From Candidatus Poribacteria bacterium (lineage in GTDB: Bacteria > Poribacteria > WGA-4E > WGA-3G): DNA of 64,000 bases. The DNA lies in NCBI GenBank assembly GCA_965215265.1, contig OZ244048.1, forward strand, positions 928,001 through 992,000. Reading direction: 5' to 3'. Positions within the stretch are counted from its first letter, which is position 1, and each line of letters starts with the position of its first letter. The notes under the pieces were generated by a model. That model was given only the letters and a program-made list of their open reading frames with translations, searched no databases and was not told the DNA's origin. This document shows, one piece after another, positions 1-64,000 of this stretch. Position numbers and translations under genes: made by a program.

Positions 1-329
1 AGTGCGACAGCGAGATTTGCGTGCCAATTGTTGTTGAGGACATCCGCCGTTGCACAGATAGCATTGTTGACGAGGATGTCAACTTTTCCGTAAGCGTCAA
101 CAGCATCGGCGATGAGCTGTTTCGCAGCGGAGGCATCTGAAACATCGGCATTGACAAACAGGGCCGTCCCGCCGTGCTCACAGATCTGATTCACTGTCGC
201 TGTGCCGAGTGAACTGTTCACATCGTCCACGACGACGTTGGCACCTTCTTGCGCGAATCGAATTGCGATAGCCTTGCCAATTCCACGTCCGGCACCTGTA
301 ACGACGGCAACTTTATCTTTCAACTGCAT
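1..329 (-). CDS. SDR family oxidoreductase (3' end outside window)
   Basis: Manual translation MQLKDKVAVVTGAGRGIGKAIA...GKVDILVNNA shows the TGxxxGIG and NNA SDR motifs. Confidence 0.9.
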   Translation of the reverse strand, partial: MQLKDKVAVVTGAGRGIGKAIAIRFAQEGANVVVDDVNSSLGTATVNQICEHGGTALFVNADVSDASAAKQLIADAVDAYGKVDILVNNAICATADVLNNNWHANLAVA

Positions 330-343
330 GAGGTATTGCTCTC

Positions 344-655
344 TTTTTTCGTATATCTCCGTACCGTCAACGCTTATGTCGTGAATACTCGTGTGTAAAT
401 CTCGTCGGAGGTTCCTTAGGCATAGCATAAGATGACTCCCAGTGGGTTGGCAAGTTCGGTATTCCCAATGGGTGGCGAGTAAAAGGTTATCTTCTCTCAT
501 GGACAGAGAAAGATACCTATCTCGCCACTTGTCTCTCCTACAAGGAGAGACAAAGATTACCTTATCTTGCCAATCTATAGATGGCAGGTAAAAGGTAGTA
601 AAGCGTGTCCTGAAGGACATGACTTTCTACCTATCCTGCCACTGACGAGATTTGT
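344..655. repeat. Palindromic intergenic element, family E, copy 1, interrupted by nested family-B hairpins
   Basis: TTTTTCGTATATCTCCGTACC...AAATCTCGTCGGAG left arm, and GACGAGATTTGT right inner arm after the insert; left arm matches 2038-2108. Confidence 0.75.
438..645. repeat. Nested family-B hairpins (3 copies)
   Basis: Outer stems TGGCAAG/CTTGCCA, TGGCGAG/CTCGCCA and TGGCAGG/CCTGCCA; homologous to 34927-34999. Confidence 0.7.
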
Positions 656-688
656 GTTTTTGTATACTGGAGCCCTACACCGCCTGAT

Positions 689-899
689 GTTTTTTCGTAT
701 AGTGCAGCACAACACCAATCTATGCTATGATAACCCTTGTACAAATCTCGTCGCCCACCCACCCAAATCCTTTCTATGCTATGAATCTAAACATCTAAAG
801 GCTCCGGCGAGATTTGTAAGGGTTTTAATATAGCAGCAACTGGCATTGGGCTCCTATATACAAAAAGCCTTTATTGGCCTCCAGTAGACAGAAAAACGA
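689..899. repeat. Family E palindromic element, copy 2, with extra terminal fragment
   Basis: TTTTTCGTATA...ACAAATCTCGTCG / CGGCGAGATTTGT...TATACAAAAA imperfect long palindrome. Confidence 0.75.
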
Positions 900-901
900 G
901 T

Positions 902-1987
902 TTAGCGCGGCAGCGACACCTGATTCGGTACTACAATTTCGCCTGCAATGATTCCGGTTCTGAGTGCTTCAACAGTTTTTAGGGTTTCTTCTGAAAGCAG
1001 AGATGCGTTGTGTTCATCTACGACGTAGTCAACGCCGCCTTCTGCGATTCCGAGGTACCGGGTTCCTGCCCTGAAATTACCATCAATAGTTTCGCTGATG
1101 AGCTCATAGACAAGGCTATCAAGATGTCTGACCATACTCGTCAATACCAATCCAGGTGCGAGGTGGTTGCCATTAGCGTCAACCCAAATTATATACTTCT
1201 GCTGCATTTTCGCAGCATCAAGGATCCCCGCCCCGGAACCGCCTGCGACAGCAAAAATTACATCAATCCCGTTTTCGTACTGTGCTAATGCGAATTCCTT
1301 CGCCCGTTCTGGATTCAGGAAACCGTCTACATTTGTGCTGATATATTCTATTGAAAGCGTTACGTCCGGCTTCACTACCTTTGCTCCGGCAACGTATCCG
1401 GCTTCAAATTCGTGTAAAAGTGGTACATCAGCGCCGCCAATATATCCAATTTTATTGGTTTCGGTTTTTAACGCTGCAATTGCCCCGACAAGAAATGAAG
1501 CTTCGTTTAATTTATGGTTGATGGCAGCCACATTGGGAAGTTCAAGTGCAACATCGATAATCGCAAAATTGATATCCGGAAATTCAGGGGCGACTTTTGC
1601 GAGAATGGCTTCCATTTGGTAACCCGCTGTTATAACAAGGTCTGAGTTTTGAGCCGCATCTCTTAGCTGCCTTTCCAACAATGCCGGATCGGTTTGGTCC
1701 CCGAAAGCTTCGGTAAGTTCTATTCCGAGCTCAGCCTCTGCCTGTTTCGCTCCACGTTGAATCGTATCACAGTAATCGGAACCCGGGCAAGCATCCGGAT
1801 ATAAAAGCGTTACACGAATTGGCATGCTGTCCGTTTCGCTTGGCGGCTCAGAAAGGATAACGTCCTGAACCTGACTGCAACCGAGTGTGAAAAGCAGTGC
1901 AAGTCCTAAAAAGAGGTATCTTCTGAAGTAAAGTTGGAGTGTTTTGGATCCTACTCCAACATTAGATTGTTGTGTTCTAATTTCCAT
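902..1987 (-). CDS. BMP family ABC transporter substrate-binding lipoprotein
   Basis: Lipobox LFTLGC; EASFLVGAIAA, IGYIGG, DVIFAVAGGSG and IWVD motifs. Confidence 0.88.
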   Translation of the reverse strand: MEIRTQQSNVGVGSKTLQLYFRRYLFLGLALLFTLGCSQVQDVILSEPPSETDSMPIRVTLLYPDACPGSDYCDTIQRGAKQAEAELGIELTEAFGDQTDPALLERQLRDAAQNSDLVITAGYQMEAILAKVAPEFPDINFAIIDVALELPNVAAINHKLNEASFLVGAIAALKTETNKIGYIGGADVPLLHEFEAGYVAGAKVVKPDVTLSIEYISTNVDGFLNPERAKEFALAQYENGIDVIFAVAGGSGAGILDAAKMQQKYIIWVDANGNHLAPGLVLTSMVRHLDSLVYELISETIDGNFRAGTRYLGIAEGGVDYVVDEHNASLLSEETLKTVEALRTGIIAGEIVVPNQVSLPR

Positions 1988-2037
1988 TCTTTTATATATC
2001 TCCGTTTTTCGTATATTTCAGTACGACAACGCCTGAT

Positions 2038-2205
2038 GTTTTTTTTGTATATCTCCGTACCGTCACCGCTTATGCTTTTGAGGGCTCGTGTGTAAATCTC
2101 GTCGGAGCCGCTCTAGGTAATGTCTTTAAAAATCAAAACATCAAAAGGCTCAGACGAGATTTGTAAATGTTTGTAAATAGCAGTAGCCTTTATGGGGCTG
2201 GTGTG
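2038..2205. repeat. Family E palindromic element, copy 3
   Basis: AAATCTCGTCGGAG...CTCAGACGAGATTT inner inverted repeat; stacked terminal fragments at 1989-2037. Confidence 0.75.
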
Positions 2206-2211
2206 GTTGTC

Positions 2212-2973
2212 CTAATGTTGTAACGTTTGCGAGATGAAGAGTTTTGTACGTTCGTGCTGCGGATTATCAAAGAAATCGACCGGTGCAGCTTCCTCAACAA
2301 TTGCGCCTTCATCAAAAAAGAGCACTCTGTCGGCGACCTCGCGTGCAAAACCCATTTCGTGTGTAACAACAAGCATTGTCATCCCGGAATGCGCTAGCTC
2401 ACGCATGACATCCAAGACTTCAGATATCATCTCTGGGTCAAGCGCACTTGTGGGTTCGTCAAAGAGCATAATCTTCGGTTCCATTGCCAAAGCTCTAGCA
2501 ATTGCGACGCGCTGCTGTTGTCCGCCTGAAATTTCCGCGGGGAATTTGTGTGCTTGATCTGCAATGTCGACACGTTCTAGTAAAGCGAGGGCGAGAGATT
2601 CCGCCTCGCTCTTCGCCATTTTCTTGACGCGGATCGGGCCCATGGTGATATTCTGTAAATTTGTAAGATGTGGAAACAGATTGAACTGTTGGAACACCAT
2701 TCCGACTTCCCGCCGGATCAGGTCTATATTCCGCAGATCGTCGCTGAGTTCAATACCATCAATAACAATGCGACCTCTCTGATGAACCTCCAACCGGTTT
2801 AGCGTCCGGATAAAGGTAGATTTTCCGGAACCGGAGGGGCCGCATATCACGGCTCTTTCGCCCTTTTGAAAGGACGTGGTAACCCCTTTCAGGACATGGA
2901 AATCGTCAAACCATTTATGGATATCCTCGCAGATAATAATTGGCTGCGTCGATGAATTTTCGTGTTGGTTCAT
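2212..2973 (-). CDS. aapP: General L-amino acid ABC transporter ATP-binding protein
   Basis: [17 protein letters not shown] and [13 protein letters not shown] motifs; last gene of the aap operon. Confidence 0.9.
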
Positions 2974-3022
2974 ACTTTTATATCTCTCCGTACCATCGCT
3001 GCTTAGGTTGTGTCAAATTCGA

Positions 3023-3398
3023 TTTTTTGTATATTTCAGCCCCATCAAAGGTTATGTATTGTTAAATCCGATGTACATCTCGTCGGAGGTTAACTAGGTA
3101 TAGTCTTTAAAAATCAAAACACCCAAAGGCTCTGGCGAGATTTTCACAGTCATTATCAAAGCATAAAGCGTTGTGGGGCTCCTGTAGACGAAAGAACGAG
3201 ATTTTTTGTATATTTCAGCCCCATCAAGGGTTATGTATTGTTAAATCCGATGTACATCTCGTCGGAGACTCCTTAGGTTTTGACTTTAAAGACGATACCT
3301 AAGCAGGCTCTGACGAGATTTGTACAGGTTTTTACATTGCAGCAGCCTTTATGGGGCTGCAGTAGACGAAAAGCCTTTATGGGGCTGCAGTAGACGAA
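3023..3398. repeat. Family E palindromic elements, copies 4 and 5 in tandem, plus 27-bp terminal duplication
   Basis: Left arms starting at 3023 and 3202 are nearly identical over about 65 bp; AGCCTTTATGGGGCTGCAGTAGACGAA is duplicated at 3344 and 3372. Confidence 0.8.
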
Positions 3399-3427
3399 TT
3401 TTTTTTGCGGCTCCTCAGCCTTTTAGT

Positions 3428-4603
3428 TTAAGCTTTCCCGACTCCGAGCACGGTTTCAATCCTCTGGCTGGCATAAGACATGGAGTAACTGAAAATAAAA
3501 TAGATGGCTGCAGCGAATAGGTAGACTTCGGCAGACAACCCCTGCCAGTCTGGGTTTGCGAGGATGGTTTTCGCAATCCCCAAGAGATCCAGAAGTCCAA
3601 TAATAGCGACGAGCGACGTATCTTTAAAGAGTGCGATGAATTGGCCAACAATTGCCGGTATGACAGAGCGGAGTGCTTGTGGTAAAATGATAAATATCAT
3701 GGCTTGTGGATAGTTGAGCCCGACTGCTTGCGCGGCTTCATGTTGTCCTTTTGGAATAGCTTGGAGTCCGCCTCGCACATTCTCTGCCATGTAGGCTGCT
3801 GAGAAAAAGGTTATCCCGAGCATCGCCCGTAAGATCTTGTCAAAGCGGACATCCGGCATAAAAATCGGGATCATAATCTGTGCCATGAATAGAATAGTTA
3901 TCAAAGGCACGCCACGCACTAGCTCAATATAGGCGGTAGAAATCCATTTGATAGCGGGGAGTGTACTTTGTCGCCCGATAGCCAAGAGCACCCCCATCGG
4001 AAAACTGACGATGATCCCGACAGTCGCCAAAATCAACGTTAAGAGCAATCCGCCCCAACTGGTGGTTAGCACGGCATTCTGCCCGAAACCGCGTAGCATT
4101 ATCATTATCCATGGGAAGGAGAGCAGCCAACCGGCTATAACCCAAAGGCGTGCCTTTTTTCTTCCTCTGCAGAGAAAGAAACAGCCTGTCATGACTACGA
4201 CCTCGCCGAAAAATAGCAATCGCGTTAAGAGTTCAAAAGGCAGAAGAGCAAGGATAAGCCAAATGCCGGCAATGGCAAAGGTAAATCGGAACGTTAGTCC
4301 GCCCCAAATGCCGGCACTCACGCCGGTGAGTGCACTCAGCGTATATAGGACGATCCAGACTTGCCATATCTGATCTCTTGGATAGGAGCCGACTGAGAAA
4401 AGCTGCAGGTTGGCAGGAATAACACGCCAATTTGCCTGAGTGAATGCCCACGTCAAAATTCCCTTAAAAACAAAGGACAAAAATACAATCGATAAGCAGG
4501 TCAGGAGTGTATTATACCACGTGCTAAACAGATTCTCCTTGAGCCACTGTAAGATGCCTTTTCCAGCCGGAGGTCTAATAATATCGAGTTCTCGCGCTTT
4601 CAT
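3428..4603 (-). CDS. aapM: Amino acid ABC transporter permease
   Basis: YIELVRGVPLI, AENVRGGLQAIPKGQHEAA and FKDTSLV motifs; multiple TM helices. Confidence 0.88.
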   Translation of the reverse strand: MKARELDIIRPPAGKGILQWLKENLFSTWYNTLLTCLSIVFLSFVFKGILTWAFTQANWRVIPANLQLFSVGSYPRDQIWQVWIVLYTLSALTGVSAGIWGGLTFRFTFAIAGIWLILALLPFELLTRLLFFGEVVVMTGCFFLCRGRKKARLWVIAGWLLSFPWIMIMLRGFGQNAVLTTSWGGLLLTLILATVGIIVSFPMGVLLAIGRQSTLPAIKWISTAYIELVRGVPLITILFMAQIMIPIFMPDVRFDKILRAMLGITFFSAAYMAENVRGGLQAIPKGQHEAAQAVGLNYPQAMIFIILPQALRSVIPAIVGQFIALFKDTSLVAIIGLLDLLGIAKTILANPDWQGLSAEVYLFAAAIYFIFSYSMSYASQRIETVLGVGKA

Positions 4604-4685
4604 GCTTTAATTTCCGTTTTTGTACAAGGGTGTTCATTAAATCCGAATCCACTATAACAGGTTGTGAGGCGATTCTTCTTTCGTC

Positions 4686-5867
4686 TCATCGTCCAATGCG
4701 GTTAATCCGGCGGTTGTACCAGTTCATACACGCCGACGTGGTTAGACTCATAATGAGGTAACTCACCATAATCATCGCAAAAACGGGGATGGACTGTCCT
4801 GTTTGAAGCATCATGGTATTGCCGATGCTAAATAGATCCGGGAAGCCGATTGCCACTGCAAGGCTGGAGTTTTTTGCGAGGTTCAGGTATTGACTGGTGA
4901 GGGGCGGCACGATGACCCGAAACGCTTGTGGCAGGACAACCAGCTGCAACATCTGGTATTCGTTCAAGCCGATTGCTTTCGCAGCTTCGCGTTGCCCTTT
5001 CGCCACAGATTGTATGCCAGCCCGCACGACTTCGGCGATGAAAGCACCGGTATAAACGACGAGTCCAATTAAAAGGGCGGCTAGCTCAGGTGAAAGGTTG
5101 AGTCCGTCCACAAAGTTAAAGCCTTGGAGCACGGGTATCGTAAAGGTAAACGGCCGCCCTGGCGTTAGAAACCATCCCATCACAGCAACAACCAAAAACG
5201 CCGGCAGTGCCCATTTGGCACGAAAGCCGGGGAGTTCAAGTTGGCGAAGTTTGCGCCACCGCAGCAGATAGAGAATAGAGGCTAAAATCAGACCGCTCAG
5301 AAGATAAACGAGCCAAGTACTCAACCCGGGTGTGGCCTGTGGCGACGGGAGATAGGCTCCGCGCTGGTTAAGGAACGCGACATCAAAAAAGGTGAAACTC
5401 TCCCGGACCTTCGGTAATTTAAGCAAAATCTCGTACCAAAACAGAATCTGGAGGAGCAGCGGGATGTTACGGAAACACTCGATGTAGAGACCGGCAATGC
5501 TTCGGATTAACCAGTTGCTAGAGAGCCGAAGTACGCCGACAATAAGCCCCAGCACTGTGGCACAGACAATCCCGATAACACTGACCCGGAGGGTATTGAC
5601 AACTCCCACCCAAAACGCCTTCCCATACGATTCTGACGGGTCATAGGCAATCCCTTCAGATATCCCGAATCCGGCTTCCTGATTCAGAAAACTGAGATTG
5701 AGGGTCAACCCCAGTTTTTCCAGTCCTCGGAGCATATTTGCGTAGAGCAGCCCGGCTAACAGGATAACCCCGAGCAGGAAGAGGATCTGAAACAGGACGC
5801 GCAGCACGCGAATATCCCGCCAGAAAGGGATTTTCTCTGATGACGCTGCAGGTAAATTGTCTTCCAT
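4686..5867 (-). CDS. aapQ: Amino acid ABC transporter permease
   Basis: FRNIPLLLQ, AEVVRAGIQSV.KGQ.EAA and YLNLAKNSSLA motifs. Confidence 0.88.
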   Translation of the reverse strand: MEDNLPAASSEKIPFWRDIRVLRVLFQILFLLGVILLAGLLYANMLRGLEKLGLTLNLSFLNQEAGFGISEGIAYDPSESYGKAFWVGVVNTLRVSVIGIVCATVLGLIVGVLRLSSNWLIRSIAGLYIECFRNIPLLLQILFWYEILLKLPKVRESFTFFDVAFLNQRGAYLPSPQATPGLSTWLVYLLSGLILASILYLLRWRKLRQLELPGFRAKWALPAFLVVAVMGWFLTPGRPFTFTIPVLQGFNFVDGLNLSPELAALLIGLVVYTGAFIAEVVRAGIQSVAKGQREAAKAIGLNEYQMLQLVVLPQAFRVIVPPLTSQYLNLAKNSSLAVAIGFPDLFSIGNTMMLQTGQSIPVFAMIMVSYLIMSLTTSACMNWYNRRINRIGR

Positions 5868-6107
5868 GAACTCCTCAATTCCATTTCATTAGGAAAATTT
5901 TGACTTTCGCGACGGTTCATTTTACGGTGTTATATTATACAATTTATCGGTTTATCGGTCAATAATTTTTCCGGTGGGATTTGGTTTTTAGTTTTCGGTT
6001 TCCTCATGTCCGCGAGGTAGAGTGCCCGGCAAACCGTGCTTCTTTTCTCTGAATCAGGTCTATTGCCAGATAAGGAAATGCGGAGTTCTTGCTTAACCAC
6101 GGGAAAT

Positions 6108-6143
6108 AGATAAACGAGGAGCGGGGCAGATGCCCCGCCTTCA
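6108..6143 (-). terminator. Hairpin after aapJ (terminator or mRNA stabiliser)
   Basis: GCGGGGC-ATCT-GCCCCGC stem followed by a T-rich tract on the minus strand. Confidence 0.5.
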
Positions 6144-6169
6144 TTCAATTTCAATTAATTGGGTATAAC

Positions 6170-7246
6170 CTAACGGAACGGCATTGAATAGAGCAATCCG
6201 CCTTGTGTCCAAGGCTTGTTCACCCCGCGCGGTAAACCGATAGGACTGAGGTTGCGTTCAAAAATTTCAGCGTAGTTGCCGACAGCGGCGATAACCTGCT
6301 TTGCCCAATCTTTGGAGAGCCCAAGTTTTTCGCCGACATCGCCGCTCTCGCCTAAGAAACGTTGGATCTCCGGATTCTTCGTTTCAAAAGTATTGACATT
6401 GTCTTGCGTGATGCCGTGTTCTTCGGCGAAGAAGGTTGCATAAACCACCCAACTCACTACATCATTCCATTTGTTGTCTCCGTGGACGGTGACAGGTCCC
6501 AAGGGTTCCTTTGAGATAGTAACATCAAGGATGACGTGTGCCTCCGGGTCTTTGAACACTCTGCGGCGTGCGGCTAGCTGGGACTTATCACTCGTAACAA
6601 CGTCACAGCGTCCCTGCTCGTAGCTGCTGTAAAGGGTATCAATTTCCTCAAAGACGACCTGATTAAACGCAATTCCTAAAGCCCGCATGGTATCTGCCAG
6701 ATTTAGTTCTGTGGTGCTTCCGGCAGTCACGCCGATAGTTGCGCCTGCGAGCTGCTCTATAGAGTTGATGCCGAGTGCTTTGGGCAGCATGAACCCTTGG
6801 CCGTCATAAAAGGTTGGCGGTGCGAAGTCAGCCCCGACCTGGGTGTCCCGGGTAAGCGTCCAGGTGGTGTTGCGGATTAATACATCAATTTCGCCTGTCT
6901 GGAGGGCAGGAAAACGTTCCGGTGCTTTTAAGGGGACAAACTCCACTTTGTCCGGATCGCCGAAGACAGCGGCGGCGATTGCACGGCAGTAATCCACGTC
7001 AAAGCCACTCCAATTGCCGTCTTCGCTAATGAATCCAAAACCGGGAAGCCCGCCGTTAACACCAGAGATGAGCCGGCCTCTCTCTTTGACTTTGTCTAAT
7101 ACACTGTCTTGAGCGGTAGCGAGTAGGGGCATGGCGAGTAAAATTACCAACGTGCACGCGATGGCACGAAGCTGTCCCGTAAAATCTGAGCGCGAGAAAA
7201 AAACTGTTTTCCGTTTGTTAAGTGTAATTCTCATCAATCTATTCAC
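6170..7246 (-). CDS. aapJ: General L-amino acid ABC transporter substrate-binding protein
   Basis: GFDVDYCRAIAAA, RNTTWTLTRD, SKEPLGP and C-terminal GGLLYSMPFR; start codon uncertain. Confidence 0.9.
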   Translation of the reverse strand: MNRLMRITLNKRKTVFFSRSDFTGQLRAIACTLVILLAMPLLATAQDSVLDKVKERGRLISGVNGGLPGFGFISEDGNWSGFDVDYCRAIAAAVFGDPDKVEFVPLKAPERFPALQTGEIDVLIRNTTWTLTRDTQVGADFAPPTFYDGQGFMLPKALGINSIEQLAGATIGVTAGSTTELNLADTMRALGIAFNQVVFEEIDTLYSSYEQGRCDVVTSDKSQLAARRRVFKDPEAHVILDVTISKEPLGPVTVHGDNKWNDVVSWVVYATFFAEEHGITQDNVNTFETKNPEIQRFLGESGDVGEKLGLSKDWAKQVIAAVGNYAEIFERNLSPIGLPRGVNKPWTQGGLLYSMPFR

Positions 7247-7396
7247 AAAATTCTCCTTTACTGGTTATCGTCTTCGCGCGGTTTCAATCCGCACGCATTT
7301 TATCGTAGCGTTTTTCCTTCCCAAAGTGGGCGGTTGGACTTGTCAAAAATCTATAAATTGAGCCTTTAGGAACAGTCCAGAATTGATACCAAAACA

Positions 7397-7425
7397 ATTA
7401 TAGCACGTTCCGTGTGGCTTTTCAA
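7397..7425 (-). promoter_or_regulatory. Sigma70-type promoter for the aap operon
   Basis: TTGAAA-17bp-TATAAT with TGn extension. Confidence 0.55.
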
Positions 7426-7709
7426 GTAAAAAAATTTGCAGCCCTATGTTCCGTGTTTCCGTGCCATTTTGACAGAAAACAACGGATAACCCTTTAAGAG
7501 TAGATGCCGTCCATAATCCGATACACGAAACTTTTAATCGCACCAATTTGGAATCGAAACTAACCCCCCAGCCCCTTATCAGGGCGGCGAGATTGTGCTT
7601 TTACTCGTCCCTGTTTGGCATCGAAAGCCATCGCCCAAAATTTGATTGTATTTATCTTTGAAACCGTCTATAATATCTTTGAATTTTTCTATTGTTAGAA
7701 AGGAATACA

Positions 7710-8453
7710 ATGTACGACGTAAAACCACGAATTAAAGACCTCCCCGAAGATGAACGTCCGCGGGAAAGGCTTTATAAATATGGCCCAGAAACCTTGAGAG
7801 ATTCGGATCTGTTGGCACTCCTTCTCAAGAATGGATTTCAAGGAACAACCGCTGTTCAATTGGGCGAACAGATTTTGATGGCGTATGAGGGTGATTTGAA
7901 ACGGATGGCGGATAGCCGTGCACAGCAATTTGAAAAGATTAAAGGTATCGGTAAAGCGAAGGCGGCAGAGCTCGTTGCAGCATTTGAACTTGGGAAACGG
8001 TTGGCACGTTTCCATGGGGAACGTGATAAGATTACTTCGCCTTCGGATGTGGCAGATCTGATGATGTCAAAAATGCGGTATCTCCAGAAGGAAATCGTCT
8101 GCGTTTTGTGTCTTGACACAAAAGGCGGAGTTAGCACCAAAGGAATCGCTGGCAACTTAGATGACGAGTTGACATGGGGTAAGAAACTTTCAGAAACAAC
8201 GGTTTTTGCGGGAACGCTAAACGCGAGTGTTTTCCATCCGCGCGAAATCTTCCGCTTCGCGATTGAGGAATCCGCAAATTCAATTGTCCTTGTACACAAC
8301 CATCCATCCGGCGACCCGCAGCCAAGCCAAGAGGACATTCGCGCGACGAAACAGTTGATTGAAGCCGGCACGCACATCGGCATCAGGGTGCTGGACCACG
8401 TTATTATCGGGGACGGTATTTTTGTGAGCCTGAAGGAGGAGGGCTTCGTTTAA
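7710..8453 (+). CDS. radC: RadC/JAB domain protein
   Basis: ERPRERL, HhH GIGKAKA, HPREIF and HNHPSGDPQPSQED motifs; SD AAGGA before ATG 7710. Confidence 0.92.
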   Translation: MYDVKPRIKDLPEDERPRERLYKYGPETLRDSDLLALLLKNGFQGTTAVQLGEQILMAYEGDLKRMADSRAQQFEKIKGIGKAKAAELVAAFELGKRLARFHGERDKITSPSDVADLMMSKMRYLQKEIVCVLCLDTKGGVSTKGIAGNLDDELTWGKKLSETTVFAGTLNASVFHPREIFRFAIEESANSIVLVHNHPSGDPQPSQEDIRATKQLIEAGTHIGIRVLDHVIIGDGIFVSLKEEGFV

Positions 8454-9186
8454 CGTTGCGTTGCCGGAGCACCTCGTAGAGAAGGATGCCTGCAGCCACT
8501 GAAACGTTGAGTGACTCAATCCGTCCTAACATAGGTAGATGTACCAGATAGTCGCACTTCTGCTTGACTAACCGCCGTATTCCAGTAGCTTCGTTCCCCA
8601 AAACGAGGCATATCGGCACCGTAAAATCAGCTTCTGTCCACGGTAGTGCCGCGTCGTCAGCGGCACCGACAACCCAAACCTGCGCTGACTTAAGCTTTTC
8701 CAGGGTGCGTGCGACGTTCGTTACCTTTGCTATCGGGACATACTCAGAGGCACCGGCTGATGTTTTGTGGACAGCAGCTGTCATCCCGACGGCTTGGTTT
8801 TTCGGAATGAAGACCGCATCTACACTGGCTGCGTCTGCGGTTCGGAGAATCGCGCCAAGGTTCCGCGGGTCTTGAATGCTGTCTAACATGAGCAAAAGCG
8901 CGGGCCCGTCTTTCCGTTGGAGTTGCTCTAGAATTGCCGGTACCTCAACATAGCGTGTTCCGCTGACAACTGCAATAACACCTTGGTGCGGCGTAGTGGG
9001 CTCTAATATATCCAAGTGCCGTCGTGTGCAGCGTTGGTAACGAACACCGGTCTGTTTTGCCATTGCGATGATTTGACGGATGCGTGCATCGTTACTGCCT
9101 GCAGCAATCCAGATTTTTTCGATTTGGCGAGAGCCACTTCGCAAAAGTTCTATGACTGGGTTTCGCCCGACTACCTGTTCCGGCAT
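8404..9186 (-). CDS. rlmB: 23S rRNA (G2251-2'-O)-methyltransferase, TrmH family
   Basis: GRNPVIE, HQGVIA, DPRNLGAILRTA and ESLNVSVAAG motifs; 50-bp convergent overlap with radC. Confidence 0.92.
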   Translation of the reverse strand: MPEQVVGRNPVIELLRSGSRQIEKIWIAAGSNDARIRQIIAMAKQTGVRYQRCTRRHLDILEPTTPHQGVIAVVSGTRYVEVPAILEQLQRKDGPALLLMLDSIQDPRNLGAILRTADAASVDAVFIPKNQAVGMTAAVHKTSAGASEYVPIAKVTNVARTLEKLKSAQVWVVGAADDAALPWTEADFTVPICLVLGNEATGIRRLVKQKCDYLVHLPMLGRIESLNVSVAAGILLYEVLRQRNVKRSPPPSGSQKYRPR

Positions 9187-9192
9187 ATCATC

Positions 9193-9432
9193 TCAATCGC
9201 CGCGGACGAATTTAACATCGGGGCCGCGAGGTGTAATTTTAATATCCGGATCTTCGGTTTGGCATTGGACGCAGGTGATTCCCCCAACGTTGGCGGTTTC
9301 CATCCGCGGGGCGAGTTCCCTTCGCTTAAAAACAAAACCTAAGATATCGGCTGCCGGGATTTTGCTATCGCAGCTACCACATGGGACAGCATCGCCCCGT
9401 TTGACTGCGACTAAGAGTTCTGATGCTTTCAT
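9193..9432 (-). CDS. Small hypothetical protein with two CxxC pairs (putative Zn ribbon)
   Basis: CGSC...CVQC; SD AAAGG; stop codon 6 bp before rlmB start. Confidence 0.65.
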   Translation of the reverse strand: MKASELLVAVKRGDAVPCGSCDSKIPAADILGFVFKRRELAPRMETANVGGITCVQCQTEDPDIKITPRGPDVKFVRGD

Positions 9433-9574
9433 AATAACCTTTCTTATTATATATTATAGCAGATATTACAGTGAGCTGCGCGGGTGAAAACCGCGTCTAC
9501 CAAGGCAAGGCGTGTTTTCGAGCCTGCGAATCTAAATGTCTACTTACTTGCATCATCTACTATAAAAGATAATG

Positions 9575-11440
9575 CTAAAGGAAGTACCTTTCTTTCTGTT
9601 TGGCAGTTTCGTATTCTGCGTATGCTTTTTTCGCTGAGTCAACCCTAGAAACTTGCGCGATCGGTACATCCCACCAAGATTCGTAACTTGGTACCCGTTG
9701 ATAGTAATCAACGTTAATTTTGACGACGGTAGTCTGCGGTGCTTCACGTGCTTCGTGTAGTGCTGCTTTTAATTCCTGCAAGGTTGTTACTTCAAGGACG
9801 TTAGCACCGAGACTGGCAGCGTTGGCGGCGAGGTTGACCGGCAAGAAATCCCCGGTTAACTGTCCGGTTTCCTCGTCTCGGTATCGAAATCGGGTTGCAA
9901 AGCCTTGTGCGCCGGTTAATTGTGACAAGCCCCCGATGCTGCTATGCCCCTCGTTATTGACGAGTACAATAATCAGTTTATAGCCCTCCTGAATTGAGGT
10001 GATGATTTCCTGCGCCAACATGAGATAAGAGCCGTCCCCTACCATCACATAGACATCGCGATGCGGCGCTGCCATTTTGATGCCGAGCCCGCCGGCGATT
10101 TCATAGCCCATACAAGAGTAACCGTATTCCAAATGGAATTGCTTGGGGTTGCGGGCGCGCCACAACTTATGGAGGTCCCCCGGGAGACTGCCGGCTGCAC
10201 AGACCAGGACATCTTCAGGCCTCGATACCTCATTCACTACACCGATGACTTCACTCTGACTCGGTAAGGGTGCATGTCCAAGGTGGTAAAGCCGCTCGAC
10301 TTCTTCTACCCATTCGTCGCGATAGTTTTGAATGACCGCAGCGTAGTCTGCCGGAACATGGTAGTTGGTGACTGCAGCAGTCAACTCTTCAAGCGTGATG
10401 CGAGCATCAGCAATAACCGGCAAAGCGGCATGCTTGTAGGCATCAAATTCAGCGACGTTGATGTTGATAAAACGGACATCTGGGTTTTGGAAAGCGGTTT
10501 TAGAGGCGGTGGTAAAATCGCTGAGTCGAGTGCCGATAGCAATTACCAGATCGGCTTCCCGGGCTGCGATATTCGCGCCGGGTGTGCCTGTGGCACCGAG
10601 CGCACCAAGGTTCTGTGGGTGTGAATAGTGTAGGGCACCTTTCCCGGCGAAGGTTTCACCGACGGGGATGCCGGTCTGCTCAGCGAATCGGGCGAGTTGT
10701 GCTGTAGCCTCGCTATAGATAACGCCGCCGCCTGCGATGATCAACGGGCGTTTACCCTCACGAATCCATGCTGCGGCGCGTTTGAGCAGGTTGATATCTG
10801 CACGTGGACGCGGAATGGTATAAATCCGTTTTTCAAAAAGTTCGACCGGATAGTCATAAGCTTCCGCTTGCACATCTTGAGGTAGGGCTAAGGTAACGGT
10901 GCCCGTCTCTGCCGGTGAGGTGAGCACTCGCATGGTTTCTGGAAGGGCGGTAATTATCTGCTCTGGTCGATTAATCCGGTCCCAATAGCGTGAAATCGGC
11001 TTGAAACAGTCGTTAACGGAAACGTCCTGTGAGGCAGCGGATTCGAGCTGCTGCAAAACGGGTGCTACCAAGCGGGTAGAGAAAATATCACCGGGTAGTA
11101 GTAGGACAGGCAAACGGTTGATAGTGGCCCCCGCGGCACCCGTGATCATGTTGGTAGCACCGGGGCCGATGGACGTTGTGCATGCGAAGGTCTGCAGTCG
11201 ATTTTTCATTTTTGCGAACGCTGCAGCGGTATGCACCATTGACTGCTCATTCCGCGTCTGGTAGAAAGGGAACGTCTTGGCATATTGATGCAGCGCTTGT
11301 CCGATACCAGCGACGTTTCCGTGGCCGAAGATACCAAACATGCCTGCAAAAAATTGGGTTTGGTTACCATCGCGCGAAACGTATTGTTGTTGAAGAAACT
11401 GAATGATGGCTTGTCCCATCGTGAGTTTCCGCGTTTTCAT
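9575..11440 (-). CDS. iolD: 3D-(3,5/4)-trihydroxycyclohexane-1,2-dione acylhydrolase
   Basis: GIFGHGNV, TSIGPGATN, HLEYGYSCMGYE, GDGSYLM and WWDVP motifs. Confidence 0.95.
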   Translation of the reverse strand: MKTRKLTMGQAIIQFLQQQYVSRDGNQTQFFAGMFGIFGHGNVAGIGQALHQYAKTFPFYQTRNEQSMVHTAAAFAKMKNRLQTFACTTSIGPGATNMITGAAGATINRLPVLLLPGDIFSTRLVAPVLQQLESAASQDVSVNDCFKPISRYWDRINRPEQIITALPETMRVLTSPAETGTVTLALPQDVQAEAYDYPVELFEKRIYTIPRPRADINLLKRAAAWIREGKRPLIIAGGGVIYSEATAQLARFAEQTGIPVGETFAGKGALHYSHPQNLGALGATGTPGANIAAREADLVIAIGTRLSDFTTASKTAFQNPDVRFININVAEFDAYKHAALPVIADARITLEELTAAVTNYHVPADYAAVIQNYRDEWVEEVERLYHLGHAPLPSQSEVIGVVNEVSRPEDVLVCAAGSLPGDLHKLWRARNPKQFHLEYGYSCMGYEIAGGLGIKMAAPHRDVYVMVGDGSYLMLAQEIITSIQEGYKLIIVLVNNEGHSSIGGLSQLTGAQGFATRFRYRDEETGQLTGDFLPVNLAANAASLGANVLEVTTLQELKAALHEAREAPQTTVVKINVDYYQRVPSYESWWDVPIAQVSRVDSAKKAYAEYETAKQKERYFL

Positions 11441-11481
11441 AATAAGCTCCTTTTTTTATTTTTTTGTTCGGATGAGGCGAT

Positions 11482-12492
11482 TTACCATCCGCCCTGTTCT
11501 GTGACAAATGCATTGACTTCCGGGAGTGTTGGCATAAAATTGGCACATCCGTGGCGGGTTACTACAATCGCGCCCGTTGCATTTCCAAACCGGGCGGACT
11601 CTGCCCATCCCCACCCTTTGAGCATTCCGTAGATAAAGCCGCTGGCGAAAGCATCCCCAGCGCCGAGGGTATTGTAAACCTCTACCGGAAAGGGTTTAGC
11701 ATGAATGATTTCTCCGTTCTTTAGGTAGACATCTGCGCCTTCAATGCCGCGCTTCACAACCAGTGCCTTTATCCCTGTTCTTAAGAGGGTGTTAATAGCA
11801 ACAGCCATATCGCCTTCGATGTCCGGATTTGAAATCTGGGAGTGCTCAATCGTGATTTGCGACAGATGGGTGAGGGTTGCGGCTTTGATTTCTTCTTCTG
11901 TTCCGATAGCGACATGAACTTGCGGTAAGATTGCCCGGATAACAGTGCCAAAAGCTCTGGGGTCGTGCCACTGATCCGCCCGAAAATCCAGGTCTAAGAA
12001 AACCTGGCTCCCGGCGGCTTTTGCTTGTTCTGCTGCATAGAAAGTAGCACTTCGACTCGGTTCTTTACTAAGTCCGGTCCCTGATATGAGAACCGAGCGG
12101 CTGTGGGCAATAGGCGCGGCGATGACATCATCAATTGTGAGCTCAATATCGGCACAGTTATCGCGATAATAGATGAGCGGGAACCGGTCTGGCGGTTCTA
12201 TTCCGAGAACAACAGCACTGGTTCGGTGCCCCGGTTTATGTGGGATGAATTCTGTTTCGACACCTTCCGCCTTCAAAAACTGGAGCAGGAATTCCGCGAC
12301 CGGATCTTCGCCAACAGCAGTTAGTAGTACGGTTTGGAGCCCAAGTCGTTGAATTCCGACACTGATGTTGGTCGGACAGCCCCCGACGAACGCGCCAAAG
12401 TTCTGGATATCCGGGAAACGTACCCCGATGTCGTTGGAATAGAGATCTAACGAACTCCGTCCTATTGCGAGCAGCTCGTAGGTTTGCATCAT
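11482..12492 (-). CDS. iolC: 5-dehydro-2-deoxygluconokinase (PfkB family)
   Basis: GGCPTNI, PPDRFPLIYYR, DLDFRADQW and LGAGDAF motifs; adjacent to iolD. Confidence 0.92.
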   Translation of the reverse strand: MMQTYELLAIGRSSLDLYSNDIGVRFPDIQNFGAFVGGCPTNISVGIQRLGLQTVLLTAVGEDPVAEFLLQFLKAEGVETEFIPHKPGHRTSAVVLGIEPPDRFPLIYYRDNCADIELTIDDVIAAPIAHSRSVLISGTGLSKEPSRSATFYAAEQAKAAGSQVFLDLDFRADQWHDPRAFGTVIRAILPQVHVAIGTEEEIKAATLTHLSQITIEHSQISNPDIEGDMAVAINTLLRTGIKALVVKRGIEGADVYLKNGEIIHAKPFPVEVYNTLGAGDAFASGFIYGMLKGWGWAESARFGNATGAIVVTRHGCANFMPTLPEVNAFVTEQGGW

Positions 12493-14495
12493 GTTAGCTT
12501 CTCATCTTGGACCTGGATTTCAGACAGGAGTTTCTCTGCCTCAATCATGGCTTTGGTAGGTGCCGGCAATTTTTCGCCAATTGTTAGAATCAGCATATAA
12601 AAGTCGTAAGCGGTTTGAAAATCGCTATGGAGATGGGCACTCTCTGCAGCATTGAAATAACAGATAGTAGCGGTAGAACGGGATTCCTCAACTTCAGTTG
12701 ACAGATTTGCGTAGGCGTAATTGTCTGCCGAAAGGACATAGGCTTTTCCGGCTTCGGTCCATGCCCGTTGCATTTCGAGTTGCCGGGCGAGACGTGCATA
12801 GTAGATACCGCCATTTCTTGCATTCCTTCTTGCCGGGCGTTTTTTATTCCCGGCAGCGTAAGCCAATCGTGCCCGCATATAACAGTTAGCTATCAGTTCC
12901 AATTCATTCTCTTTGATAAAATTGATTGCCTGTTTTTGATAGAAAGCACCGAGTTTTTTATAGTGTGATAGGCACAGCCGCTTGTTCTCTTGTTGTAGAT
13001 AAATCTGTGCTTGTTGGTGTATGCGAAGTGCTTCGCGCTCATGTGGATGTTGAATATCGTTGTGGACTTGGTCCAATAGAAATTCAGGTGAGGCTTCCTC
13101 AATTAATAAGCGGTAGCTGTTTGCTGCCTTGACGATCGGTTTGACGATAGGTGCCGGAGGCGGCGCGCCTAGAATGGGGCGGGTGCCGGGGTCAGATTGC
13201 GAATCCTGTTCATCGTAATCTGCATCACGAACTAAAAAAGCACGCAGGACTGCTTCTTCATTGCGTGGTAATTTCCGAATGAGCTCGACAATACTTTCTA
13301 CTGTTGGCGCTGATGTATTCAGTCCTTCCACCTGACTCAGCTGCTTGAAAACCGTGTCAACTTTTTCAATGAGTGTGGGTTCATCAATATAGAGACGCTG
13401 TGCCTCGTGAAGCTCAGTAATGACGCGTGGATATTCTGCCCGTTGCACGCTCAGGAGTGCGGCGCTATAATGCTGATCGATTTGCGTGAGTAGTTTGGCA
13501 CTGTGCTTCTCCCGTTCTTCCCGCTGGTATTCCATAAAGAGGTCTTGATTCAGGCGCTCGGCTGCGTCCTTCGATAACCGGAAGGTTTTTCTGTAACGTT
13601 CAAGAGCAGGTGCTAAGCCACTTTGTTTGAGATTGACAGTTTTACCCAGCAGCTTCTTTGCCTCAGTGAAGTACTCGTCTTGGCGAATTTGATCTAACTC
13701 TTCGTACATCTTATCAGCGGTTTCGTAACGCTTTTCTAGTTCTCGATGGAGTGCACGCTGAAAAAAAGACCTGAGTATCTCGGGGCATTTATCAAGATGT
13801 TCGATTTTACTTGCCGCCTTGTTTTTATCCAATTCATCCGGACTTTCACCAGAAAAAGGAAAATGCCCTGTGACTGTTTGGTAAAGAACTAACGCTGTTG
13901 CATAGAGGTCTGCTCGGTAGTCATAAGGGTGATAATGTTGCTCCGGTGCCATATAGCGTCGGGTACCGGTCAATGTTGATGCGAAGTCCGTCTTATCGCT
14001 GAACACCCGCGCGATACTAAAATCTGCAATTTTGGCATGTTTTTCAGCAGTCAGTAAAATGTTTTGGGGTTTCAGATCGCGGTGCATGATATTTTGTGAG
14101 TGCGTCGCCTTTAAACCGTTGCAGATATCTAATCCGATATTGATGGTTTCAATGGCATTCAACTTCCCTTTCTGTATCAACTCATGGAGGCTGGGACCCT
14201 CAACATATTCCATCACAATCAAGGCGAGATATTTATCAATTCCGGGTTCAACGGTATAAATTGTTACAATATTTGGATGCCCCGCAATCTTTGACATGGC
14301 TTTGATTTCGCTTAAGTAGTAGTGCATTCTATTTTTTTGCTCTCCATTTTCCATATAAATCTCTTTGTGGAGTGCTTTAATGGCAACGATTCGGTCTGTT
14401 GTCTCATCATGTGCACGGAAAACAGACGAAAAACTTCCTGAAGCAAGGTAGGCCAATATTTTATATTTTTCTAATATTTTTTCATCGAATCGCAT
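12489..14495 (-). CDS. Hanks-type Ser/Thr protein kinase with C-terminal helical (TPR-like) region
   Basis: ASGSFSSV, VAIK, HRDLKPQN, DFS (in place of DFG), GTRRYMAPE and DLY subdomains. Confidence 0.88.
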   Translation of the reverse strand: MRFDEKILEKYKILAYLASGSFSSVFRAHDETTDRIVAIKALHKEIYMENGEQKNRMHYYLSEIKAMSKIAGHPNIVTIYTVEPGIDKYLALIVMEYVEGPSLHELIQKGKLNAIETINIGLDICNGLKATHSQNIMHRDLKPQNILLTAEKHAKIADFSIARVFSDKTDFASTLTGTRRYMAPEQHYHPYDYRADLYATALVLYQTVTGHFPFSGESPDELDKNKAASKIEHLDKCPEILRSFFQRALHRELEKRYETADKMYEELDQIRQDEYFTEAKKLLGKTVNLKQSGLAPALERYRKTFRLSKDAAERLNQDLFMEYQREEREKHSAKLLTQIDQHYSAALLSVQRAEYPRVITELHEAQRLYIDEPTLIEKVDTVFKQLSQVEGLNTSAPTVESIVELIRKLPRNEEAVLRAFLVRDADYDEQDSQSDPGTRPILGAPPPAPIVKPIVKAANSYRLLIEEASPEFLLDQVHNDIQHPHEREALRIHQQAQIYLQQENKRLCLSHYKKLGAFYQKQAINFIKENELELIANCYMRARLAYAAGNKKRPARRNARNGGIYYARLARQLEMQRAWTEAGKAYVLSADNYAYANLSTEVEESRSTATICYFNAAESAHLHSDFQTAYDFYMLILTIGEKLPAPTKAMIEAEKLLSEIQVQDEKLT

Positions 14496-15122
14496 AGTTT
14501 CTTATTGTATAGTCCAGTTAATACGAAGTTTTGAACAATTTTTAGCGTGTTTGTGTGATAGCCGCGCTCAATGTTTCACGGTGGGAATGCCCTAATAGCA
14601 TTCCGCCGGGGCTTGCTCGGTTCAGGTCAGCGTACAGAAAAATGGAGGCATACTTGAAACGAACATAAACTGTCTAAACTTTAGTCCAGTTAATACGTTA
14701 GCCATCAAACGATAGTAGAGCGGCAGTCCCTTTTATATTAGATACAGTATTTAATCCTAATTAGGTTAAAGCACAAAGGTGTACATATCTATGCACTACA
14801 ATACTCTAAAGCATTTTTTTTAAATTATCAAAAGTTAGTTTAACTGTCAAGAAAAAAAATAGTCCGAGCAGCGATTAATTTAGGATGACATCAATACGTC
14901 TGATTTTGATTATAGTAATTTTACACTTATTTGAACATTGCGCCCTGCGCCGGTGGAACCCTCGCCTACCCATGCAGGACATGTTTCCGAACGTGCACGC
15001 CAAAATGTTTACTTATTTTCATCATCCACTTATATCTCCTATTCGTGCCGGTTTCGGTGATGCTCTCCGTTCTATTCTGCAAGTGGCGGCACTGTGCAGC
15101 AAACGGAGAAGGTTTCTTGATA

Positions 15123-15770
15123 TTAGATTGCACGAGCGGTTTGTACAGCGGCTACCAAACTTCGTGCTCTTTCGGTCAGGACTTCAAAGGCTCCGGCTTC
15201 AACGGATTTATTATCAACGAGTGCACTTCCCACCCCTAACGCGTTTGAACCGGCGGCGATGAATGCTGCTGCATTTTGGGCATTGATGCCGCCTGTTGGA
15301 ACGAGTGGTATATGCGGCAGCGGTGCCTTAACATCCTTAATGTAGGCGGGGCCGGCTCCTGCTGCTGGAAACACTTTGACATAATCTGCCCCGGTTTCCC
15401 ATGCAGTCAAAATTTCTGTTGGGGTAAAAGCACCCGGGATAACAGTTTTACCGTATCGGTTACATACGTCAATGACGGTAGGCTTTGTGACCGGACTGAC
15501 GATGAATTCTGCGCCGGCGAGCATCACCATGCGCGCAGTCTCCGCGTCTAACACGGATCCGGCTCCAACTAAGACAGCATCCCCGTATGCTGCTGCTACG
15601 TCACCGATGACCTGTAACGCGTTGGGGGTTGTCATCGTTACCTCAATAACATCTACGCCGCCTGCGTGAATCGCTCCTGCTGCTTTAATGAGTTCATTCG
15701 CGCTATTGGCGCGGATGATGGCGATGATTCCACATGCTTCAATCCGTTGCATCTGTTCTAATTTTGTCAT
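15123..15770 (-). CDS. eda: KDPG/KHG aldolase
   Basis: IEVTM, GAGSVLD, PGAFTPTEI, VKVFPA and PTGGI motifs. Confidence 0.9.
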   Translation of the reverse strand: MTKLEQMQRIEACGIIAIIRANSANELIKAAGAIHAGGVDVIEVTMTTPNALQVIGDVAAAYGDAVLVGAGSVLDAETARMVMLAGAEFIVSPVTKPTVIDVCNRYGKTVIPGAFTPTEILTAWETGADYVKVFPAAGAGPAYIKDVKAPLPHIPLVPTGGINAQNAAAFIAAGSNALGVGSALVDNKSVEAGAFEVLTERARSLVAAVQTARAI

Positions 15771-16057
15771 GAAATGCCTCAATTAATCGTCTATTTTAAA
15801 TACCGCTCCGTATTAACGGCGGGTTACTTAGCAGTTTTTTGGTATTCTTCCGAATTTGTAACAAAAAAGATGATTTTTTGTTGCAAATTATGTGTAAATC
15901 TGTTAGAATTATAATAAATAGCTTCTCTACTGAGTGGTATAAATGAGTAGCCAATGGTGTTTTTGTCCATAAAAGGACAAAAAAAATCGTCTTTGCTTTA
16001 CATCTCACTCTTGCACGTTTGTGCGGTGCTTCCTCATCCGTAAGACACTAAAAAAGA

Positions 16058-17398
16058 ATGGATGTTGTTCCACTACTTCCTTATTTAATCAGTTTAGCAG
16101 TTTTGCTTGTCTTCTCCGGCTTCTTTTCAGGTTCGGAGACGGCCCTCTGCGCGCTAACCCGGATTCAAATTGAACGGATCCGCCTGGAAAAGAAAGGTAA
16201 CTCTGCGATTGTCAACTTTGTCGATAACCCACGCCGGTTGTTTATAACGGTACTATTGGGTAACAACCTGGTTAACGTTGCGTTTGCCATTCTGATGTTA
16301 TGGCTTGTCGGGCGTTTGCTTCCGGCATCTTCGGAAGCGGTCCAATTGTCAACGGCCACGGTGGTTAGCGTGCTGCTCATGTTAGTTTTCGGGGAGCTAG
16401 CGCCAAAAACTTTAGCGATTAAAAACGCTGAGGCGTTTTCGGCTTGGACTGCCCGTCCACTGTGGGCATTCTCGGTTATCATCACCCCTATCCGTTCTAT
16501 TTTGCGCCTTGTGATTGATTTTCTCGCTCCCATCTTTGGGGGGCAATTCGCGCCCGCGGAACATCTCACTGCCACAGATTTCCAAGAGATTGTCTCTACC
16601 TATCATGAGGAGGCACTACCGTCTGATGAGCGCGAAATCGTGACGAACATCCTGCAATTACGTGAGATTGAGGCAAAAGAAATTATGGTGCCTCGCACAG
16701 AAGTTGTCGCTGTGCCGATATCAGCGTCAATTCAAGCAACGTTAGCCTGCGCACGTGAGTCAGGCTTTTCGCGGATTCCGGTTTACCGGGAACAGATTGA
16801 TAAAATCTGCGGTATCTTCTACGTGAAAGATTTACCGTTATTGCAGCACTTACCTCTCACTTCCCTAACAATTGAGGAATTCCTCGCGATGCAGCATGAA
16901 CAGGCACCTTCTGAACGTGTCAGTGAAGCCGGTACGCTCATTCGTGAACCGACGTTGGTACTTGAGAACCGTAAAATCGGAGTACTGCTGCCACAGTTGA
17001 CTCGGCAAAAAACGAAAATGGCGATTCTGCTTGATGAATACGGTGGTGTTTCCGGTATTGTCACGACAGAGGATATAGTTGAGCAAGTGGTAGGGGACAT
17101 CGTTGATGAACACGATAGGACGCACCATCCCCCTGCCGATGCCTGGTATATCCAACATTCTGATTTGCCATTGTCGTTTGAAACCTCAGGGCGCGTGAGC
17201 GTCCGTGAAATTAACCAGCAATTCGGCTTAACTCTAAGCGAAGAATGGGCTGATACTATCGGCGGCTATGCCTTCGGCCTCTTCGGCCGTATCCCTTCCG
17301 TCGGGGAACGCCTCGTTGATGATAACGGACTTGAATTTGAAATCGCTGCGACTAAAGGCCATCTGATTACGCGGCTATTTATTCGTTTTTTACGCTAA
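16058..17398 (+). CDS. HlyC/CorC (CNNM-CBS) family transporter
   Basis: FFSGSETA, GELAPK, GFSRIPVY and DEYGG motifs; CorC C-terminal domain. Confidence 0.9.
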   Translation: MDVVPLLPYLISLAVLLVFSGFFSGSETALCALTRIQIERIRLEKKGNSAIVNFVDNPRRLFITVLLGNNLVNVAFAILMLWLVGRLLPASSEAVQLSTATVVSVLLMLVFGELAPKTLAIKNAEAFSAWTARPLWAFSVIITPIRSILRLVIDFLAPIFGGQFAPAEHLTATDFQEIVSTYHEEALPSDEREIVTNILQLREIEAKEIMVPRTEVVAVPISASIQATLACARESGFSRIPVYREQIDKICGIFYVKDLPLLQHLPLTSLTIEEFLAMQHEQAPSERVSEAGTLIREPTLVLENRKIGVLLPQLTRQKTKMAILLDEYGGVSGIVTTEDIVEQVVGDIVDEHDRTHHPPADAWYIQHSDLPLSFETSGRVSVREINQQFGLTLSEEWADTIGGYAFGLFGRIPSVGERLVDDNGLEFEIAATKGHLITRLFIRFLR

Positions 17399-17409
17399 AC
17401 AGAAACAAA

Positions 17410-18735
17410 TTGAAATTGCTTCTTTTCTCCTTCTTTTTTATCGGTGCAGGCGGCTCCGCACATCTTGCAGTGCTCAGCTCGTTTATCGCTGCAATAGTTG
17501 TTTTCCTCATCTTGTCCGCATTCTACTCTGGCTCCGAAACGGCACTTGTCTCTGTCAATAAGATTCGGATCAACCGGTTGGTTAGCACAGGTGAACCCAA
17601 GGCGAAAATTGTACACCGTCTAATTGAATCGCCTGATAGAATGTTAGCCATCACCTTAGTAGGAACCAATATCGCGAACGTCCTGCTGGCACAATTCGGT
17701 GAACGTCTGACTGCACGAATATTCACTCACCTAAGCGTGAGTCTGCAGGGGCTCATCGCTACCGTTGGCATCACCTTCCTGCTCCTTATCTTTGGTGAGA
17801 TTTTACCAAAAACGGTCTTTCGTGTCAAGGCTGATAGTTTAGCGCTACGTTATGCTTATCTGCTTCGGGCTTCAGAGTTAATTTTAGCCCCGATCCTTTA
17901 CCTAGTGCAAAAGGGGGCGCAATCCCTCGTAAAACTCGTAGACAGAAAAGCGAACGTGCCCAGTCCCGATGCCCAACGCGAAGAATTACGGCTGCTAGCA
18001 ACCATGGGCGAACGTTCCGGGAATCTGCTCGCAGGGCAGCGCCGGATGATTCATAGCTTGCTTGACCTACAAAACCGGACCGTTGCGCAAGTGATGGTAC
18101 CCCTTGTGGATATCGTAGCCATAGAGAAAAATACCAAATGTACCGATTTTTTGCAAATCGCCTCTGATTCAGGCTTCTCACGCCTTCCGGTTTATCAAGA
18201 ACAGACGCATAACTTTGTTGGAATTGTAAACCTGTTGGATGTTATCTATGCAGATAGCCCCCCGGAAACAATCGCACCGTTTATCCGGACAGACTTGCAC
18301 TATGTACCAGAATCTAAAAACATTAACGCACTGCTCAAAGAAATTCAGAATAGCCAGCATACGATGGTATTTGCTGTTGATGAATATGGGGGTATCGTCG
18401 GTCTGGCTACAGTTGAAGACTTAGTAGAAGAAATCATGGGGGAATTTGCAGATGAACGCGATGAGCCTGACGATATCCAGCTAATTACCCCGCGCATCCT
18501 TGAATGCGACGGGAGAACAGAGGTAGATATATTGTCAGAACACTACGGACTCGCTATTCCGGAAGGTGACTATGAAACGATTGCCGGCTATATTCTTGAA
18601 CGGATGGGCACGATTCCAAAAACAGGAATGGAACTTGACTTGGGTGAGTCGATTATTACAATTAAGGATGCAGACGCACGTGCAATCCGGAAAATTCAGA
18701 TCCGGCGCCGGTTGGGACGTTTCATACCCAATTAG
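17410..18735 (+). CDS. Second HlyC/CorC (CNNM-CBS) family transporter
   Basis: FYSGSETA, GEILPK, GFSRLPVY, DEYGG and YETIAG motifs; start codon uncertain. Confidence 0.9.
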   Translation: MKLLLFSFFFIGAGGSAHLAVLSSFIAAIVVFLILSAFYSGSETALVSVNKIRINRLVSTGEPKAKIVHRLIESPDRMLAITLVGTNIANVLLAQFGERLTARIFTHLSVSLQGLIATVGITFLLLIFGEILPKTVFRVKADSLALRYAYLLRASELILAPILYLVQKGAQSLVKLVDRKANVPSPDAQREELRLLATMGERSGNLLAGQRRMIHSLLDLQNRTVAQVMVPLVDIVAIEKNTKCTDFLQIASDSGFSRLPVYQEQTHNFVGIVNLLDVIYADSPPETIAPFIRTDLHYVPESKNINALLKEIQNSQHTMVFAVDEYGGIVGLATVEDLVEEIMGEFADERDEPDDIQLITPRILECDGRTEVDILSEHYGLAIPEGDYETIAGYILERMGTIPKTGMELDLGESIITIKDADARAIRKIQIRRRLGRFIPN

Positions 18736-19040
18736 CATAATACAACATTATAGTAAACGAAAAAAAATATAGCGTGTTTACCGAAACTATAGACACGCTG
18801 CAGCGTGCAAGTAACCACGCAGCCAGCCAACGCATCCGCGAACGTAGAAAAAACCAACTCCCGCAATCACTTTCTCTAAGTCCAAGTCAGAGAAAATACC
18901 AACTGCCATAACCCCTTTTGTCAGGGCGGAGTGGCAGAGGCTAACCCGCTTAAACGTCACTTGCGGATAAGCAGCTTCCGTGTGTAGACTACGTTGCAAG
19001 GATGAGTTAGATTTGATACCGGTCAGTTTATCTCTAAGTT

Positions 19041-19793
19041 CTATAAAATCCCAAGCGGTGGTGTCACTACAATTTCCTCAGTCACCATGCCGAACGGTTG
19101 ACAGCAGATAGATACTACCGTTTGAGCGACATGCTCCGGTTTCAGCATCTGTTCGAAGTCCGGGTGCACCGGAATATCATCCCAAAAGGACGTATGTACT
19201 GAGCCAGGGAGGATGGCAGTTACCTTGATGTTATTTTGTCTAACTTCAGCGGATAAGACTTTTGTGAACGCCAACGCTCCTGCTTTAGCGGCGCAGTATG
19301 CACTTGACATTTCAAAGGGGACCTTGGCGGCAATTGAAAGAATATTGATAATCTGACCCTGCCCTTCAGCTAACATCGGTGGAAGCACGTACTTTGAACA
19401 GAGATAGACACCCTTTAAATTGACATTGAGCACACTGTCCCAATCCTCTGGGGCGAAATCCATAACAGGGCCGAATCGTCCGCCTCCAGCACTGTTAACT
19501 AAAATATCCACTTGTTGATAAGTCTCTAGTGTGCGTTGGATGAGTCGTTCTACAGATTCTTTTTGTGTGATGTCAGTAGGGACAGAGATGGCTTCCGTGC
19601 CGTTCTGCCGGAGCAACGTTATAACTTGTTCTAAATCGTCGGAGGTGCGTGCGGCGAGTACAAGTCTCGCTCCGGCTCCTGCCAAAGCGAGCGCTGTTGC
19701 CTTACCAATTCCTTTTGAGGCCCCGGTAATGATTGCAACCTTTTTGTCAAGCTGCGCTGGAGTGCTCTGCTGAACATGTGGCGTTGTTCTCAT
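19041..19793 (-). CDS. SDR family oxidoreductase (candidate sepiapterin reductase)
   Basis: TGASKGIG and YCAAK motifs; downstream of folE and PTPS. Confidence 0.85.
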   Translation of the reverse strand: MRTTPHVQQSTPAQLDKKVAIITGASKGIGKATALALAGAGARLVLAARTSDDLEQVITLLRQNGTEAISVPTDITQKESVERLIQRTLETYQQVDILVNSAGGGRFGPVMDFAPEDWDSVLNVNLKGVYLCSKYVLPPMLAEGQGQIINILSIAAKVPFEMSSAYCAAKAGALAFTKVLSAEVRQNNIKVTAILPGSVHTSFWDDIPVHPDFEQMLKPEHVAQTVVSICCQPFGMVTEEIVVTPPLGIL

Positions 19794-19844
19794 TGTCTCC
19801 CTCCCTACAGAAATGGCTAAAACGCGAGGAAGTCACGAACGAAA

Positions 19845-19960
19845 TAGATACCGTCACCGGCCCTGGACACGTCTCTACCCCCCAAACGTGCTGTATCGCT
19901 TCTGACGAGTTGAGAAACCTCGTCTACCGAGGTAGGGTGCCTTTCCGGGCCTGCACGTTG
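19845..19960. repeat. Cluster of GTAG-type REP-like hairpins
   Basis: GTAGACGAGGTTTCTCAACTCGTC (-) and GTAGGGTGCCTTTCCGGGC (+) lie back-to-back around CTACCGAGGTAG, enclosed by AACGTGC/GCACGTT; GTAGAGACG (-) nearby. Confidence 0.5.
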
Positions 19961-20002
19961 AAATGTCACCTGATTTTCATAATCCCCGGTATAGAGAACA
20001 CG

Positions 20003-20560
20003 TTAAGAGGCTTGAACGCATTGTAGGAATTCTGCACGGGTTGAGTTGTTCTCTCTAAACGTGCCGCGCATGACACTCGTGGTCATTCTCGGTTCTTGCT
20101 TTTCAACGCCGCGTGCCATCATACACATGTGTTGTCCTTCTATGATAACTGCGACACCTTGTGGTTCGAGTGCATTCTCTAACGCCTCAGCAATCTCGCG
20201 CGTGAGCCGTTCCTGAACTTGCAAGCGTCGGGCAAACATGTTAACAATACGCGGGATCTTACTCAGGCCGATGATCCGTTTCTCCGGTATGTATCCGACG
20301 TGACACTTACCCCAAAACGGTAGGATGTGATGTTCGCACAAACTGTAAAATTCAATGTCTTTGACAATGACCATTTCATCATAGTCCTCATCAAAGACTG
20401 CTTTGTTCAAAATCTTATCAATATCTTGCTGGTAGCCGCTGGTTAAAAATTCTATTGCTTTTGCGGCACGGTGTGGTGTTTTTACCAAGCCTTGACGTCC
20501 TGGGTCTTCTCCGATATCTTCCAAGATCTGTCTAAAGTGTTCTTCTAATGATAATTTCAA
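20003..20560 (-). CDS. folE: GTP cyclohydrolase I
   Basis: [23 protein letters not shown] and HMCMMARG motifs. Confidence 0.95.
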
Positions 20561-20565
20561 AAAAA

Positions 20566-21390
20566 CTACTCCCCATAGTAATCAAAATAGTTCTTTGGAG
20601 TTTCGCGTAATCGCAGACGGTGTAAAGTAACGGGTGCGACATTGGGCTGGAGTATATCCCAAAGGACCTTGACGAAGTTTTCCGAGGTCGGATTGAGAGT
20701 TTTAAACTCAGGTGTATCTAGATTGAGGTGTCTATAATCGAAGCGCGCGTAGACATGCTTTTGAACTGTCTCGTCGAGTAGGTTCAGACGTGCAACGAGC
20801 CCGGTTTTCGCGTCTACCGTGCCTTTCACGGTGACCTCAAGCACATAATTATGTCCGTGGCCTGCTGCATTGTTACACTTGCCGAAGATGTTGCGGTTCT
20901 CCGCGTCACTGAGGGCATGACTGTGCAGTCGATGCGCTGCACTAAATTCATAGACTTTGGTTAAGTAAACCATCTGTCGTTCTCCATAATAGTCAACAAA
21001 TTGGGTTGAATTCTGATATAGGCGTGCCCGATGGAGGAGCCCTTGTGGCAATACAGCAGCGAGCCGGTTCCAAATTTCAACAGCAATGTTTTCATTTGTG
21101 GGTTGGAGGTAGGGATTTTTGGAGAAAACAGGGTGCTGGTGGTTTAAGTGCTTATGATCATAGTTGGCAAGTACTTCTGTCTTCAAGACGGCATCCAAGG
21201 TCGTCAAATTGATAACCATTCCGTCTTCGCCAAGGTTACCGGTGAGCATCACTTCAAGCACATAATTATGCCCGTGGCTATTCGGATTGGCAGCGGGCCC
21301 ATAGCATTCAAAATTCTCAGCATCACTCAGTCCAGGGATGCGATGGTAATGTGATGCTTCAAAAGCAGTTTGCCGGGTTATGTAGTACAT
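20566..21390 (-). CDS. Tandem two-domain 6-pyruvoyl-tetrahydropterin synthase
   Basis: Two PTPS domains, each with HGHNY and T.EN; the second has CNNAAGHGH (Cx5HGH). Confidence 0.88.
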
Positions 21391-21419
21391 CGGTTTCCAC
21401 TGGATTCCTACGGTGGCTG

Positions 21420-21704
21420 TTAGCGCGCCGGGGTTACCATTTTATCACCGCTGGATTCATATTGAACCGCCATGAGCCATTCGCCGGTGCCGCGGAGTTG
21501 GACGTTGCATGCTTGCAACCAGGCTGCCAAGGTAGAACGATCGCGAGCTTCCCATTCGCAGAGCATCCTACCGGAGAGGGTATCGCACAAAACGCGAATG
21601 TTTCTGACATCGGCGGTTTCCGATTCGCGGAACCGCTTGAGCAGCCGTTCAACATCTTGGCGTGTCATGCAGGCGATCGCATGGGTCGTGACAAATTTAG
21701 GCAT
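21420..21704 (-). CDS. Small hypothetical protein (DUF4242-like)
   Basis: MPKFVTTH...GRMLCEWEARD pattern; co-oriented with neighbours. Confidence 0.55.
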   Translation of the reverse strand: MPKFVTTHAIACMTRQDVERLLKRFRESETADVRNIRVLCDTLSGRMLCEWEARDRSTLAAWLQACNVQLRGTGEWLMAVQYESSGDKMVTPAR

Positions 21705-21825
21705 AATTTTTTATGCACGCTGGTGCCCGGGGATTTGGAGCAGGTCGTGCCTCGTTTTTCTATAACCTACGGCATATCTCCCTTATCTCAAAGCAGAATA
21801 GATATACACTTAGAGGACTACGTGC

Positions 21826-22677
21826 TTATACGTCGCGAGCAATAGGTGCACCGACGAGATTTCCCCATTCTGTCCAGCTGCCGTCGTAATTTCGGACTTT
21901 ATCATATCCGAGTAGGTACTTCAGCGCAAACCAGGTATGGGATGAGCGTTCGCCGATCCGGCAATAAGCGATGGTTTCCTTGCTCGGATCAACACCTGCG
22001 CCACCGTAAATGGCTTCCAATTCGTCCCGAGATTTAAAGGTACCGTCTTCAGCAACAGCAGTCGCCCAAGGGATATTGGCTGCCCCGGGGATATGGCCGG
22101 CACGTTGTGCAGTTTCCGGGAGATCGGGTGGTGCGATGATTTCACCGGTAAATTCAGCGGGCGATCTGACATCAACGAGGTTAATGATGCCTTGCTCCAA
22201 CGTCGGTAAGATGTGTTCTTTCGTAGCCCGTACGTTGTCATCGGGAAACTTCGCTTGATATCCGGTCTTGGCGTAAGACGGGACGGCCGTAACGAGCTCA
22301 CGTCCCTCATCGATCCATTTTTGGCGGCCACCGTTCATCACTTTCAACCGGCTTTCATCGTGCCCGTAGTAACGGAATTGCCACAAGGCGTATGTAGCAA
22401 ACCAATTGTTATTGTCGCCATAAAAGATGATGGTGGTATCATTAGCGATGCCACTGTCGTTGCAGAGCGCCTCAAACTGTTCTTTTGTCAGAATATCGCG
22501 CCGGACCTGGTCGCAGAGTTGTGTCTGCCAATTGAGTCCGACCGCGCCTGCGATGTGTCCGTCGGCATAAGCGGTTGTATCAACATCAACTTCAAGCAGT
22601 CTAATTCCAGCGTCTTTCCCGTGTTGCGCTACCCACTCTGTGCTAACTAAGACATCAGGATTTGCATAATTAGCCAT
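21826..22677 (-). CDS. Sulfurtransferase (tandem rhodanese, SseA/CysA-like)
   Basis: GHIAGA, DVRSP.EF.G, YCRIGERS and YDGSWTEWG motifs; SD AAGGAG before ATG 22677. Confidence 0.92.
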   Translation of the reverse strand: MANYANPDVLVSTEWVAQHGKDAGIRLLEVDVDTTAYADGHIAGAVGLNWQTQLCDQVRRDILTKEQFEALCNDSGIANDTTIIFYGDNNNWFATYALWQFRYYGHDESRLKVMNGGRQKWIDEGRELVTAVPSYAKTGYQAKFPDDNVRATKEHILPTLEQGIINLVDVRSPAEFTGEIIAPPDLPETAQRAGHIPGAANIPWATAVAEDGTFKSRDELEAIYGGAGVDPSKETIAYCRIGERSSHTWFALKYLLGYDKVRNYDGSWTEWGNLVGAPIARDV

Positions 22678-22725
22678 TTCTTTTTTTATCTCCTTGTCTT
22701 TGATTTTTCTTATCAGGCTGTTTAT

Positions 22726-22754
22726 ATTATACCGTTCAGAATGCAATTTGTCAA
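22726..22754 (-). promoter_or_regulatory. Consensus sigma70 promoter for the sulfurtransferase
   Basis: TTGACA-17bp-TATAAT. Confidence 0.7.
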
Positions 22755-22840
22755 ATTTTTAACTTTATAGTAGATTTTACAATCGCGAATGTCTCGATGT
22801 CACAATGTCTCAATGTGTACTGATTTTGATAAGCCGTGCT

Positions 22841-22884
22841 AATAAAGAAAGCCGCCGGGGCATCAGATAACGCCGGCGGCTTTG
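22841..22884 (-). terminator. Rho-independent terminator after the DUF4159 gene
   Basis: AAAGCCGCCGG / CCGGCGGCTTT stem followed by CTTTATT on the minus strand. Confidence 0.7.
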
Positions 22885-22901
22885 CAGTGTGACACTACCG
22901 A

Positions 22902-24485
22902 TTATAATCGAGTCTTAGGGACGCGTTTCGGTGGCGTTGCTGTGTTGCCAATAGAGGCAGTTTCCGGAATATAGTTGCTGTAATCAGAAATACTCCCGTG
23001 TGTCACTGCATAAATGACAATGTTGATAAGCTGCCGGGAGGCAGCGGGTGCAAATTCGTCCAATATCTTGTTCCTGTCCTGATAGTGACCAAAAAACGGT
23101 TTCTGCACTGCGCCGTCCATCACGTGTATCATCGCCTCTGTGTCTACGAGTACCGCCAATCTACCATCAATCAAAACGCCCTGCAATTGGCTATACGGTC
23201 CGTGGTGAAGGATAGTGTTTCCAATTTTTCGGACAGGAAACCGTAGAGGGCCGTTCAATTCATAGAAACTGTTATAGATGTCGTGATCTTGGGGTATGAC
23301 AGTGAGGTGGTACTCAGGCAGAATTTGCCGTAGGATTCGCCGTGCCGGTCGCATGGCCTCTTCGGTGTTCCCGTGTGTTGGCATATAGATAAACCCGCCA
23401 CGGTTGATAACATATTCACGAATGCGCTGCGCCTCCCGGGTAGTATAGCCTTTGGATGGGCGAGAACCTTGTGTCTGCCAGATCGGGTTTTTGAGGCTGA
23501 GCGTGCTGTTCTGGGAATTCATAATCGAGCCGGAGATCGGTTCCATGAAGATAATGGGTGATTCAAAAAACGCTGCGTCAGTGATTTGGACAGCATCAAC
23601 CAGCTGCGTTTGGACACCGGTATGTTCATTGAGTGAGTTGACTAAATAGGGCAGACCTGCCCCAAATCGGAGATGTCCGATGCCGCTGCCTCATATATCG
23701 AGGTCCGGATGGAGCGGGTCGTCCAGCCGGACGAGGTTCAACCGGCCGAGTATGTCCTTACCGCGGCCTTGAATGATGGCCCCGGGAGTCCCCTTCGGCA
23801 ATGACTGTACACCGTTTCCGAGCACAATGTTTTCCGTTACGTCTGACAGGGCTGCTCCGATGTTCGCAACGCCTGCGCCTTCAACCAGTGAGTTTAACCC
23901 CCTCTGATTTTTGGTATAGCCTTGGCTGACACCGCCTGCTGCGCCGAAAGCCCCGCGTCCTGTTCCCGTGCCGCTCCCTTCGGCTCTACTAGTACCAAGC
24001 CCCGCGTTTAAAGTGCTTGCTGTTCCCAAACCTGCAGGAGCAAGCGTGTCCGATGCAACCCGCAGGTCGGCGGCTGTAGAAAGCGGTTGTGAATCCTGAG
24101 TTTTGAGAGACGCTGCACCGGGAACGTTCACCGCCCGCCGTTTCGGGGCAGTTGTACCGGCTGCCATCGCCGGAGCCGCTGGCACCGCACTCAGTGAGGA
24201 TTTTGCCGGGCGGGCGACAACCGAACGCCGGGATGCCGCCTCAACTTGCTGCGTCACCGGCACCTCCAAATTCGGTGTCGGTGCAACAAATGGCTCCGGG
24301 ACCATCATCACCCGTGGCTTCGCTTGCGGCGGCGTGACCTTGAAAAAACTGACATCAATAGCATCCTGCTGCGTTTGATACTTGACAGAGATTGCCATAT
24401 ACGCTACGAGGACAGCCACGCATATATGGACGACAAGCGAAACCGTCCAGGCGAGATGTATACGATCTGTACTACGCGATTTCAT
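22902..24485 (-). CDS. Membrane-anchored DUF4159-domain protein with in-frame TGA at codon 265 (candidate selenoprotein)
   Basis: ORFs 23691-24485 and 22902-23546 are in the same frame, and the 48 codons between them are open and DUF4159-like (LVNSLNEHTGV...ITDAAFFESPIIFM); N-terminal TM helix plus Ala/Gly/Pro linker; IREYVINRGGF and HDIYNSFY motifs. Confidence 0.7.
23646..23693 (-). promoter_or_regulatory. Putative bacterial SECIS element
   Basis: UGA-GGCAGCGGC-[AUCGGA CAUC UCCGAU]-UU-GGGGCAGGUCUGCCC. Confidence 0.55.
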
Positions 24486-24621
24486 AATATTCCCTCCGTT
24501 GTCTGGCTCCTTTGAGAGATATGGCCCACCGGCATATAAAACTGTCTATTTCCATCTCACCGGCGGCCACTGATTGCCTAACGTGAGTTGAGAAAAGATG
24601 CGCGAAATTTACGTACCTATT

Positions 24622-24716
24622 ATTCTAACGATTTTTCAAGTTTTTGTCAACACTTTTATTTTCAAGAACACCGCTGCACGATTAAGTTTGACACGTTGGT
24701 AATATTGCGTTATACT
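24622..24716. promoter_or_regulatory. Divergent sigma70 promoters for the DUF4159 gene and livG
   Basis: Minus strand TTGACA-17-TAGAAT (24650-24622); plus strand TTGACA-17-TATACT (24688-24716). Confidence 0.65.
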
Positions 24717-24746
24717 ATATTTGAAATCACGATTTGGGAGTTGAAG

Positions 24747-25526
24747 ATGGAGGAAAATACTGAACACCTCCTAACGACGCATGGGTTAACACGCCATTAT
24801 GGCGGTGTCATCGCGTTATCCGATGTTACACTGGCCGTACACCCATCGCAAATTTTTAGCCTCATCGGTCCAAATGGTGCAGGAAAAACAACCTTGTTTA
24901 ACTGCGTCACTGGGCTGGATAAACCGACAAACGGAACGGTTACTTTTTCTGGCAAGCAGCTTACCGGGCTCCGTCCGGACCAGATTACGAAACTGGGCAT
25001 CGCAAGAACCTTTCAGAATATCCGGCTCTTCTCGGCTTTAACGGTGCTTGATAATGTCAAAATTGGGCGCCATCCGCGCACCTCAAGTACCTTAATCGGT
25101 ACAGTCTTGCGTACACCACGTCAGAAGCACGAAGAGACGCATATTACGGAGCGTGCAGCAGAGATGTTAAAATTTGTCGGATTGGATGATGTCATGGAGC
25201 AACTCGCACGGAATCTGTCGTACGGCGACCAGCGGCGCATTGAGATTGCACGCGCATTAGCCACGGAACCGATGCTCCTTTTGTTGGACGAACCTGCCGC
25301 CGGCATGAACCCACAAGAGACACAGGAACTTATTGAACTCATCTATACCATCCGGGAACAAAACGTTGCAGTCCTGCTCATCGAACATGATATGAAGGTC
25401 GTGATGCAGATTTCGGATTGGGTCACGGTTTTGGACCACGGCGAAAAAATCAGCGCCGGAAAACCAGCCGATGTGCAAAACGATGAACGGGTGATCGAAG
25501 CGTATTTAGGAGCTACCGAGTCGTAA
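24747..25526 (+). CDS. livG: Branched-chain amino acid ABC transporter ATP-binding protein
   Basis: GPNGAGKTT, RTFQNIRLF, LSYGDQRR, DEPAAG and EAYLG motifs. Confidence 0.9.
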   Translation: MEENTEHLLTTHGLTRHYGGVIALSDVTLAVHPSQIFSLIGPNGAGKTTLFNCVTGLDKPTNGTVTFSGKQLTGLRPDQITKLGIARTFQNIRLFSALTVLDNVKIGRHPRTSSTLIGTVLRTPRQKHEETHITERAAEMLKFVGLDDVMEQLARNLSYGDQRRIEIARALATEPMLLLLDEPAAGMNPQETQELIELIYTIREQNVAVLLIEHDMKVVMQISDWVTVLDHGEKISAGKPADVQNDERVIEAYLGATES

Positions 25527-25581
25527 GTGAAGGGCGTTTTTCATTTTTCTATAACCGTCTGCATGAACTATAAAGAACACT

Positions 25582-26286
25582 ATGCTTGAACTCAGAAACA
25601 TTCATACCTACTACGGCAACATCCGGGCGGTGCGTGGAATTTCGCTTGCAGTGAATGCAGGCGAAATGGTCTGTCTCATCGGCGCGAACGGGGCAGGAAA
25701 ATCTACCACGTTGATGACTCTCTCCGGTATTCATAAACCGGTTGAAGGCAGTATCTGCTTTGAAGGTGAAGATATTGTTCAGAATTTGCCGGAGGAGCGC
25801 GTCCGTCTCGGCATTTCGCAGGTGCCGGAGGGCAGACTCATCTTCCCTGAGATGAGCGTACTTGAGAACCTGGAGCTCGGCGCGTATATCAGAAACGATA
25901 GGGCGCAGGTCCGCTCCGATTTAGATAAGATCTTCGAATTTTTCCCTGTGCTTTCGGAGCGGCAAAAACAGCACGGCGGGAGCCTCAGTGGCGGCGAGCA
26001 ACAGATGTTAGCCATCGGACGGGCCTTGATGTCAAAACCGAGACTGCTGCTGCTCGATGAACCCTCTTTAGGGCTTGCGCCACTGATAGTCAAGCAGATT
26101 TTTGAAATTATTCAGCAAATTAATGCCGAAGGCACCACGATTCTACTGGTTGAACAGAACGCACAGATAGCACTCAGTATCACGCACCGCGGCTACGTCA
26201 TGGAGACAGGGGAAATCCATATCGAAGGTCCGTCTATCGAGTTGTTAGCGGATGAACGGGTGCGGCAAGCTTATTTAGGAGAATAA
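25582..26286 (+). CDS. livF: Branched-chain amino acid ABC transporter ATP-binding protein
   Basis: GANGAGKST, VPEGR, LSGGEQQM, DEPSLGLAP and VEQN motifs. Confidence 0.92.
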   Translation: MLELRNIHTYYGNIRAVRGISLAVNAGEMVCLIGANGAGKSTTLMTLSGIHKPVEGSICFEGEDIVQNLPEERVRLGISQVPEGRLIFPEMSVLENLELGAYIRNDRAQVRSDLDKIFEFFPVLSERQKQHGGSLSGGEQQMLAIGRALMSKPRLLLLDEPSLGLAPLIVKQIFEIIQQINAEGTTILLVEQNAQIALSITHRGYVMETGEIHIEGPSIELLADERVRQAYLGE

Positions 26287-26289
26287 AAA

Positions 26290-27114
26290 ATGTACCCAAC
26301 GTTGATTGACTTCGGCACTTTCGGTATCCATAGTTACGGACTTATGTTAGCAACAGCGTTTATTGTGGTGACGCTAATGTTGCAGGCGGAATTCAAACGG
26401 CGCGGTTTTGTAGCGGAGGTGGCCTCGACTATCGTGATAGCGGGGGCCCTCGGCGGCATTATCGGCGCTAAACTCTATTCCGTTTTCCTAGACGGACAGT
26501 TTAATTTTCGTGAGCTCTTCTCAGCAAGCGGGTTAGTCTGGTACGGTGGACTGATTGGCGGAAGTGCCGCAGTCGCTTGGGCGATTCACCGTTCACCCAA
26601 TCCGTTCCTCCCAACGGTTGACGTGATTGGACCGCTGCTCCTCTTGGGCTACGGTATTGGACGCATCGGGTGTTTACTCGCAGGAGACGGTGACTACGGC
26701 CCGCCTTCAGACCTGCCGTGGGCGATGGCGTTCCCCAACGGCACGGTGCCAACAGATGTCCCTGTTCACCCCACACCTATTTATGAAACCACGATGTCCT
26801 TCATTGCATTCGGCACCCTTTGGAGTCAACGGCACCGCTTTGTGGAGACACCGGGGATAATGTTCGGCGCGAGTCTCGTGCTGATGGGCGTAGAACGGTT
26901 CATAGCCGAAATATGGCGGATTAATCCGAAGGTGTTAGCGTGGATGTCCGCAGCACAAGTGCTTAGCATCGCATTGTTCGTTTTTGGCATACTCTTTATT
27001 TTTTGGATGCGGCACCGGCCCTCAGTTACGTCTGCCACTGAAGCCGACCCACCCGTTAGCGAACAGACTGAACGAAATTCAAAACCTTCCCGAAGACGTA
27101 AAAAGCGGAGATGA
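26290..27114 (+). CDS. lgt: Prolipoprotein diacylglyceryl transferase
   Basis: YGLM, GLVWYGG, GRIGC..GD.DYG and HPTPIYE motifs. Confidence 0.9.
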   Translation: MYPTLIDFGTFGIHSYGLMLATAFIVVTLMLQAEFKRRGFVAEVASTIVIAGALGGIIGAKLYSVFLDGQFNFRELFSASGLVWYGGLIGGSAAVAWAIHRSPNPFLPTVDVIGPLLLLGYGIGRIGCLLAGDGDYGPPSDLPWAMAFPNGTVPTDVPVHPTPIYETTMSFIAFGTLWSQRHRFVETPGIMFGASLVLMGVERFIAEIWRINPKVLAWMSAAQVLSIALFVFGILFIFWMRHRPSVTSATEADPPVSEQTERNSKPSRRRKKRR

Positions 27115-27241
27115 GTTTGTCTGAATCAGGATGGACAGAGCAATCGCAGCAGCCTAGAATGCGTGTCACTCTGATTCTGCACTGACAAGGGAGAATAGCG
27201 GGGGTGAGGTAATAGACGCGGCATGGAACGCCTTGTGCGCT

Positions 27242-27610
27242 TTAATCCAACTTATTCCGATTCGTCTTCGGTTGCCACGCACGGATTAACGTTGTCTCCA
27301 ATAACAGCGTCTCTGCTGCGTCCTCTGTGAATTCTACTGAAAAATGGATAATTCCGCTAAATAGGCGGAGCTGATCTTCGAGCTTCGGGTTCGTCCCACG
27401 TGCATAATGCTGTAATAGACGACGACGGATACACGTCGTGGATTCCCCAACGTAGAGACAATCGTGTTTCCCTTCGGTGCCGGTTCTTCGCCATAAAACA
27501 TACACACCACTCCGTTCTTTCGGCAATCGCAGAATTTCTTGACGCGTAAAGGGGCGCAGGTTACGCTTTAACTGATACTGCGAAACATACGGGTTGACAG
27601 TGTCACGCAT
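27242..27610 (-). CDS. Stand-alone GIY-YIG nuclease
   Basis: GVYVLW...LYVGES...RRRLLQH...LLLE...P..N catalytic pattern. Confidence 0.75.
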   Translation of the reverse strand: MRDTVNPYVSQYQLKRNLRPFTRQEILRLPKERSGVYVLWRRTGTEGKHDCLYVGESTTCIRRRLLQHYARGTNPKLEDQLRLFSGIIHFSVEFTEDAAETLLLETTLIRAWQPKTNRNKLD

Positions 27611-27623
27611 AGTGAACCCCCTC

Positions 27624-30404
27624 TTAGAACAGTGTCTGCCTCCGTTGCGCTAAGCCCATCTCCTGCTCTATATCTCGCCACTCCGACACGAGCAGGTTGT
27701 AGTCTGACGCACGTTCCGCATCTCCGCACCTCTCATAGTGGGCATACAACACGCGCGCTAAACGCACCGCTGACTCGCTCTCTCGCATCCCAAGCCCTAC
27801 CCTAACGCACCCCTGAATCCCACCGCTAAACTCTATACCCGACAGATGCCAAACCATCCGCTGACACCCCTCCCACGCCGTCATCCTTTCACTGTGCTCG
27901 CGCGCTGCCAACTCTCCGCCTCGCAGCAACCGAACCTGACCTCGTTCCGCGAGCAGCACCTTGTCGTGCAGTGCGGCGATGTCCACGCCTTTCGCTTTTG
28001 ACAGTCCATCGGCATCTCCGAAAGTGCCTACCGTGTAATCGTGCTGCTGCAGCCACGTCAGACAGAACTGACTCTCCGCATCCAGTTCGCCTGTCTCTTT
28101 TTCATGATAAGCCACGATTTCGTGATTGATGTGCCGAAGTGCCTCGCGTATAGAAATGAGTTCTCCGCTGATTCGCGTCACCTGTCGATAGCGGGAGTAG
28201 ACAGCCATCCCTGGGCCGATAGCGGCTTGCGCCAAATCTACAGGTCTGATGTTTGCGGTGCGTGTGAGCCTGTCAAGCGCAGGTGGCATTGCGGCTTTGA
28301 GTTCTTTCAAGAAGGCGTTACGGATGATGAGAGGTGCATCTTCCGGGCGTGGGCGGCACACCAGCAGAATAGAGGAGGCGAGCGCATTTACCTGCGTCTT
28401 GAGTCCCGTCGGACGTTCGGTGCGTATGGGCCAAGTCGCCACGATTTGAAAGCCTGCGTTGACGAGCGCAGCGAGCATCGTCTCCCAACCGGTGGAGGCG
28501 TTATCCTCGCGTTTCGCGGCCTGCTGTTTGTAGGCGTAGAAGATGAGGGTAGGAAACCTGTCAGAGCAGTCCTGCCGCAGCCGCAGCAAAACTTTGCTGA
28601 GCAGTTCTTCAAACCGCTCTCGCGCCCCCTCAAACCTGGGCGCAGCAATAATCTCTTCACTCTTCGGTGTCATCATTCCGCCGAACAACTCTGGATAAGT
28701 GTCGCGAAGCAACGGGCGCAGCCAGACGTAGAAAAAGTCTGACAAATCGGCGTAGTTAATGTTGTCGTAGTAGGGCGGATCTGTGACGATAACAGGTCTC
28801 TCCTTAGCATGCGGTGTGTTGGTAGCGTCTGCCTGATACACGGCGCCGCTGTTCGCGGTGGCGGGTAAATGCTCAATCACTTTTGCAATCCATTCCACCT
28901 GTGCCATCCAATTCTGTGTTGAATTTGAGAAGGGGTTGCCTTCCACGAAGTCCCACGTCATCGGAATGGCTTGGCGTGCGAAAACCGGCGGAATGTTCTC
29001 GCCTTGGTTTTCCCAAAAAGTGAAACTGCAGTGGGCTTCAGCAGTTCTCCCGATAGCGAGTGCGAGATAGGTGCAAACCGCATCGGCGTAGCTTTCCTCC
29101 GCGCCGTCTTGTAGGATACGATGGCGGACTTCTGGCAACAGGTCGCTGAAAGTGGTTAGTGCCGTGAGTTGGCGTTCAGTGAAGAGTTCATGCCAATGTG
29201 TCATGCCGTAACCTAGACTGCTAACCTTTGGCGTATTCATTATGGCTTGCCTTGGCCGCCATTTTGGAATAGCAGCCATTGCCGCTTGCACGTGTTCGTC
29301 AGTGGGTGACAGGAACAACTTTTTGCGTTGAGTAGGTGGACTCTCGGCCACTATCGCCGTCATCATCTCCCCCATCTTCCCGCGTTTCGCTTGTTCGCGA
29401 AGATAAGCCAATTTAACTGCCGTGCCGCACGCGCAGCAGTGCGCGCCCGTACGCCTCACCGTCGGCATCGGCACACCCGTCTTTGAAGATTGCACCACCC
29501 ACGATAGCGTGTTGGTGTCTCTGTCCACTACAGGCCTTGTCCAATATTCATTGCCACGCCTCTTTGACAACTGAAAGCTTTTCATCAGCGGCTTCTGAAG
29601 CCCGCAGGCAGGGTTGCTGCACGGCACCGTGCGCGCCCAGAGCCACGCCACAACGGTGGCAGCCGTGCCGTCTCGCAACCGCACTGGCGGATAGAGGTGC
29701 CCGATGCGTTGGGATGCTTGTTCGCGCAGCCACTGGCCGTAGTGGCGGATGTCGGCAGCCAAGCCCGCAGTGCCACGCCAGCGCTGCTCTGTGACGATGC
29801 TGTTGGCTGAATCCGCTTTGAGATAGAGCGGTGGATGGTTATGAAATCTCGGCGGCAATTCAATCATCGCCTTCGTGAGCAGCACAGGGAGTGGATTTAG
29901 ATCCGAGCCGCGGGCATGCACGCCCAATCGTTGTGCTTCAAGGGGGATGGAGCCCCCGCCACAGAACGCATCGTAGACAGCAGGACCGTGTTCTCGCAGA
30001 TAGTTTAGCACCGCCCCCGGTTCCTTCTCAAACCGCTGCCGAAAAGCCGTCAACTCTTCGCCGTTGTTGCGTGCCACAGACAAAGCAATCTCGTAGCGTG
30101 CCTCGGCTAACAAGTTGTCATCGGTGCTATTTTTCCAAACCACAAGCCGGCTAAGCAGGCGATGGAGCCTCTCGCGTTCGGCGTTCTGCGCCGCTTCGGT
30201 TGGGAACTCGGCGGGGCAGTCGCCCGGATCATCTACAAGGCAGGCGAAGATGACGGCGCGACAAGCGGCGAGTGGGCGGCGCGCCCAATAGCGGTGCAGC
30301 GTTGAAGGGTGTCCATGTGTCAGCGAGGCATCCTTTGCCGATTCCGCGTTGATGGCTGGCAGCGGGATATTCACCTCAATCAGTTTTTTGCGATAAACGG
30401 GCAT
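27624..30404 (-). CDS. DUF1156-domain adenine-specific DNA methyltransferase with Zn finger
   Basis: KKLIEV..PL, LHRYWARRPL, DAFCGGGSIP (SAM binding), TDPPYY and CSNPAC/CCAC motifs. Confidence 0.88.
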   Translation of the reverse strand: MPVYRKKLIEVNIPLPAINAESAKDASLTHGHPSTLHRYWARRPLAACRAVIFACLVDDPGDCPAEFPTEAAQNAERERLHRLLSRLVVWKNSTDDNLLAEARYEIALSVARNNGEELTAFRQRFEKEPGAVLNYLREHGPAVYDAFCGGGSIPLEAQRLGVHARGSDLNPLPVLLTKAMIELPPRFHNHPPLYLKADSANSIVTEQRWRGTAGLAADIRHYGQWLREQASQRIGHLYPPVRLRDGTAATVVAWLWARTVPCSNPACGLQKPLMKSFQLSKRRGNEYWTRPVVDRDTNTLSWVVQSSKTGVPMPTVRRTGAHCCACGTAVKLAYLREQAKRGKMGEMMTAIVAESPPTQRKKLFLSPTDEHVQAAMAAIPKWRPRQAIMNTPKVSSLGYGMTHWHELFTERQLTALTTFSDLLPEVRHRILQDGAEESYADAVCTYLALAIGRTAEAHCSFTFWENQGENIPPVFARQAIPMTWDFVEGNPFSNSTQNWMAQVEWIAKVIEHLPATANSGAVYQADATNTPHAKERPVIVTDPPYYDNINYADLSDFFYVWLRPLLRDTYPELFGGMMTPKSEEIIAAPRFEGARERFEELLSKVLLRLRQDCSDRFPTLIFYAYKQQAAKREDNASTGWETMLAALVNAGFQIVATWPIRTERPTGLKTQVNALASSILLVCRPRPEDAPLIIRNAFLKELKAAMPPALDRLTRTANIRPVDLAQAAIGPGMAVYSRYRQVTRISGELISIREALRHINHEIVAYHEKETGELDAESQFCLTWLQQHDYTVGTFGDADGLSKAKGVDIAALHDKVLLAERGQVRLLRGGELAAREHSERMTAWEGCQRMVWHLSGIEFSGGIQGCVRVGLGMRESESAVRLARVLYAHYERCGDAERASDYNLLVSEWRDIEQEMGLAQRRQTLF

Positions 30405-30443
30405 AATGATGCCTTAGTCCCTCTCTCGACAGGGCTAGCGTTC

Positions 30444-31427
30444 CTATCGGTTTAGGCTTCGCGCGAAACTATCAAGACTCTCCGCCTGAACGGCGGCGAG
30501 GTGCAGCTGCTCAAGGTGTTGTAAATCGGTAATGCGTTGCAACGCCGGTGCTAACGCCTTGACAGTATCTGGTGAAAACTTAGCGCTCAGCACCGCCAAT
30601 GTATTTTTGATGGTGCTCTCTTTCGCACCTTGTTCTATGCCTTTTTCTAAACCTTGTTCTATGCCTCGTTCCATTCCTCGTTCTATGCCTTGCTCTATGC
30701 CTCGTTCTATACCTTGTTCTATACCTTGTTCTATACCTTGCGCGATAAATTCATCGCGTAACAGTTGGAAATATTTAGATTCTCGCATCAGTCCCTCCGG
30801 TATCAGACGTTTGAAAAGCGACGCGTCATGCACAATACCCCCGAAAACCGACAGCGCACACAGTAAATCCCCTTGCGTCCCCTCATCCAAACTCGTTCCT
30901 GTCGTCGCGGTTATACATCTTTGAAGCCAAGCCGCCGAGTCCAAACCTTCAGGCGGTTTCATCAATGGTGTGAGCGGCAACAGCCCAGGCGCAGCCAACG
31001 CCAAAATAGATTCACCTTCTACTTCTATCAGACGGATAACCTTATACTGCAACCGATAGGCGTAGCCACACAGACTATATTCATACACACCCCCATCCCT
31101 TCTACCCGCTGACGGATGAAAGTACAGCACATTCGAATACACCGGCAGCTGGTATTCCCCGAGCAGATACCCGTGATACGCTGCGTTTCGCGCCCACATC
31201 GGTTTGGGTGTGCTATCTCGCACCTGCAACTCTATGTGTAGGATAGCCTCTTCGTTATCAATACGGATACGCTTGGTGCTATCGACACGCTGCCCGATAA
31301 CCACCTGTTGTTCCGTGTCAAGGTTTTCAAGCACGTCAACATTGTCCACCCCGAGTATAAACCGTGAGATGTCGTCGGCATGCTCCGTCAACAACTCTTT
31401 TGCCATATTATCATAGTCCTGTGCCAT
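30444..31427 (-). CDS. Rpn family recombination-promoting nuclease (PD-(D/E)XK) with C-terminal GIEQ repeats
   Basis: RVD...ILHIELQ, VIRL.E and LLPLTPLM motifs; EQG repeats and DUF4351-like tail. Confidence 0.8.
   Translation of the reverse strand: MAQDYDNMAKELLTEHADDISRFILGVDNVDVLENLDTEQQVVIGQRVDSTKRIRIDNEEAILHIELQVRDSTPKPMWARNAAYHGYLLGEYQLPVYSNVLYFHPSAGRRDGGVYEYSLCGYAYRLQYKVIRLIEVEGESILALAAPGLLPLTPLMKPPEGLDSAAWLQRCITATTGTSLDEGTQGDLLCALSVFGGIVHDASLFKRLIPEGLMRESKYFQLLRDEFIAQGIEQGIEQGIERGIEQGIERGMERGIEQGLEKGIEQGAKESTIKNTLAVLSAKFSPDTVKALAPALQRITDLQHLEQLHLAAVQAESLDSFARSLNR
30628..30740. repeat. 12-bp coding tandem repeat, about 9 units (G-I-E-Q/R)
   Basis: CCT(T/C)GTTCTAT(A/G) units. Confidence 0.85.
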
Positions 31428-31433
31428 AAAATT

Positions 31434-31463
31434 ATTATACACCGGTCCAGTGAAAAATGTCAA
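31434..31463 (-). promoter_or_regulatory. Promoter of the Rpn gene (predicted leaderless mRNA)
   Basis: TTGACA-18-TATAAT ending 6 nt before ATG 31427. Confidence 0.6.
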
Positions 31464-31530
31464 CGTTGAAAGTTGTGCAGATTCTTAGGAGCTATCCAAT
31501 ATGCAAATGTGTATAAAACGTCATCGTTTT

Positions 31531-34500
31531 TCAGCTGTGCTTGAATTCGGCGTTGAGGTATTCGCTGTTCTGCCTGACGGCGCGCTCGGTGTGTTCAGAG
31601 AACCCGTCTGATTTATCCGCGGTGACGGTGATTTCAACGGTTACGTTTGCGCCATCAGTCTGCAGTGTTCGGACAATCTCGTCTTGGATGGTCTCTATAT
31701 CGGCGAGGAAAGGCTGTTCTAACTGCAAGGACTTGGTAACGACAAGGCGCGTCGGGCCATTTGTTGGTGTAGATTCGGATTGTTCATCGGTTTCACTGGC
31801 TTGAGGTCCTAAACCGGGTTCCGGCGGGGCCGGTTCTACAAGGTGCTCTCCCTTGAGTTGTTTGGCAACTTCAGGGTTTATGAGTACCGCAGTAGTGTCG
31901 TGATTTATTGAGAGCGTGCCGACCTGTTCCATAAACCGTGGATTTTGGTATTTTTCATTCTCATAAGCATGGGCGTATCCGAATGTGCCTACTGCAACCC
32001 CTTCTCTAATACAAGTTGCCAAGATGTTCCGGTCTCTTAATCTCGGCATGTAGACATGTGTCGCGAGGAGTTCCCAGAGTTTGTCTATCTGAATGTGGTT
32101 TTGGTAGATGTCACTACTCCAGACGTATTGTTGCAGTTTTTCGTCAAATATGGCAGTGGTTATCCTGGTGATAATTGCTTCGTCGTAGATGAATTTATCC
32201 CGTGCGCGTTGGATTATCCTACCGTCTTCAGCAGGTTCTATTGCGTCTGCCGAGAAGCCGTAGTCGTCTTTCTGCGGGTCGGCTTGGGTAGGGGCAACTG
32301 TCCACCGGTATGCTTTGAACAGGGCAGTTGTCACTCTCTCGTCAGCGGATTCAAGTTTGTCCGTGGCCTGATCGAGCCGTGTGCCTGTGAGATTGGTGAT
32401 TGCACTATGTAGTTCATCGCCATTCATAATGGCGTTCCAAGCGAGATAGTTTTTGATAAGATTTTTCAGTTCGCGTAGCTCGTCCCGTCGTGCTGCGATG
32501 AAAAGGAGGGTGTTCCTGAAGGTGCGCTGCGCTTGCCCATCGCTGCAGTATATCAGCATGTTGTGTGCGGCGGCGTGTGCAGTGTTTTGCTCTTTTTCGC
32601 GGCTTGGCAAGGATGCCTGCGGCGGCAGGATGACGTACTGAACCGTTTCGGAATCCTTCACCTCAGTTGGTGATGCCGGACAGACTATCACGTTCGGGTC
32701 GCGTCCGATGACTTTTTTTAACCGTGAAATGATCTCCCGGTAGATATCATCTTCTGTGTACTGCTCTGCACGATCGTTTGCGACTTTATTGAGGTTCTCT
32801 TGCGTATGGAAATAGTGTCTGTCGTCTAGATTATAGAGAAAGTAGAGGTTGCCGGTCATTCTGCGGAGTGCGTCGTTGTAAATTGAGACGGTTTGTCCCG
32901 GTTCAACCACACCGAGGTGAATCTGGCGCTCAGAGATGCCCCTGACGGCCCCGGTATTTGTGCTGCCGAGGAAAATCGCACGTGCGAGGCGACGCGCTGC
33001 ACTGCCAACCTCTATGAACGTTTTAGAGGTCTTATCGATCTGGTCTGTGCGTGACCCGTGGCTGTCGACCTCTTTTACGACTGGGTCCCAATTCCCACCG
33101 GATCTGCTGAGCAGCCTAGTGAATTCATCAGCGAGTGCTGGATCGTCTAAGGTGAGATTGCCCGGCATTATCAAAGGCGAGGCGTCCTGTTGTTGATAGA
33201 GACGAGAAATACAACTCGCCATGATGCGTAGTACCCCGCGGGTGCGCTGAAACCCGGGGATGACTACCCAATCCTGAGAGAGGCGGTCGAATATCTCCGG
33301 ATGGATTGGGTAACACGCTTTCATGCGCTGGAAATAATTAGCCTCGCTGGCTTCATCCGGGTACTCGCGCCGTGAATTCTGGTACATTTTCCGGAAGGCA
33401 TCACAGGTCAGATCTCGTTCAGTCTCATCCTTAATGCCGCGGAAGAGTCGCCGACGCACCACTTGAAAAGCGTTGTCAACCTCTAACGGTATAGAGACGG
33501 CATCAACCCGTTCAAGTATCGACTCAAGACCATCCATCACACTCATGCCGCCTTCGCCACCTGCCTGGACGTGCCCTTCCGGTAACGTTGCGACAAGCGT
33601 GACATCGTTAGTTCTTTTAACAGATTCTGTGAGCGTCTGGAAAAAAGTGTAGATACTTTCTTGGGTGACACCTTGTACGTTGCGAACGTAAGCGACAAGT
33701 TCATCTATTAAGATAACGGAGGGCCCAACGTATTCAAAAAGTTCATCCAGCTGCTTGCCACCGGGGGATATGCCTTCTCGCGCAGCGTCCGCGATGAATT
33801 CGTAAGCATCCTGCCCCCCGAGCTGATCTGCCATTCTGCCCCAGAGCGTGTTCAGCGGATCTCCACGTGTCGTTTTATCCGCATCCGTTGTAGACAGATA
33901 GGTACCGACAAGCACGGAGACGTTGGCACTGAGCGCTGTATCTGCTTCCCATTCTGCTTCCTGCATGATCTTGTGAACGTCTGCGTGCAATTGTGCGTAT
34001 TCCTCATCCGGGGGCGGCTGCGTGAGTGCGTCTGCTCCGGTCACGAGATGGTAGAGTGCGATGAGACTATGCGTTTTTCCACCGCCGAACCCGGTTTTGA
34101 GTTGAATAACGGGGTCTCCGCCCTTGCTGCCCAGTCGACTCAAGGTATTAAGCAACAGTTGTCGAAGCCCAGGTGTAATGTATGTCTGACTGAAAAAGAG
34201 CCCGGCTTCTCCGTATTCAGCAGCTTTCGCTTTTCCCTCAAATACCTCTTGGAGATCTGCCGCGAATTCGGATTTCCGGAAGGTGCCTTCAATGACATCG
34301 TTGTTTGGCGATATCACCTGGTGCCATGGCGTGAGCTCAGTCGGCTTTCTACGTGGCAGCTTGGGTTTTACTTCCGTGGCCGGAACTGCACTCGTGAATA
34401 ATTTATCTCGGATCGCTTCTACCTGCTGCTTCTGTTCTGGAGCATTGATTTGTCCAAGTACCTCTGCTATGTCATGAAGGCGCGCGAGGGCGTATTCCCT

Positions 34501-34806
34501 AGAGAGGTCTTCAGCACCGGGGTGGGAAACTCTATTTCTTGCTTCTGTTATGAGACCTATTGCACTGCGAATATCCCGGTCAGGGTCAAAACGGTGTGCG
34601 AAGGCATTCTGCCAGTACCTCCTGAAAAGCGGCGGGAAATGGTTAATATCTATATCCACGCTGTTTTCGAAACGATCTTCTGTCGCGAGTGTGTGTACCG
34701 TTTTCAAGTTTCGAAAAACAAATGGACGCATCGCATCACGGTAGAGGTTGAGTGCATTATAGAGTGCATCTTGGTTAGGGCGGTTTGCGTCTGGCACGTC
34801 TGTCAT
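31531..34806 (-). CDS. DUF499 AAA+ ATPase with N-terminal Swt1-like HEPN domain
   Basis: HEPN RNRVSH (Rx4H); SEFAADL, Walker A GFGGGKTH, Walker B ILIDE, YPIHPE and FQRTRGVLR; SD AGGAGA. Confidence 0.88.
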   Translation of the reverse strand: MTDVPDANRPNQDALYNALNLYRDAMRPFVFRNLKTVHTLATEDRFENSVDIDINHFPPLFRRYWQNAFAHRFDPDRDIRSAIGLITEARNRVSHPGAEDLSREYALARLHDIAEVLGQINAPEQKQQVEAIRDKLFTSAVPATEVKPKLPRRKPTELTPWHQVISPNNDVIEGTFRKSEFAADLQEVFEGKAKAAEYGEAGLFFSQTYITPGLRQLLLNTLSRLGSKGGDPVIQLKTGFGGGKTHSLIALYHLVTGADALTQPPPDEEYAQLHADVHKIMQEAEWEADTALSANVSVLVGTYLSTTDADKTTRGDPLNTLWGRMADQLGGQDAYEFIADAAREGISPGGKQLDELFEYVGPSVILIDELVAYVRNVQGVTQESIYTFFQTLTESVKRTNDVTLVATLPEGHVQAGGEGGMSVMDGLESILERVDAVSIPLEVDNAFQVVRRRLFRGIKDETERDLTCDAFRKMYQNSRREYPDEASEANYFQRMKACYPIHPEIFDRLSQDWVVIPGFQRTRGVLRIMASCISRLYQQQDASPLIMPGNLTLDDPALADEFTRLLSRSGGNWDPVVKEVDSHGSRTDQIDKTSKTFIEVGSAARRLARAIFLGSTNTGAVRGISERQIHLGVVEPGQTVSIYNDALRRMTGNLYFLYNLDDRHYFHTQENLNKVANDRAEQYTEDDIYREIISRLKKVIGRDPNVIVCPASPTEVKDSETVQYVILPPQASLPSREKEQNTAHAAAHNMLIYCSDGQAQRTFRNTLLFIAARRDELRELKNLIKNYLAWNAIMNGDELHSAITNLTGTRLDQATDKLESADERVTTALFKAYRWTVAPTQADPQKDDYGFSADAIEPAEDGRIIQRARDKFIYDEAIITRITTAIFDEKLQQYVWSSDIYQNHIQIDKLWELLATHVYMPRLRDRNILATCIREGVAVGTFGYAHAYENEKYQNPRFMEQVGTLSINHDTTAVLINPEVAKQLKGEHLVEPAPPEPGLGPQASETDEQSESTPTNGPTRLVVTKSLQLEQPFLADIETIQDEIVRTLQTDGANVTVEITVTADKSDGFSEHTERAVRQNSEYLNAEFKHS

Positions 34807-34828
34807 TCTCCTAAATGGGCTTTTTTTC

Positions 34829-34857
34829 ATCATAGCAGCAATTGCAAGTTTTGTCAA
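34829..34857 (-). promoter_or_regulatory. Promoter of the DUF499 operon
   Basis: TTGACA-17-TATGAT with TGn extension. Confidence 0.6.
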
Positions 34858-34926
34858 TCAAAAAATGGGCATCAGCACGAGCGTCCGCTAAAATCGGAAT
34901 GATGTGAGGGCATGAGGTTTTGCAGG

Positions 34927-34999
34927 CAGTGGCAGGATAGGTAGAGTCTCGTATCCTTTAGGATACGATGTCTCTACCTTTTACCTGCCACCCACTGGG
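34927..34999. repeat. Family B hairpin element at the island boundary
   Basis: GTGGCAGG AT AGGTAGAG...CTCTACCT TTTA CCTGCCAC plus CCCACTGGG; reverse-complement homologue of 580-645. Confidence 0.7.
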
Positions 35000-35070
35000 C
35001 TTGAGTCTCTCCGTTACGCGGCAGCATAGCGGGCAGGACTTGCAGCATAGGTGCTGTCAAACCGCTGCGT

Positions 35071-36333
35071 CTACTCACGTACTTGTCCATCGCCGTAGAT
35101 AATATATTTGTAACTCGTCAGTCCTTCCAATCCCATAGGACCGCGCGAGTGGAGTTTCTGGGTACTGATGCCGACTTCCGCGCCGAGTCCAAATTCGTAT
35201 CCGTCGGTGAAGACGGTGCTGGCGTTGACATAGACAGCTGCAGAGTCAACTTCCTTAAGGAACCGTTGGGCGGCGGTGTAACTTTCCGTGATAATAGCAT
35301 CCGAATGATGCGAACCGTAGGTTTCAATGTGCTCCATCGCCTGCGCTAGGCTGTCAACGATCCGGATGGATAAAATGTAATCGAGGTATTCGGCGCGCCA
35401 ATCGACTTCGGTTGCGTTTTTCGCTTGTGGGTAGTGCTGGCGCGTCCGTTCGCAGCCGCGTACCTCTACGTTTGCATCGCCTAGCTGCTGCACGATGACA
35501 GGAAGGAACTCTTCCGCGACGGCTTCATGGACGAGTAACGTCTCTAACGCGTTGCAGACAGCCACTTTATACCCGACTTTGGCGTTCATACAGATTTTGG
35601 ATGCCATCTTGAGGTCTGCGGCCGCGTCAACGTAGATATGACATATTCCATCCGCGTGCCCCAGGACAGGGATTTCTGATGCTTTCATCAGGAACTGGAC
35701 GAACTCATTGCTGCCGCGCGGGATGATTAAGTCGATATATTCGGGCAGACGGATAAGCTCATAGACTGCTTGTCTATCCGTAGTTTCAACGAATTGGATG
35801 GGGCCCGGAATCCCCATATCGGCTGCTGTTTCGCTGAGGATGCGTGCAAGCGTCGTATTGGAATGAATTGCTTCTGAGCCGCCACGGAGGATGACACCGT
35901 TCCCGGATTTGATACAGAGCGCGGAGACTTCGACCGTCACGTCAGGACGAGATTCATATACAACGCCGACAACGCCGATGGGTACGCGGACAGTGCCGAT
36001 TTTTAAGCCGTTGGGTCGCTCTGCCATGTGAATGACTTCTCCGATAGGATCCGGAAGTGCAGCCACTTGTCGGAGATTGTCTACCATCCGGTCCATTTTT
36101 TTATCGTCGATCAGGAGACGTTGCATCAGTGGCGCAGCGAGCCCCGTTTTCTCACCGTTGTCGAGGTCTATACGGTTCGCGTCTTGGATTTTGTCTTTAG
36201 CGTTAGCGAGGTTCTCTGCCATTGCCAAAAGCGTGTTATCTCGAAGATCTGCGGAGCTGCGTGATAAGACACGCATCGCTGCTTTTGCTTGTTTTGCTTT
36301 TGCTTGAATGCTATGTTGAATGGTTTTGCTCAT
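35071..36333 (-). CDS. proA: Gamma-glutamyl phosphate reductase
   Basis: YESRPDVT, CNALETLL, NAST.FTDG and STQKLHSRGPMG motifs. Confidence 0.95.
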   Translation of the reverse strand: MSKTIQHSIQAKAKQAKAAMRVLSRSSADLRDNTLLAMAENLANAKDKIQDANRIDLDNGEKTGLAAPLMQRLLIDDKKMDRMVDNLRQVAALPDPIGEVIHMAERPNGLKIGTVRVPIGVVGVVYESRPDVTVEVSALCIKSGNGVILRGGSEAIHSNTTLARILSETAADMGIPGPIQFVETTDRQAVYELIRLPEYIDLIIPRGSNEFVQFLMKASEIPVLGHADGICHIYVDAAADLKMASKICMNAKVGYKVAVCNALETLLVHEAVAEEFLPVIVQQLGDANVEVRGCERTRQHYPQAKNATEVDWRAEYLDYILSIRIVDSLAQAMEHIETYGSHHSDAIITESYTAAQRFLKEVDSAAVYVNASTVFTDGYEFGLGAEVGISTQKLHSRGPMGLEGLTSYKYIIYGDGQVRE

Positions 36334-37619
36334 TTGATGCCTTCCTTTGTGTTGTTATTTGTCAATCCATCGTCAATTAGAACTAAGTTATCCCGATGGA
36401 TAATTTCATCGTAATCCCGGTATCCGATGAGTTTCTCAATATCGCATGTCTGCTTTCCTACTAGTTGTGCCGTTTCGGTTGCGTTATAGTTGACAAGTCC
36501 CCTTGCGAACTCAATTCCGTTTTGAGCGATGCATGAGACGGTATCGCTATAGACGAAGTCCCCTTCGACTCGGTGTATGCCTGCTGGTAGCAAACTCTTG
36601 CCGCGTTGCACGAGGGCATCACGTGCCCCGTTGTCAACGAAGAGCTTACCTTTTGGCGGGCGAGAATAGGCTATCCACCGTTTGCGTCCGGATATGCGGC
36701 TTTGCGGTAAGAAGAGGGTTCCGAGGGGTGCCTCGTTGAGCAAGCGCGTTACGACCAGCGGTTCTCCACCGTGTACGATGGCGACCATTTCTCCGGAACC
36801 AGTCACAATTTCGGCCGCACGGAGTTTTGTCACCATGCCACCGGTGCCTGCCGTTGTGCCGGCATCGCCTGCGGCATCCCACATCGCGTCTGAAATAGAA
36901 GGTACGGTATCAATCAGTTGTGGGTTTTGATGCTGCCTCGGATCTGCCGTATAAAAGCCAGCTTGATCAGAGAGAATGACGAGCAGTTGCGCCTCGGCGA
37001 GGTTCGTCACATAGGCAGAAAGGGTGTCGTTATCGCCCACTTTAATTTCCTCTACAGCGACGGTGTCGTTTTCATTAATAATTGGAATTGCCCCCAATTG
37101 GAGGAGAGTGCGGAGGGTGTCGCTCATGTGAATGTAACGCTGCCGGTCGGTGAAGTCATCCTGTGTGAGTAACATCATCGCGGTCCGCTGTCCATAGTCC
37201 CGAAATCGCTGTTCATAGGCAGCCATTAACTGAATTTGGCCAGCGGCTGCAGCAGCTTGGAGACCGGGGAGTGTATGTGGACGTTGCTTCAAACCGAGTC
37301 TTGGCCAGCCTGCAGCGATCGCCCCCGATGTGACGAGGATCACCTCAATGCCAGTCTGTTTCACTATCGCGAGGTCATGCACAAGTCTATCGAGCGCGGC
37401 TTCGCTGAGATGTGTCCGGTCGGTTAGCGTGCTGCTGCCTACCTTGACGACGATGCGTTTCACGTCAGAGAAGTTTCGGGTGGCCGGCCTGTGTGTGCGG
37501 CTATTGTTAATATCTATACTCTCATCTGTTGCTGTTACGTTCTGTTTGCAGCGTTCTTGGACTGTAGTCGAATTCAAATTCATCAATCTGAACTGTTTCT
37601 CCTTCGCTTGCGCCGGCAC
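36330..37619 (-). CDS. proB: Glutamate 5-kinase (true start probably downstream of 37619)
   Basis: VVKVGSS, INEND, GDNDTLSA and GTGGM.TK motifs; PUA domain. Confidence 0.93.
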   Translation of the reverse strand: MPAQAKEKQFRLMNLNSTTVQERCKQNVTATDESIDINNSRTHRPATRNFSDVKRIVVKVGSSTLTDRTHLSEAALDRLVHDLAIVKQTGIEVILVTSGAIAAGWPRLGLKQRPHTLPGLQAAAAAGQIQLMAAYEQRFRDYGQRTAMMLLTQDDFTDRQRYIHMSDTLRTLLQLGAIPIINENDTVAVEEIKVGDNDTLSAYVTNLAEAQLLVILSDQAGFYTADPRQHQNPQLIDTVPSISDAMWDAAGDAGTTAGTGGMVTKLRAAEIVTGSGEMVAIVHGGEPLVVTRLLNEAPLGTLFLPQSRISGRKRWIAYSRPPKGKLFVDNGARDALVQRGKSLLPAGIHRVEGDFVYSDTVSCIAQNGIEFARGLVNYNATETAQLVGKQTCDIEKLIGYRDYDEIIHRDNLVLIDDGLTNNNTKEGIK

Positions 37620-38826
37620 GTTCCAAGGCGTTAATAACGCCCATTTTTTTGAGTTTCCGGTAGAGCAGGATTAAAGCCTGCTCGTTTTCCATATCAGTCA
37701 TGAGTACAGCGCGCCGGGGTTCTGCGCCGCTGATAACGAACCCACGTTTAGTTTTGCGGAGGGTAAACCGTTGTCGCCGTTCGGGTTCAACTTGAGGTTC
37801 AAAGGTGATATCGGTTTGGGCTTGTTCGCGTTCGCGCACCTCCAGTTTCTGTAATAAGCGGTATGCGGTGTGCATAAGATGGTTCACGCCCTTGCCGGTA
37901 ATTGCTGATATCGGAAAAACAGGTCTGCGCCCGAAATATGCTTGTAAGCGGGCCAGATTCGCTTCTGCTTCTGGCATATCTATTTTGTTCAAGGCGATAA
38001 TTTGCGGCAGTTCGGTTAATCTGTCGTTGTAGTGTGCAAGTTCACCGTTCAGTTTCTCGTAGTCTGCAACTGGATCTCTGCCATCTGTTGCCCCGAGGTC
38101 TATGACGTGGATGAGCATTTTTGTGCGTTCAATATGTCTTAAGAATTGGTGTCCTAGGCCTGCGCCTTTGTGTGCGCCTTCTATAAGTCCGGGGATGTCT
38201 GCGAGGACGAAGTTCTGCTCTCGACTGATTCGGACGACACCGAGGTTCGGTTTCAGGGTTGTAAACGGATAGGACGCGATTTTGGGGGTAGCGGCAGAGG
38301 TTCGTGCCAAAAGTGTGGATTTCCCCGCGTTGGGATAGCCGACTAGCCCGATGTCCGCGATGATTTTGACCTCCAATCCGATGTCGCGTTCTTCGCCAGG
38401 CTCCCCTTTTTCTGCAACGCGCGGCGCTTGGAAAGTACTGCTTTTAAACCGTGCATTCCCCTTTCCGCCGAGCCCACCATGCGCAGCGATGACCTGCTGG
38501 CCAGGCACCGTCAAATCCGCGAGGAGCTCTTCGGTATCCAAGCTTCTGACAATAGTGCCGACTGGGACGTTGATGATGCGGTCCGCGCCGTCTGCACCTG
38601 TTCGCTGCTTTCCGGTGCCGTGTGCACCGTTGTCAGCGACTTGATGGGGGTTGTGGTGCAGATCTATGAGGGTGCTCATACCCTGTTTTGCTTTGAAGAT
38701 GATATTGCCACCGTTGCCGCCGTCACCCCCATCAGGACCGCCACGCGGGACGTATTTTTCACGCCGGAAGCTGATGCACCCGTTACCACCTCGCCCGCCT
38801 TTGACGTAAATTTTGGCTGTATCCAT
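37522..38826 (-). CDS. obgE: GTPase ObgE/CgtA
   Basis: Gly-rich Obg fold; GYPNAGKS, YPFTT, DIPG and NKID; DUF1967-type tail. Confidence 0.95.
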   Translation of the reverse strand: MDTAKIYVKGGRGGNGCISFRREKYVPRGGPDGGDGGNGGNIIFKAKQGMSTLIDLHHNPHQVADNGAHGTGKQRTGADGADRIINVPVGTIVRSLDTEELLADLTVPGQQVIAAHGGLGGKGNARFKSSTFQAPRVAEKGEPGEERDIGLEVKIIADIGLVGYPNAGKSTLLARTSAATPKIASYPFTTLKPNLGVVRISREQNFVLADIPGLIEGAHKGAGLGHQFLRHIERTKMLIHVIDLGATDGRDPVADYEKLNGELAHYNDRLTELPQIIALNKIDMPEAEANLARLQAYFGRRPVFPISAITGKGVNHLMHTAYRLLQKLEVREREQAQTDITFEPQVEPERRQRFTLRKTKRGFVISGAEPRRAVLMTDMENEQALILLYRKLKKMGVINALERAGASEGETVQIDEFEFDYSPRTLQTERNSNR

Positions 38827-38915
38827 GGCTCACCTGCACTTTAGTGTTGTATGATAGCGAATTGAGCAATCTTGTCTACAATTCTACAATGTTGAACAAC
38901 ACCGCACGTCCGTAG

Positions 38916-39128
38916 TTACGCTCGCAAATGCTCAAAACCTGCATCTGTGACTGCCTGTATGAGGTGTGCCAACGTAATTCGCGATTCGTCGTAACGGACA
39001 ACCGCTTCGCCTTTTCTGAGATTGACTTTCGCACGTGTCACCCCTTCAAGCTGCGTCAAGGCCTCTGTCACAGTTTTGACGCAATGCTGGCATGACATGC
39101 CGCCAATTTTTAATTTTGTTTTTTTCAT
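38916..39128 (-). CDS. copZ: Copper chaperone (HMA domain)
   Basis: GMSCQHC motif; 70 aa. Confidence 0.88.
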   Translation of the reverse strand: MKKTKLKIGGMSCQHCVKTVTEALTQLEGVTRAKVNLRKGEAVVRYDESRITLAHLIQAVTDAGFEHLRA

Positions 39129-39168
39129 TTTTGTCTGCTACAGCTCCGGTGCCTCCTATGATTCATAA

Positions 39169-39354
39169 TTATCGTTTGGTCTCCGATGGAAAATTACGTT
39201 GGCACGCTGGGCACGTCGGCGTATCCGTTCGGATTGCTAATCCGCAGTCAGGGCAGATGCGCTTTGTCTGCAACCGAGTGATAATTCGAGATATAAGAAT
39301 GACTCCTAAAAAGAGGATAATAAGTAACGCAACTTCCCAAAAACCGATACTCAC
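39169..39354 (-). CDS. Small membrane protein with zinc ribbon
   Basis: TatA-like N-terminal helix IGFWEVALLI; CPDC...CPAC; tightly packed between nfo and copZ. Confidence 0.6.
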   Translation of the reverse strand: MSIGFWEVALLIILFLGVILISRIITRLQTKRICPDCGLAIRTDTPTCPACQRNFPSETKR

Positions 39355-39357
39355 TGC

Positions 39358-40209
39358 TTATGCTCCGTCAGTTTCTGCTAATTCTCGCAAAATGGCGAGG
39401 TTCTCCTTGTGCATCGTTTTCATCTGTGGTGTTTCAATAATCAGCGGTACTGCTGCAAAACGTGCATCCTTAACGATAAACGTGAAAGCAGCATCACCGA
39501 TATTGCCTTTGCCGATGTGCTCGTGTCTATCAACCCGGCTTTGGTATTCCGATTTTGCGTCGTTGAGGTGAAACGCGCCCAACCGTTGTAACCCGATAAC
39601 ATCGTCAAACTGCTTGAAGGCAGCTTCACAATCTGCTTCGGTGCGTATATCGTAGCCGGCGGCGAAGACATGACACGTATCAAAACAGACACCGAACCGT
39701 TCGGGATATTTGGACATCGCGATAACATCGCGGAGATGTTCAAAGCGGTAGCCGAGATTTGTTCCTTGTCCTGCGGTGGTTTCTAACAGGACTGTTACAT
39801 CCGGGGCTTCGGTAGTTTCAAATAACAGGTCAAAACTCTCACTGAGCATCTTCAATCCGACGTTTTCGCCTTCGCCGAGGTGTGCACCGAGGTGCGTGAC
39901 GATAGAACGGAGTCCGAGTTCGGTAGCGAGTTCCATCTGTGCTTTGAACCGTTCACGCGACTTCGCGAGGACCTCCGGTTTAGGTGATGCTAAATTGCTG
40001 AGGTGTATATCATGCGCGACGACATCGTGAATTGGAGAGTTATTCCATGCGTCCTTAAACTTTTCCACGACATCTGGTGCCAGGGGTTTCCCTTGCCATC
40101 GGTTAGGGTTTTGCATAAAAATTTGTATGGCATCACAGTTGAGTTCGTCGCCATTATTAATGGCGTTATGCAAGCCGCCAGCTGTTGAGACATGTGCTCC
40201 GAGAATCAT
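39358..40209 (-). CDS. nfo: Endonuclease IV
   Basis: GAHVS, ETTAGQG, DTCH, HLND, DRHEH and ETP motifs. Confidence 0.95.
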   Translation of the reverse strand: MILGAHVSTAGGLHNAINNGDELNCDAIQIFMQNPNRWQGKPLAPDVVEKFKDAWNNSPIHDVVAHDIHLSNLASPKPEVLAKSRERFKAQMELATELGLRSIVTHLGAHLGEGENVGLKMLSESFDLLFETTEAPDVTVLLETTAGQGTNLGYRFEHLRDVIAMSKYPERFGVCFDTCHVFAAGYDIRTEADCEAAFKQFDDVIGLQRLGAFHLNDAKSEYQSRVDRHEHIGKGNIGDAAFTFIVKDARFAAVPLIIETPQMKTMHKENLAILRELAETDGA

Positions 40210-40350
40210 ATTTTCTTCCTATCTCTTTTTTTCCCGTCATTATGGAAAGTTATCACGATGGAATTTAGGTTAAACTTCGTGGCTTGTCGATTTTTCAATT
40301 TCTGGTACCGGTTGCGGGTTCGCAAAATGTCAACGTGCACGACTAAAGTG

Positions 40351-41376
40351 TTAACGAGAGTCACCGATAAGCACAGTTTTGACACCGTTGTGTGCCGCCG
40401 CGTTTTCAAACGCCGCGATGCCCGCCGCAATGGGGAACCGAGCTGTCAACAACGCATCGAAGTTAATCGCTTTCTCTATCAGGAGCTGCCGGGATTCTTC
40501 TAGGCTTGCGCGCGAAAACGCCCAGGATGCCATCAGTTTATGGCCATCGTAGTGAAACTGCTCCAAGTTAACTCGGAGTTCTTCCCCTTCGGGCGCGAGC
40601 CCGAAAAAATTGATGCTCCCGCCCCGCCGCACCACTTGAAAAGCGAGTGCGACGGCTTGCGCATCATTCGTGGTTGCAGAGATGACGGTATCCACGCCGC
40701 CATTCGTAATCTGACAGAGTCTCTCCACATCGTCGCTGGAAGTGCCGAAAGTCGCATCCGCCCCAACAGCATCTGCAACATCTCTGCGGTGCTGAAGTGG
40801 TTCAAAGACGTAGGTTGCTAAGCCGCACCGTTTCGCTAACTGCGTAAACATCAACCCGATCGGTCCCGCACCGAGGATGGCAACTGAGTTTTGGAAAGGG
40901 GTTTCGTCCATTGCGTTGAGGCAGCATCCGAGGGGCTCAAGGAACAGGAGTTCTTCTGGTGGGATGCTATCTGGTACGCTGATGAGTTTACCGGTATCAA
41001 CGCCGTGTTGTGGCATGCGTATGTACTCCGCGTATCCGCCATCAATATCGTGTCCGATGCCTTCAATTGCGTTGCAGTACTTATCATGGTCATTTTGGCA
41101 GTCCGTGCAAACGCCGCACGATAGCATCGGATTGACGGTAACCCGTTCGCCGAGTTTGACATCGGGGTGGCGGCTTTCAACGATGACACCAGCCAACTCA
41201 TGCCCCATGACAACAGGGGGCGCATAATCGGACACATCGCCTCTGAGTGCGGCAAGGTCGGAGGCACAGATGCCGCAGAGTTCCATTTGGATAAGCACAT
41301 CCCCGGGCTCCAGCGTCGGAATCGGCTTCTCTTGTATGCGTAATTGCTGAATTTTTTCAAAGACAACAGTTTTCAT
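40351..41376 (-). CDS. Zn-dependent alcohol/polyol dehydrogenase
   Basis: GICASD, GHE, CGVCTDC...C and GAGPIG motifs. Confidence 0.9.
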   Translation of the reverse strand: MKTVVFEKIQQLRIQEKPIPTLEPGDVLIQMELCGICASDLAALRGDVSDYAPPVVMGHELAGVIVESRHPDVKLGERVTVNPMLSCGVCTDCQNDHDKYCNAIEGIGHDIDGGYAEYIRMPQHGVDTGKLISVPDSIPPEELLFLEPLGCCLNAMDETPFQNSVAILGAGPIGLMFTQLAKRCGLATYVFEPLQHRRDVADAVGADATFGTSSDDVERLCQITNGGVDTVISATTNDAQAVALAFQVVRRGGSINFFGLAPEGEELRVNLEQFHYDGHKLMASWAFSRASLEESRQLLIEKAINFDALLTARFPIAAGIAAFENAAAHNGVKTVLIGDSR

Positions 41377-41499
41377 ATTTTTGGTGGCCTTGGGTCAGAG
41401 ACATCTGACGGAAAAAAGTGCAGCTTTGTTTCCTGTGACAACGTCTCTGACGTATTTAGCGCTTAGCGAATCGGCACACGATTTTTTATCCGGAGCCTG

Positions 41500-42513
41500 T
41501 TACGCTTCAAATTCATAAGGCACTGTTTCTGCCTGATGTGTCTTAGAGGATTTTTCTGCTAGGTCCATGACGGCGATAACACGACGAGCGGATTCCGGTG
41601 TTACCAGTAACGCCTCGCCTTCGTTTAGATGTGCTACGATGTTTTGATAGTAATTGGGGCCCGGCCGCCCATGGAATCCTACCATCTGCTCTTTGGGGTG
41701 CCCTTCAACTTCGGATAAGACTTTAAATTGCCCGTCGCCGGAGATGATTGCACCGTGCGAACCGAGCAGTTTCCAACGGGGTCCGCCGATTTTAGCAATG
41801 TTGGACATCTGGATATTTGCCATGCAGCCATCGGCGAATCGGATGATTGCTTGTACGTGGTCTTCGTTGGTAATGTCTTGCCAGACAAGATTGGGTTGGT
41901 AGAAACCGGTGATGTTCACCATCGGTGCCTCAATGATGTTGAGGAGCCAATCGAGATAGTGCGCACCCCAGTCGTAGAATTGCCCGCCGGAGATGGCTTT
42001 GACGCTCCGCCACCAATTCGGATTCGGGCTGCCGTATCCACCGCCCCACATCTCCACATTGAATACCTTGCCGATAACCCCCGAGTGCACCAGCTCACGG
42101 AGTGTCCAAAAATCGGCATCCCAACGACGGTTGTGGTGAACAGACAACATCACGTCGTTTTCTTCGGCTGTGCTAATCATCTCTGTTGCTTCAGCGATGG
42201 TAACGCACATCGGTTTTTCTACGACAACATGCTTGCCTGCCTTGAGACTTGCTACTGTCGGTTCACAGTGCAGGCTGTGCGGTAGCACATTTGCGATGAG
42301 CTGGACATCGTCGTCTGCGTTGAGCGCCTCGACGCTGTTATAGGTGCGGATGCCCGGAAAATCCTGCCTCGCGGCCGCAGTCCGCTCCTCATCAATGTCG
42401 CACACAGCTATACATTGAATCCCCTCGGTGCGTTCCATCATATTTGCGTGGGCTTTGCCCATATTAAAGGCTGCACCGTAACCGAGGACGGCACCTCTGA
42501 TTGTATCTGCCAT
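41500..42513 (-). CDS. Gfo/Idh/MocA family oxidoreductase
   Basis: VEKP, HNRRWD and DWGAH motifs. Confidence 0.9.
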   Translation of the reverse strand: MADTIRGAVLGYGAAFNMGKAHANMMERTEGIQCIAVCDIDEERTAAARQDFPGIRTYNSVEALNADDDVQLIANVLPHSLHCEPTVASLKAGKHVVVEKPMCVTIAEATEMISTAEENDVMLSVHHNRRWDADFWTLRELVHSGVIGKVFNVEMWGGGYGSPNPNWWRSVKAISGGQFYDWGAHYLDWLLNIIEAPMVNITGFYQPNLVWQDITNEDHVQAIIRFADGCMANIQMSNIAKIGGPRWKLLGSHGAIISGDGQFKVLSEVEGHPKEQMVGFHGRPGPNYYQNIVAHLNEGEALLVTPESARRVIAVMDLAEKSSKTHQAETVPYEFEA

Positions 42514-42739
42514 TTAATGTGGCTCCTTTTTTTATCTATAAATATCTTATTATAGCACAGATACAAGAATATATCAAAAATAAAGATGCCGATATCGGGT
42601 CTTTCTTAAAGAAGGGAGCAGTTAACGAAGCAGTTGAAAATTCATTATTGCGAACCAGAGGAGCACCGTTAAAAGCACAGATTTTCGCATATTTAGTTAG
42701 CGTGGTGACAACCGCTTCAAGCATTTGGAAACGTGAATC

Positions 42740-42918
42740 AAGCTGAATTGAAAAAGGCAAAACGACCCCAGGCGATGCCAATCGTCGCAAAAGCGATAAT
42801 GACGAAAACGATAACCCAATTCGGTTTTTTCGCCAATTCTGTAAACGCTTTTTCGCGGTTTGATAAAAATACCTATGATAATCTCTAATGCCCGATTCAT
42901 GAAACCCACCTTTTTCAT
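42740..42918 (-). pseudogene. Yip1-family membrane protein 5' remnant (frameshifted)
   Basis: Removing one A from the A5 run gives GIFIKPRKAFTELAKKPNWVIVFVIIAFATIGIAW, followed by a stop. Confidence 0.5.
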
Positions 42919-42963
42919 CTCTCCAAATGAACTTGACTTTTTCTAACCGGTAATCGAGCTATT

Positions 42964-44421
42964 TCAGACTAAGTGCCGCTGTCGAATCTCGTGCCAGGGC
43001 CCGGTAATAGCAAGCGTGATGCCCGGATTCTGAATGTTCACAAATAACGTCGTACCATCAGGTGAGAATGTTGAACCGGCAAATTCAGACATATTGCCGG
43101 CATTCCGCGCGAATTTATAGACGTGCCCTTCCGGGGTTACACCGACTAGGAACTCCTCTTTAGGACCGTCTTCACAGACAATCAGATCTCCCCAGGGTGC
43201 CACCGTTAGGTTATCCGCATTCTCAAGTAGATTGCTATCGTTCGGCTCAATGAAAAGCTCAAGGGTGCCGGGCTGTTTTTCTTCTCGGTTTGTGCCTTCA
43301 TGAGGGCTCGGGGTATATCGCCAGATTTGCCCTTTTTTGTTGAGTCCGCCATTTGTGCAGGCAAAATAGATGTCCGTACCGCTGGACCACATGCCTTCGC
43401 CGCGTGCAAACTTTGCTGCGTCTTTGCCTTCAACACCCTGTTTCCGCAGATCATCTTTAGGCGACTCGACGTTGTCAATATCAACCCATTCCACGTCCAT
43501 CACTTGTCCCACTGGCATGGGCTCGTACGTCCACGGGAAGAGTGTTTGGAGTCGGCTTTTCCAATTTCGGGTATCAGCGCCCTTGATGTTTCGGATTTTG
43601 AGTGCCTGCAGGCGGCCGCCTTTGGCAAGTTCACCGGGCGTTTCAGGGATAAACCGGTAGATTAATCCATCTCCTCTATCTTCGGTTTGGTAGACGATGC
43701 CGCTTCGTGCATCCACGGCAATAGCTTCATGATTAAAGCGCCCCATTGCTTTAAGAGGTGCGGAAGTTGTTAACCCAACGGTAGCAGAGACAGGTACTTC
43801 AAAATTGTAACCGTGGTCCTGCTGATACGGCTTTGTTGCCTTTTGGACGGTTTCCTCACAGGTTACCCAGGTATTCCAGGGTGTCGGTCCGCCGGCGCAA
43901 TTCCGGAGGGTGCCTGCGAGGCTCAAGAAATGCTTTTCCATCATGCCCGTCCGCGTGTCATAGACAATTGTTGTGGTGCCGCCAAGGCCGGGCAGCTCTC
44001 CAGACCCTATCTCGTAGAATTTATCAATTTCGGCACGCTCAATTTTCTCGTTATTCCATCCAAACGCTCCGACGGTTTTATCGGTAGCGTTTAGTTCATG
44101 ATTTCGAATCAAGATCGTCTTTCCATTGGGGCCAGGAAACGCCGCCATACCGTCGTGTTTCCCTGGTACCCACAGTCCGTCGTCCATCACTTCCCCTATC
44201 CTTGAAATACCGACGGCGGTAAACCTCTCCGGCAAATCGAGGAGCTCGTTTGGAGTCGGCATAAATTGGTACGGCGGCTCAGGTCTGAAGCCAGGGACAT
44301 GGTTTATGAGGGCACGACTACACCCTAAAAATCCCATGCTGACTGCAACGGACGCGCTGGCGAGCACGCCAGAACGAAGAAACTGTCGTCGAGATAATTT
44401 GCTTTTCATGGTTTTCCTCAT
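42964..44421 (-). CDS. phoX: Tat-exported alkaline phosphatase PhoX (DUF839)
   Basis: SRRQFLR signal; NHE, NCAGG.TPW.TW.TCEE, GRFNHEA, RGEG, DN, CED and EFAG motifs. Confidence 0.9.
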   Translation of the reverse strand: MRKTMKSKLSRRQFLRSGVLASASVAVSMGFLGCSRALINHVPGFRPEPPYQFMPTPNELLDLPERFTAVGISRIGEVMDDGLWVPGKHDGMAAFPGPNGKTILIRNHELNATDKTVGAFGWNNEKIERAEIDKFYEIGSGELPGLGGTTTIVYDTRTGMMEKHFLSLAGTLRNCAGGPTPWNTWVTCEETVQKATKPYQQDHGYNFEVPVSATVGLTTSAPLKAMGRFNHEAIAVDARSGIVYQTEDRGDGLIYRFIPETPGELAKGGRLQALKIRNIKGADTRNWKSRLQTLFPWTYEPMPVGQVMDVEWVDIDNVESPKDDLRKQGVEGKDAAKFARGEGMWSSGTDIYFACTNGGLNKKGQIWRYTPSPHEGTNREEKQPGTLELFIEPNDSNLLENADNLTVAPWGDLIVCEDGPKEEFLVGVTPEGHVYKFARNAGNMSEFAGSTFSPDGTTLFVNIQNPGITLAITGPWHEIRQRHLV

Positions 44422-44469
44422 CTAGTGTTAACTCGTGTGGTAGCAGTAATTGAACTATACTTTTGGTAA

Positions 44470-44525
44470 AGTTTAGCATTTAAATGTTACAATCATTTTG
44501 AGATTTTTGTAAAATTTTATGACAA
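44470..44525 (-). promoter_or_regulatory. Putative Pho box plus -10 element upstream of phoX
   Basis: TTGTCAT, TTTTACA, TCTCAAA and TTGTAAC at 11-bp spacing, then 10 bp, then TAAACT. Confidence 0.55.
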
Positions 44526-44728
44526 TTTTTCGTCAATGAAAGTCGTAAGGGCAATCTGTTGTGAACGTGCGCGTGCCCATCTCGCTAGCGCCGTTCTTTC
44601 GTAGAGTAAAGCGAGAATGTGTCCTTAGTGAGGTTCACACCAATAACACCTTCTCGCTTCAATACGATAAGAAGCTGCTGTGCCGCGTTCGAGGTGCTGA
44701 TTGATACCCTTTTTTTCAGGTTGTCTCT

Positions 44729-45814
44729 CTAAGTGTGCAAGGCTTGTATGAACGCTTCAAAACTGGGTGTCTCAACGGCGATGAGATGCAGCTGCTTGAG
44801 CCGCACCAGGTCTGGTATCGCTTCAAGGTGCGGTTGAGTCGTCTGCATGTCGCTCTGCGGGAACCGTGCGGTGAGCACCGTGATGACGTTTTCTATCGCC
44901 GTCCGGCGTGCACCTTGTTCAATGCCTTGTTTGAGTCCTTGTTGCACGAGGACTTCTGCCATGGTTTCTGCCATCTGTTTTACCTCCATCTTATCTTCTG
45001 CGAGTTGCTCCACTAATGCTACTAAGCCACTTTGTTCTGATAGCGGCCGACGATGCAAGATGAGTAGCAAGAAATAGACTATCGCCTCACGCCGCTGTTC
45101 GGCACCAACCGTATCAAACTCATCAAGGTGCGCTATCGCCGTGCGTAACGCACCCCGAATCCCCGCCTCGTCTGCTCTCTCTTTTTGCAGCACCGTCAAC
45201 AGCCACCCGAACGGATGATCTGTTTGAGTCAGCGTGGCGACATCGGTTTGCTTCACGCTCAAAAACAACGTCTCAAAAGCCGGAACGAACCGGGCGAGTT
45301 CAGCAGGGATGTCTATCAGTGCCTCAAGTGTCAGCGGGGTTTTCCACTGCTGCTCGCCGGTATAAAACACTACCGGCAATATCGGGGGCAACCGTCGTGC
45401 CTGTTTGGGCACCTTGTCGTGTTCCCATTGCCTGCGATGTGCGTCCCAAATCAGCATCATATAAAACAGCACCCGAAACCCCATCGTCGTATCCACCGTC
45501 GATTGATGTTCGACGAGCAGATAGATGAGCAGCGCCTCCGTGGCTGTCTCGGTTCTAAACGGGACGCGGAACACGCTATCCGCTTCTTGCTCCCGCAGCA
45601 CTTCTGGCAGCAGGCTTCTCGGAAGTGGAACGAGTTGGCTAAAATCTATGCGTTCTGCGATGTCAGCGGCGACGATTTCTAGCACGCCTCGGACGTTTTC
45701 GCCGTTTTGTAGCAAGCGCCGCACACTTCTGTCGGCGAAGTGTTCAACGCGTCCATCAAGCAGCGCACGGATATGCTGCATCTGCGTGTCCACGGCTTTG
45801 GTTTCTTGCGTCAT
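44729..45814 (-). CDS. Rpn/YhgA-like putative transposase/nuclease
   Basis: READSVF, YLLVEHQS, LPPILPVVFYTG..W motifs; EQG tail. Confidence 0.85.
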   Translation of the reverse strand: MTQETKAVDTQMQHIRALLDGRVEHFADRSVRRLLQNGENVRGVLEIVAADIAERIDFSQLVPLPRSLLPEVLREQEADSVFRVPFRTETATEALLIYLLVEHQSTVDTTMGFRVLFYMMLIWDAHRRQWEHDKVPKQARRLPPILPVVFYTGEQQWKTPLTLEALIDIPAELARFVPAFETLFLSVKQTDVATLTQTDHPFGWLLTVLQKERADEAGIRGALRTAIAHLDEFDTVGAEQRREAIVYFLLLILHRRPLSEQSGLVALVEQLAEDKMEVKQMAETMAEVLVQQGLKQGIEQGARRTAIENVITVLTARFPQSDMQTTQPHLEAIPDLVRLKQLHLIAVETPSFEAFIQALHT

Positions 45815-45944
45815 TTCTCTCCTCTATGCCGGCGGACTGTCGTTTGGCAGCCCGCCGGTGAAAAGCGGTGAAGACTTAACTCAAATTATACCACTTTTGG
45901 CAGTAAAGATGCCACCCTTTTTTTTAGGTTGTGTTCAGCCAAAC

Positions 45945-46238
45945 CTCTAAAAAAAAGTTTGACTTTTTTATCGCACTGTGGTATACTTCTTTGAAACGAT
46001 GAAAAAGAACTTTACTTTATGCTGTTTTTTTAGGGCTCATTGTGGCACTTTCCAGCATACCTCTAAAAAAAAGTTTGACTTTTTTTACAATCTGTGGTAT
46101 ACTTCTTTATGAGCCAAGTGGAAAACTCGAAAAAAAACGAGCAGCTTGAATCAGAAGTGAAAAAAAGTTTGACTTTTTTTACAATCTGTGGTATACTTCT
46201 TTATGAGCCAAGTGGAAAACTCGAAAAAAAGAGCAGCG
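45945..46238 (+). promoter_or_regulatory. Three tandem copies of a sigma70 promoter
   Basis: TTGACT-17-(TGG)TATACT at 45959-45987, 46075-46103 and 46169-46197. Confidence 0.75.
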
Positions 46239-46279
46239 TGCACCCATGCAGGCAAACAAAAATGACTGGAGGAAGTCAA

Positions 46280-48190
46280 ATGAAAAAGAGGTTAACGGTA
46301 TTCGGTTTATTAACTCTTCTGGTAACGAGCGTTTTTCTCCCTGTTGCGTCGGGTCAGTATCCGGAGGAGACACAGTTGGGTTTACCCGATGGGGCGATTA
46401 CGCGCCTCGGCAGAGGCTCGGTAGGTGAGGTAGCATATTCGCCGGATGGTTCTCAGCTTGCAGTAGCAAGTGGCATCGGTATTTGGCTGTATGATGCGGA
46501 GACGGGTGAGCCGCTCGACCTACTCACAGGGCATACGGGGGTTGTCATAAGCGTAGCGTTCAGCGTAGATGGTAGCACGCTCGCAACTGGGAGTCAGGAC
46601 AGAACCATTCGGCTGTGGGATGTCAACACAAGCAAAACCGTCAAAACTCTCACCGGGCATACAGATATCGTCATGAGCGTAGCGTTCAGCGTAGATGGGC
46701 GCACGCTCGCTAGTGGGAGTTGGGACGAAACCGTTCGGCTGTGGGATGTCAACACAGGCGAGACGCTCAAAACTCTCACAGGGCATACACATTTTGTCTA
46801 TAGCGTAGCGTTCAGTCCAGATGGTAGCACACTCGCTAGTGGGAGTTTGGACTCCACTATTCGTCTGTGGGATGTCAACACAGGCGATACTCTCAAAACG
46901 CTCACGGGGCATACGGATGCTGTCTATAGCGTAGCGTTCAGCGTAGATGGGCGCACGCTCGCTAGTGGGAGTTTCGACAAGACCGTTCGTCTCTGGAATG
47001 TCAACACAGGCGATACTCTCAAAACGCTCACGGGGCATACGGATGCTGTCTATAGCGTAGCGTTCAGCGTAGATGGGCGCACGCTCGCTAGTGGGAGTGA
47101 TGACAGAACCATTCGGCTCTGGGATGTCAACACAGGCGAGACGCTCAAAACACTCACGGGGCATACGTATGCTGTCTCTAGCATAGCGTTCAGTCCAGAT
47201 GGTAGCACACTCGCTAGTGGGAGTTTGGACTCCACTATTCGTCTGTGGGATGTCAACACAGGCAAAACCGTCAAAACTCTCACAGGGCATACACATTTTG
47301 TCTATAGCGTAGCGTTCAGCGTAGATGGGCGCACGCTCGCTAGTGGGAGTGATGACAGAACCATTCGGCTCTGGGATGTCAACACAAGCAAAACCGTCAA
47401 AACACTCACGGGGCATAAGTGGGCTGTCTTAAGCGTAGCGTTCAGCGTAGATGGCAGAACGCTCGCAAGTGGGAGTTTCGACAAGACCGTTCGGCTCTGG
47501 GATGTGAACACAGGCAAAACCGTCAAAACACTCACTAGGCATACGGATTATGTCTGGAGCGTGGCGTTCAGCGTAGATGGGCGCACGCTCGCAACTGGGA
47601 GTTCGGACAAAACCATTCGGCTCTGGGATGTCAACACAAGCGATACCATCCAAACACTCACAGGGCATACGGATGCTGTCTTGAGCGTAGCGTTCAGCGG
47701 AGATGGTAGCACGCTCGCAACTGGGAGTGAGGACAAAACCGTTCGGCTCTGGAATGTCAACACAGGCGATACTCTCAAAACGCTCACGGGGCATACGTAT
47801 GCTGTCTATAGCGTAGCGTTCAGCGTAGATGGGCGCACGCTCGCAACTGGGAGTGAGGACAAAACCATTCGGCTCTGGAATGTCAACACAAGCAAAACCG
47901 TCAAAACACTCATAGGGCATACGGGGTGGGTTAATACCGTAGCGTTCAGCGTAGATGGGCGCACGCTCGCAACTGGGAGTCAGGACAAAACCATTCGGCT
48001 CTGGGATGTCAACACAGGCGAGACTCTCAAAACACTCATAGGGCATACGCATTATGTCTTGAGCGTAGCGTTCAGCGGAGATGGGCGCACGCTCGCTAGT
48101 GGGAGTGCGGACGGCACCGTGATGCTCTGGGACCTCCGTCCTCCTACTGCCCCTGCTGCAGCGGAGGACATCAACGGCGATGGGCTGTGA
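46280..48190 (+). CDS. Secreted WD40-repeat protein, N-terminal part (frameshifted before dockerin/CTD)
   Basis: SD GGAGG; signal peptide MKKRLTVF...ASG; one degenerate plus 13 canonical WD40 repeats; ends in EDINGDG. Confidence 0.88.
   Translation: MKKRLTVFGLLTLLVTSVFLPVASGQYPEETQLGLPDGAITRLGRGSVGEVAYSPDGSQLAVASGIGIWLYDAETGEPLDLLTGHTGVVISVAFSVDGSTLATGSQDRTIRLWDVNTSKTVKTLTGHTDIVMSVAFSVDGRTLASGSWDETVRLWDVNTGETLKTLTGHTHFVYSVAFSPDGSTLASGSLDSTIRLWDVNTGDTLKTLTGHTDAVYSVAFSVDGRTLASGSFDKTVRLWNVNTGDTLKTLTGHTDAVYSVAFSVDGRTLASGSDDRTIRLWDVNTGETLKTLTGHTYAVSSIAFSPDGSTLASGSLDSTIRLWDVNTGKTVKTLTGHTHFVYSVAFSVDGRTLASGSDDRTIRLWDVNTSKTVKTLTGHKWAVLSVAFSVDGRTLASGSFDKTVRLWDVNTGKTVKTLTRHTDYVWSVAFSVDGRTLATGSSDKTIRLWDVNTSDTIQTLTGHTDAVLSVAFSGDGSTLATGSEDKTVRLWNVNTGDTLKTLTGHTYAVYSVAFSVDGRTLATGSEDKTIRLWNVNTSKTVKTLIGHTGWVNTVAFSVDGRTLATGSQDKTIRLWDVNTGETLKTLIGHTHYVLSVAFSGDGRTLASGSADGTVMLWDLRPPTAPAAAEDINGDGL
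46523..48135 (+). repeat. 13 x 126-bp coding tandem repeats (WD40)
   Basis: Recurring AGCGTAGCGTTCAGCGTAGATGG and TGGGATGTCAACACA at 126-bp period. Confidence 0.95.
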
Positions 48191-48765
48191 ACATTCAAGA
48201 CCTCGTCTTCGTCGCCGCAGCGTTTGGGGAGACAAGGGAGAACCGTGCAGATGTCAACGCCGATGGCACCGTCAATATCCTGGATCTGACGCTCGTGGCG
48301 GCGGCATTCGGGAAAGCCCCGGCAGCACCGGCAGCAGGACAGCAGGGCCAGACGCTGATGCGCGCAGAGGTGCAGCAGTGGCTGCAGGCAGCGCGGCAGC
48401 TGAATCTCACTGACGCGGGTGTCCAGCGTGGGCTTGTGGTCCTCGAGCAGCTCCTCGCCGCACTCACACCGCAAGAGAGCCGCCTTTTGCTGAACTTCCC
48501 TAACCCGTTCAACCCCGAGACGTGGATACCTTATCAATTGGCAAAACCGGCAGACGTGACCGTGCAGCTCTATTCCGCCCACGGCACGCTCGTCCGAACA
48601 CTGTCGCTTGGGCATCAGCAGGCAGGGTTTTACCGAGCTCGTGCACGCGCAGCGTATTGGGATGGCAGAAACGCCGTCGGTGAGCCGGTAGCGAGCGGTG
48701 TCTACTTCTACACGCTCACCGCAGGGGACTTCGCCGCTACACGCAAAATGTTGATTCGCAAGTAA
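48187..48765 (+). CDS. Dockerin-like pair plus FlgD-Ig/T9SS-type C-terminal domain (continuation of the WD40 gene)
   Basis: VNIQDL..., DVNADGTVNILDL, NFPNPFNPETWIPY, WDGRN..GE.VASGVYFY and RKMLIRK. Confidence 0.85.
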   Translation: MNIQDLVFVAAAFGETRENRADVNADGTVNILDLTLVAAAFGKAPAAPAAGQQGQTLMRAEVQQWLQAARQLNLTDAGVQRGLVVLEQLLAALTPQESRLLLNFPNPFNPETWIPYQLAKPADVTVQLYSAHGTLVRTLSLGHQQAGFYRARARAAYWDGRNAVGEPVASGVYFYTLTAGDFAATRKMLIRK

Positions 48766-48775
48766 CTTTTCCTTG

Positions 48776-48826
48776 AACGGGTCTGGTGGGAACTTGGCAC
48801 GTGCCCATTTCGCCAGATCCGTTTTG
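48776..48826 (+). terminator. Hairpin/terminator after the WD40-CTD gene
   Basis: AACGGGTCTGGTGG / TTCGCCAGATCCGTT stem ending in TTTT. Confidence 0.55.
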
Positions 48827-49240
48827 GCTATTAAATTAATTGACTCAAAATCTTATAGACAAATCCAGAAAATTTGGCAGCTGTAGGAATCATCCTCGCA
48901 GTAGCTGCAAGACTCTAGATGATCATCATTAAGGAAAGGCCAGACCTCACCACGACAACGACAACACCGCAACCGGCACCTCACCGCACACGATACTCAT
49001 CAGAAGCGATTTATACTTGTCAACGAGTGCCACGAGGGCAGCATCGCCCCATTTTTGGATGCGTTCAAGCAAGAAAGCGTCTAAACCCATTTTTTCACCT
49101 CTCGCGATTTTCCGCGCGTATTTTTCTGCACCTTTCGTTTTGCAGGCCTATCCGCTTTTTTGTCCCCTTAAAAATGTCTTGCATAAAAATAGAAGAATAT
49201 GTTTTAATATGAAAACTAACGCGTGAGGAGGAAGAGATAA

Positions 49241-51799
49241 ATGGAGAACCACAGTTATGCACCAGCGGAAATAGAACCGCATTGGCAAGCTATCTGGCGG
49301 GAAAAAGAAGCCTTCAAAGTTCCAAACGACATTAATAGACTTAAGCAGAAACCAAAATTTTATCTGCTCGGAATGCTACCCTATACCTCGGGTAGCGGGC
49401 TCCACATGGGACATGCAAAAAACTATGTGCCGACAGATGTGCTTGCCAATTTTCGACGCATGCAGGGTTACCACGTTATGCATCCGATGGGCTGGGATGC
49501 GTTCGGGCTGCCTACAGAACGCACGGCAGTCAATGAAGATAGACATCCTGCAAGCATTGCAAAGCGAAACGCCGACATGTTTCGTGAACAGATACAACGC
49601 CTCGGTTTTTCTTACGACTGGTCGCGTGAGATTGACACCTCTCTGCCCGAATACTATAAATGGACGCAGTGGATCTTTCTCCGGCTCTATGAAAAAGGGC
49701 TCGCCTACCTCGCTGATGTCCCCGTAAACTGGTGCCCTGCCTTAGGCACCGTCCTCTCAAATGAGGAAGTCAAGGAGGGAAAATACGTTGAGACCGGCGA
49801 CCCGGTTGAGCGCCGCCTGATGCAGCAGTGGATGCTTAAAATTACCGAGTACGCAGAACGGCTCCTCGAAGACATAGAACTCTTGGATTGGCCAGACGGA
49901 CTCAAAGAGATGCAACGCCACTGGATCGGCAAATCAGAAGGCGCTGAGATTACCTTTACTGTGAAACAGAGCACCAGCACGTTCACCGTTTTTACCACAC
50001 GTCCCGATACGCTTTTTGGTGCCACCTATTGTGTCCTCGCACCGGAGCACCCGCTCGTCGCAGAAATAACACACCCGGATGCCGAAGAGGCTGTCAACGC
50101 TTATGTGAAGGATGCTATTAACAAAACAGATCTGCAGCGCACAGACCTGGCGACAGAGAAGACAGGGGTTTTCACAGGCACCTATGCCATCAATCCAGCG
50201 AACAACGAGCCCATTCCTATCTGGGTGGCTGACTACGTACTCATTACCTACGGGACAGGCGCGATTATGGCGGTTCCCGGGCACGACGAACGCGACCACG
50301 AGTTCGCAACACAATTCGGAATTCCAATTGTTGAGGTTATCCGCGGCGGAGAAAAACCGATTGAAACCGCGCCTTTTGTCGGGGATGGTGTATGTGTGAA
50401 TAGCGACTTCCTTAACGGACTACGTGTGGATGCCGCGAAACAGAAAATGATTGACTGGTTGGAAAATCAGAAAAAAGGAACCCGCCACATCCAGTACCGG
50501 CTCCGAGATTGGCTCTTCTCACGCCAACGTTACTGGGGCGAACCCTTTCCATTAGTACACCTCGAAGATGGAAGTATAGTACCCCTACCCGACTCAGAAC
50601 TACCAGTTGAACTCCCAACCGTTGATGCCTATAAACCGACCGAAGACGGAAAACCACCCCTCGCTCGCGCAACAGAGGAGTGGCTGAACGTGACGCTCCC
50701 AGATGGCAGACGGGCACACCGGGAGACGAACACCATGCCGCAATGGGCTGGTTCCTGTTGGTATTATCTGCGTTATCTTGACGCACACAACGCCGCTGCA
50801 CCTTGGGACAGTGAAATCGAACGCTACTGGATGCCTGTAGATCTGTATATGGGCGGAGCAGAACACGCCGTTTTACATCTACTTTACGCACGATTCTGGC
50901 ACAAAGTCCTCTACGATTGCGGACTCGTTTCTACCAAGGAGCCGTTCCACGCACTCGTGAATCAAGGGACAATTTTGGCGGAATCCTATCAAGACGAAGA
51001 CGGAAAATACTATTACCCTGAAGAGGTGGTTTTCCAAGCTGATGGAAAATACGTTACGAAGGCCTCAGGGATACAGATTCACGCGCAAATGGAGAAAATG
51101 TCTAAATCGAAACTTAACGGTATTAACCCGACTGATGTGATTGATACGTACGGGGCCGATGCAGTGCGGCTCTATCTTGTGTTCATCGGGCCCGTGACAG
51201 CGAGCACACCGTGGCAGACAGCCGGAGTTGAGGGCGTATACCGGTTCCTACAACGCATCTGGCGACTCATTGTCGATGAACAGAGTGGAGAACTCAGCCC
51301 AAAACTCACCGATGCCCCCGGCCATACAGAACCAGAACTCTGGCGGAGCATCCATCAAACCATCAAACAGGTAACCGAGGATACCGAATCGATCGACAAA
51401 ATGAACACAGCCGTGAGTGCGATGATGATTTTTGTCAACAATGCCACCCAAGCTACCGAAATTCCGAAAGAGACGTTGAAGTTGTTCCTACGGCTGCTTG
51501 CGCCGTATGCACCGCACCTCGCACAAGAATTGTGGCACCGGCTGGATGAAACCGAACTCATCGCGCACGCCTCATGGCCCGTCCACGACGAACAGATTCT
51601 CGTTAGCGCCACCGTAACAATTATTGTACAAGTGAACGGGAAACTCCGCAGCCGGCTCGAACTGCCCGCGGAGGCAACCGACAAACAGATCGAAGAAGCA
51701 GCACTCGCCGACGCACGCGTCCAGCGGTTCATTCAAGAGAAACCGATACGGAAAGTCATCGTCGTGCCGAAGCGCGGGTTAATCAATATCGTTGTGTGA
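49241..51799 (+). CDS. leuS: Leucine--tRNA ligase
   Basis: HMGH and KMSKS motifs; editing domain FTTRPDT and GTGAIMAVPGHD. Confidence 0.97.
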   Translation: MENHSYAPAEIEPHWQAIWREKEAFKVPNDINRLKQKPKFYLLGMLPYTSGSGLHMGHAKNYVPTDVLANFRRMQGYHVMHPMGWDAFGLPTERTAVNEDRHPASIAKRNADMFREQIQRLGFSYDWSREIDTSLPEYYKWTQWIFLRLYEKGLAYLADVPVNWCPALGTVLSNEEVKEGKYVETGDPVERRLMQQWMLKITEYAERLLEDIELLDWPDGLKEMQRHWIGKSEGAEITFTVKQSTSTFTVFTTRPDTLFGATYCVLAPEHPLVAEITHPDAEEAVNAYVKDAINKTDLQRTDLATEKTGVFTGTYAINPANNEPIPIWVADYVLITYGTGAIMAVPGHDERDHEFATQFGIPIVEVIRGGEKPIETAPFVGDGVCVNSDFLNGLRVDAAKQKMIDWLENQKKGTRHIQYRLRDWLFSRQRYWGEPFPLVHLEDGSIVPLPDSELPVELPTVDAYKPTEDGKPPLARATEEWLNVTLPDGRRAHRETNTMPQWAGSCWYYLRYLDAHNAAAPWDSEIERYWMPVDLYMGGAEHAVLHLLYARFWHKVLYDCGLVSTKEPFHALVNQGTILAESYQDEDGKYYYPEEVVFQADGKYVTKASGIQIHAQMEKMSKSKLNGINPTDVIDTYGADAVRLYLVFIGPVTASTPWQTAGVEGVYRFLQRIWRLIVDEQSGELSPKLTDAPGHTEPELWRSIHQTIKQVTEDTESIDKMNTAVSAMMIFVNNATQATEIPKETLKLFLRLLAPYAPHLAQELWHRLDETELIAHASWPVHDEQILVSATVTIIVQVNGKLRSRLELPAEATDKQIEEAALADARVQRFIQEKPIRKVIVVPKRGLINIVV

Positions 51800-52000
51800 G
51801 GCACGTTCACGCACCTGCCAATCAACAAAAATGTCTATCTATAACAATAGCAGGTCAAAAGCAATTTCTTTTCACAAAATTTTAGGCACGGCGTACTAAC
51901 GTCATCAACCGGTGGAATGCAATATCGGTGTCCCATCTTGATTCAAGGTCTTTGCAGACAGACACAAAATACGCCTGAACGTTTCCAATAACAAAAAAAT

Positions 52001-53671
52001 ATGAAACAAAAATTTGAAGAGGTTTCCATTATACCCTTGGGCGGTTTAGGCGAATTTGGGTTGAACATGATGGTATATGAAACTGAAACTGACTTGATTG
52101 TCATCGATACAGGTTTTATGCTACCAAATTCTGACATGCCCGGCGTAGATCTGATTTTTCCGGATATCAGTTACATCGTTAAACGGCAGGAAAAGGTGCG
52201 TGGGATTTTGCTAACGCACGGACACGAAGACCACATCGGCGCTTTGGCATACGTACTACAGCAGCTAGAGGTACCCGTTTATGGAACGCAATTGACACTG
52301 GCAATCGCAAGTGGACGCTTGCGAGAATACGGCGTATTCGCAAAAGCCCAACTCAACCCGATCGTGCCGGGGGATACGATAAACTTAGGCGCTTTTTCTG
52401 CTGAATTCATTCATGTTACACATAGCATACCCGATGCAGTTGCTATTGCACTCCGCACACCAGCGGGGGTTATCCTTCACACCGGGGATTTCAAATTTGA
52501 TGCAACACCCGTTGATGGAAAACTTACCGATATTCACACCTTGGCTCGCCTCGGGACGGAAGGCGTTCAACTCCTTATATCTGACAGCACCAACGCTAAC
52601 TGGCCAGGACAGACACCCTCCGAACGGAGCATCTATGATACGATAGACAACATCTTTCAGAAAACAGAGCAGCGACTGTTTTTGTGCACGTTTTCGTCGA
52701 GTATCCATCGCATCCAGCAATTCATCGATTTGGCAGCTAAACACCGGCGACTTGTCGCCGTTACCGGCCGTTCTCTCATCAACAACGTCCGGACCGCCTC
52801 TGAACTCGGTTACCTCGATGTTAATCCAGACTACCTGATCGATGCCCGCGATGCACAGATGTTCAAACCCCATGAACTAGTGATTCTATCTACGGGGAGC
52901 CAAGGCGAACCGCGCTCTGCGATGGCTTTGATGGCGCTTGACAATCACCCCTTTTTAAAGATTGAACCCAACGATACTGTTGTCATCTCCGCACGAATGA
53001 TTCCCGGCAATGAAAAGTCTATCGGACACGTCATCAACCATCTCCTAAAGCGCGGTGCCAAGATATTCCATCAACAGAATGCCGATGTACATGTCTCCGG
53101 ACACGGCGCAAGCGAAGATCTCAAATTGATGATTAACCTACTGCATCCCAAGTTTTTTATCCCGATGCACGGTGAGTATCAAAACCTCATACGGCACGCC
53201 GAACTTGCCGAATCCGTCGGAATCCCACACGAAAACATTAAGGTTGCTGAGGACGGCGAATTAATTAAACTCACACCTGAATCGTGTGAAGTGTTCGGGC
53301 GGAAAGGACGCTCAGGGCGCGTACTAGTCGATGGAAAGCCAGAAATCGAACTAGAAGACATCGTACTACGCGACCGGATTACACTTTCTCAAGATGGAAT
53401 GGTTATACCAATTATTGTCATGCACAGCGACGCAGGCGCACTCGCAACAGAACCTGAGATTGTCTCACGCGGGTTTGTCTACATGGACAAAGCCGAGGAA
53501 TTGATCGACGAGGCGAAGCAGATCGCACGCAACGTCATTGAAAATCTCAGTGACGAACAGAAAACGGAAACGGAAACCGTCCAAGATGAAATCCGTAGTG
53601 CACTACGCCGTTTTTTCGCGAAGCAGATGCAACGAAGTCCTTTAGTGCTTCCGGTGGTGATGCGGGTATAG
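52001..53671 (+). CDS. rnj: Ribonuclease J
   Basis: GGLGEFG.N, THGHEDHIG, GSQGEP, HVSGH and P.HGE motifs. Confidence 0.95.
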   Translation: MKQKFEEVSIIPLGGLGEFGLNMMVYETETDLIVIDTGFMLPNSDMPGVDLIFPDISYIVKRQEKVRGILLTHGHEDHIGALAYVLQQLEVPVYGTQLTLAIASGRLREYGVFAKAQLNPIVPGDTINLGAFSAEFIHVTHSIPDAVAIALRTPAGVILHTGDFKFDATPVDGKLTDIHTLARLGTEGVQLLISDSTNANWPGQTPSERSIYDTIDNIFQKTEQRLFLCTFSSSIHRIQQFIDLAAKHRRLVAVTGRSLINNVRTASELGYLDVNPDYLIDARDAQMFKPHELVILSTGSQGEPRSAMALMALDNHPFLKIEPNDTVVISARMIPGNEKSIGHVINHLLKRGAKIFHQQNADVHVSGHGASEDLKLMINLLHPKFFIPMHGEYQNLIRHAELAESVGIPHENIKVAEDGELIKLTPESCEVFGRKGRSGRVLVDGKPEIELEDIVLRDRITLSQDGMVIPIIVMHSDAGALATEPEIVSRGFVYMDKAEELIDEAKQIARNVIENLSDEQKTETETVQDEIRSALRRFFAKQMQRSPLVLPVVMRV

Positions 53672-53706
53672 AACACATATTTTTTAGACACAACGAAAAA
53701 ATCACT

Positions 53707-53866
53707 ATGATAACAAAAACCAACTTTAAAAATCTGCTTCAAACGCTCGGCTTTAAGGCTGAAGGCAACATATTCCACAAATCAATTAATTGGTGAAGCC
53801 AACTTAAAAGTTGATTTCAACGCAAAAGAAATAATTTACCCCGAAGGGATTAAAGTATGCACTTGA
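53707..53866 (+). pseudogene. 5' remnant of a restriction-modification (type I/IIG-like N6-methylase fusion) gene
   Basis: MITKTNFKNLLQTLGF...KSI; removing a duplicated AATT continues GEANLKVDFNAKEIIYPEG; family recognised from memory. Confidence 0.5.
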
Positions 53867-53964
53867 GACTGTTTATGCAGAAATTCTAAGAATCCTATAA
53901 ATCCTGTTTTAATTTCTCTCGCATTCACAAAAGAGGACGTGTATAATAAAAGAGGCATCTCCGA

Positions 53965-54341
53965 TAACCGTTACAAGTTGGCTCAGTACCGATGATACAC
54001 CGGGCAATCAAGCCTTCCTCCAGAATTATAGCGCGACTTTCGGCACGGAGCCAAACGCCTTTGCAACGATGTCATATACTGCCCTCTATATTCTATTCGA
54101 GGCAATTAGGGAGGTCAAATCAACAGATTCAACCGCGATTCGAGACACACCGGCAAATATCAGAGATTTTGACACAGTTCTAGGCAAGTTCGCTTTCGAT
54201 GCCAACGGAGACGCTATTTATGAACCGAAGGCACTCATAGTAAAAAATGGCACATTGCAACTTTTGGAGTCATCCTATCTGATCGCTTGTACGGGCGGGG
54301 CCCCGTGCCTACCCGCTATCTTGGCTGCCGCCCTATCATAG
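53965..54341 (+). pseudogene. 3' remnant of a LivJ/K-type ABC substrate-binding protein
   Basis: Frame is open upstream of ATG 54069: WLSTDDTPGNQAFLQNY..FG.EP..FA..SY.A...AIRD...DTVLGKFAFDANGD. Confidence 0.6.
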
Positions 54342-54387
54342 GCATAACATTAAACCGCTTTAATTTATTCAAAAGAGTAGAAAAAAG

Positions 54388-55791
54388 ATGAAAACGCAAA
54401 CGATATACGAAAAAATATGGGCCGCACACCTTGTCCGCGCCGCCTCAGGCGATGTTCCAATTCTTTATATTGACACGCACCTTGTCCACGAAGTCACCTC
54501 ACCCCAAGCGTTTGAAGGGTTGCGGCTTAATAACCGAACGGTACGCCGTCCAGACTTGACCTTCGCCACCATGGATCATAACGTACCCACAACGGACAGA
54601 AATTTGCCGATTAGAGACCAGATCGCAGCCAAACAGATGCAAACGTTGTCCCAAAATTGTGAAGAATTTGACATCCCGCTCTACGATATCAATAGCCCAG
54701 ATCAAGGAATTGTGCATGTCATTGGGCCCGAACTCGGTATCACGCAGCCCGGGAAAACCATTGTGTGTGGTGATAGTCACACCTCAACGCACGGTGCGTT
54801 GGGGGCCCTCGCGTTCGGCATCGGCACGAGCGAAATAGAGCACGTGTTGGCAACGCAGTGTCTATTGCAACACAAATCGGAAACGTTTGAAATTCGGATT
54901 AATGGAATGCTGCCCTACGGTGTCACAGCGAAAGACATTATCCTCTCCATCATTGGGCATATAGGCATAGATGGCGGCAACGGCGCAGTCGTTGAATACA
55001 CCGGTTCTGCCATCCGCGCGCTTAGTATCGAGGAGCGCATGACCGTTTGCAATATGTCTATTGAGGCAGGCGCACGGGCAGGCATGATAGCACCCGATGA
55101 TACGACTTACGAATATCTTGCCGGTAGACGTTTTGCACCCAAAGGAGCAGACTTCGATCAAGCCATCGAACGGTGGAAGCAACTTCCGACTGACGAAGGA
55201 GCAACCTATGACCGAACGCTGCAACTAGAAGCCGCAGACATCGCCCCACAGGTTACATGGGGAACAAACCCCGGCATGGTAACCGACGTGACCGGCTGTG
55301 TACCGGATCCCGCAGACATGGCCACAACCGACGAAAAACGTGCCGCCCAACACGCATTGGAATATATGGCACTTCAACCCGGCACTCCCATCAGTAACAT
55401 CCGTGTCGATAGAGTCTTCATCGGTAGCTGCACCAACTCTCGGATCAGCGATTTGCGTGCTGCCGCCGCCGTCGCAAAAGGAAGACACGTGGCGGACACT
55501 GTCAGTGCAATGGTTGTCCCCGGTTCACAAGCGGTTAAACGACAAGCCGAGGCAGAAGGACTTGATCGCATCTTCCAAGCTGCAGGGTTTGAGTGGCGTG
55601 AAGCCGGATGTAGTATGTGCCTCGGAATGAATCCAGATATACTTAGCCCCGGCCAGCGCTGTGCCAGTACATCCAACCGAAATTTTGAAGGACGGCAGGG
55701 CAAGGGCGGACGCACGCACCTTGTCAGCCCACAGATGGCAGCCGCTACAGCCATTGCTGGACATTTTGTTGACATTCGCAACTTCTCTTAG
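54388..55791 (+). CDS. leuC: 3-isopropylmalate dehydratase large subunit
   Basis: [27 protein letters not shown] and [12 protein letters not shown] motifs. Confidence 0.97.
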
Positions 55792-55859
55792 TAACGAAAC
55801 GGAACCCAATAAACCCATTCTACCACTGTTCATCTTTATAGGAGAACCAATACAGAAAT

Positions 55860-56471
55860 ATGGAAGCATTCAAAGAACACGTCGGCCTAGTAGTCCCGCT
55901 TGACAGGATTAATATTGACACAGACCAGATTATACCCAAGCAATTTTTGAAACGGATTGAGCGGACAGGCTTTGGAGAATTTCTCTTTTACGATTGGCGT
56001 TACCTTGAAAATGGAGAGCCGGACCCCGCGTTTGTATTAAATTCCGCACGTTACAAAGGCGCGAGTATCCTGATTGCAGGCGCAAATTTCGGCTGCGGTA
56101 GCTCTCGTGAGCACGCACCATGGGCACTCCAACAGTACGGATTCAAGGCGATCCTCGCACCCTCTTTCGCAGACATCTTCCGGAACAATTGCTATAAGAA
56201 CGGCATCTTACCGATAGCTTTGCCTGCTGACGTTATTACCACTTTGAGCGAAGCCACACAGATGACCCAAGGATACCGACTGATGGTGGAACTGGCAGAA
56301 CAAGCCGTCATCTGTCCTGATGGGACAGCATACGCGTTTGAAATCGGTGGTTTTGAGAAGCACTGCCTACTCAACGGACTTGATGAAATCGGCTGGACGC
56401 TTCAGTTTGAAGCAGATATCACCGCATTCGAAAATGTGTCCTCCCCTATCCGGAGCAGTGAGGCACCGTAG
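55860..56471 (+). CDS. leuD: 3-isopropylmalate dehydratase small subunit
   Basis: [11 protein letters not shown] and [11 protein letters not shown] motifs. Confidence 0.97.
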
Positions 56472-56579
56472 GGAATTATTGTCCCAGCTCGCTCGCTGCA
56501 ATGAATGGGCGAACTTACATCACGTCGCATTTTTCAGCAGAAGAATACACAGCCCTTATTTTTCAGGCTATACTCTCTT

Positions 56580-58046
56580 TTATTCACCTGCTACTTCTTC
56601 TTTGTGCATAATCTCTTGTAGCCCGGTTGCAATCCGAAACGCAATCAGGCAGAGGCCAATTGTGATAGCAAATAGCCACCGATACCCGATGTACGGCGCG
56701 AGTATCCCACCTATCACAGGCGCGAAACTCACCGGTAAGAGGATCGTGTTCATAAACCCGATGTAACTTGGGCGACTGCGCGGCGGAGCTATATTCAGCA
56801 TATATGCCATGAAGCCTACCATCATCCCGTTCGCCAAAATACCACCAACCGTAAAAATTAGGAAATACGCAGGCACCTGTAACGCCGGCGGCAATACACC
56901 CGAACAAAAGGCAAGTGTCGGAGGAATTGCCATCAGCGCACCGGTGATAATCAGGAGCCACCGCACACCGTAGTTGTCACCGATATAGCCCCACAACGTA
57001 TTTGATACCACACCGCTTAACGCTGAACAGACGATGAAAAAACCGATGGTCGCCTCCGAAACGTTCAACTCATCAAGCGCATAAGGGATATAGAATGGCG
57101 AGGCCATCCCTGAAAAATGGCCCGCAACCCGGAACAGGATGAACCGCCGATAATTTCTATCCATGCGGAGGAAACCGAGCCCTTGCTTTAAATGTTGCCA
57201 CAGCGGCTGACGCACCGGTTGAACCGCATGAATCGGTTCACGCACCCCCAAAAAACTGATAAAGGAAAGGAACGCTGCACTCACCGAACAGATAAATAGA
57301 AACGCGTAATTATATGGAAACCCCAGATCTGTGTCAACGTGGCATATAGAACATATAACATACATCGTGAATGCTTTGAACTGCCCGGTAATCCAGCCCA
57401 GTACGCCTGTAAATTCTGCCTCATCCCCGAGCACCGCACGCACCAAAAAACCCACCCATATTGCAAAAAAACCACCGTACAGTTGTCGTAAACTAAAAAA
57501 ACGCGCACGACGATGCGGCGCTATCGACTTAGAAACGATGTCCATGTACGGCAACGTTGAAACGCCCATCGCCGAGGAAGATAAAAAATAGAAACCCAGA
57601 AAGCACGCCGCAAGAAGCATCGGATTCTGCTCGCCGATGAGGATAGTACAGAAGAAGACAGCCAGCCAAGCTAACACACGAATGCTCATGCCGAGCACAT
57701 AGAACGGCATTTTGCGCGGACGATGTTCCAGCAAATTTGACATCAGCAGCTGCGGCCACATCCACCCCGCCGTCATCATTGAACCCGTCAAACCCACGAG
57801 AACACCAGAACCGCTCAGCTTATGGATGAAAGCCGGAAGCACCGTTGATGAATCCGCAAAAGCCAGGTTGATGCGCATAAACGCACCTTGCAGCAACGCG
57901 AACCGGAAGTTTCGCTGCGCAAGCCGTTTTTGAACTATTTCACGCTGAATTGCACCCGACCGCTGCCCTGATTCAGGCCCAACTCTATATGTGTCACCCG
58001 CGGCTTCATCCTGAATCGGATCGAGATGCCCGCTTTTTTTAGGCAT
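56580..58046 (-). CDS. MFS transporter
   Basis: About 12 TM helices; GYIGDNYG loop motif; SD AGGAGG before ATG 58046. Confidence 0.85.
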   Translation of the reverse strand: MPKKSGHLDPIQDEAAGDTYRVGPESGQRSGAIQREIVQKRLAQRNFRFALLQGAFMRINLAFADSSTVLPAFIHKLSGSGVLVGLTGSMMTAGWMWPQLLMSNLLEHRPRKMPFYVLGMSIRVLAWLAVFFCTILIGEQNPMLLAACFLGFYFLSSSAMGVSTLPYMDIVSKSIAPHRRARFFSLRQLYGGFFAIWVGFLVRAVLGDEAEFTGVLGWITGQFKAFTMYVICSICHVDTDLGFPYNYAFLFICSVSAAFLSFISFLGVREPIHAVQPVRQPLWQHLKQGLGFLRMDRNYRRFILFRVAGHFSGMASPFYIPYALDELNVSEATIGFFIVCSALSGVVSNTLWGYIGDNYGVRWLLIITGALMAIPPTLAFCSGVLPPALQVPAYFLIFTVGGILANGMMVGFMAYMLNIAPPRSRPSYIGFMNTILLPVSFAPVIGGILAPYIGYRWLFAITIGLCLIAFRIATGLQEIMHKEEVAGE

Positions 58047-58441
58047 ATCTGTTTTGTCCCCTCCTATTTCGGCACAGAAGAACCAAAACGAGTTTGACGC
58101 AGTTGGGACAAGAAACTTCTTGCCGCCCAAACGCTATAAGCACATTCCATCTTGATTCCACCGTTTCTATTTTATAAAAAAATAAGACTTATCCTTTGAC
58201 GTGATTTTGACAATTAGGTTGAATGCAATTACCCAATCCCTTCCGCACTCACGGAGAATCAATCGCCCGACTCTCAACTGACACTCACTTTGCTAAAAAA
58301 CTAAAAATCTTTACAAATGGTGGATGTTGTGCTAAATTACTTCTATTCCGGGCATCCGGAATTGGCTAAAAAGATACTCTGGCATGGATGTTTCATGCCG
58401 AACCGTTGATAAGAAACGTGTAAAGATAGAAAGGAAAAGAT

Positions 58442-59395
58442 ATGGAACCTCTTCGGATTGGCTTCTTGGGTGCCGGCGGTTTTGCACGGCACACGATTTA
58501 CCCCGCACTGCATCTCGCGCCCGTCGCATTGCAAGCTATCTGCGATGCTGATGAAAATCGAGCCAAAGATGCCGCTGCCAAATTTGGCACCGGTCGTTAC
58601 TATACCGACCGGCATGAGATGTTTGAGAAAGAAGACCTGGAAGCAGTTATCATCTGCATGGGCCCGCAGCCGCGACAACCGCTTGTACTTGAAACGTTGG
58701 AGGCAGGCTACCATGTCTTCGTGCCTAAACCCCCAGCACCCTCGCTCGCAGAAACGCTTACGCTGGCAGAAGCCGCAGACAAACACCACAAAACATTGAT
58801 GGTGAACTTCCAACGCCGGTTTAGCCTCGGCGTACGAGGCGCACGAGAAATCATGCAGACCGAAGCCTTTGGCAAACTCACACAACTCTTCTGTTCTTTC
58901 TGTAGCGGGGCATACCCTACAGTCAAAAGTTACCTCCTCGATTTTGCAATACATCATTTTGATCTGGCACGTCACATTGCCGGCGCAGATGCCAAGGAGA
59001 TTAGCGTTTTCCACAACGAAGTCGATAGTCAAGGCGCATTCGCCGTCGCATTAGAATATACCAACGGCGCAGTCGGAAACTTACAATTAACCAGTCAACG
59101 TCTCTGGCGACGCAACTACGACCATATCGAGATTACAGGACAGCACCAATACATCGTTTTAGATGGATTATGGGGCATCCAGCATTTCACGGAATCCGGC
59201 AACACGTTTACCTCTAACTTCTCCGATGAACGCAACGGCGAACTTACCGGCGACGGTTTCAGTTTAACGGAATTTGTCAATGCAATTCGTGAAAACCGAG
59301 AACCGATAGCCAGCATCCGAGATTGCATCGGCACGATGCGCTTGTACGACGCTGTCTTGCAACGGAGAAAAGGAGTCATCTCGCTTGTTGATTAA
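58442..59395 (+). CDS. Gfo/Idh/MocA family oxidoreductase
   Basis: GFLGAG, VPKP (variant of EKP), NFQRRF and DFAIHHFD motifs. Confidence 0.85.
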   Translation: MEPLRIGFLGAGGFARHTIYPALHLAPVALQAICDADENRAKDAAAKFGTGRYYTDRHEMFEKEDLEAVIICMGPQPRQPLVLETLEAGYHVFVPKPPAPSLAETLTLAEAADKHHKTLMVNFQRRFSLGVRGAREIMQTEAFGKLTQLFCSFCSGAYPTVKSYLLDFAIHHFDLARHIAGADAKEISVFHNEVDSQGAFAVALEYTNGAVGNLQLTSQRLWRRNYDHIEITGQHQYIVLDGLWGIQHFTESGNTFTSNFSDERNGELTGDGFSLTEFVNAIRENREPIASIRDCIGTMRLYDAVLQRRKGVISLVD

Positions 59396-60839
59396 GCAAT
59401 TCTAAAACCTCGAGGCATGTCTTGCCATTAACTAATTGATGGTAGTAGCGAACGGCTTGCTGACTAAAATCTCTATTTTGGCTCAGCGGTCGCTGCGGGG
59501 CTGCCCCGGGGGCAGTCCAAAGTGTCAGGTCTGAGAAGATAGTCGTAAGTCGTCTTTCTACGTCGCTGTGACTAGCCCCAAAAGCCCCGTTCAAAATTTC
59601 CTGTATGGTTGGGTTCGCGTCGCGGATATCATATTCGGTGCCGGTATCAGTTATACCAATATAGGCATCACCTTTCCGAGCGTGCGGCGTAAGAAAACGG
59701 AGCACCGTTGCAAACGCATACGCGAAATCCATTTTGAACTGCTGAGTTGCCGAGGCATAGCTCGGCGACCGGACGATATCGGCCGCACGTTCGCGAAGTT
59801 TGACTGTCTCAATGATATTAATGCGTGCATTATCGTCCTTGACACGGCGGATGCGTTCAATAAACTCGCGTGTGTACGCGTATGCACTCTGCCCTGCGAT
59901 GGGGATGTCTGCTCCTACAATCTCAGCGTATCCGTCCATCAGACGTTCCAGATGCGGTGCGAATATCGGATGAACTGCTGCTTCATTGACATATTCAATG
60001 CCAGAGAGCATGCCTTTGTGCGTAATCCCCGGGACATGCACAGAATTGACGAGAAGCAATTTCCAATCGTGATACGGCTCTATGCTCTCTTCCGTGACAA
60101 TAACCCCTAAATCAGTGAGTGCACTGAACGGAACGCGGAGCATGTTGCCCGCATCTTCAAGAATAAACGATTTTGCAGGCAGCTTCTCTGCATAAGTTAT
60201 CAAATCATCCGGGACACCGATGCGCGAACGTGCCGCTGCCTTAATCGCGTCAGGCACCGCGTAGGTTTGCGGCACGAGCCGGTCGCCCATTTCATTGAGG
60301 AATCCGACTTTCGTTTGCAGCCAGTTAGAATAAGCACCGTTGCGTTCCGGATACTGACCGCAGAGGATTTCGCGGATGACATCTCCGTTGTTTCGGAGGT
60401 TATCCGTATTGATAACGCAGAGCGTTGCTTCTCCCCCATGCTGTGAGAAATAGCGATAGAGCGTTTCATCGAGGACATCCATGGCGAGTTCGCCCTTAGC
60501 AATTCCGGCCTCAGTCACACCGATGAGGATAAGATCCAGCGGATTTTGGGTTTGCGCATAGAATTGCTCGCGTCCGGACACGGTTGAGAGCGAGGCTGCA
60601 CCCACAACGCTCGAAACTTGACGGATGTCATGGATGCCCTCTAAGTCAGCTGTGACCACGTGATACACACCGCGTTGTCTATTGAAGGCCTCTGCCTTTT
60701 CAGTACCTCGCGGTTGCCCGACAAAAATGCCGCTATCGTAAAGATTACGCTGGTTGAGAATATGAACAAATTCGTGGGTTAAAGCACGTTGAAGTCCGCC
60801 CGCACCGATGGCAAGAATTTTGACCCGGCGTGTTTTCAT
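59376..60839 (-). CDS. Mannitol dehydrogenase family protein (tagaturonate/altronate reductase-like)
   Basis: IGAGGLQRA, TEAGI, DNLRNNG, FLNEMGDRLVP and KLLLVN..H motifs. Confidence 0.7.
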   Translation of the reverse strand: MKTRRVKILAIGAGGLQRALTHEFVHILNQRNLYDSGIFVGQPRGTEKAEAFNRQRGVYHVVTADLEGIHDIRQVSSVVGAASLSTVSGREQFYAQTQNPLDLILIGVTEAGIAKGELAMDVLDETLYRYFSQHGGEATLCVINTDNLRNNGDVIREILCGQYPERNGAYSNWLQTKVGFLNEMGDRLVPQTYAVPDAIKAAARSRIGVPDDLITYAEKLPAKSFILEDAGNMLRVPFSALTDLGVIVTEESIEPYHDWKLLLVNSVHVPGITHKGMLSGIEYVNEAAVHPIFAPHLERLMDGYAEIVGADIPIAGQSAYAYTREFIERIRRVKDDNARINIIETVKLRERAADIVRSPSYASATQQFKMDFAYAFATVLRFLTPHARKGDAYIGITDTGTEYDIRDANPTIQEILNGAFGASHSDVERRLTTIFSDLTLWTAPGAAPQRPLSQNRDFSQQAVRYYHQLVNGKTCLEVLELLNQQAR

Positions 60840-60886
60840 TTTTTATACCCTCACTCGGTTTGTCGTCCATGAATCGCAACGATTCC

Positions 60887-62050
60887 TCAGGGCCGTTCCG
60901 TTTTGGAAGTGATTTCGTCATAGTTTGCCAAATACGCATCAGCGATGTGTTTCCAATCGTAAGGTCTAACGCGTTCAACGCTGACTCTCCCCATCTCAAT
61001 GCGATGCTGCCCAGCATTGATGAGTTTCGCGAGACATTCCGCAAGACTCGCCACATCGCCCGGGGCAAACACTTCGCCGTTCACACCGCCCTTGACAAGC
61101 TCATCTATGCCTTGCACCCGGCTTGCCACAATTGGGAGCCCTGTTCCCATCGCTTCTAGGACAACAAGGGGCATCCCCTCCGCAAGCGAAGGCAGCACAA
61201 AGATGTCTGCGTTTCTATACTTTTGGGGCAATTCGGAATATTGAACCGAACCCGCAAAGGTAATGTAAGATGCTACGCCCAGGCCCTCGGCTAATCTTAC
61301 CAATTCCCGCTGATATGGCCCATCGCCCACAATTTCAATCTCAAATTTGTGTTGGGTGTTTTCAAGAATTTGCGGTACCGCACGAATCAGAAACTGAAAT
61401 CCTTTACGCGGAATGAGCCGCCCAATCGTTAGCACCCGCACGAGAGGAGGGCAGGCCTCTCGATGCACTGGGGCAAAACGTCCCAGATCCAAGCCGTCAG
61501 GAATAACCTGAATGTCGATGTCTGCATCGGTTTCACGTGCTAGTTCGCGCAAGCCTTCACTACAAGCCACGAGAACCGAGGCGTTGCCCCAAATTCCCCG
61601 GATAATAGGTTTCAGCAGGAGGTACAGCCACCGGTAATAGGGCGGATGCGGATTGCGACTCGGCACGTCGCGCCCACCTAAAAAAACACAATACGGCACC
61701 TTCCGAATCCTTTTCAGTAGATACGCACCGCCACCTGCAGGAATCCCGAAAAACACTTGCACAATATCCGGTCGAAACCGCTTAGCGAAGTTCAACCCGT
61801 AGACGCTCGAACTCACAGCATAAGTTAACATTTCGTGAACCGCACACACATTTGCGTTTTTCCGAAGTGCAGGTACACGATGCACGTCAAATCCCTCCAC
61901 ATTTTCATCACGCGGCAAGTCGCGGAATCGGGAAGTAATCAGGTGGACCTGATGCCCCGCAGCAGCGAAGTGTTTCCCTAAAAAATAACTCACCCATCCC
62001 CCACCGCCCCCAATTGGCGGGAATTCGTGATTGAACATCAGAATTTTCAT
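60887..62050 (-). CDS. Glycosyltransferase family 4
   Basis: EFPPIGGG, GRL..RKG and EGMPLVVLEAM motifs. Confidence 0.9.
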   Translation of the reverse strand: MKILMFNHEFPPIGGGGGWVSYFLGKHFAAAGHQVHLITSRFRDLPRDENVEGFDVHRVPALRKNANVCAVHEMLTYAVSSSVYGLNFAKRFRPDIVQVFFGIPAGGGAYLLKRIRKVPYCVFLGGRDVPSRNPHPPYYRWLYLLLKPIIRGIWGNASVLVACSEGLRELARETDADIDIQVIPDGLDLGRFAPVHREACPPLVRVLTIGRLIPRKGFQFLIRAVPQILENTQHKFEIEIVGDGPYQRELVRLAEGLGVASYITFAGSVQYSELPQKYRNADIFVLPSLAEGMPLVVLEAMGTGLPIVASRVQGIDELVKGGVNGEVFAPGDVASLAECLAKLINAGQHRIEMGRVSVERVRPYDWKHIADAYLANYDEITSKTERP

Positions 62051-62130
62051 ATTACCTTTTTTTGTCCATTAAAGCCCACTGCAAGGTCAGCTCCCTATCT
62101 CGCCAGAGGCGTTGGCGGTTCTGGCAGAAA

Positions 62131-63021
62131 CTAAAAATTAACCTTATCCTGAGCCATCTCAACAGCAAAACTGATGATTACCTCTGCAATGTCTATACCG
62201 GTAACAGATTCTAGCTCCTCAAAACCCGGCGACGGATTCACTTCAAGGATGACAGGTCCCCCCGCCGTTTGAAGCACATCTACGCCTGCGATTTCTAATT
62301 CTAGTGCGGCAGCTGCTTCAGTCGCTATACGACTGTACTCATCAGTGAGAGTGAATGCTTCGCCTGATGCCCCTCGATGGATATTTGCCCGGAACTCACC
62401 GGGCGGCGCGCTCCGTTTCATCGCCGCAATCGCTTGATGTCCCGCAACGAGGATACGGATATCCACGCCATCCGATTCTCGGATAAACGGCTGGATAATG
62501 TAATCTTGATGTAAGTCGCAGAGCGCATCCACTGTAGAGGCAAGTGACGTTTCGGTATCGATTAACATAACGCCTCTGCCGTGGGTACCGTAAAACGGTT
62601 TTAAAATAAACGGATAACCGCCAAGCTGCGTTACGGATACTTCTAAGAAGTTAGCAGAACCGACAGTAAGGCTGGGTGGGACAGGGAGGTTATGTTCCGC
62701 CAGTACTCGCAAGGAGCGAAATTTATGGCGGGCTGTGCCGATAGCGTCGGCCCCGTTAACGACTGGAATGCCCAGCCACTCAAAGTGCGCGACTACTTCC
62801 TCTCCATAGTTTGCCGTTGTACGGCTAAGGCGCGGGATAACCACATCAAAATCTTCAGCCGGATTGCCATCATAATACATGCGTTTACCGGGACCGCCGA
62901 TGTGAAGATAGAAACCGAACGGGTCGAGAACTTCAGCACGATGGCCAGCATTCTCGGCAGCTTCACAGAGACGGCGCGTTGAATGGTTTTGGGGACCTCG
63001 GGAGAGGATTGCAATTTTCAT
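62131..63021 (-). CDS. rimK: RimK family alpha-L-glutamate ligase
   Basis: ILKP..GTHG.GV, DIR, FRANIHRG, AGVD and EVNPSPG motifs. Confidence 0.88.
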   Translation of the reverse strand: MKIAILSRGPQNHSTRRLCEAAENAGHRAEVLDPFGFYLHIGGPGKRMYYDGNPAEDFDVVIPRLSRTTANYGEEVVAHFEWLGIPVVNGADAIGTARHKFRSLRVLAEHNLPVPPSLTVGSANFLEVSVTQLGGYPFILKPFYGTHGRGVMLIDTETSLASTVDALCDLHQDYIIQPFIRESDGVDIRILVAGHQAIAAMKRSAPPGEFRANIHRGASGEAFTLTDEYSRIATEAAAALELEIAGVDVLQTAGGPVILEVNPSPGFEELESVTGIDIAEVIISFAVEMAQDKVNF

Positions 63022-63293
63022 ACCTTCGGCGCAGCGTTAAATTCAAAAGCAAAAGAGAGTCGTTTGTAAAGTTGTTTTTTTTATAGAGTCTTTAAACGCC
63101 GTTGAGCATTTTAGACCTCTATATCCATCCGGAAATTTGGAAAACATTATACCATATTTTGCATCAAACGGCAAAAATTATTCGGAATAAGTCGTTTTCG
63201 GATTAAGAAGTTTAGATTTTTCATGTCATGCACTGCTTTGCGGAATCTACCATAGTTTAACCTAAATACAGGCTTTTTCGTTTTTTTTACCTG

Positions 63294-63326
63294 AAATTGT
63301 GACAAAATTGTGACAAAATTGTTGCA
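63294..63326. promoter_or_regulatory. Three 11-bp direct repeats (OmpR/PhoB-like site)
   Basis: AAATTGTGACA AAATTGTGACA AAATTGTTGCA. Confidence 0.5.
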
Positions 63327-63518
63327 TTTCTATGAATTTTTACATGCGTTCGACCCGGTCCGCCTTTATTTTACGTCTATATAGTATATCGGCGGGAGAT
63401 AAAAAACGGTGATTTCCTGTCGATTCGATAAACTTAATTAAGTGCGGTAGGAACGTTTACACCTTAATTTCCATGCCTTGATAACATCAATAGGGGGTGA
63501 GTAATATTGGAAGATTCA

Positions 63519-64000
63519 ATGCCGATTACGGCCTCAGATTCAGATGATTGCTTGCTTAAAGGCATCCAAAACGGTGATGAGACCGCCCTCGTGGCACTCT
63601 TTGAGAAGTATGAATGTCTGATGATGGGGTTAGTCAAAAAAGAGTTGTTGCCTCATGCCGCTTATGCCGTAGAGGATGTCTACGCAGAGGCCCGTGCCGC
63701 TATTATAATACGTCTTAATAAGAATTCTCACGGCATCCACAACTTGAAAGCGTGGATCGGGACGGTGACGTGGAGCAAGTGCAAAGATTTTTGGCGCAAC
63801 ACTCAGAGATATCACGACTTAAAGCAAATCATGGCGGATATTTCTAAGGCAATAGCCGATGAGCAGTCGCCAGATGAGTGTGAGTATGAGGAAATAGTGT
63901 GGGAGCTAGTCAAAAAGTTGGGGCCCAAGTACATAAAAGTAGCAAAATTGCGTACGCAGGGTCTGTGGCTTTCAGATATAGCCATAGTTCTAGAGATACC
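63519..64000 (+). CDS. ECF-type RNA polymerase sigma factor (3' end outside window)
   Basis: Manual translation MPITASDSDDCLL...GDETALVALFEKY...AVEDVYAE...LKAWIGTV...CKDFWR...LVKKL...GLWLSDIAIVL; alternative TTG start at 63507. Confidence 0.7.
   Translation, partial: MPITASDSDDCLLKGIQNGDETALVALFEKYECLMMGLVKKELLPHAAYAVEDVYAEARAAIIIRLNKNSHGIHNLKAWIGTVTWSKCKDFWRNTQRYHDLKQIMADISKAIADEQSPDECEYEEIVWELVKKLGPKYIKVAKLRTQGLWLSDIAIVLEI

Follow-up and report, generated by a model that had tools for sequence, protein, structure and literature searches.

Is the in-frame UGA at this locus the end of a gene, or is it decoded as selenocysteine (Sec)? Within the window, by which we mean the whole 64,000-nucleotide stretch of Candidatus Poribacteria DNA analysed, the ORF list contains two minus-strand ORFs, 24485..23691 (264 amino acids, ending in TGA) and 23546..22902 (214 amino acids). 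Both the list and the sequence bear out the description given in the first-pass annotation, in which the two ORFs share one frame and are separated only by a TGA (23693-23691) and 48 open codons. When the frame is translated with TGA as U, the product is 527 residues long and carries U at residue 265. Comparison with related sequences makes it very probable that 24485-22902 is one gene, encoding a 527-residue selenoprotein with Sec at UGA codon 265. The features of the gene are collected in Table 1. A terminator scan with a loop limit of 8 did not call the terminator-like stem, which has a 14-nt loop.

Table 1. Features of the locus in window coordinates.
Feature	Position	Strand	Basis or remark
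Sigma-70-like promoter candidate, TTGACA-17-TAGAAT	24622..24650	-	11/12 consensus match only
Shine-Dalgarno GGAGG, 7 nt 5' of ATG	24493..24497	-	Read from sequence
Codons 1-264: short N-terminus (K2, R4, R8), hydrophobic helix ~12-34, Ala/Pro/Gly-rich linker, first strands of conserved C-terminal domain	23694..24485	-	
UGA, very probably selenocysteine codon 265	23691..23693	-	TGA in orthologues, Cys in paralogues
9-nt spacer GGCAGCGGC (Gly-Ser-Gly)	23682..23690	-	Third codon positions variable
Hairpin 1, AUCGGA-CAUC-UCCGAU	23666..23681	-	-5.7 kcal/mol
Hairpin 2, UGGGGCA-GGUC-UGCCCUA, candidate SelB-binding SECIS helix	23647..23664	-	-9.6 kcal/mol
Codons 266-527: remainder of inserted loop and DUF4159 domain	22905..23690	-	Pfam match, residues 347-493 = 23447-23007
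Subfamily-invariant His371 and His454; family-wide His401	23375-23373, 23126-23124; 23285-23283	-	
TAA stop	22902..22904	-	
Terminator-like GC stem GCCGCCGG / CCGGCGGC, 14-nt loop, then T-rich run	22841..22880	-	By eye

Conservation of the UGA and the selenium machinery

A homologue search of 176 genomes of the phylum (E<=1e-90) gave 101 matches, the relatives being titled Candidatus Poribacteria. Exactly one in-frame TGA is present in 85 of these, 15 are full-length without a stop, and one partial match falls short of the site. The aligned codon, which the first-pass annotation had proposed to read in homologues, is TGA at the same motif position, HPxxD[IF]-U-GSG[IV]G, in all 52 Sec forms whose DNA was read; these are 45-73% identical to the window protein. 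At the same position 15 distinct paralogues have TGT or TGC, and Cys is found in the database proteins P0002, P0003, and P0004. A quick tree of 69 rows places both Cys groups within the Sec forms and requires at least two Sec/Cys changes; the Cys forms are close kin, with 13 of the 15 in one clade. A metagenome scan with P0007, aimed at the divergent clade of P0004, P0005, and P0007, recovered one further Sec form resembling those of Poribacteria (L141), the remaining matches being generic DUF4159 genes; no divergent SECIS was found in that scan.

The genome has the means to decode such a codon. SelA was found at 515 bits, and a 656-aa frame contains the SelB wing domain; tRNA-Sec (80 bits) comes immediately after selB, and SelD (359 bits) has an in-frame TGA of its own. 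The presence of selA, selB, selC, and selD, suggested earlier as a check, is thus established: the genome has the full Sec machinery (selA, selB, tRNA-Sec, selD), and selD is itself Sec-containing. Across the phylum SelA was found in 164 of 176 genomes. Three further genes have a Pfam domain extending across a TGA at the position of a redox Cys, namely a Thioredoxin_7 protein (WUSSC), a member of the UGSC family, and an AhpC/TSA protein (TWUP). An 843-aa "SCUG" candidate at G000:C1:1712006 was set aside; it has a GGUC hairpin but no Pfam domain across its TGA.

Together with the 52 conserved TGA codons and the 15 Cys paralogues, this machinery supports the 527-residue product with Sec265 proposed in the first-pass annotation. 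A reading of the UGA as a standard amino acid (Trp, Gly, near-cognate Cys, or code 4 or 25), with no selenocysteine involved, is improbable. Selenium in the protein is predicted from sequence, and downstream hairpins also serve as some read-through signals, but the counterpart residue is always Cys, the loop of the second hairpin is the GGUC of the fdhF SelB site, and the genome encodes the whole Sec system along with four other Sec genes. TGA, moreover, is a normal stop elsewhere in the window, as had been noted from the sequence, ending 2 of 13 Pfam-supported ORFs, and it also ends many of the orthologues themselves.

It is scarcely credible that the UGA is a true stop, leaving a 264-residue membrane-anchored fragment and a separate 214-residue DUF4159 fragment from the ATG at 23546, or just one of these products. 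ORF finders and public gene calls do read the locus in this way, 12 database entries ending exactly one residue before the site and others beginning about 20 residues past it; entries that stop there are the usual truncation of selenoprotein gene calls. The 48 codons from the TGA to the next ATG, in contrast, are the best-conserved part of the protein (mean pairwise identity 0.84 versus 0.56-0.79 elsewhere), which indicates that the stretch after the TGA is translated. Uninterrupted Cys forms exist, the downstream ORF would miss the first strands of the DUF4159 domain, and the synonymous constraint immediately after the UGA, described below, would have no role.

Sequencing runs of three other studies (X6, X8, and X9) gave contigs that span 23691-23693 and the hairpins without a differing letter, so the TGA is not an assembly error; this bears on the refuting condition, named at first pass, that raw reads might show TGG. 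A contig from a fourth study (X5) ends at 23694. The earlier worry that a Trp codon had mutated to a stop (TGG>TGA) falls away, the distant paralogues with DWW lacking the whole 9-10-residue loop in which the site lies. There is a negligible chance that we are dealing with a pseudogene, or that the TGA arose from faulty sequencing or assembly of this genome: a sister genome of the same genus gave no orthologue at E<=1e-90, but every orthologue read has the same TGA, these orthologues represent two families of the phylum, and purifying selection acts on either side of the codon.

Two hairpins downstream of the UGA

The TGA is followed by 9 nt, hairpin 1, UU, and GGGGCAGGUCUGCCC, which forms hairpin 2, an arrangement that was correctly described at first pass. 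The GGUC loop of hairpin 2 occupies 23657-23654, at a spacing of 33 nt from the UGA. Of the 11 codon columns in the gene that show no synonymous diversity, eight fall 4-14 codons past the UGA, and the lowest 11-codon window has a mean synonymous diversity of 0.083, versus a median of 0.42 over 265 windows. The hairpin 1 stem codons ATC, GGA, CTC, and CGA hardly vary, and what variation there is in the constrained stretch falls in the hairpin 1 loop and in the linker between the hairpins. One-sided stem changes all keep pairing (A-U to G-U in six rows, G-C to G-U in six rows); two cells are broken. A compensatory double change was seen in none of the 12 base pairs, shuffles giving the same values and the stems being nearly invariant, and therefore the structure rests on folding energy, synonymous-site conservation, and the contrast between Sec and Cys forms.

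That contrast is clear in hairpin 2. All 52 Sec forms keep the GGTC loop and the GGGGCA..TG arms intact, and hairpin 2 is altered in 11 of the 15 Cys forms (GGTT in six, GGAC in one, stem changes in four); since the Cys forms are close kin, these 11 altered hairpins represent only a few events. Judged from these alignments, RNA-level constraint acts on both hairpins and is lost in the Cys forms. The hairpins also encode a conserved peptide, IGHLRFGAGLP, and part of the nucleotide conservation is therefore protein constraint. Folded singly, the sequence does not stand out (z = -1.08; equalled by 25 of 200 shuffles), and the above-chance RNA signal comes from the comparative data rather than from this fold. 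Rfam at gathering thresholds gave no match over the whole window; when the thresholds were relaxed for 23560-23760, the only matches were to miRNAs and sRNAs, at the level of chance. Covariance model R1, built for the two-hairpin element, found only this gene in the genome. An outer stem around both hairpins (CAGCG/CGCUG), which appears in some RNAfold outputs, was rejected; the window's own sequence and several others interrupt it, and RNAalifold does not retain it.

The closest likeness is to the SECIS of Escherichia coli fdhF, which also lies in the coding sequence directly after its UGA. In E. coli K-12 the fdhF sequence reads TGA, 11 nt, and GGTTGCAGGTCTGCACC, so that the fdhF helix, its spacing, and the identical core named in the first-pass annotation were all correct. 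Over 10 nt (GCAGGTCTGC) the two genes agree letter for letter in the apical helix, GCA-GGUC-UGC, which stands in the same codon frame in both, GCA GGT CTG; in both genes the GGUC loop is closed by A-U on a GC-rich helix. SelB contacts the loop G and U and a bulged U in E. coli fdhF. The bulged U is absent here, as had been remarked, the stem of hairpin 2 being perfect whereas the fdhF helix folds with the bulge. The position also differs: the helix starts 26-27 nt after the UGA in the window gene and 11 nt after it in fdhF, the gap being filled here by a separate conserved 16-nt hairpin and in fdhF by the lower part of a single long stem-loop. Provided that hairpin 1 folds, the 9 + 2 unpaired nt of the window gene would equal the 11-nt spacing of fdhF.

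By analogy with fdhF, we infer that SelB binds hairpin 2, and hairpin 1 plausibly acts as a spacer. If the E. coli mechanism applies, the ribosome at UGA265 would be served by SelB-GTP-Sec-tRNASec, with SelB anchored on the GGUC-loop hairpin beginning 26 nt past the UGA. Hairpin 1 would take up 16 nt of the intervening sequence, leaving 9 + 2 unpaired nt between the UGA and the SelB-binding helix.

Within the same genome, the hairpins of the three further selenoprotein genes start 9-10 nt after the UGA, exactly where hairpin 1 starts, and their spacing is 16-18 nt, far shorter than the 33 nt of the window gene. A selD SECIS found by eye (GGCUC-CGGGU-GAGCU, -4.6 kcal/mol) was dropped as a comparator, as it is not the RNAfold optimum. 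The bSECIS model used by bSECISearch, as given in the legend of Fig. 2 of its source, specifies a loop of 3-9 nt that opens with G[G/U], a stem of 4-16 bp, a spacing of 16-37 nt, and an MFE <= -7.5 (PMC13188914). Hairpin 2 agrees with every constraint stated in that legend (4-nt loop, 6-7 bp, GG, 33 nt, -9.6 kcal/mol), although its spacing is near the upper limit and the model, in the form given there, makes no provision for another conserved hairpin in the stretch that separates the UGA from the SelB helix. The two-hairpin SECIS put forward in the first-pass annotation therefore stands insofar as both hairpins are under synonymous-site constraint, but hairpin 2 alone fits the bSECIS model and a new class is not needed.

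The DUF4159 domain and its sigma-fused paralogues

The product is predicted to be a single-pass membrane protein with a cytoplasmic N-terminus and, beyond a low-complexity linker, a C-terminal DUF4159 domain that is probably located outside the cytoplasmic membrane; the transmembrane helix and the N-in topology were deduced from the sequence and from sigma-fused paralogues. The Pfam DUF4159 model (PF13709) matches residues 347-493 only (profile positions 65-201, 66.7 bits versus a cut-off of 25.9). Consequently, the earlier statement that the 48 codons encode the start of this domain is supported by the alignment to paralogues but lies outside the Pfam match. A profile search matched 4i66, the DUF4159 structure of Hoch_4089 from Haliangium ochraceum, at E 4.5e-29, and Foldseek aligned the predicted model (pTM 0.84) to the same entry at E 7.9e-10 (TM 0.70, normalised by target). 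Class I glutamine amidotransferase-like enzymes, which carry a Cys-His-Glu triad on the nucleophile elbow, gave only weak Foldseek matches (E 0.01-0.2).

Sec265 sits in an insertion behind the first beta-hairpin, a Gly-rich loop of 9-10 residues that can hold Sec or Cys and that sets the subfamily apart from the rest of the DUF4159 family; the model of this loop is unreliable, with pLDDT <50 at model residues 64-70. His401 and the E351/R356/Y358 motif are common family-wide, whereas extra segments (LRFP.R at 414-419, and W336) belong to the subfamily. The subfamily further has His371 and His454 where DUF4159 proteins most often have Cys/Cys, with the family-wide His401 adjoining. In the strand-turn-helix at 365-376, for example, the window protein has His371 and 37 of 71 generic relatives have Cys. 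Like known selenoprotein families, this one alternates between Sec and Cys forms and has gene calls truncated at the UGA, but its U-G-S-G motif, with no partner Cys nearby, differs from the common CxxU, UxxC, and CU motifs. It is possible that Sec265 and the histidines form a metal-binding or redox centre using the selenol, a proposal we advance tentatively.

Some of the paralogues (Cys forms, and one with Sec) are single ORFs composed of Sigma70_r2 and r4_2, one transmembrane helix, and the DUF4159 domain. As these sister genes fuse DUF4159 through one membrane helix to an ECF sigma factor, the domain might be a signal-receiving module. The window protein differs from such membrane-tethered ECF sigma factors in having no sigma domain and no adjacent sigma gene, its neighbours being ABC ATPases and a rhodanese. 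An identity as an anti-sigma factor was rejected; only about 11 residues precede the membrane helix, with no sigma or anti-sigma domain among them, and no ECF sigma gene adjoins. The rhodanese gene lies downstream in 43 of 45 loci of the family-f1 type. It was discarded as an operon partner, having its own 12/12 promoter match and being absent beside the f3 orthologues, which leaves synteny only.

A selenium-dependent transmembrane sensor could be drawn from these features, with Sec265, His371, His401, and His454 forming a centre (as ligand or nucleophile) in an extracytoplasmic, signal-receiving DUF4159 domain, and with a two-part SECIS in which a dedicated spacer hairpin fixes how far the SelB helix lies from the UGA, an arrangement outside the current bacterial SECIS model. 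We consider this combined reading rather doubtful.

Significance for DUF4159 and for selenoprotein annotation

The selenoprotein family apparently has not been described before, although the supplements of deep-Sep (PMC12013277) and BSepDB (PMC13326102) may list such a family. The text of the 2026 review of prokaryotic selenoproteomes (PMC13188914) has no entry for DUF4159, PF13709, UGSG, or UGxG, and no NCBIfam model matches the window protein. The finding would bring a further selenoprotein family to a phylum whose members are uncultivated symbionts of sponges. In the 176 genomes, at least 85 of these genes are at present broken into two ORFs, and the corresponding database entries are cut short; pipelines would have to be given a model of the Sec-containing DUF4159 family to annotate it.

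The arrangement downstream of the UGA is a natural SECIS experiment, in which a helix identical to that of fdhF lies 15 nt further from the UGA and behind a second conserved hairpin, and it bears on the question of how strict the SECIS spacing rule is. DUF4159, a probable glutamine-amidotransferase-like alpha/beta fold, has no known function and had no known Sec member. A Sec without a partner cysteine, probably outside the cytoplasm, would be a new setting for this residue. The Sec/Cys site marks a functional centre of DUF4159, and the coupled switch from Cys/Cys to His/His points to a metal or redox site.

Reading frame and conservation of the UGA codon

The DUF4159 gene lies on the minus strand as a 264-aa ORF (24485..23691) and a 214-aa ORF (23546..22902) in a common frame, separated, as the first-pass annotation had claimed, by a single TGA (23693-23691) and 48 open codons. 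If the TGA is read as selenocysteine (U), translation runs on to 527 residues with the selenocysteine at position 265 (U265), and the 48 codons 3′ of it encode the protein's most conserved stretch (mean pairwise identity 0.84). TGA is an ordinary stop elsewhere in the window, ending 2 of 13 Pfam-supported ORFs. Sequencing runs of three other studies served as a check for artefacts: their contigs cover the TGA and both hairpins with no difference.

Searching 40 related genomes in six frames returned 16 further matches (49–73% identity) with exactly one in-frame TGA each, and two matches without a stop. In a phylum-wide survey of 176 genomes (E<=1e-90), 77 contain a match: the window's own genome, 54 of the 111 others in its family, 22 of 29 members of a second family and none of the 35 genomes in the nine remaining families. 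The 101 matches comprise 85 with one TGA, 15 full-length with none and one partial match short of the site. All relatives in named records are titled Candidatus Poribacteria. The aligned codon supports the proposed selenocysteine: TGA sits within HPxxD[IF]-U-G[SNH]G[IV]G in every one of 52 extracted orthologues (Sec forms), and the position is TGT or TGC in 15 of 15 stop-free paralogues (Cys forms). Among 1.84 billion cluster representatives searched were the full-length Cys proteins P0002, P0003 and P0004, along with twelve entries that stop one residue short of the site and others that begin ~20 residues past it. The early concern that a Trp codon had mutated (TGG>TGA) does not apply, because distant DUF4159 paralogues (~33% identity) are without the entire loop (SDW---WAD).

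RNA constraint and layout of the candidate SECIS element

The TGA is followed by 9 nt, hairpin 1 (AUCGGA-CAUC-UCCGAU), UU and hairpin 2 (UGGGGCA-GGUC-UGCCCUA), the candidate SelB-binding helix. The window RNA alone folds no better than shuffles (z = -1.08), so the RNA case rests on comparison. Of the 340 columns at which synonymous diversity could be scored across 39 codon-aligned Sec forms, only 11 had none, and eight of these (ATC, CTC, CGA, GGG, GCA, GGT, CTG and CCC) lie 4–14 codons 3′ of the UGA. The gene's lowest 11-codon window begins 4 codons 3′ of the UGA (diversity 0.083 versus a median of 0.42 over 265 windows). Sites that vary are the third bases of a His codon (hairpin-1 loop) and a Phe codon (linker), and the three codons of the 9-nt spacer. 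Both hairpins were recovered by RNAalifold. In a covariation test of both hairpins, two-sided changes occurred at 0 of 12 pairs, while one-sided changes retain pairing (A-U to G-U and G-C to G-U in 6 of 32 rows each, with two cells unpaired); covariation consequently speaks neither for nor against the structure.

The likeness to E. coli fdhF drawn in the first-pass annotation is exact: in the K-12 record the TGA is followed by 11 nt and then GGTTGCAGGTCTGCACC, and GCA GGT CTG is common to both genes in an identical codon frame. Hairpin 2 has a 4-nt loop that begins with GG, a 6–7-bp stem, a 33-nt spacing and a folding energy of -9.6 kcal/mol. Since it agrees with the four constraints of the bacterial SECIS model in the Fig. 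2 legend of PMC13188914, no new SECIS class is needed. A scan of the genome for a TGA and G-loop hairpin between open frames, with candidates then checked against Pfam, validated three more selenoprotein genes (Thioredoxin_7, UGSC and AhpC/TSA). In these, hairpins begin 9–10 nt and loops 16–18 nt after the UGA, whereas the hairpin that begins 9 nt after the UGA of the DUF4159 gene is hairpin 1, not hairpin 2. The position of the SECIS relative to the UGA is the unusual feature of this gene. The hairpin-1 loop has no G and is variable (CAUC, CACC, AAUU), and hairpin 1 could reasonably be a folded spacer, which would leave 9 + 2 unpaired nt, as in fdhF. A covariance model of the two-hairpin element found no other copy in the genome.

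Within hairpin 2, GGGGCA-GGTC-TG is kept in 52 of 52 Sec forms, which vary only at one G-C/G-U pair and the outermost pair. The hairpin is unchanged in 4 of the 15 Cys forms and altered in 11, which are kin and hence not independent counts; the loop is GGTT in six and GGAC in one, and the stem is changed in four (GGGGCG, TATCC, and GGGGTC twice). A quick maximum-likelihood tree (69 rows, three generic paralogues as outgroup) places 13 Cys forms in one clade, sister to the Sec form at L118, a relative's locus, and nests the other two within a Sec clade, for a minimum of two Sec/Cys changes. Taken with the relic hairpins, the simplest reading is that two Sec-to-Cys replacements, a direction that we infer, were followed by SECIS decay.

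Selenocysteine genes and gene neighbourhood

The machinery that a selenocysteine reading calls for was found in full: the genome encodes SelA, SelB and SelD, with tRNA-Sec directly 3′ of selB, and the selD gene itself contains an in-frame TGA (KCAG-U-ASK). Across the phylum, 164 of 176 genomes have SelA, as do 130 of the 133 of good quality.

Further selenoprotein genes of the window's own genome (G000, contig C1), all outside the window
Gene	Coordinates	Strand	Evidence
Thioredoxin_7 + TPR (WUSSC)	G000:C1:4806041-4807054	-	Pfam/NCBIfam model spans in-frame TGA
UGSC family	G000:C1:570233-570769	+	Pfam/NCBIfam model spans in-frame TGA
AhpC/TSA (TWUP)	G000:C1:3574016-3574519	-	Pfam/NCBIfam model spans in-frame TGA
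SelD	G000:C1:4044300-4045226	+	Pfam/NCBIfam model spans in-frame TGA

An 843-codon open frame outside the window (G000:C1:1710402-1712930, minus strand) is a possible further selenoprotein. Its C-terminal domain is AhpC/redoxin, and it has an in-frame TGA in DDESC-U-GTGK that no family model covers, followed 17 nt later by a GGUC-loop hairpin.

Judged from its sequences, this Sec/Cys family of DUF4159 proteins most probably uses the ordinary bacterial decoding of selenocysteine, and the layout of its SECIS is unusual. No paper in a full-text literature search contains both 'DUF4159' and 'selenocysteine'. In the parts of the literature covered, a Pfam database paper is the only one to mention 'DUF4159' and 'PF13709', 'Poribacteria' and 'selenoprotein' occur together in a single paper, on hydrogenases, and the prokaryotic family table of a 2026 review (PMC13188914), as far as covered, has no matching entry. 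The selenoprotein family is thus apparently previously unreported, although supplements of recent prediction papers or databases may list it.

The window gene has its own promoter-like site, Shine-Dalgarno sequence and terminator-like hairpin. In 43 of 45 Poribacteria loci the orthologue has a rhodanese gene no more than ~2 kb downstream. The genes directly downstream in the window (19041-22746, minus strand) together look like a pterin-synthesis cluster. They encode a two-domain rhodanese, whose promoter match at 22754-22726 (TTGACA-17-TATAAT) is perfect, 6-pyruvoyl-tetrahydropterin synthase (a 274-aa ORF that contains two stretches of PTPS), GTP cyclohydrolase I and a short-chain dehydrogenase. 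A separate three-gene block (27624-34857, minus strand) encodes DUF1156 (926 aa), a 339-aa ORF without a Pfam family and DUF499 (1108 aa). Within the DUF1156 gene, a stretch at ~28834 has a near-identical copy at G000:C1:4278162, so all or part of the block is duplicated.

Protein architecture and a possible active centre

Pfam places DUF4159 at residues 347-493; NCBIfam gave no match to the window protein. The N-terminus carries K2, R4 and R8 and then ~22 hydrophobic residues, which suggests an N-in single-pass membrane anchor. This topology is supported by sigma-fused paralogues, in which a single ORF encodes a complete ECF sigma (Sigma70_r2 + r4_2) followed by the same helix and domain; L118 is such a fusion with a TGA. 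Single ORFs of this kind (~700-760 aa) include L108:7683-9959 (minus strand, in a relative's genome, G032) and the database proteins P0003, P0017, P0018 and P0037, and fusions through one membrane helix occur both in the Sec/Cys subfamily and among generic DUF4159 relatives. The G032 gene clusters with two Sec paralogues, a generic DUF4159 gene and PD40 beta-propeller proteins. No sigma gene adjoins the window gene.

Residues 200-527 were modelled with AlphaFold on 80 aligned sequences; the model reached pTM 0.84, with pLDDT < 50 in the Sec loop. Structurally, only 4i66, a DUF4159 protein that is itself uncharacterised, matches clearly; class I glutamine-amidotransferase-like folds match weakly. 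U/C265, H371, H401 and H454 are invariant across 69 subfamily members, and H259 is present in 68. Among 71 generic DUF4159 representatives (alignment A3), Cys occupies 371 in 37 and 454 in 33; these positions, ~83 residues apart, switch together (C/C in 31 rows, H/H in 5), and 66 retain H401. In the model, a beta-strand precedes each of residues 265, 371, 401 and 454, and in this fold class the ends of strands form the sheet edge where ligands bind. From the invariant residues, the Cys-to-His switch and these post-strand positions we tentatively propose that the subfamily has a metal or redox centre; on this view two Cys would have been swapped for His, and a new loop would have supplied the Sec. 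The coupled switch beside a nearly invariant His hints that DUF4159 generally may have a metal or redox site.
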